Origin: Sminthopsis crassicaudata
Lineage: Eukaryota
DNA length: 64,000 bases
Direction: 5' to 3'
NCBI RefSeq assembly: GCF_048593235.1
Contig: NC_133617.1
Coordinates: forward strand, 47,329,767-47,393,766
Shown here: one piece after another, positions 1 through 64,000 of the stretch
Position numbering within the stretch: position 1 is the first letter of the stretch
Layout: every line of letters begins with the position of its first letter
Notes under the pieces: model-generated
What the model was told of the DNA's origin: nothing
The model's input: only the letters and a program-made list of their open reading frames with translations
The model's database searches: none
Made by a program: the position numbers and the translations under genes

Positions 1-13357: not shown

Positions 13358-13637
13358 TGTAAATCTCTCCAGGCCTTTCTGAAATCATCCCTTTGATCAT
13401 TTCTTATAGAATGATAATATTCCATTACTTTTGTATAACATAACCTATTCAGCCATTCCCCAACTGATGGGCATCCATTCACTTTCCAGTTCTTTGCCAC
13501 TACAAAAAGAGCTGCTACAAACGTTTTTGCACGTGTGGGTTCTTTTCCCTTTTTTATCATCTTTTTGGGATACAGACCTAGTAGAGACACTGCTGAATCG
13601 AAGGGTGTGCACAGTTTTGTAGCTCTTTGGGCATCAA
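13358..13637 (-). mobile_element. L1 ORF2 C-terminal fragment
   Basis: ORF 13324-13590(-): LLGLYPK...FVAALFVVAKNWK..GCPSVGEWLN.L....MEYY. Confidence 0.9.
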
Positions 13638-13947
13638 TTCCTTCATTTTACAGAGGAACAAAATGAAGTTTAAAGAGGTTAAGTGAATGTCTTCAAGGTC
13701 ACACAGGTGTAAATGGTTCAGAGTGGGGATATGAAGTGGGGTCTTTTTGACTCCAAATCCAAGGTTCTTCCCACTCTTCAGAATGCAGTCTCAGGCCAAA
13801 GGGCCCCTGGGCCTGGAGAGCTGAGGAAGGGGCCTATGAAGACGCCATAGCTCCAGGGGAGAAGGCAGTCTGGGCAGAATCAGGGATACCCATTTTGTTA
13901 ACTTGCTGGCCTAGGCTAATCCTTTTTTTTCCTTTGCTACAGAGACA

Positions 13948-27866
<13,919 letters not shown>

Positions 27867-28485
27867 TCGGCCACATCAGCTCCCTGCCCCCCGCTGAACG
27901 TGCCGATGCTCGGTTCTCTTTCTACTAACCCACAGAAGAGCGCAGCCTGGACCTGTGCGGGCTCCCAGTTAGTGGCCCACAAAGCACCTTAAATGAAAAC
28001 CCTGCCTAAGCCGTAGGGGAGCAGGCACAAGTTCCGGGGTCCTCAGGAAGGCGACACTTGGAGGATGGAAGTGAAGCAGCTCAGGGAAGGGGGACAGTCA
28101 CCCCGCAGTCACTTTGCTTTCCCCAGTTCCAGCCTTTTAACATGTCAACAAGTCTACAAGAATAACCGGCAGCACTCTTCCCATGCGGTGAACTGCTGGC
28201 CCTTATCTTCCCCCCAAGCATCCATCCAGCCACCAAGCCCCTCATCCTTAGTCCTGCCCAAACCCAACCCTGCGGCCGCTACACTCAAAGGGAGAAGGGA
28301 TGGGGGCGACACAGCCCAGCAAAGCACCGCGCTGGAGTCCGCTTCTCCACAAAAGGGCTCCCAGCTCTGGACCTCACCGGGCAGAACAAGTTATCTCCGA
28401 CCCCGGCCTAGAGTGAGGGACCGCGGGGCCTCAGTGCTTTCTGAGGGCGGAGGTTCCCAAAACCATCCGGGAAACACAATTTTCC

Positions 28486-28491
28486 AATAAA
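28486..28491 (+). terminator. KANK3 polyadenylation signal AATAAA
   Basis: AATAAA ~620 nt after the stop codon, followed by a GT/T-rich tract (tatgttttctatgtctgtctgtg). Confidence 0.75.
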
Positions 28492-28689
28492 AATGCGGTT
28501 ATCTGGTCAAACCTGGTTATGTTTTCTATGTCTGTCTGTGGGAGAGAAGGGTTATGGAAGAACACCTGAGCCACACTAAGCTCGCAAGGGGACCTGTCCC
28601 CCCTCCCCCCTTCTATTTAAGCCGCCGGGTAGCTGGGGGATAAGTCAGGGTCTCCCGGACCCACCCACTTTTAGGAAAAGTCACACGAC

Positions 28690-28756
28690 TCGGCAGCTTA
28701 GACAAAACGCTTTATTTTACATCCTCAGCAGTGCTCCTGTGAGCGGCGGCCTCCAC
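28690..28756 (-). other. RPS28: RPS28 non-coding last exon with AATAAA (28711-28716)
   Basis: Donor GTGAGT 9 nt after the stop (exon 3 ends at 29077); acceptor cccttattttcag at 28757-28758; minus-strand AATAAA at 28711-28716. The 3' end coordinate is approximate. Confidence 0.8.
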
Positions 28757-29085
28757 CTGAAAATAAGGGCAGGGTCAGGCGCCGGGGCGGGTTGAGGGGC
28801 TCCGGTTCCTAGCATTTCCCGTTGTCCCAAAAGCCCGGCCCAAGCAGAGCTCTCTCAGGCGGTACCGCCTCCCCGGGGGCTGGCTGGCGGCTCGGGGTCC
28901 TTCCCCCGGTCTGGCTGGCGGCTCAGGGTCCCCCTCCCCCTTCCCTGGGTCTGACTCCCGGCTCGGGGTCCTCCGTAGCTCAGACCAGAGAAGCCTCCGG
29001 GCCGGAGCGGGGTAGCTAGGAGGGAGCTCCCGTCCCGGCCCTCCCCCCAGCTGCCGGCGGACACTCAGACACTCACCGCTCGGCC

Positions 29086-29555
<470 letters not shown>

Positions 29556-29737
29556 GATGGCGGCGGCCAAGGAAGATGGGAGAGAGACGAGAGAGAGTCA
29601 CGTGGGCCCTGGCGCCTCTTTATACGCTTCCTGAAGCCCCGCCTCCGGAACTCGCGAGATCACGGCACTCGCGTTCCTTCCCTGCCTACCCAACGGCCTT
29701 TGCGGCTTCTGTTGTTGCCCTTCACTCCGGACCCAAG
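29556..29737. promoter_or_regulatory. Bidirectional RPS28/NDUFA7 promoter within a CpG island (~28750-30360)
   Basis: 182 nt between divergent ATGs. Minus-strand 5'TOP pyrimidine tract CTCTCTCTCGTCTCTCTCCC from ~29597; minus-strand TATAAA 29619-29624; E-box GTCACGTGGG 29597-29606; ETS CCGGAA 29645-29650; (A)CTCGCGAGA 29650-29659; YY1-like GATGGCG at both start codons. Confidence 0.85.
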
Positions 29738-32700
29738 ATGGCGTCGGCCACTGGCTTCATCCAGTGGCTCCGGAATTCAGCCTCCGGGGTGCGAGGACGA
29801 CCCTTGGGACGAGGGCTTGATCTGATGACGCTGGGGACGAAGAACTGACTGACTGACTGACATCCTGTGAATCCTCCCTCTCCCCTCATCTTGTGCTTTA
29901 CCTTGACCTTTGCCCTCTGATCTATAACCCTGTCCCCTGCTTCTTAGGTCTTTCCCATCTGTGACCCTCCCGCTGCCCCCAGTCTCTCACCTTGGTCTCT
30001 AACCCTTCCTCCTGAGCCCCGGTTCCTGCCCCTACCGATGACTCCTGCCCGGGACCCTTATTTCTCCCATGTCTCCCCCACCTCTAACCCCTCGCCTCTG
30101 TCACTGTTCCCACCCCCCAGGCGCAGTCCTAGACCCGGCTCCCTCCCCTGGCAGGACTGCGGGCTGTTCTGGGCTTCTGCCCGTGATGGGGGTGGGCTTA
30201 TTCCTCCGGACTTACCCGAGCCCCCCCTCGGCCCTTTCCTCCAGCTTTCTGACTCGCCCCGCCCCCTCCCGTGATACGGACAGCTTCGCCCCGACTGTGC
30301 CCGAGTCCTCATTAATCCCCGGGGAGTCCCGGGGCCTCGAGCCCCCGCCCCCTGCTGGGCCACCCCAAGTTCTCATCTTTTTCTCTTCTTCACAGCACAA
30401 CCTCCAGGCTAAGTTGCAGTTACGTTATCAGGAGATAGCCAAGAGGTGAGCAGATCTCTCCTCTCCCTTCCCATCACTCCCCGCTTTGTCCTTGTCCGTG
30501 GGAAACTTGCCCTAGAGCTAGACTGGAGGGGAGAGGGGGAGAAAGGGCCGGAAGGACGATTCCGTACATCCCTCCCCTCCCCCATCTTCTGTGCGCTTGT
30601 ATTTGTTCTGTAAAGGAGACGGACGGTGACTAAAAGACTCAGCTGAAAGTACCTTAACCTGAAGGAGCTAGAACTCACAAACTACTGATTAGATGCAATA
30701 AAGAGAACCAGGTGACAGTGGTTTATTAGGGCTTAAACAAAGCTCCATTAGCATCTAGTGGGCGCTCAATAAATGTTTATTATTTAATTGCTCTAGTTGC
30801 CTCTTAGGAAGATGATAGAGTCTAGGAATTTAGGGACATTAAAAATGCAGCTCAGGCTCGGGGCTTACAGCTTTGAAATAGGATTGTGCTTTGGTTGGGA
30901 ATTCTTAAATCCAGCTCTCCCTTTTAGCTTTCTGAATTTAATTTGAAATAAAGTAAAAAAATAATTAAAATTAGCTTATAACTTCTCATTCAAGTTTTTG
31001 AGAATGTTCTGTGCATGATTTGAGATAATTTAGGAGAGTAGAAGAAAGGAAGAGAGATTGCAAAGTTGTGTCTATACAGAATAACTTATAAACTTATACA
31101 TGTAGAGGTGGAAATGTCAGAGACCTCAGGTCCCAGCCCCGCACTTTACATATGAGAACTGAGCATCGAAGACGGACCCTGACCGGAGCTGCTGCTCTTT
31201 AGGCGTTCCGCTCTGTGGTCACTGAATTGAGATGCAGAGAATACATTTGTCGGCTTGTGTTGTCTTGTGTGTACTGATTACAAAACATTTGTCTTAGTAA
31301 AAACAGCCTCAAATGTTCACTAAGATGTTTTCTGTTTATATGGTAAGAAGGTTCCTTCGTGGACACTTTGATGTTTAAAAGAAAAAAAATTAAAATATCA
31401 AAATGCAGCATAATTTCCTATTTGAAGCTCCCAGCTACAGGGAAGGAGAGGACAGGTCAGTATAACGGAAAAGTATACGGTGGGAGAGCCAATGGCCTAG
31501 AGAAGCCAGAAAGTTGCTTGAGTTCTTCCCAGTTTTCCTTGGAAACAATATTGAATCAAGCCTCTAAAAGATTCTGGAGTGACAGAACCCACAAAAGGTT
31601 GGAGTGAAACCATGTTCTAGCTTTAGATAAAGTACTCGGACTTCAAAAAAGTAGCTGCTTCATTTGGGTGAAGGAGACACAGCACAGGTAAGCAGCAGGC
31701 CAGCATTCAGGCCCCCAGCCTCAGTGCAGAAGGTCATTTGCCAGCCTTGGAACCCTAGCACGACAGCAGACATGGTGCTGGACCACCTTAGTGCAGTGGA
31801 TGAGCTGGCCTCAGTGTGGAAAGCCAGGCCTCTGACCCCCAGTTTAAGAAGCTTAGAACAGTGCCCCCCTGTGCCCAGGAGCTGAGCTCAACTTTAAAAC
31901 TCATGAAATATGCTTAAAAAAAAAAAAAGGTAAGAAAGCCATCAAAACACAAACTTAAGTGACAGAAATGGAAAAATATCTACATGTGAAGCTTCAAAGG
32001 AGAAAATGATTTGGTCTCAAGCTCAAAAAGTCCTTTTGGAAGAGCTCAAAAAAGATTTTAAAAATTACCAAAGAGATAGAAGAAAAATTGGGAAAAGACA
32101 TAAGAATTATACAAGAGACAATCAATAGCTTGGAAAAGGAAGCACAAAAATTGAATTTTTCATGAAAAGACTTGTTTTGAATCTTGGTTGCTTTTCTTAG
32201 ATGATCTTGAGCATTACCTACTCCCAGAGTTCAAGGATTTCCTGATGTAGCAAAGTGGATAGAATGTTAGATCTTGAGCCAGCAGGACTTGGGTTCAAGT
32301 CCAGCCTTGGACAATAGCTTTATGATCCTAGAGAAGTCACTTCCCTTCTGTGCCTCATTTTCCCAATTGTAAAATGATGATGTTGATAATAGCACCTACA
32401 TGGTAGAGTTGTTTTAAGTACCAAATGTATTTGTAAGCTCTTTGCAACCTTAAAGCAGCATATAAATGCTGTTCTTACTCCTCAAGGCAGAATGATGTGG
32501 ATTCAAATCTTACCTCAGAGACTTGCTAGCTGTATGACCAGCACAAGTCACTTCATTCCTGCTTCAGTTTCCTTTTCTGTAAAGTTCATAAGACAGTAAT
32601 AGTAAAAAGTTCTTTGCAAAGTTTAGAGCACCACATTAATGCTAGCTGTCATCATTAGAGAAGATTCACCAGGAAAATGAAGGAGCTGGGTTGGGTGATG

Positions 32701-35700
32701 TCTTAAGGTCCTTCTAGCTCTGGATCGGAAGACATTTTATAGTTTGCTATGAAGGTTTTGGTTCGTTTTTATTTTCTGTCTACCACATTCACTACCAAGA
32801 ACACTGGACTAGGAGGAGGTAGGCACTGAAGTCTTCTGAGCTCAGTTTCTTCATCTGGAAAATGGGGATAATACCTGTTCAAAAAAATCAAATGAGAAAA
32901 TAATTCATAAACGTCCTCAATGGAGAGAATATGAGAACTTTGCCAAAGCACCTGATTTCCTGAGTCAGAGTGCTTGGGATTCAAGGTTTGATGTTGTGTG
33001 TTCACTTTCAGGCAACACATTTTAGGCGGGATATTGGAGTTAGAGGACATACGAGTGAAACCAGAGACTTGTCATGTGAAGGGACATGGGAAGAGCTGGG
33101 AATTTTGAGGACTTTTCTTTGTTTCAAGTCCTTGAAGGCTCTTGTGGAGAAGAGGGCCAGAATGTGTTTGGGTTGGCTTCAGAGAGCTAATTAGGCTTAG
33201 GGGGGCAGAAGCTACAGGGACAGATTTGGGGCTCAGTATGAAGGGACTGGGGGCTGTCTCAGGATCCTTTGAACTTGAAACATTGTCTACAAGCCTCTTC
33301 AAGCAGAAGAAAGCCCGCTGAGCTGGTTAGCAAGAACAATAAAGAACATGTAGCTCTTGATGACTTTGTTGTGCAGTGAGTCAGATGTTGTCCTATATTT
33401 TGCCTTATCTGTCAGGCTGTCCAAGGCACTGAAGTGACACGTTGGGTAGAGCCTACCAGCTTTGTGGTCCTGGACAAGTCACCTAACAGCAGTTTGCCTT
33501 GTCTTCTCATCTGTAAAATAAGGATAATAGTACATACCAACCGGGATTGTTCTGAGGATAAATTGAGAAAAGATACCTTAGCAAAATACCTAGACTATAG
33601 TAGATGCTAAATATATGTTTATTAATATTTTTAAATTGTAGGGACATGGGATTTAACATCTACACATGTGAGGACCATTGCTAGCACAGGAGATTATAAC
33701 TAACAATTAAATTATATTTTCTTTAGAACTCAGCCACCTCCTAAACTGCCAGTAGGTCCTAGCCATAAGTTTTCAAACAATTACTATTGTACTCGTGATG
33801 GACGTCGGCAAGCCTCTCCTCCTTCAATCGTAATGTCTACTGTGAAAGTTTTAGAGTCCGGTCTCACTAGTAAGAGGTAAGTCTTTTCTCAGAACTAGAT
33901 GACCCTTCCTAGGTTCTCTCCTTGGCTCATATTGGCACATTGCTTCAAGATTTACAAAACACTTGATCCTCACAACCCTGTGAGGGAGTTTGTATTGTTC
34001 TTATTTCCTCAATGAGGACAATGAGGTTTATTGAGGTCGAGGTGTCCAGAATTATGCAGGAGTGGAGTGAGTAGGATTCCAGCATTCTCTTATGCCATAG
34101 GTTCCCTTTCCTACCCCAGAATTCATGTGTATGAACTGAAATTTGCCAGGTCCCTGATTTTTAAAACTCTCATAATGTAACACTATTTGCCCATATTAGC
34201 TTCTCTGACCTCTTTCAAGTAGACCAGTTTTTCACTTTTTCTCTTCACTTTTATTCATGCTATTGTGTGCCAGTATCATACTGCACAAGTATCAGTTGAA
34301 GAAACAGATGTTTGGCTTGGAGAAAAGAATACACATCGGGGCCTTCATAACTGTCTTAGGGATTGCAAAAGCGTTATGTGATAACAAGATAATAATTCTA
34401 CTTAACCTCATAGTGTAAAACTGGGGATATGGGGTAGAAGTTGCTAGGAGGCAGATTCAGCCTTAATGCTAAGAAGAATTTCTGAATCATTACAGCTGTT
34501 TTTAAATGGAAAGGACTGCTTTGGGAGCTAGGTCCTTCCCTCATTAGAAGTCTTTGAGCAGAGGTAGAGTTACTACTTCTCTAGGTATCCTTTTTCTGGC
34601 ATGAGTTAGCTTAGGTGGTCTCTGAGGATCTTTAGAGTTATCAAACTAGCTTTTTCATTTCATAGAGTGCCTCATTGTTTTCAAAATCCTTTTACCCCTC
34701 GTTTGACTCGGTATTAACTGTCTGATGATTTGAATCCTCAATGTGACTCTGTGAGATTATTATCCCTACTTTTCAAGAAAGTATGCTAAGATACTTCCAT
34801 CCTGAGATTCCCTAATGTGAGGCCAGGAGAGAGGGAAAAGTGCTCATGCTAACTTATTGGAAGAGCCAGGGCTTTATATTCTAGTACTTTAAAAAAAAAA
34901 AAAAAAATCAATACTTTATTTTTCCAAATACATATAAACATAGTTTTCAACATTTATTTTCCAAATTTTTCTCTCTCCCTCCCTTATCTTCCCCCATCCC
35001 AAGAAGCAAATAAGCTGATAATTTAAACATTTCCATATTTATCATGTTGTGTAAGGAAAATGATACCAAAAAGGGGAAAAAAGACAAGGAAAAAAAACAA
35101 AAACAAAAGTGGAGATAGTATGCTTTGATCCACATTCAGTCCTCAATCTAGATGCTGATATTACTTTCCATCCTAAGTCTATTGGAAGTAGCCTTGAGTC
35201 ATTTCATTGTTGAAAAGAGCCAAGTCTATCATAGTTGATCATCACATAATCTTGTTCCTATGCACAATGTTCTCTTGATTCTACTTACTTCACTTAACCT
35301 CGGTTTATGTAAGTCTCTCCAGACTTTTCTGAAATCGGTCTGCTTATTTCTTACAGAACGATAATATTCCATTAAATTCATATATTATAACTTATTCAGT
35401 CATTTCCCATTACAAAAAGAATTTCTATAAAACATTTTTGCATGTGCCTCTGTAGTAGTAATAGTGCTGGATCAGAGTATGCACTGTTTGATATCCCTTT
35501 GGGCAGTTTCATATTGCTTTCCAGAATGGTTGGATGGTTTCACAGCTATAACAATTAGTGTTCCAATTTTCCCACATCCCCTCCACATTTATCATCTTTT
35601 TCTGTTATCTTAGCCAATCTGAGTGTGAAATAGTACCTCAGTGTATTGTTTTAATTTTCATTTCTCTAATAGTAATTTAGAGCATTTTTTCTATTTTTTT

Positions 35701-38041
35701 CTTTTTTCTTTTTTTTTTTAAACTGTATTGTACCATTTTCCCTCAAGGGAGGCTGTGATGCTGACTCCTGGAGACCTTTTTTTTCTTTAATCAGCTAGTG
35801 TAGAATCCTTCTCTACATGGCAAGATGCCTATATTGAAAGTGACCAATCAGTAGCTTAGAAAAAAGGCTGGCACGTCCTTGCCTGGTTTTTCCATAATGT
35901 AATCCCACCCTACTCATCCAACCTTTTTAGTAACTATTTTTTAATAATCCGTAACCTAGGTAATATGGTAAAAACATGAAATTTGACCCTTCTTTTTACA
36001 CAGGTTGGAGCATACCAACTCACAATGGTATTGGGTCACATAATGTATTATTTTAAGATATCACTTTTCCACCATGCTCAGCTGCTTCAGTTAACTCTGT
36101 TTATGAAAGTAGAAAGTCCCTCCCACTCCAACCTCAGTTTCTCTTTTTTTCCAGTTTCATAACTTTTTTTTTTTAACACACATTGCTTTATGAATCATGT
36201 TGATAGACAAAAATCAGAGAAAAAAGGGAAAAACCATGGTAGGGATTTAAAAAAAAAAAAAAAGAAGAAGTAAATGTAGCATGTGTTGATTTACATTCAG
36301 TCTGTTTAATTTTTTTTTCTGGACACAGATGGCATTTTCTGTCCAAAATCTATTGGGATTGGTTTGTATCACTGAACCACTGAGAAGAACTAAGTCTTTC
36401 ATAGTTACTTGATCATTGCACATTCTTGCTGTTATTGTATACAAGGTATTTTTGGTTCTATTTGTTCTGTTCAGCATCAGTTCATGTAAATCTTTCCAGA
36501 CCTTTCTAAAATCAGCTTGTTCATTATTTTGCATAGAGCAATAATATTCCACTACCTTCATATCCCACAACTTGTTCAGCCATTCCCCAATTGATGGATA
36601 TCTACTCATTTTCCAATTCTTTGTTACCACAGAAAGAGCAACTACACACATTTTTGCACATGTGGGGCCTTTTCCCTCCTTTATGATTTCCTTGGGATAC
36701 AGACCCAGTAATGGCACTGCTGAGTCAAAGGGTATGCAGAGTTTTATAGCCCTTTGGGCATAGTTCCAGATTGTTCTCCAGAATTGTTGAATTATTTCAC
36801 AACTCCACTAAAATGCATTAGTGTCCCAGTTCTACATCTCCTCTAACATTTATCATTATCTTTTCCTGTCATCTTAGCCAATCCGAAAGGAGTGAGGTGG
36901 TACCTCAGAGTTGTTTTAATTTGCATTTTTCTAATAGTGATTTAGAAAATTTTTTCATATAGTTGTAGATGACTTTAATTTTGCCATCTAAAAATGTTCA
37001 TATTTCTTGACCATTTATCAACTGGAGAATGATTTGTATTCTTATGAATTTGACACAGTTCTTTGTATACTTTAGAAATTAGACCTTTATCCGAAATACT
37101 GGCTGTAAAGATTTTTTCCCAGCTTTACACTTTCCTTTTAATATTGTTTCTGTTAGTTTTGTTTGTGCAAAAACTTTTCAATTTAATGAAATCAAAAGTT
37201 GTCCATTTCATCTTTCATAATGTTCTCTAATTCTTCCTTGGTCATAAATTCTTCCCTTCTCCAAAGACCCAATAGGTAAATTATCCCTTGTTCTCCTAAT
37301 TTGTTATGGTATCATCCTTTATGGCCAAATCATGTATCCATTTTTACCTTATTTTCATATGGAGTGTGAGATGTAGGTCTAAACCAAGTTTCTGGCATTA
37401 TTTTTCCAGTTTTCCCAGGAATTTTTGTCAGATAATGAATTCTTATTCCAGAATCTGGAGTTTGGGAGTTTATCAAATGCTAGATTCCTATAGGCCTTGA
37501 TTATTGCATTGTGTGTATGTAAGTTGTCTTAAGGACAAAGAAATTTGTTATGTCTCATCTAGCCTCTAGCACTCTCTTAGCATTGATCAGTTTTTTTTCT
37601 CCCACAAAGGAAGACTAGTAAAAATATGTTGGGGGCAGCTAGGTGGCGCAGTGGATAGAGCACCAGCCCTGAATTCAGGACCCAAATTCAAATTCACTCT
37701 CCCACACTTAACACTTCTAGCTGTGTGACCCTGGGCAAGTCACTTAACCCCAGCCTCAGAAAAAAAATAATAAATAAAAATAAAAATACATTGAATTGAA
37801 TTTAGTGATTGTACTTCCTGTTCCAGAAGTAGAAATCTCAAAAGCTGATATATGGATCATATGATCCACATATGATTTCTTTTGTGTGCTGGGTTTTAAA
37901 AAATTCTAAATTAGGCCTTCCCTAAACCTCTCTTCTTTCTTTAGCTCAACTGAGGCTGTGGCAACTACTGGGAAAAAGCCAGTGATACCAGGACCTCCCA
38001 TGAAAAAGTGGGAACTGTCAAAGGATCAACCCTACTTGTGA
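29738..38041 (+). CDS. NDUFA7: NADH:ubiquinone oxidoreductase subunit A7 (B14.5a), 115 aa
   Basis: Exons 29738-29788, 30396-30445, 33727-33876, 37945-38041 (348 nt): [61 protein letters not shown]...[16 protein letters not shown] sites, phases 0/2/2. Confidence 0.96.
31915..32160 (+). mobile_element. L1/HAL1 ORF1 N-terminal coiled-coil fragment
   Basis: A-rich degenerate coding gaagagctcaaaaaagattttaaaaat...gaagaaaaattgggaaaaga...atcaatagcttggaaaagg, similar to the ~2200-2300 region of the upstream element. Confidence 0.6.
34885..35690 (-). mobile_element. Older L1 3' end (3'UTR plus ORF2 end)
   Basis: atactttatttttccaaatacat start, gataatattccatt, ttatcttagccaatctga; collinear with the L1 at 36160-37510. 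Confidence 0.75.
36160..37510 (-). mobile_element. 5'-truncated L1 (3' ~1.3 kb)
   Basis: ORF 36247-36717(-): [11 protein letters not shown]...[10 protein letters not shown]...GEWLNKLW...EYY...[12 protein letters not shown] (ORF2 C-terminus), with poly-T tail and 3'UTR. Confidence 0.9.
37632..37780 (+). mobile_element. WSINE1-type SINE ~150 bp upstream of NDUFA7 exon 4
   Basis: Consensus head and CORE, (A/TAA)n tail, flanks TAAAAATATGTTG (37619-37631) and TAAAAATACATTG (37781-37793). Confidence 0.88.
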
Positions 38042-40339
38042 AATGGATCTGGAAGATGGACATACAGGTGCTGAGAGATTGTGATTTGGGGGACTGACTT
38101 GAAGGCATCAGCTCTTCTGCAGAGGCATCATAGAGAATCATACAGACAACTTTGCATCATTATATTTTATCTTGGGGGTAGGGAATTTGGGGAGAAACAT
38201 GTATCCTAATACATGACAAATACACTGAACTCCCAATATTCTTTGCATTTTTATTTGGGGGATTCATTGCTTGAATTTGAGGATAAAGACTGTTACCTAT
38301 TCTATGGGAATTGTCATCTCTGAAGATTGTGGGTGGCCCCGGCTAGAATGTGGACTTGGGAGTCTGAAAAATTGAACTGAATTCTGGAACTCCCAGCTGT
38401 GTGACCTGTGTGACCTCATTTAAACTTTCCCAGCTGAAATTTCCTCATCCATACAGTGGGGCTTATCTCTCCAGGGTATGGCAAGGATCAAATGAGATAA
38501 TAGTTGCTAAGTATTTTGTACGTTAATGTGATGTCAGTATTAGCCGTGGTTATGTCAGCACTAGAAGTCCAGAAGAGAGCATCTAATTCAAATGAGATGC
38601 TCTTTTTTTTTTTTTTTTGAGAAACTTGAGCTGTAGGCTAAGGGGAAAGACTTGTTCAAGGCCTTCCCTTAATTCGGAGGGGTCGGTAGCATGACCAGCA
38701 CCAGAACCCAAACTTCCTGACTCTTAATCTAGAGTTTAGTTTAGTTTTGTTTTTTTTTAACTGCATTTCTTTGCCTGTTTTTAATGAGTCAGTGGTAGAT
38801 AGGTAAGAATTTTTTTTTTTTCTTCTCTTTCTCATCATCATCATAGAAAATACTTCTTAGGGGCTTTCAAAATGCTCTGTCACTTTCTCACTTGAACCTC
38901 ATCACACTCTCATGAGATGGGCAAAACTGAGGTTTTTAGAGGAGGAAGATAGGTTCCTCTGTCACTAATGAGACAAGTCCAGACTAAAAAAAATGCTAAT
39001 GTTTGTTGAATTGAGTTGCAAGTGGAACATATTCAGAAGATAGCTTTGGAGGTTTGTGGAAATTCAAAAGATAGCATACAAAGATTAGTTGAAGATCCTG
39101 CACTATTTAACCTAAAAAGATGTATGGGAATGTGTGAGTAGCATTGTTCTTACTTCTCAAGAGCTGTCATAGAAAAAAGGGAACAGATTTACTCCTTGGC
39201 CCCAGAGGGTGGAGCTAGGATCAGGGGAAACCTGTGTGGTGACAAAGTGCAACTCATTATAAAGAGTGGTTCAGAAATTAGATGATCTTATAAAGTTGGA
39301 GAGGTCACCGTCTCTGGAGTTGTCAGGTGGAGCTTGGGATGGCCATTTGTTGGAGCTGTCATGTACATGGCTGAACTGGAAAAGTAATATTCAAGCCCTT
39401 GAGTAAACATTTTGAAGATTCCTACCTGATAGTAACTGCACAATTAATAGCTATACTGTTAGTATTCATTGACTAAATGTCTAGTATGTGTGGCGGTGTG
39501 ATGGGGGGGGTATAAAGACAAAGGGAAAATCAGTACCTGCCCTCAAGGAACTTACCTGAGGGGGCAAGTTGGAGGAGCTACAAAGTAACTTTGAAAGGAC
39601 TACAAACAACTGGATCGAGGGTTTAGGAAGAGTTTCTTGAGAGGACGTCTTTTGAATTAGGCTTTGATGGGAGTTCTGCTTGGATTAGGATTCGAAGAAG
39701 TGGATAAGCCAGCAAGTATATTCTGGGCATCCAACATGAAGGGACGGAGAGAAGACATAGAACGTTGATTGATCTCTGACCACTGTTTGGTTTGATACCC
39801 GGTATTCGGACAAGCAGCAAAGACCAGCCTGCTTCCATGGGGAAAGAACAAGATAATCTGCAGGGTCAGTGTATTGTGTCTGGCCCAGAGTAGGTTTAAT
39901 AAATGTCTATTGTGCTTTAGTGCCTAAATGTACTGGCAAAGGTGGTTTAAATGCCAAGATTAGGAGTTTGTATGTAAAGGCAAGAGAGCTCCTGAAGAAT
40001 TTGGAGTGAGTGGTTCCATTCTGGGCCGGCCTCTCCTTCCACCCTGGGACACAGGAGCTGTTACTTTCCCACGCTACAAATGAGCAAACCCGGGTAAAGG
40101 GATTCAATGATAGACCGGGTAAGTGGGCCACCCAGCTCTGCCAATGGTAGTGATAGACAACATATGGGTGGGATTTTAAAGCTGCTGAAGCCTCATCCAC
40201 CATCTTGCTAGTTCTTGGTGAGCATTGGACTGGAGAAACTGAGGCTGAGCTGGCTAGTGCCCGGGGTCAGGCAGCTGGTAAGACTCTGCCTTGGCACCGC
40301 CACCTCCTCCCCTCCCCCCAGTAAACCCCGGAAAGCCCC

Positions 40340-42720
40340 AAGCCGTTGCCATTTCCAGCCCCGCCACCGCCCCGCTGGCCAATTCGCGGGAGAGACCGCC
40401 GGGTGGCTGCGTGGAGGGAGGGCTAATTTTATGATTCCAGCACTCTGTGAGATTGGGGAGTCATGGCGGTTTCGGGGGGTCCTCATCTCGCGTGGGCTGT
40501 GGTGCAGTCTGCTAAACTCTGTTGTCCTTGTGCTTCTGAGCCTTCCCGGGAGAAAGGGGGCGGCGCATTTCTGTCCTCAAGGGGCTTTGGTAGGGGCGCC
40601 CTGCTGGTCTGAGCCATCTCAGGATCCACTCTGAACACTGCCCGATTTAGTTATGCGCAGGCGCAAGGTAGCGGATAAAAGGCGTCTGGGAAGAGAGGAG
40701 AGCCAGGTACCAGGCGCGAGGTGCCGGGACTACACATGCGCTCTGCCTCCCGCTAGTCCCCAGAACGGGGAGGGGGGCGCGTGCGCGAGTTAGCGGCTGG
40801 GGGCGGAGAGAGGACGAATTGAGGACTGCTGGACAGTCGGGAATGGCGCGTGCGCTGCTGCGGCTGTTGCCGCTGCTTCTGGCAGGACTGCAGCGAGCTC
40901 TGACTCTCAGCCTGCCTTCGACTCCGACCCCCGCGCAGCCCCGGAGCCTGGCCCGCCGAGGAGGTGAGCCCAGCCTCGTCCTTGCAGCCCCTTGCCCTTT
41001 CCCCTAGTCTGGGCGAGGAGCGTTCTCTCGGCGACCTCTAGGCCCCGCCCCCGAGCCCGCCCCGCTTCCCACCACCGCAGCCCACGATTGGTCCTGATGC
41101 CCATCAGTCAGGGTCACTCCCCCAGCGCCGCCACATGGCTTGGGACTCGGAGCTGCGGACCCGCCGGCGCTTACTAAGGGGAGGCTGAGGGGTCGCGGGC
41201 CCGGGGACCTCGGTGGCGAATGACCTTTTGGGACCACCGCCCGGCCGGCTTAGAACCCCGCTCTGAGAAAACGTTCAGATCGGAGAACGCTCGGGATCAT
41301 CTGGGCCACATCCTCGTACTACGGCACGAGGCGCGGGAAAAACCCGAGGGGGAGGTGCTGAGAGACGGCGGGACCCCCTGAAGGGGCAGGGGCGGCTCCT
41401 CCAGGCCCCAGCGTCATCCCGGGGAGGCTCTCCCCTCGGCGGGCCCCTGTCAGTTCCCCCCTCCTGGTTACAAGTTGTGCGGCTGATGTGTGGCCGCGCC
41501 TGCTGCGGCCCAGCCCCCTAACTCACGGCCCTCTCCTCTAACCGAACCCCGAGGGCAAGGGAGGGTCAAGCAACCCCCCTTCCCCCCCTGCGTGTGCACC
41601 GGCGGCTTCCGGCTGGGAGAGTTTGATCTCAGCCTAGGAGAAAGCTGTTGCCCCTAAGGTTCTAAGTAAGGGGAGGAGGCGGGACATTCATGACCGAGCC
41701 GCTCTCCTTCCCTGGCAAGTCAGGCGGGGGGACCCAGAGGCCTCACCCCGGAGGCCGGCCCGATATGGGGATGAGGGGCCCTGGGGCGGCCGGCCAGACC
41801 CCGCATGACCTTGGAGAGCCCGGGGCCTGAGCTCCCTTGTCCTTCACAGGGTGAGGGCTTCGGTCTGATGGGTCTCTGCGGCCCGGGCTGCTCAAAGCCT
41901 CCCTGGGGAGCCTGGGGGAGATTCTGCAAACATTGATTAAGCGCCTGTTGTGTGCCAGCGCCGTGCTAAGCTCTGCAGGGAGTCCGTGGCCTCTAGGGGC
42001 TAGTGCAGAAAAAGCCCTTTGGAGGAGGACATTCACAGAATTTACAGAGGAGGAAACGGGATGGGAAGAAAAAGACTTTGGAGGAAGGGAAGCCTTCCCA
42101 TGTATCTTTTGGCTTCATTCCCAGAGAGCGAGTCTTATGTGGGTGGGAGCGGTAGTTCTGTTTTTGGAACGGTTCTCCTTCGCCCACCTACAGCCACGCT
42201 CCTGTGCAGAGGCAAGGGGCGGCTGTTTTCTCTCCGGCTGCTCCGCCCCGGGCCAGGAGAATGTGTGGCGCCTGCCCTGTGGTCATAGGTGGAGAAGGAA
42301 GGCTTTGTCCATAAAGCCACAGTGTCAGATAAGAAGTCCGGGGTCTCTGGGGATCATCTGGGAAGGCTTGGAGAGAGCCCCCGCCCCTGCTGCAGAGGCC
42401 GGGCAAAGGAGGCCAGTGGGATGCTCCTGTGGCTCCCCTGGGTGGCTAGGAGTGAGGTTTGGGGCGTGAGGCTGTACGCTTAGATGGAATAAAGGTAGGG
42501 GTGGTGGGAGTGACGCTGATAGTAGACAATAAACGTTATTTGCAAAGTTCTACAGCGGTCCTCACACTTTTAAATGGGGGTCGGTTCCCAGTCCCCCGGG
42601 GCTAGAGTAAAAACAAAAGCTCCCACTCTGTCTCCGCCCTCAGCCCACGTGACATAACCCGGCGCCCGCGGGCGGGCGTAGTTTGAGAACCTCTGGATAA
42701 AAGACTTTGAAGTTCCCTGC
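40340..42720 (+). promoter_or_regulatory. CD320 CpG island and promoter
   Basis: CpG-dense region spanning exon 1. Perfect NRF1 consensus TGCGCAGGCGCA at 40654-40665, further GCGC elements and GC boxes upstream of the ATG at 40843. Confidence 0.75.
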
Positions 42721-45700
42721 TCTCCCGCTGGCGCTCCTGTCTAGGGAACTGTCACTGAGGAGGTGATGAGTTAGTCTGCATGATGATGAAGCCTCAGGGA
42801 GTGAGGGGCTGGATAGGACATGAAGAGCTGCCTGGGGAGAGAACAGACTCTACTCCCTATTTTGGTACCAAGAAAAGGGTTTAAATTTGTGAAGGTTCCT
42901 CAGCTTGGCGAGTTCTCTCTGGGTCATGTTAGAGCTCTGAGCTCCTGTGGGGACGGACGCTTCCCACCGTCAGTGCTGGTAGTCTAAGCCTCAGAGCGTT
43001 AGCCCAGTGCAGTCAGTGCAGGGCCTGAGTCTCCCACTTCCTCCCACTTCCTCGAGTGTTGCTGAGCTGGGGTTGGTTCCATTTCAATAGTCTTGAAAGC
43101 TTTTGGAGATCACACCTTATTAGCTGTGTCCCCCAAACCAGGTAGAGAGCCTTGTCCATTCAGAAAACAAATGGACGGATCACTGCAGCTCGGCTTAGCT
43201 CTGCCTGCACTCAACTCTTGGCTCCACCAAGTCCGAGACCTTTACTGATTTACTCTTCCTGTGTTCAGGAACCTGTTATCCCAGAAGAGAAGAGGGTCAG
43301 GGCTGAGACAGGCCTGTTTCTTTTCCTGCTTCCCCTGGCGGCACCTCTCTTTGGAACAGCACCTGGTTGTTGGGGAAGAGATGTGGCCTGGGGCAGGCAC
43401 CTTCCGCCTGCCTCCAGGAAGTACAGCGGGTTCTCAGACTTTGGACGAGTTTCTGGGAAGAGTTTCTGGGGGGGTAACTGAGTGCGTGAGTTTTTGGGAG
43501 CAGAGACAAGTGAATGCGGGGCTGAGAATAGGGGGGACCGTCTACCTTTTCTGCTTCCTTGTGAATAAGGGACAGGTTAAAAAAGACGGACTCTGGGAGC
43601 CAGGTATTTGGGAAGTAGTGTGGGGTGGCCATGGTAACTCCTCAAGTTAGAAAATGTGGGTTTAAATTCAGTCCTTGAATGTAAATCACTTCCCCACTCT
43701 AACTCTAAATTCAGCCCTCAATAAAGTGAGTGAGTTTGATAATCTCTGTTTTCTCTGCCCAGATGTGTGCCATTTTACTAGCTTTAATAATCACCAAAAT
43801 AGACATTTATAAGGCCGTTTATAGTTTTCAAAACACTTTAATGTCCAGTATTTCATTTTAGGTGTATAGTCGTTGTGTGACGTAAGTATTATTATTAACA
43901 GGTCTTTCGATGGATAAAAAGCTATATCTGGAATCAGGAAGACCAAGTTCAAACACTGTCTAGCTGTGGGTCCCTGGGTAAAGCACTTGACCTCTGCTCG
44001 CTTCAATTTCCTAATGTATACAGTGAGCATGATAATAACACTTCCCTCCCAGGATCAAATGAGGTAATATTTGTAAAGTGCTTTGCAGATTTAAAGCACT
44101 ATGTAAATATTAGCTATACCTATTTTTTATTCCCTTTTTATAGCTGAAGAAACTGAGGCAGAGAAGTGACTTACCTATGGTTGTACAGCTAGTGTTCGAG
44201 GCAGGATTTAAAACCAAAGCTTCTTAAACTATGGGGAGAGACCCCATCTGGGATTGTGAATGTGGAGGTCACAAAAAAGTTGGCAACAGTAAAAAGTATC
44301 AAATATTCTGCCAAGATTTAATTATGTAAAAATAAATATATCCATCTTATTTAATTATGTAAAAATAAATATATCCATCTTATTACTATGCAGATTTGTT
44401 TTCATCTTTAATAAATAGTAAAATTATATGTATATCAAAATTTTGTTTTAAAATAATTTCTTTATGGTTTATTATCAGTAAATGTTTGATTTGTATAGTA
44501 TTTTATATAACTGCATGTAGGCATGTGCCTATATATCGGTATATTTTATATACTTAGTACCCACAATCACATAAAGATATGTCTGCCAAAAAGGGGTTGT
44601 GGGTGGAATACGTTTTAAGAAACCCTGCTTTAGACTTTGGTCTGGTACACTTTTTGCTGTGCCATCCTGGCTCTCTGTTCTAGTGCAGCTCCTCTAGTTG
44701 TGGCATGTGCTCCTGCAGCTTCCCCCTCCCCAAAGCTCCTTCACTAGAATGGCATATATCCCAAGGAATCCCTTCCCCACTTTGGGAAGGTGGTGCAGTG
44801 GCCTCAGCTGGTCAAGCTGCTGCTAAGGCTCAGTCAGGCCAAGGGAGCTAGCCATTTCCCCATAAGTCTCCATAATAGTTGGACCACTCACTTTAGTGGG
44901 ACCATGTTGAAAGGGAAAGCCTATGTAATTTGGAGGAAGGAAAATGAGGTAGGAAGGGGTCCATTAGCTTCCAGGAGAAAACAAAACTCAAGAATCTTTC
45001 CTTGCTCTCAATATTTCTACATTTGCAACCAATGCATTTACAAATAAGAAGATCCAGCTTTTCCAGGAGAAAGTAATGAGGCCCGGGACATTATTTTGTT
45101 ATTTATCTGTCCCTCCATCCATTCATTCAGTTTTTCCTTCCCTTCCCCTCACTTTCTCATTTTAGAGACAATAATCCAAGAAGGAAGCTTAGAGCTTTAT
45201 GGAGTAGAGCGGGGAGTCAAGAACAGGGACCGTTGGTTCCAAGTCAGGCTCATTCTCACTCCTACCGGGTTCTGTTGTCTTATCGGCCATCCTGGCTGCG
45301 CTGCTTTAGGCTAGCCTGGGGATGTCCTGTCATTTAGGTTTTCTTTTCACTCCTGTTTCTCAGGCACTGAAGAGCCATGCCCACCCTCAAAGTTCCCGTG
45401 TGGCCAGGGCATCTGCATCCCCTCTGAGTGGCTGTGCGACGGTGACAAGGACTGCTTAGATGGCAGAGATGAAACTTCCTGCCGTAAGTGGATGGTAACC
45501 GGGAGGTCACCCAGCCCGGAGCAGGACTGAGCTGGGCTCAACCAACTGTATGGATACCCCTTTGCCCCTTGAGACTCCACAGCTTTCTATGCTAAGTTCC
45601 TTCTTTGTAATTTGCCCTTAGGCTAGTAAAGAATTATGTTTGTCTTGTGGAGAAGGGATTGTGCCTGTAAGGATACTAAAGATTAACCAAGAGGACCTGG

Positions 45701-48700
45701 GTTAATCTGTCTAGATCAGAGTAAGTGGGTTCCATCAGTTATAGGCTTACAGAGTATAGTGGCCTGAAAAGAGTCTCCAGCATTAGCCCTCCCTCATTCC
45801 GATTTCTAAGGACATCCCACCCTTCCCTGGACTCTGCATTCTCTCTCTCATGGTCCCCAAGTCTTGGGGAAAAGTTTTCAATACAATTACTTTAGCTTAT
45901 AACCTAATTCTATTGTAACTTAACCTTCATCTGTAACCTTTCTTTTTACCCGTGAATAGGAGTAGAGCCTTGTGCCCAGGGGGAGGAGCGGTGCCCCTCT
46001 GAGACGTGTTCCCCTCTCAGATGTGAGGGACCCCAGTGTGCTGATCTGCGGATTGAAGCCAGCTGTCCCCCACCTCCCTGCCTGGCTGAATATCGATTTT
46101 GTGATGGGATCAACGATTGTCCCAATGGCACAGATGAACGGCTTGTGGACTGTAGGAAGCGCCGTTCAAAGCTGCCCTTGCTGGGGTGTGCCAGGCAAGG
46201 GTTCCAGTGTGCCCCAGGAGTATGCATCCCACATGCATGGGTGTGTGATGGGCACCCAGACTGTGCCAGTGGCATTGACGAGCATCATTGTGGTGAGTGT
46301 TCATGGGGGGGGGGGAGTGCACATGCTTGCATACTGTACCCTTTCAGTCAGCTAGAGTACTAGAGAAAGGGAGAACTTAAGAGCTTATACCTTGGATGTC
46401 TCAGGAAGGAGAGACTTTCAAAAGCCCTTGTGGAATTCATCTTTTGGCTTTGGTGCTAAGATAGAGTAAAATGGAGGCGGAGACTGGACAGTGGACTAGA
46501 GGAGCCTGAGTGTAGTGATATTGGGAAACATAGGTGGTCTTCCAATCCCAGCCAGCTGCAGTGCCATGGGAATCTGTGGGAGACTTACAATTTAGGGAGG
46601 AAATCAAGATCTGGCTGGGTCCCTCAGGCCACTGGATTCTGGTGCATCTCTGGAACACTGGCCAGGGGAGGTTCTTCCATCCTTTGGTCTCAGATGTCAG
46701 AGTTAGTAAAAGCACCTACTGGGTGCCAAGCTTTGAGAATGCAAATGTGAAAATGTGCCCTCAAGGAGCTGCAAGTTTAGGAGTGGGGGATGGGAGACAA
46801 GTCAGTCAGAGAAGTCCTGAAGTTGTTCAGCCAAGTGAGAAAGATGTTTTGAGTTTTGAGTTGAGCTCCTTCCCTGAGTGGGGGATGGGCTGGGGGGTTC
46901 ATGGCCCCATCTTCCAATCAGAAGGTCCAAGGCTTGGACCACAACAGGATGATGAGATCTTCCCACTAATGAGCTTCCCAGGACACGATGAAGTCAGAGA
47001 AATCCGAGGGTGAAAGAGAGGAAATCTCTCCATAGGGACTGAAGCTGACTGGTTTCATTGCAGGGACAACAGGAACTCCCTTCAATCAGGCTGTCACTTT
47101 AGCAAAGTCTGTCACCCCAGGTACAGCATCTTCAGGAAATCAGATTACCACTGGGGTAACAATGGCCACCAGTAAGTGTCCCTGAGTGTGGGCAGCATCT
47201 CCTTTCTGGTTCTGAAGAATCTGCGGCCCCCTCTCCCCCTGGGCCGCTGACCTGAGGCAGACTGGTTTTGTTGCAGGGACAACAGGAACTTCTACCTTAG
47301 CTGTGTCTCCCACCTCAGGTAATGGGAGTGCTGTCCCTTCAGGAACTCTGAGCGTCAGTGGGATAACTGTGACCACTGGTAAGTGTCCCTGAGTGGGAGC
47401 AGCATCTGTGCAGTCAGCTTCCAGAATATTGGTTCCATCAAGTCTGGAACCCTCATGGCCTCACCTCCCTGGGATGCCCCACCCTAGGAGCAGGTATAGA
47501 TTTTCTTTGCTGTGGGGGGGTGGAGGGCTGAGGTGGCCACAGCGTCTCATGCACCTTATAGAGAATCTTCACTTTGAGAGATGGGCTGCCAGCTGCTGGC
47601 TGGACACTCCTTCCTCTGGCCTGAGCCTGGGCTCCCTCAGCTGCTGGGAAGCACATGGCGTGCTCAGCCTTTGCAGTATTCTCTGAGAAGGCCCTGACAC
47701 TTCTGGGAGGAGAGGGCAGAGAATGCCATAAGGCACATCTTGGGAGTACTTCAGGTACTTTTTTAGACAGCCCAGAGAGAGATAGAAGGGCCAGGGAAGT
47801 GTGTTGACCTTGAAGCATCCACCTTGATTGGGCCGGCCTTGGGCAGCCTTTCTTTTTTTTGCTATCCGTTGTTCTTTTTAATATCACTTAATTTTCTCTA
47901 AGGTCCTTTCCAAACCAGAAATTCCCTGAGTTTTTGATTTGGTTCTTTCCCCACTGCCTTGTTTCAGGCAGAGCCTGGGCACTGAATCAGACAATAAGAA
48001 CTGATAGATTAGTGATGGAGCACAGAGGCAGTGCTGAGAGTGGGGGAGACCTCTGACTCACATTCCAGTTTCCCACTAATTGTGACCCTCAGTGAGGTAG
48101 GGAGCTCCAGTTTGGGGAGGAGTATGTAACTATTTCTATACCTATCAGGTTCTGGCCTATGCTCTCAGGTGGGTATGCCCTGGTGGTATTTTCAAGCTCA
48201 GAAATTCAGGAAGCCTTCAATGCCTTTGGCTTTAGATGTAGCTGTACCATGGGGTGCAAAGTCTCTCCCTCCTCTTGGGTGCTGCTGACCTGAAGATGCT
48301 TCATTTCAGGGGTGGTGACACAAGTTCCTGAAGACCAGAACACCACTCCAGGTCGTGGAAGCCTCACACCTTCTGAAAGACGAAGCGCATATGGGCTGGT
48401 CATGGCAGCAGGTGAGGCCCTTAGGCAGGCTGTGGGCCTGCTCAATTATCTGTTATGACTTAGGTCCTGCCACTATTAAACTATGGGTTGGAAAGAGTCT
48501 TGCAAGCCATCTAACTCGAACCCATTCTACAACTTTCTCATCTAGCAATGAGGGGTGAAAAATACCTCTTGAGGCAGCCCATTTTCCTGGCTAGAAACAC
48601 TTTCCTGACATCTAAGCAGATTTACTCCAACTTCTGTCCATTGCTTTTAGTTCTGCTCCCTGAGAGAAAATGAACACGTTTAGTCCCTTATTCACATGTG

Positions 48701-51258
48701 AACTCTTTCAGTCTCCCTCCAGGATTTCCTTTTTCTAGTCTAATAAACATTGTACATTTTCTCAGTGAAGTTTCTTGAGGTAGCTGGGTAACATGATGGA
48801 TAGATCGCTAGACTTCAGATAAGGAAGCTATGCGTTTGAATCCTGGCTTAGACGTGTACTTACAGTGGGAACTTTGCAAACAAATGAAAAATTTCTGCCT
48901 CAGTTTCCCCAACTGTAAAATCAGAATAATAGCAGCACCTACCTATCAAGGTTGTTGTGAGAATCAAATATCAGAATATGCAGAATGTTGTGTAAACCTT
49001 AAAGTAATAATATATAAATGTTGGCTATTGTTACAATCTCTAGGTTCTTTTCTATCTTGATTTCCCTGTGGTGGACATTCCAGTTTGTCAATATCTTTCC
49101 TTCACTGTGGTACCTAGAGTTGCCCTCAGGAGGCTAGATTTGGTCTGACCAGTGCAGCGCAGAGAACGCAAGACTGGCCCTCTCTAGGCCTCAACTTTGG
49201 GCACTCCTGAATTTTGTCTGGGATCACATTAGCTGCTGGAGTGTGTTGCTGACCCATTAAACCTTCAGGCTACTAAAACCCTCAGATCTTTTCAGATGAA
49301 CTGTCATCAAGCCTACTTCACCCATCTTGTTGGTATTTTGAAGTCAAGTATAAATCTTTTCATCTGTCCCCTTAAAATTCATCTTATTAGATTCAGCCCA
49401 ATGTTCCAGCCTGCCAAGATGTGTTCTATCCTGTCATCTAAAGAGATCCAGAGCATTGATCATGCAGGCCCAGACAGAGATCCCCAGTGCATGTGACTGA
49501 AGAGGTTTCTCAAAGTTCATATGAAACCATTAACAATGGCTCTTTGGGGCCATCCATTCAATCAGTCCTTAACTGTGTGATCATCTGACCCATATCTCTC
49601 TGTCTTGTCTATAAGTGTGGTACAAGACAGTTTGTCTTGTCAAATATAGTGGTTTTTTAAAAATATTCAAGTAAGCTATTTCTCATCTAGTAGCTGTTAA
49701 AAAAGCCTGAGATTCATCTCCATGATCTATTCTTGATGAAGCTGTATTGCTTCTTTGTAGTCACCATTTATTCCCTTGACGTTCATAAGCATCCCCTTCA
49801 TAACATGCTGTAGACTTTCACGAGGAGTCAGAGTTCTCTTGGTTGGCCTGTAGTTTGCTTATTCTGTTCTCTGGCCCTCTGTGATGATCAAGCCCACACG
49901 TACCCCTCTCCAGGCTGGCGGCACCTTCCCTGTTCTTTTCTATTTCCTTCCCAATCTGATGCTCATTCTTCTTGGCAGAGAAAACAAGCCAGCTAAAGAT
50001 TGAGCTACTTCTGCTCTATTTTCAGTCATGATCCAGTCCTTGTCCTTCTTTAACTCTTCTCCTTTCTCCTGCATAGCTAAAAAATCCCTTTTGGTTGTTC
50101 CAGTCAGAGTCAGTAAACACTGCCAGAGTGCCCATTACTGCCAGGGAACTGTGCTTGGCTAAGCCTGGGACACAGCAATAGGCCTAAGACTGCCCCTGTT
50201 CTCAAGGAGCTTGCAATCTAATGGAAGAAGCCAACATGCAGAAGCTGCAAAGTTTCCTTTTATGGAGGATCAGGGAGGGATTCCCTGATGTCGGAGGGAG
50301 AGAGTCAGAGGCAGAAATGCCTGAGCAGAGTAATTTTGGAATTGAGGTCAATTTATACAACATAAAGGGAGTTTCAGAAGATGAGTTGGAAATGTTCTTA
50401 GCATTGCACATGTTTAACCTATGTTGGATTACTTGCTGTTTGGAGGGGATGGGGGGAAGGAAGGGAGAAAAATTTGGAAAACAAGGTTTTGCAAAGGTGA
50501 ATGTTGAAAATTTGTATGTATTTTGAAAGATAAAAAGCTATTATTGAAAAAAACAAACAAACAAACACACAAAACAGAAGTAGAAAAAAAGGGAAATTTT
50601 CTTGGTTTTCCTACCAGCTATATCTCATTCTGCTGTCAGTGCCCAGTGTGCTTTTCATGCAGGCTCCATGTTTGTATTTGTTCTTTCATGTTCCTGAAAT
50701 CTGGACTAAGCCCCTCTTTGCTGCCCTGCCCCATTGGAACAGCTCCCTCTTCCATCTTCTTCCTGAGAGTTTTGGGAATTCCCAGACTTCAGAGCAATGT
50801 CTGTTAGCAGTCTAAAGTGACCTTTGCTAGTCTGCCCGGGGTTGTGGGGTAGGGTGCCCTTGCCTTGGGCCTCTGGTGGAGGTCTTTTGGATGACCCAGG
50901 GGTAGAGGTGCAGGGCAAAGAGATGGGGAGTTCTACAGCTGGAGTTGAAATGTATAAATTCAAATCCAAGACTTAACCTCTGACCTGCCTTGTGGCACTA
51001 GGTGACATCTTTCTCCAACCCTTATTTCAATGCTCTGTAAAATGGGAGGATAAGGTCCTTTCTAGCACCAACATTTTCTGAGTCTGATTTTTTTTCCTTT
51101 CAGCTGCCCTAAGTGGAATTCTGGCTGCTGCCTGTCTGCTTGTGTGTTGCCAGACCTGGGCCCAAGTCCGGTGGCGCCTCCTCCCCCAACCACATCTGGT
51201 GGAAGTTATGAAGGATTCACTGCTGATGCCTGAGAGGACACCATCGTCCTCAATCTGA
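40843..51258 (+). CDS. CD320: CD320 antigen / transcobalamin receptor (LDLR class A type I membrane protein), 346 aa
   Basis: Exons 40843-40963 (signal peptide [15 protein letters not shown]), 45364-45483 (LDLa CPPSKFPC...[18 protein letters not shown]), 45960-46292 (Cys-rich middle plus LDLa CARQGFQC...[18 protein letters not shown]), 47064-47171, 47277-47378, 48310-48411 (S/T stalk, AYGLVMAA), 51104-51258 (TM, tail MKDSLLMPE). Total 1041 nt, all introns phase 1; position downstream of NDUFA7 matches synteny. Inclusion of both stalk exons is inferred. Confidence 0.9.
44215..44627 (+). mobile_element. hAT MITE (long form, same family as 21609-21792)
   Basis: Ends CAAAGCTTCTTAAACT / GTTTTAAGAAACCCTG; shares gaccccat...gaatgtgg near the 5' end and cacataaa...gggtggaa near the 3' end with the short copy. 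Confidence 0.7.
48500..49950 (-). mobile_element. Fragmented L3/CR1 LINE with a nested MIR in CD320 intron 6
   Basis: CR1 motifs cttgaggcagcccatt, tttcctgacatctaag, agattcagcccaatgttccagcctg, ccatgatctattcttgatgaagc. Confidence 0.6.
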
Positions 51259-53699
51259 GGACCAGCTCCCGTGGCCTCCAGGATTGCTTGTCCATTTGTG
51301 AAAGTGGCCCAGGCTACCCTGGGGTCAAACCGAGTCCTCCAGGAGGAGGAGAACCAAAGGAGGAAAGAGGCCGTTAGCTACAGAGGACTCTCTTCCATCG
51401 GCCTCCATCACAAGCTACCTCTCTCTTTAAGGCAGCCGACAGGTCCTGACCTTGTTGCCTTTTTCTACCACCCTGGGAGGCCTTGCATCCGGCACCCCTT
51501 GGATGAGGCCGGATGGGTGTGGATCCTGATTCTTTGCAACATCCTGTCTCCTATGGGGGTAGGAGTGGGAATTGGCTGCAGGCTCCAGAGGTAGTCACAC
51601 GCCCAATCACACCCCCATGCAGCTGGTTTCAGGGCCAGTACTCTTTGTTAGGCAAGGCTGGGGTCGCTGGAATCAGCTAGGAGGCTGGGCTGGTGGCTCT
51701 GGGGTGAGACACTCCGTTCAGCTCTCACATGGGCTACAGATGAGGAGGAGGATAGCCCAACATCTAGGGTGATTGACATTTTAGTGATTAAAATGATTTC
51801 CCAAAATTTAAAACCTATCCTCCAGTTTGTCTTCTGATTTCTTTTCTGAATCTCCTCATGGAAGAAGAATCTGACCTAGAACTTGGCATGGAGTGGGGGC
51901 AAGTAGGTAAAAAAGACCCCCATTCTGGAGAAATTTACCTTCTTTGGCCAAACGGAGTATCACAAGTAGGGGAAGCGGGACTAGATGGTCTCTAAGGTCC
52001 TAGGAGTCTCTTCCTTTATCATATGAAGTTACTGTGCAGTACAGTCAAGACAAACATTTTTTGAAGGCAGCAGTAACTTTTACTGCAGACAGAAAAATAG
52101 AGGAATATAAATTTTAAAGTAGCATCACTCCCATATTGATAGCACTGTAAGGAATACAAATACCACCAGGTCAGTAGTACAAGTGTTGTTATTCCCATTT
52201 TTTGAACAGGAAAACTGAGGCCAGAAAAATTACATAATTTATTTGTTGGAGTCACACAGTGTAGAGCTGGGATTTGAAACCCAGATCACTTGACTGCAAA
52301 TATATATCCTGTATTTCTTCCCATAGAATTGAAATTCCTTGAAAGAGATCTTAGGAAGCTAGTTCAACTTTTTATTCCAGATGGTAATCCCCTTTGATAG
52401 CATCCTCACTAAGTAGAAGGAGATAGTGTGTGGATGACAAAGGTGTCTGGGTTTGGGGCTTGTCAGACTTTCTGGACTTTGTCCTTTAAAAGTAAGTAAG
52501 CCTTTCTGAATCTGTTTCCTTATCTGTAAAATGAGGGGTTGAATTAGATTCAATTCAGCATTGATTAGGCACCTGCCATGTATAAGATAATATAATAAGC
52601 TTGGGGATACAAAGACCAAATTGAAATATAAGGAATTTACTATCTGGAAGAGACAATACTGAATCTCAAGAATTGGGTGAGACCTTAGAGACCATCCAGC
52701 TCACCCTGTGCCCAACAAATGGTTATCACATCTTTGTTCAAAGGCTCCCAGTGAGAGAAGCCCCTGCTCTCAAGGAGCCTGCACTTCAGTGGAGTAAGCT
52801 AAGACACAGGGAAGTCAATTTTGTGTAATTTCAGGAGGGAGAGGGCTTTCTTGGGGTCCATTAGGAAAGTTTGGCACTCAAACTGGGCTTGAAGGAAGCT
52901 AAGGCTTCTTAACGATGGAAATGTATCCCAAGCATGAGTCAGGGGGAAGAAAAGAGATAAAAATTCCATATGTACAGGCACAGAGATGGGAGGTAGCATG
53001 TTGTATTTGGGGATCAGGAAATAATCTGAAATCAGTTTAGAAAGGTAGGTTAGATTGAGGAAGAATTTAATTACCAGCCTTGTATTTTATCCTAGGGACA
53101 ATAGGGAATCTTTGGAGATTTTAAAAGTAGGGGAGTGACATAGACGTCTGTGTAAGACATAGTAATTTGGTAGCTATAGGGAAGATGGATTGGGAAGGGG
53201 AGAGAGTGGAAGCAGAAAGACCCGTCCTAAGCCACTGCAATAGTCTAGATAGGCAGTGAAAAAGGTCTGAATGAGGAATGGGAATGGAGATAAGGAGGGA
53301 TGTTTGTGAAGGTGAATCAGATGATTTGGAAAAATACCTGGAAATGAGGGATGATTCTTGGGTTTCAAACCCGGGTAAGTGGATGGATGATGATGCCCTT
53401 AGCAGAAATAGGCATTTGGGGAAGGGTGAGGAGAAGAATCGTGGCCCATATTAAGTCTTGAGTAGTCACTGGGGCCATGGGGTAAGGAAAGATTCTTGGA
53501 GAATATCACTGTCTCCTTGAACCTAGACAGGGACTCTGAGGTGGAGAAGTAGCTGGAGTGTCCAGGGAACCTTTTACTCAAGGATCCTGCCTCTGGCAAC
53601 TCGCGAGCTGTGTCACTAACCATGTCACCTTGGGCTACTTGACCTCTCTGATTCCCAGTTGCTTCATAAAGAATTCCAGCACCAGGGAAGTGTTAGCCC

Positions 53700-54110
53700 A
53701 CTGTATTATGCCTTGGTCTGACCATTTGTTTTCAGTTCAGGGTACCCCATTTTAGGAAGGACATCAATAGCCTGGAGAATCCAGAGGTAGGCAGTCAGGA
53801 TGAGGCTTGAAGGACTTGAGAATATTGTAGAATGTATAGAAGCAAAGACTCAGCGAGGACATATTTATGAAAGGTTTTTCACTTGTTCTGCTTAGTTTCA
53901 GAGAGCAGGCCCAGGTGAAGTGGGTAGAAATTATAAGAAAGCAAAAACTAGTTATCCCAAAGTAAAAGGTGTTTGCTCGGGACTCAGTTACCCTTTAATG
54001 GAGATCTTAAAGAGCTCAATGAGCAGTTGTGAGGTGTACTGAGGGGATCCTTGTTGAAATCCAGATAGGACAAGTTGGCCTCTAAGAGGCCTCCCAGATT
54101 AGAGATTCTC
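53700..54110 (+). mobile_element. L3/CR1 3' fragment
   Basis: ctgtattatgccttggtctgacca...gtaccccattttaggaaggacat...ctggagaatccagagg. Confidence 0.55.
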
Positions 54111-56036
54111 TGATTAAAATGAGTTCTGTTGTACACATGGCAGTCAATAAACATTTATTAAATACTTGCTGTATGCTGGGCACTAAGTTCTGGACATAGA
54201 AAGGTAGAAGATAGTTCCTGCCTTTGAGGCTTTCACAGTCTAATGGGGGATATTACATGCAAGCAATTATACACAAACAAGTTCTATATAGGATAAATAA
54301 GAATCATCAAAAGAAGAAGGGTACTAGAATTGAGACACTGGGAAAGTATCTTCTTGCAGAAGAAGATGGGATTTCAGCTGGAACTGGTAGAAAATCAGAT
54401 GACTGGGGTAAAGAAGGAAAGCATTCCAGGTATAGGGGACATCTAGTAAAAATACACGAGTCAAGAGATGATAGAGTGTCTTATATGAAGCTCAGCATGG
54501 TCATCTTGAACCTCAGATGCTGTTGGGATGTCCTGGAATTTTGTGATGGACTGGAATTAAATATATACATCTTGTATCCATCTTCACAGAAATATGGTAA
54601 CCTTTGGGAACTGAGCACATCACCCAGACAGATGATCCTGTGATCACCCAGAGTTTGAACATTTCTAGCAATAAATAAGAAAACATATCCTCTAAAACAT
54701 TTCACACGCTTCTGTACTGGAAGGGCCTTCAGAAAGTTAGCTGGTACTGGCCCAAGAATGCCCTTATTCAGCACCTGGAAGGGGCATCCAGCCACTGCCT
54801 GAAAGCTTCCCTCCAGAGGAAGCCTGTTCACATTCGCACGGCTCTTATTATTATAGCAATCCCCACTGTTTGTTATGAAGGTTAAATAAGACAGGACATG
54901 TGGAGTGCTTTGTGAACCTTAAAACAGCCATTGTTTTACAGAGACCGGGAGGACAGGTTTATTGTACTTGTTTCCTCTGCTGTAAAATTAACAGACTGGT
55001 CTAAATCAAGGGCTCTTGTATTTTCCTAGCTGTATTTCCAGCTCACAAAGCTGCCAGCAGCATAAAATTGTCATCTTATGCATTTCATAAATCTAAAAAC
55101 ATCATTTCTGAGAAGAGTTCCATAAGCTTGCCAGAGGGGCCCACCACTTGAGTTTGAGAAGCCCTGGTCAGCACAACCTCGAGGGACAATTCCACCTCTG
55201 GTAATTGCTCTCCCATGACTTCCTACCATTGTCTTTGGTGACCACTTTTGCATCTACTTAATTTCTGCCCTATTGGGGCAACAGGAAAATCGACAGCCTC
55301 GACATAATGGGAGTTACTTCTGGTACATGGAAGAGAAGCAGGGGGGAAAACCCATTGGCCTGAGTGCCAGGTGAGCACAAAGTTATGAACCTGCCATGTC
55401 GTCTCTGGACACTGGGAGTCCTCAAAACCCAGGCTGTCAATGCAGGATGGGATGGTGTCCAAAAAACCTGACTTAGAAGTAGGAGGTATTTAAAGTCAGA
55501 TCCAGGCAAGAGGGACAGTCCCCAAGTGGATGATGATAGCCAAATCACTTCTTTGGTCTTATTCGCAGCTTCCTCATCTGAAAAATGGAGACCATGACAA
55601 TCTGTTATACTTACCCCACAGGGTGGTTATGGGGATAAAATGAGAGAACATTGTACTTTGCTGGCCTTTGTTGGTTACTAGATCAATTCAGTTCACTCAA
55701 TAAATATTAATATAATTAATACGGCTCCTGGTAGGCTGTGTGTTAGGGATACAAGAACAATGAATAAAACAGTACCTAGCAAAAGCAGCAGGTTCCTCCC
55801 ATTGGACTCAGTCCTCTGGGGTTAATAGAGAGATTCAGTTGATAGAAACTTAGATCAAGCTAAATCTATCCTCCTTGAGACTTTTTTTTTTTTTTTTTTT
55901 TTTTTTTACCAACAATTAAGCTTACTTTTGTCTTGGGGTACTCTCAGTTCCATGATAGATACTTCTCATCTCTTCCCTTCTCCACCAAGATTCAAAAGAC
56001 CGGAATGAAAATCATCTACTTAACAAAGCAAATCTA

Positions 56037-56162
56037 GGGCAGCTAAGTGGCGCAGTGGATAGAGCACCAGCCCTGAAATTAGGAGGTCCTGAGTTCAAAT
56101 CTGGTCTCAGACACTAACACTTCCTAGCTGTGTGACCCTGGGCAAGTTACTTAACCTCAGTT

Positions 56163-56189
<27 letters not shown>
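56037..56189 (+). mobile_element. Young WSINE1-type SINE with ~A27 tail
   Basis: Near-consensus body, long pure A tail, degenerate TSD aaagcaaatc / aaagtaaatc. Confidence 0.88.
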
Positions 56190-56195
<6 letters not shown>

Positions 56196-56949
56196 CATTG
56201 ACCCTTCAGTCAAGAAGAACTAAATTCAAATATGGCCTCCGATATTTAACTGTGTGACTGGGCAAGTTACTTTTTTTTTCTGCCTTAGTTTCCAAATCTG
56301 TAAAATGGGCAATAATAATAGTTACCTCTCAGAATTGTAATGAGGATAAAATAAAATGATAATTGTAAAGCACTTTGCAAACCTTAAAGTCTCATTTAAA
56401 TATTAGTTATTGTTATTATTTTATCATTATCTAATTTTCTTCAAGCTAACTAATCCCAAGTTTCTTCAACCAAACCTCATATGACATAATTTTTAGATCC
56501 CTTATTATACTAGCCTCCTTCCCTGTGGATCTAGAAGGAATGGAACAAAATATTCTAGGTGTGGTCTGACCAGGGCAGAGAACAGTGGGACTGTCACCAC
56601 CCCCTAGAAACAGATTTCAGATTTTGTCGTTGCAATGCAGGTTACTATTCCTCCTCTTTCCCTTTCTTGATTTTTCTTTTTCTAAATTCCAGGAGGAGGT
56701 CAGCTCCTTTCCAGTTAAGATTCTCAGATCTAATCTTGTTAACAACAAATCTCTTAAAAATCTTTCTCTTGGCTTTTTCCCCATTTTTTCCATTACAGAA
56801 CATCTCCTTCCAGCCACTACCCCCTTCCCAGGAGGGAGTTGCTTAGAGTTTCCATCTGTACTGGAGGAAGGAAAAAAAATAGGATTTGGGGACTGATGCA
56901 GAATGTGAAGAAGGTAAGGTTCAGAATATGAGTATATTTGGTAGGGTTA

Positions 56950-58200
56950 GAGGGAAACAGGGAGAACATTTTTCCAGAAATAGGTGATAGAAAATGGGAT
57001 GATGTTGTTGAACTAAATGTTCTTTTAAAGTCCCTTTTATCTATGACGTTCTGTAATTTTATATACCAAGGGCTAAATGATTGTTATAATATTAAGCACC
57101 AAAGGTATTTAGGAAAGATTAATTTCAATGGATACAATCCAGAAAAACTTCATAAATGAGGTGAGAATTAATCTGTGCATTGTAAGATGGCTAAAATATC
57201 AAAAGGTAGAGATAATGGCACGGGGGGCTAAAGGCTGCTGGGTATTTCCAGCAGAGGACAGATGTTAGCTAAAACAGAGCTGAAGAAAGTACAAGATATA
57301 TTTAAGGACTGGTCAATAGAATAGTTGGCTGGAGATCAAGATTTTTGAAGAGTAGGAAATCAGACTGGAAAGATAAAAAAATAAAAGATAAAAGGTAAAA
57401 AAAACTAGCCTGAACACCAAGCCACGGTTTGGTTTTCATTTGGAAGTCAATGAAAAACTATCGATGATTTTGGAGTAATGGAATGACCCAATCAGAGCTC
57501 TTCGATAAGAAGATTGGATGAGAGTAATTTTCCTGATCAAGTTATACTTCTCTGGCTACCACTCCCCTATAACCCTATTAGAATGTTAGCTCATTGATGA
57601 CAGGGACTGTTTGCTTTTTGTATTTACCAGTTCCTGGATATTCCTTCCTCCCTGGTTTTCATAAATATTGTTCTTTCCTGTTTTTTCTCACATTCAGCTG
57701 ATTACTCCTTTTATTTCTCCTTTATCAGCTCTTTATCCATGTCACACCTTTTAACCACTGAAATCCCTCAAGGATTTGGACTATCTTCTCTTTTTTCTCC
57801 ATATTATTTTGCCAGCTGATATCATGGGCTCCAATAATTTCTTTAGGAAGATAGATGATTGCCATCAAGCCTTAATCTCTCTCCTGTACTCTAGTCCTAT
57901 ATTATTACCAGTAGCTCTCAGACACTTCATCCCAGAGTCTCATACTCAGTGTGTCCAAAACAACTCATCTTTTTCTTCAAACCTTGCCGGCTTCCCAACT
58001 TTTCTTATTGCTGTATCAACATCCTCCTGATCCATCCTGGCCACCTCAGTCCTATGCTCTCCTTACTCAGACTCATTCAACTTATCCAACCTATTGTCAA
58101 ATCTTATTCCCTCACCTCTCACATTTCTCTGTTAATAGAACCACCACTCTGATTAGTATAGGCCCTCATTGCCTCTGAGCTGGACTTGCCCCAGGTCTCT
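56950..58200. mobile_element. Degenerate L2 fragments
   Basis: Purine-rich and pyrimidine-rich L2-like tracts (ctcagacacttcatcccag, ctgattagtataggccctcattgcctc). Very decayed; boundaries approximate. Confidence 0.4.
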
Positions 58201-58769
58201 TCCCCACTTCAATCCATCCGCCATTCAGTTAAGTGCAGGTGTGAACCCTACGTTTGGCATTTGCTATTTGACTTTTCCCCCTTTTTCTGACCCTGAATTT
58301 TCTCAACCTAAAATGAAGGAATTTAACTAGATAATTTCTAAGAATCTTTCCAGTGTTAAATGATGTTAGCTCTGACAAATAGAGAAGTTTAAAAGAAATT
58401 TTTTTAAGGCAATTATCATTCCCAGGATCACACAGCTAACAAATATCTAAGGCCAAATTTGAGCTAAGGTGCTCTTGACTTCAGAGATGCTGCTCTGTCT
58501 ACCAAACCACTCAGCTGTCCCCAAATAGTTTTTATTTTTATGATACATTTTGTTTATTTTGTCATAAAGACTTAATTTTTGCCTCTGCAAAAGGAAGTAC
58601 TATAATCATTTTATAATACATAAGACCTTTTTTTTAAATGAATTTCATAAGTTCTATGTGTAATAGTAGAATATCAGAATCAAAGAATATAAAGAATTTA
58701 TTGATTTCTCATGTAAACTATAGAATAGTTTGATCATTTCATCCCTCTACTGATACTGTATAAATGTTT

Positions 58770-59450
58770 TTCCTATGGCCTTCTAGCATGGACTATTTTT
58801 ATCTTTTGTTATTTGGCCTATTGGAGTTCTTTCTTTTGATTTGCATTTATCTTATTAGTGATTTAGAACAGCTTTTCATACTTCTGTATGAAAATTCTTC
58901 TTTAAAAACCGTTACTCATTTTTTTAATGTTTATATATTGATGGACAATTCTTGGTCATATATTCATATTAGTTTCAAGTATCTTATAAATCTGAAATTT
59001 ATTAGAAATATTTATACACTATGCCAAAAGGACTACAAAACTGTGCATACCCTTTGATCCAATAGTGTCACTAGTGGGTCTATATCCCAAAGAAGTCATA
59101 AAAGAGGGGAAAGGATCTATATGTGCAAAAATAAGGAAATGTTTAAAAGGATGGTAAATATATAACCTATATCAGTTTGCTTGCTGTCTTGGGGAATGTG
59201 GAGATAAGGGAAGGAGGGAGAAAAAATTTGGAATACAAAATCTACAAAAATGAATGTTGAAGATTATCTTTACATGTATTTGGAAAAATAAAATACTATT
59301 TTTTTTTAGGAGGAAAAAATTTTTTTAGGTGAGACTATATTCCAAATTCTTTTCTTTCTCTCCCTTTCCTCCCCACTCCCCAAGAGAGCAAGTAATCTGA
59401 TATCAGTTAAGCATGTACAATCCTTTTAAACATATTTCCATAAGATAAAA
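58770..59450. mobile_element. Cluster of L1 fragments in mixed orientation
   Basis: Minus-strand ORF2-end-like 58770-59000, plus-strand aaaactgtgcataccctttgatcc...ctatatcccaaag 59020-59120, then 3'UTR pieces in both orientations. Confidence 0.65.
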
Positions 59451-61970
59451 TGCTATTAAGAAATAAAAATATTTGTTGCAGATTTCTTCCCAATTGAGAA
59501 TTTCTTTCCTTATCTGAGATACATTGACTTTATGCATAAAAACCCTGACCTTTTTTTATCTTGTGTAGCTAAAATTATTACTTTTCTTTTTTACGTACTC
59601 AAAAATTTTATGTATGGGCAATAAACATTATTAACAATGATAATGAAAATAAATAACGATTATTAACAAAGCAAAAATAAATAACTAGCATTTTAATATT
59701 TATAAAGCACTTTACAAATATCCCATTTTACTCTGGGAAGTAAGTGGTACTATTATTGTCATCTACAGATAAGGAAACTGAGGCAAGCAGCAATTTAGTT
59801 ATTTACCCAGAGGGCATACAGCTAGCTGATAGGTGTCTGAGGTTTGATTTGAATTTAGGTCTTCTTGACTCCACATGAACCTTAGGAATCATCCAGTCAT
59901 AGTTGTGGAAGATACAGCCTTTCTTGCTCCTCTAATTTACATACATACACATTTATATGTGTGTACATGTATGTGCATATATATAAACATATTATATATT
60001 AACATGTAATAAATTTATCACATTCATTTCAAACTTAACCAATCATCTTTAAAAGAGGTATTCTTTAATTGCTTCCTTCACTTTTTCATTACCCATTTTT
60101 TCAATCCCTTTCAATCTATCTTCTGCTCCCATCACTCTAGTAAAACTATTCTCTCAAAAGTTACCAGTGACTGAATTGACAAATCCAATTGACTTTCTGT
60201 ACTCCTCATCCTCCTTGATTTCCGTGAAGAAATGAATGCTTTTGAATTGTTCCTTCTTTGTACATTCTGTTCTCTTCCAGGATACTGCAATTTCCTGATT
60301 GTTGTCCTACTTTTCAGGTCTATTTCTATATCTCAGTTGTTGGTTATTCTTCTTTCCCAGAATTTAAGGCGGGTATTTATTTCCTCATGTTCTGGCCTCA
60401 GAATTATTTTTTCTTATTTCTACCCTCTTTTTCTTGGCAATCCCATTCACTTGTACCTGTGAACTATGACGTCTATGTATAAAATTTAAATTAGCAAGGT
60501 GGTGCAATGAAGGGATAGAGCAGTGGACTTTGAGTTAGAAATATCTAACCTTGAATTCTACTATGGACAATTTCTAGCAACTCATGTGTCTCTTTGCTCA
60601 GTGTTAGATTCCTGATCCATATAATGAGGACAGCATCTCACTCACAGGATTGTGGGAAAATAATCTTAAAGAGCTACATAAATGCTATTATAATTCTATC
60701 TCCAATTACTTTTCAGAAACCTAAATCTCTGTCTCTCTCCCTCTTCGATAATTCCTTTTGATTTCTCCTGATTGTATCTTTGAATTTCACGATTCCCCCA
60801 AACCTAAAGCTACTCAATTTCCCCCCATTTTCATCTAAACATAATATTATGCTCTCAATTTATAGCTAAAGATTGAATTCAGCTCTTAATTGTCATTCTA
60901 GATATTTCCAGCAATGGCATTTGGTGACCCTTTCCAGGTAAAATTTGGTAAGTCTTATCTTCCTCCTGTACCTTTTTCAGGGCTCACAGTTTGGCTTAAA
61001 GTCAGTGTTAAAATTAAAAAAAAAAAAATGACATGCAAAGTGAATTGAAATGGAGTTAGTGAGGGCTGTGCAGAGTCACCAACTTAACTCTCTCCTCCAG
61101 AGCCATCTGGTTCCAAGGACAAGATATAGATCAGAACAACTGGAGATGGCTCTCAGTGTTTTTAAAGAAAAAAAAAAAAGACAGTTTTTTCCCTTGGGTA
61201 AAAACTGAGAGGGAGAGACAAGGAAATGGCTTTTTTTTTTTTTTTCCTGGTCTGTGACATGTGACATTATAATAATTTGCTCTTGAGAATGTGAAGGTTT
61301 CTTTCCCTTACTACCTTAACTGCTGGATCCTAGATGTACTCAGCCTAGATTAGAGAGGCTTGGAAAAATGTCCCTCGCTCCAGTTCTGGTTTTGGTTGTC
61401 TACCCCTCAATAGATGTTTTTCTAGATGCCCATTATGTGCACCAGGTGTCCTCTGTGGTGGGGATAAATCTCTGCTCTTAAGCGCTCACAGCCTAATGTC
61501 ATATGCAATCAGCTGTGTACAGACAAGCAACATGCGAATAAATTGGATAGAATCAGCAGAGAGAAGTCATTAGCACAAAAGGAAGTTAGAAGTTCTGTTC
61601 ATGTCATTGGATGGTAAGCCCCTTGAGAGCAGGAACCTCCTTTTGCCTCTTTTTGTATCCCCGGCACTTAGCACAGAGTAGGTGATGATAAACATTTTTT
61701 GACTATGTGGCTGGTTTCTGGCCAGGAGGTGGGAGGGTACAGATCAGAGCAGAACCAAGATCCTCTGCCAGTGAGTGGTTGAGTGATAGGCTTTCTTGAT
61801 TCTAGTCTATTAGGAATAAAGGGTGAGTATTGTGCTTTGCCTGAGATATTTTCTTCCCTAATTCAGCCCCTTGTGTAGGAGACAACTGTGGTGGGCTCCT
61901 GAGCCCCCCTCCTGCTGCTTAACTGGGGGAATACGAATGAATTTCCTCATCTGTAAAACTCAATTCAACA

Positions 61971-62095
61971 GGGACAGCTAGGAAGCATAATGGATAGAAC
62001 ACACCAGTCCTGCAGTCAGGAGGACCTGAGTTCCAATTCTACCTCAGCTATATATTCCCTGAGCAAGTCACTTAACCCTGATTGCCTCAAAAAAC
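61971..62095 (+). mobile_element. CORE-SINE (older WSINE-like)
   Basis: gggacagctagg...gcagtcaggaggacctgagttc...gagcaagtcacttaaccctgattgcctcaaaaaa. Confidence 0.7.
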
Positions 62096-62329
62096 AGATA
62101 AATTCTCAATTTATTATAGTATCCCTTAAATGCTAGGCTTACAAAGACAAAAATTAGCCTTCAAAAAATTTACTTTGGTGGTGATTGGTGGGAGATTAGG
62201 AAAAAGGAAGGGAAAGCATTTATACATAAATTATAATAATGATATTTATATATAAATTATGACAATATATATTATATATATAAAGCATTTATATAATGGT
62301 TATTATATACCAAACACTGAGCTAACTAC

Positions 62330-62432
62330 TTTTTTTCCCCCTGAGGCAGTTGGGATTAAGTGACTTGCTCAGGGTCACACAGCTGGGAAGAGTTAAATGT
62401 TTGAGACTAGATTTGAACTCAGGTCCTCTTGA
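62330..62432 (-). mobile_element. 5'-truncated CORE-SINE
   Basis: T tail then ccctgaggcagttgggattaagtgacttgctcagggtcacacagct. Confidence 0.7.
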
Positions 62433-64000
62433 CTGCTTGTACAGATTCTCACAAACAACCTTGCAAGGTGGATGGTGTTATTATACTTTCTCACGGGTGA
62501 GTAAACTGAGGCAACTGGTAAATGTCTGAGGCAGGATTTGAATTTGTTTTCCTGACCCCAGAGCTCTAACCGATCTGCCAACAGCTGCCTCTGAGAGATG
62601 GATGAGGTAAAACGGGCACCGGGAGAAGAAAGGGCCCCAACAATGGCCGAGGGTCACATAGGAAGGAGGGGCTGAGCCTGGACCGAGGCCTGAAGGAAGA
62701 GAAATGTTCTGAGAGGCCGAGGGAGTGGTGTGTTCTGGGCAGGGAACAGCTTGTGCCAGACCATGGAGGTAGGAGATGGAACGTGATGTTCAGGGGACAG
62801 TTAAGCAGTTGGGCCTTCCTGGAACAAAGAATACCCATGGGCCAATGCTAAGAAATGAGGCTGGAATCGGGGATAAGCATTAGTGCACCACTGCCCTCAT
62901 GGGGCAGCTGGAAGGAAAGCACATGATGAAGTGCAGGTGTTTCAGGTAGTTATCAAATATATTTCCATCTAAATATAGTGTTTGTCAAATCATGTTCCCG
63001 GCATGGATCTGATTCTCGTCTCCCCTGGAACAAAGGCCAGTCCAGAATGAGGGAATATCAAGAAAACAAGCACTTAGAATCAGGGCTACGAGGGTACCCA
63101 CAGGCCCCGAGATGATGCTGGGGGATCGGGGTCAGACTTGCTTGGGTGCTCTGTTCCAGCCTACAGTCTGAGGAGAGCTGGAGATGGGGCTCTGGGTTCC
63201 CCAGACTCACTGGGCAGGCAAGTCCTGAGCAGGTCCTTAAGGTCCTGGAACTGATTTGGACAAAGGGAGGAGCCAGGGCTGACCTCAGAGCAACAACGGG
63301 GCTGTGGGCTCTTTCCCATGGGAAAGACCAGGTGAGGGTCACTAGGGAGGAAGAAGCAGCAGTACCTGGGCCTGATAAAACTCTGGAATGGAAGGAAGGA
63401 ATCCTAGTCTATCTCCTGACCTCGGCTTCACTAGATTGGCCGCATGGACATGGCAAAGACCCTTCCCCTCTCTGGAACTGCTCTGTGTAAAAAGAGGTGG
63501 TCCCTTTCAGTTCTACCATTGTGTTCCCTATTCCTTTCAGTGTGAAGAAGATTCATCCCCTGAGAGTGTACTGGTCATTCATCTCCTCAGCTTGAGATGC
63601 TTTCTGAGGACTCCTGGGGAATAAGGGGTCTCTCCCCTGTAGGGAGAGGCTCTTAGAAGATACTACTCTGGGGGCAGAAGGTTTTAAAGGCCTGTGAGAA
63701 GCAACAGTTCTAGAATTATACAATCTCGGAGCTGGAAGGAACCAGGAGGGTCATGGGTCATTTGGGGCAACCCCTTTCTGACCCTCCTAAGTCATGGCAT
63801 TGGGAGCTGGAGAAGACCATGGAGATCATTTTATAGATGAGGAAATAGGATACACACCACATAAATACAACTATATCCCAGAGAGGGCAAGATTGCTTAG
63901 TAAATAAGCAAGGTTAGGATTCAAATCTGGGTCATTTAATTCCAAAATCTCGGCTTTTCCCATTTCATGAAATCTCCTGTGGGACGGTCTGACTTTTGAG

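What the first reader, a model, noticed from the sequence alone, without database searches (positions are those of the whole stretch)
45960..46153. CD320 middle region has 10 Cys and an intact LDLa calcium motif: a third (and partial fourth) LDLa module
Seen: exon 3 encodes [65 protein letters not shown] before the final LDLa. The C-terminal half has LDLa spacing (C-x6-C-DGxxD-C-xxGxDE) with all four acidic Ca ligands. The N-terminal part parses as a degenerate six-Cys LDLa (C-x6-C-x4-C-x4-C-x4-C-xDxxxExx-C). Established: human CD320 has two LDLa modules separated by a Cys-rich linker. From memory, that linker has 6 Cys and has lost the acidic ligands (CTGVSDC..GTDK). Inference: this lineage keeps or rebuilt an extra Ca-binding module with a ~24-aa, 4-Cys addition. 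It lacks the Trp at C4-2 (Arg here) that the other two modules have, and it carries an NGT sequon, so its ligand may not be transcobalamin.
Basis: partly seen in the sequence, partly recalled or inferred. Interest (0 to 1): 0.72.

Follow-up and report, generated by a model that had tools for sequence, protein, structure and literature searches.

The report
Third LDLa module in marsupial CD320
This marsupial's vitamin-B12 (transcobalamin) receptor gene CD320 keeps a complete, conserved third calcium-binding LDL-receptor module between its two known modules. The short cysteine-rich "EGF-like" spacer of human and other placental CD320 looks like the decayed remnant of that module.

Summary
Exon 3 (45960-46292, + strand) of a CD320 orthologue encodes the quoted 64 residues, with 10 Cys, D-x3-D...D-E, an NGT sequon, and Arg where LDLa modules carry Trp.

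The parse needs correcting. The last six Cys (46037-46153) form one complete but divergent LDLa module. The first four Cys (45962-46036) are an extension with no detectable family. There is no "partial fourth" LDLa.

- **Match strength:** Pfam gives this module 22.8 bits, just under the 24.1 cut-off. Orthologues score 17.5-26.6 and a lizard 33.9. Profile comparison gives 96.8% probability, and 0 of 20,000 shuffles match.
- **Conservation:** All 10 Cys and the acidic ligands are conserved in five marsupial orders. dN/dS is 0.29, like LDLa1 (0.28).
- **Age:** A lizard CD320, identified by synteny, encodes an intact LDLa of the same type in the same exon as LDLa2, so the module is retained, not rebuilt.
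- **Placentals:** They lack 25 residues (four Cys) and the D-E pair.

AlphaFold models were low-confidence for this part. Three-module CD320 sequences are already public for nine marsupials, but I found no paper describing them. Interest is modest.

The parts
40843..40963 (+). CD320 exon 1: start codon and signal peptide ([17 protein letters not shown]...), donor GTGAGC, phase 1
   Evidence: Nearly identical to the N-terminus of Sarcophilus CD320 P0001.
45364..45483 (+). Exon 2: LDLa1 (module 45378-45482)
   Evidence: Pfam Ldl_recept_a 52.9 bits. Exon borders.
45960..46292 (+). Exon 3: the middle region, a basic linker and LDLa2, phase 1-1
   Evidence: Splice sites conserved in Trichosurus, Dromiciops, Sarcophilus and Petaurus loci.
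45962..46036 (+). Four-Cys N-terminal extension (VEPC-x6-C-x4-C-x4-C-EGPQ); no family match
   Evidence: No Pfam hit at E<=10. All four Cys are invariant in marsupials. dN/dS 0.46. AlphaFold pLDDT <50.
46037..46153 (+). Middle LDLa module: six Cys (residues 26, 35, 40, 47, 53, 64 of the exon peptide), Cys spacing 8-4-6-5-10
   Evidence: Pfam 22.8 bits against a cut-off of 24.1. PDB phmmer aligns Cys26 as C1. hhalign 96.8% against CD320 LDLa1/2. 0 of 20,000 shuffles reach its score. dN/dS 0.29.
46103..46138 (+). Ca-binding segment D48-G-I-N-D52-C-P-N55-G-T-D58-E59. The NGT sequon is at 46124-46132.
   Evidence: D, D and D-E align with the Ca ligands of LDLa1 and LDLa2. Conserved in marsupials; the sequon is lost only in Petaurus.
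46094..46096 (+). Arg45 at the C4-2 position, where LDLa1 and LDLa2 have Trp
   Evidence: Alignment A1. Arg is invariant in the marsupial and lizard middle modules.
46154..46186 (+). Basic linker [11 protein letters not shown] between the middle module and LDLa2
   Evidence: Poorly conserved: 53% mean identity and dN/dS about 1.2.
46187..46291 (+). LDLa2 (CDGHPDC type)
   Evidence: Pfam 50.6 bits. AlphaFold pLDDT 80-88.
47064..47171 (+). Stalk exon A (borders approximate)
   Evidence: Matches the P0001 stalk.
47277..47378 (+). Stalk exon B, a tandem copy of A (borders approximate)
48312..48411 (+). Stalk exon ([15 protein letters not shown]...; borders approximate)
51104..51258 (+). Last exon: transmembrane helix, cytoplasmic tail and stop codon
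   Evidence: 90% mean identity among marsupials.

Best explanation
The window holds the CD320 (transcobalamin receptor) orthologue of a dasyurid-like marsupial.

Exon 3 encodes a four-Cys extension, then one complete but divergent LDLa (complement-type) module, then a basic linker, then LDLa2. The ectodomain therefore has three LDLa modules.

The middle module is ancestral in amniotes. A lizard and a turtle have the same type of module directly upstream of LDLa2; in the lizard, whose locus was read, both lie in one exon. Placental mammals keep only a collapsed 6-Cys remnant, which the literature calls the 'EGF-like' or 'CUB-like' domain.

Inferred mechanism:
- The module folds with the usual three disulfides (26-40, 35-53, 47-64).
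- It binds one Ca2+ through D48, D52, D58 and E59.
- It serves mainly as a rigid, glycosylated spacer that sets the geometry of the two transcobalamin-binding modules, not as a canonical lysine-binding site. It lacks the Trp wall (Arg45) and has an N-glycan sequon at C5+2.

Shown here: the sequence, its homology, its conservation and its purifying selection. Inferred, not shown: the fold, Ca binding and the spacer role.
For: Locus identity:
- KANK3, RPS28 (- strand) and NDUFA7 exon hits lie upstream of the gene. The Elgaria locus has the same order.
- Sarcophilus CD320 is the best hit of 1.84 billion representatives (E 2e-33; named).

Parse:
- Pfam covers profile positions 7-37.
- PDB LDLa modules align from Cys26.
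- MAFFT against LDLa1/2 keeps six Cys plus D, G, D, G, D, E.
- hhalign gives 96.8%, E 2.6e-10.
- 0 of 20,000 shuffles reach the real score.

Conservation:
- All 10 Cys and the acidic ligands are kept in nine marsupial species of five orders.
- dN/dS is 0.29, against 0.28 for LDLa1 and 0.15 for LDLa2.
- Splice sites are conserved.

Ancestry:
- The Elgaria gene lies next to RPS28 and NDUFA7. One exon encodes an intact LDLa (Pfam 33.9 bits) plus LDLa2.
- Shared marks are [RL]FC[DN]G, DCP[DN]G[ST]DE and a 10-residue C5-C6 loop.
- In the module tree the marsupial, lizard and turtle middle modules fall on one side (support 89/86).

Placental remnant:
- Its six Cys align to Cys4, 35, 40, 47, 53 and 64. 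There is a 25-residue gap, and D-E is replaced.
- hhalign to the middle-module profile gives 92.4%. It has no Pfam LDLa or EGF hit.

Spacer role in human: the middle region is invisible in the crystal and dispensable for binding, but replacing it causes multimers (PMC4947154).
Against: - The window's own module is 1.3 bits under Pfam's gathering score. Two orthologues score only 17.5 and 19.2.
- It lacks the conserved Phe before C2, the Ile-Pro after C3 and the Trp at C4-2.
- AlphaFold gave no confident fold. The 64 residues alone reached pLDDT 44. In the exon-3 model the C-terminal lobe is about 62 and everything before residue 40 is under 50. Structural matches to tandem LDLa chains are weak (Z 4-5).
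- RefSeq predicts isoforms that skip exon 3 in Monodelphis or enter the module halfway in Notamacropus.
- The lizard and turtle homology rests on about 36 alignment columns and long branches.
- No monotreme, amphibian or fish CD320 was retrieved.
Confidence: 0.75

Rival explanations
1. The region is a degenerate six-Cys LDLa (Cys4 to Cys35) followed by the C-terminal half of another. That gives a third and a partial fourth module.
For: Spacing of the form C-x6-C-x4-C-x4-C-x4-C-x8-C can be read in the sequence.
Against: Residues 1-25 hit no Pfam family. Every aligner places Cys26 and Cys35 as C1 and C2 of the Ca-binding module. That segment has no D-x-x-x-D or D-E. The lizard has a complete six-Cys module at this place with only two Cys upstream.
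Confidence: 0.07
2. A marsupial-specific rebuild. An ancestral short Cys-rich linker, as in placentals, was expanded or converted from LDLa2 into an LDLa-like sequence.
For: The 38-nt stretch C47 to D58 is 71% identical to the same part of LDLa2. A 17-nt tandem repeat lies in the four-Cys piece. No monotreme or anamniote outgroup was obtained.
Against: The lizard and turtle modules share the specific marks of the middle module, not those of LDLa2: RFC-DG, DCPDG[ST]DE and a 10-residue C5-C6 loop. In the lizard locus the module lies in the same exon as LDLa2. The module tree groups them. The placental remnant still carries C-D-x-[IV]-[DN]-D-C-P-x-G.
Confidence: 0.1
3. The region is a non-LDLa cysteine-rich spacer, 'EGF-like' or 'CUB-like' as the human region is called. 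The LDLa motif is only a superficial resemblance.
For: The literature uses these labels (PMC4947154; PMC7605860; PMC3917558; PMC11667166). The Pfam score is below the cut-off, and the AlphaFold model is poor.
Against: No EGF or CUB hit appears for the marsupial region or the placental remnant. The LDLa evidence is significant by HMM, profile-profile comparison and shuffles. The lizard counterpart passes Pfam's cut-off.
Confidence: 0.04
4. The segment is largely spliced out in vivo through an internal acceptor or exon skipping. The mature receptor would then resemble the placental one.
For: RefSeq models exist that skip exon 3 (Monodelphis X2, P0121) or join exon 2 to 'FNNCPNGTDE' (Notamacropus X2, P0120).
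Against: Purifying selection acts on the whole region (dN/dS 0.36), and 10 of 10 Cys are conserved. The longest models in all nine species with a model that reaches this part include it. There is no AG at the position matching the wallaby junction in the window. Nineteen runs from seven studies hold 87-100% of the sampled words of exon 3 (12 of them all), though whether they are RNA is only a guess.
Confidence: 0.06

Closest known systems
Human and mouse CD320 (TCblR, 8D6A/NG29)
   Same: Same locus (RPS28-NDUFA7-CD320). Same exon plan: LDLa1 in exon 2, and the linker plus LDLa2 in exon 3 (PMC2816947). Both have LDLa1 and a CDGHPDC-type LDLa2, a Ser/Thr-rich stalk, a transmembrane helix and a conserved tail.
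   Different: Placentals have a 6-Cys region of about 39 residues, human residues 90-128, called 'EGF-like'. Compared with the marsupial it lacks 25 residues with four Cys, lacks most of the C3-C4 loop, and lacks the D-E ligand pair. The marsupial has a full six-Cys, four-acid module plus a four-Cys extension, and one or two extra stalk exons.
Avian Tva (ASLV-A/K receptor, the bird CD320 orthologue)
   Same: Orthologous gene (PMC8708277). Its single LDLa corresponds to LDLa2.
   Different: The bird sequences read here have one module and no Cys upstream of it. The marsupial has three modules.
Elgaria multicarinata 'sortilin-related receptor-like' protein (P0134), here identified as lizard CD320
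   Same: Syntenic with RPS28 and NDUFA7. One exon encodes a middle-type LDLa (CLPWERFCDGHPDCPDGSDESAPAC) followed by LDLa2.
   Different: No LDLa1 exon in the 27-kb locus. Two rather than four extra Cys upstream. The module passes Pfam's cut-off at 33.9 bits.
Canonical LDLa / complement-type repeats of LDLR, VLDLR, LRP2 and annelid erythrocruorin linker chains
   Same: Six Cys, C4-D-x-x-x-D-C5 and D-E Ca ligands. The best PDB sequence matches of the 64 residues are LDLa modules.
   Different: The C1-C2 loop has 8 residues and the C5-C6 loop has 10. There is no Phe before C2 and no Trp at C4-2. A Pro-rich C2-C3 loop (PPPP) and an N-glycan sequon at C5+2 are present.

Membership tests
LDL-receptor class A module (Pfam PF00057) | Six cysteines with LDLa-type spacing | tested here: met
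   C-x8-C-x4-C-x6-C-x5-C-x10-C at 46037-46153. All six align with those of LDLa1 and LDLa2 and are invariant in marsupials.
LDL-receptor class A module (Pfam PF00057) | Acidic Ca2+ ligands: D after C4, D before C5, and the D-E pair after C5 | tested here: met
   D48, D52, D58 and E59 are invariant columns in A1 and are conserved in marsupials and the lizard.
LDL-receptor class A module (Pfam PF00057) | Score at or above Pfam's gathering threshold (24.1 bits) | tested here: inconclusive
   The window scores 21.6 and 22.8 bits, just below. Orthologues score 17.5-26.6, with four of seven at or above the cut-off. The lizard scores 33.9. hhalign gives 96.8%. 0 of 20,000 shuffles reach the real score.
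LDL-receptor class A module (Pfam PF00057) | Conserved hydrophobic/aromatic core: Phe two residues before C2, Ile after C3, Trp at C4-2 | tested here: not met
   The C1-C2 loop reads ADLRIEAS. Leu-Ala follows C3. Arg45 is at C4-2, with Tyr44 and Phe46 beside it. Other marsupials have a Trp in the C1-C2 loop where the window has Arg.
LDL-receptor class A module (Pfam PF00057) | LDLa fold with 1-3, 2-5, 4-6 disulfides and bound Ca2+ | tested here: inconclusive
   AlphaFold pLDDT is 44 for the 64 residues alone and about 62 for the C-terminal lobe. Tandem LDLa chains align to model residues 26/35-110 at Z 4-5. Disulfides and Ca2+ cannot be tested with these tools.
CD320 / transcobalamin receptor orthologue group | Conserved synteny and exon plan | tested here: met
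   KANK3, RPS28 and NDUFA7 exon hits lie upstream. The lizard has the same order. The exon layout matches mouse and human.
CD320 / transcobalamin receptor orthologue group | Closest homologues are proteins named CD320 | tested here: met
   Sarcophilus CD320 at E 2e-33 for the 64 residues. A profile search returns marsupial, placental and bird CD320/Tva.
CD320 / transcobalamin receptor orthologue group | Binds holo-transcobalamin through LDLa1 and LDLa2 | not testable with these tools
   Both modules keep Trp at C4-2 and the acidic ligands. Binding was not tested.
EGF-like domain (the literature label for the human middle region) | Match to an EGF family profile or EGF-type Cys pattern | tested here: not met
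   No EGF family appears in Pfam scans of the marsupial region or the placental remnant at E<=10.

The most novel reading that the evidence does not exclude
Ancestral amniote CD320 was built on a middle-type LDLa plus LDLa2. Marsupials still run a three-module receptor in which the glycosylated, Trp-less middle module binds Ca2+ and engages something other than transcobalamin, or a third site on transcobalamin. The placental 'EGF-like domain' would then be the vestige of a lost binding function rather than a spacer that was always a spacer.
Probability: 0.12. Interest if true: 0.55.

Novelty: new variant of a known kind. Interest (0 to 1): 0.3.

Why it matters
CD320 is the gate for cellular vitamin B12 uptake, a drug-delivery target, and, as Tva, a retrovirus receptor in birds. 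Its middle region has been labelled 'EGF-like' or 'CUB-like' without a family match, and it is invisible in the crystal structures.

Marsupial and lizard genes carry an intact LDLa there, and the placental region aligns to it as a collapsed remnant. That gives the region an origin and a testable structural model. It also offers natural three-, two- and one-module versions (marsupial, placental or lizard, bird) for studying how module number and spacing set transcobalamin affinity and stoichiometry.

This is an evolutionary refinement of a well-known receptor, not a new kind of system.

Tried and rejected
- **The search for homologous proteins with the 110-residue exon peptide:** blank, because the length window (61-192 aa) excludes full-length CD320. 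I got round this by taking Sarcophilus P0001 from the representative search and querying with it.
- **Read laying on 45300-51299:** No splice-junction evidence was obtained. Afterwards I gave no letters of 48893-48930 as a query to any tool. One local tblastn did use the whole window file as its subject.
- **AlphaFold of the 64 residues with 20 orthologue rows:** pLDDT 44, unusable. Adding 47 tandem-LDLa rows to exon 3 raised only LDLa2 to high confidence. The Foldseek and VIA hits are therefore weak support only.
- **Human CD320 alignment from the PDB search:** LRP2 chains always outranked CD320, so the alignment was never printed.
- **Unnamed Logan proteins with three LDLa (P0129, P0213, P0220, P0223, P0227):** considered as possible fish cd320. 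Rejected because the P0227 contig is flanked by Ldl_recept_b (YWTD) exons, so it is part of a large LRP.
- **Turtle, Sarcophilus isoform 2, Macrotis and Monodelphis UniRef products:** not on record for locus retrieval.
- **17-nt tandem repeat in the four-Cys piece:** it is weaker in other marsupials, so I do not claim a duplication origin.
- **Full-length spliced protein:** All window queries were exon by exon, by reference.
Full report
**1. Observation**

The reading frame continues to 46291 through a basic linker and a textbook LDLa. The exon runs 45960-46292. It has a pyrimidine tract plus AG acceptor and a G|GTGAGT donor, and both ends are in phase 1.

The rest of the gene lies around it on the + strand:
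- a signal-peptide exon at 40843-40963;
- an LDLa1 exon at 45364-45483;
- stalk exons near 47064-47171, 47277-47378 and 48312-48411;
- a transmembrane and tail exon at 51104-51258.

Upstream are KANK3 (an ORF at 14238-15701 with the KN motif, plus ankyrin exons), RPS28 on the - strand near 29.5 kb, and NDUFA7 exon hits at 30396-30446 and 33716-33751. This is the CD320 neighbourhood.

The best hit of the 64 residues among 1.84 billion representatives is Sarcophilus harrisii CD320 (E 2e-33, 59 of 64 identical). Synonymous divergence from Sarcophilus is about 0.05. The window therefore comes from a close relative of the Tasmanian devil, not from the devil itself.

**2. What the 64 residues are**

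Pfam Ldl_recept_a matches residues 32-64 (profile positions 7-37) with 21.6 bits. The 39-residue piece from Cys26 to Cys64 scores 22.8 bits (E 1.1e-4), just under the curated 24.1. LDLa1 and LDLa2 score 52.9 and 50.6. The first 25 residues match nothing.

- The best PDB sequence matches are LDLa modules of erythrocruorin linker chains and LDLR. They align Cys26 as C1, and Cys35, 40, 47 and 53 as C2-C5.
- Aligned with the gene's own LDLa1 and LDLa2, the piece keeps all six Cys and the D, G, D, G, D-E columns.
- A profile of marsupial and lizard middle modules matches a profile of CD320 LDLa1/2 at 96.8% probability, E 2.6e-10.
- Against an HMM built only from LDLa1/2, the real 64 residues score 19.8 bits. 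The best of 20,000 shuffles scores 13.5.

The correct parse is therefore a four-Cys extension (45962-46036) followed by one complete LDLa (46037-46153).

The module is atypical in several ways:
- an 8-residue C1-C2 loop without the usual Phe;
- PPPP between C2 and C3;
- Leu-Ala instead of Ile-Pro after C3;
- Arg45 instead of Trp at C4-2;
- a 10-residue C5-C6 loop;
- an N55-G-T sequon at C5+2.

**3. Conservation**

Querying with the Sarcophilus protein returned CD320 from nine marsupial species in five orders:
- Dasyuromorphia: Sarcophilus;
- Diprotodontia: Trichosurus, Petaurus, Vombatus, Phascolarctos, Notamacropus;
- Didelphimorphia: Monodelphis;
- Microbiotheria: Dromiciops;
- Peramelemorphia: Macrotis.

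In every model that reaches this region, all ten Cys and D48, D52, D58 and E59 are present. The sequon is lost only in Petaurus.

Mean pairwise identity among six species is 0.76 for the module and 0.75 for the four-Cys piece. For comparison it is 0.86 for LDLa1, 0.82 for LDLa2, 0.53 for the linker and 0.67 for the stalk.

I retrieved genomic exons from Trichosurus, Dromiciops, Sarcophilus and Petaurus. With these, Nei-Gojobori dN/dS is 0.29 for the middle module, 0.28 for LDLa1, 0.15 for LDLa2 and 0.46 for the four-Cys piece. These are small samples, but the module is clearly under purifying selection. The exon-3 splice sites are conserved in all five loci.

**4. Ancestry**

A profile search also returned a lizard protein named 'sortilin-related receptor-like' (Elgaria, P0134) and a turtle CD320 (Pelusios, P0234).

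- **Lizard locus.** The gene lies directly after RPS28 (-) and NDUFA7 (+), so it is the CD320 orthologue.
- **Lizard exon plan.** One exon encodes two extra Cys, a complete LDLa (Pfam 33.9 bits) and LDLa2. There is no other LDLa exon in 27 kb.
- **Shared marks.** The lizard and turtle modules share with the marsupial middle module the strings [RL]FC[DN]G and DCP[DN]G[ST]DE, and the unusual 10-residue C5-C6 loop.
- **Module tree.** A maximum-likelihood tree of 37 modules puts the nine middle-type modules on one side of a branch (support 89/86). This is only 36 columns with long branches, so it is suggestive, not proof.
- **Birds.** The bird sequences read here have only the LDLa2 equivalent.

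**5. The placental region**

In whale, bat, horse, mustelid and shrew CD320, the region between LDLa1 and LDLa2 is about 39 residues with six Cys. These align to marsupial Cys4, 35, 40, 47, 53 and 64. Compared with the marsupial there is a 25-residue gap that removes Cys11, 16, 21 and 26, most of the C3-C4 loop is gone, and D-E is replaced by N-K, D-Q, H-E and similar pairs.

It still reads C-D-[SN]-[IV]-x-D-C-P-x-G. It matches the middle-module profile at 92.4% and the LDLa1/2 profile at 78.5%. It gives no Pfam LDLa or EGF hit. HMMER also lays the horse region onto whole LDLa modules of LRP2.

The literature calls the human counterpart (residues 90-128) an 'EGF-like domain' (PMC4947154, PMC7605860, PMC11667166) or a 'CUB like domain' (PMC3917558). 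It is invisible in the crystal and not needed for transcobalamin binding, but replacing it with a flexible linker gives multimers. Seven full-text searches found no paper that describes it as an LDLa remnant or describes marsupial CD320.

**6. Structure prediction**

This was inconclusive.
- The 64 residues with 20 orthologue rows gave mean pLDDT 44.
- Exon 3 with 66 rows gave 80-88 for LDLa2, about 62 for residues 41-60, and under 50 before residue 40. Short helical turns at residues 43-45 and 57-59 are offset by exactly 48 from those of LDLa2, as the Cys are.
- Foldseek and VIA matched two-module LDLa chains (ApoER2 LA12, LDLR LA45, VLDLR LA1-2, megalin) over model residues 26/35-110, but only at Z 4-5.

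A low-confidence model is not evidence against the fold.

**7. Mechanism (inference)**

With six Cys and four acidic ligands under selection, the module most likely folds as an LDLa and holds one Ca2+.

The canonical lysine pocket uses the Trp at C4-2 and the acidic ring. Here the Trp is Arg in all marsupials and the lizard, and C5+2 carries a conserved sequon. A canonical ligand contact is therefore unlikely. By analogy with the human data, the likeliest role is a rigid spacer that fixes the geometry of LDLa1 and LDLa2. A ligand role is not excluded.

**8. Limits**

Expression and splicing in this species are therefore untested.
- The 19 runs that hold exon 3 are only guessed to be RNA.
- RefSeq alternative models skip exon 3 in Monodelphis (X2) or enter the module at 'FNNCPNGTDE' in Notamacropus (X2).
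- No monotreme, amphibian or fish sequence was obtained.

**9. Verdict**

The parse is corrected to one module plus a four-Cys extension, and 'keeps or rebuilt' is resolved to 'keeps'.

The sequences are already public in marsupial annotations, and some pass Pfam's cut-off. The novelty is the interpretation: three-module CD320 in marsupials, and the placental 'EGF-like' region as an LDLa vestige. This is a variant of a well-known kind, of modest interest.

Noticed in passing
window 46154-46165: The RKRR furin-like site between the middle module and LDLa2 is found only in the window and Sarcophilus. Petaurus has KKRR, Trichosurus and Monodelphis have KKHR, Macrotis has RQRH, and Dromiciops lacks the stretch. 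The linker evolves at dN/dS about 1.2.
   Followed up: partly
window 46049-46051: Residue 30 in the C1-C2 loop is Arg (CGG) in the window. It is Trp (TGG) in the four other marsupial loci whose DNA was read, and Trp in every other marsupial protein that covers this residue. This is a lineage-specific loss of the only Trp in the module.
   Followed up: partly
window 45991-46024: Two adjacent 17-nt copies (14 of 17 identical) lie inside the four-Cys piece and are read in different frames. The similarity is weaker in Trichosurus, Dromiciops and Petaurus, so it may be chance.
   Followed up: partly
P0114 (Vombatus) and P0120 (Notamacropus), LDLa1: LDLa1 has lost C1 and C3, which pair with each other. 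They are Arg/Tyr in the wombat and Tyr/Tyr in the wallaby. This suggests LDLa1 is relaxed in some diprotodonts.
   Followed up: no
L001 10001-16988 (Elgaria multicarinata): The gene annotated 'sortilin-related receptor-like' is the lizard CD320 orthologue by synteny with RPS28 and NDUFA7. It has two LDLa modules in one exon and a duplicated stalk segment.
   Followed up: yes
P0181 (Patagioenas fasciata): A gene model named NDUFA7 fuses the NDUFA7 N-terminus to the CD320/Tva LDLa, stalk and transmembrane region. This is probably a read-through misannotation of neighbouring genes.
   Followed up: no
window 47064-47171 and 47277-47378: Two tandem stalk exons have near-identical splice flanks (ttgcag|gg ... 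gtaagtgtccc). Sarcophilus isoforms differ by 14 residues here.
   Followed up: no
P0121 (Monodelphis X2), P0120 (Notamacropus X2): These predicted isoforms skip exon 3 entirely, or join exon 2 to the middle of the middle module. I did not check whether they are real transcripts.
   Followed up: no
Afterwards nothing from them was given as a query to any tool.
   Followed up: no
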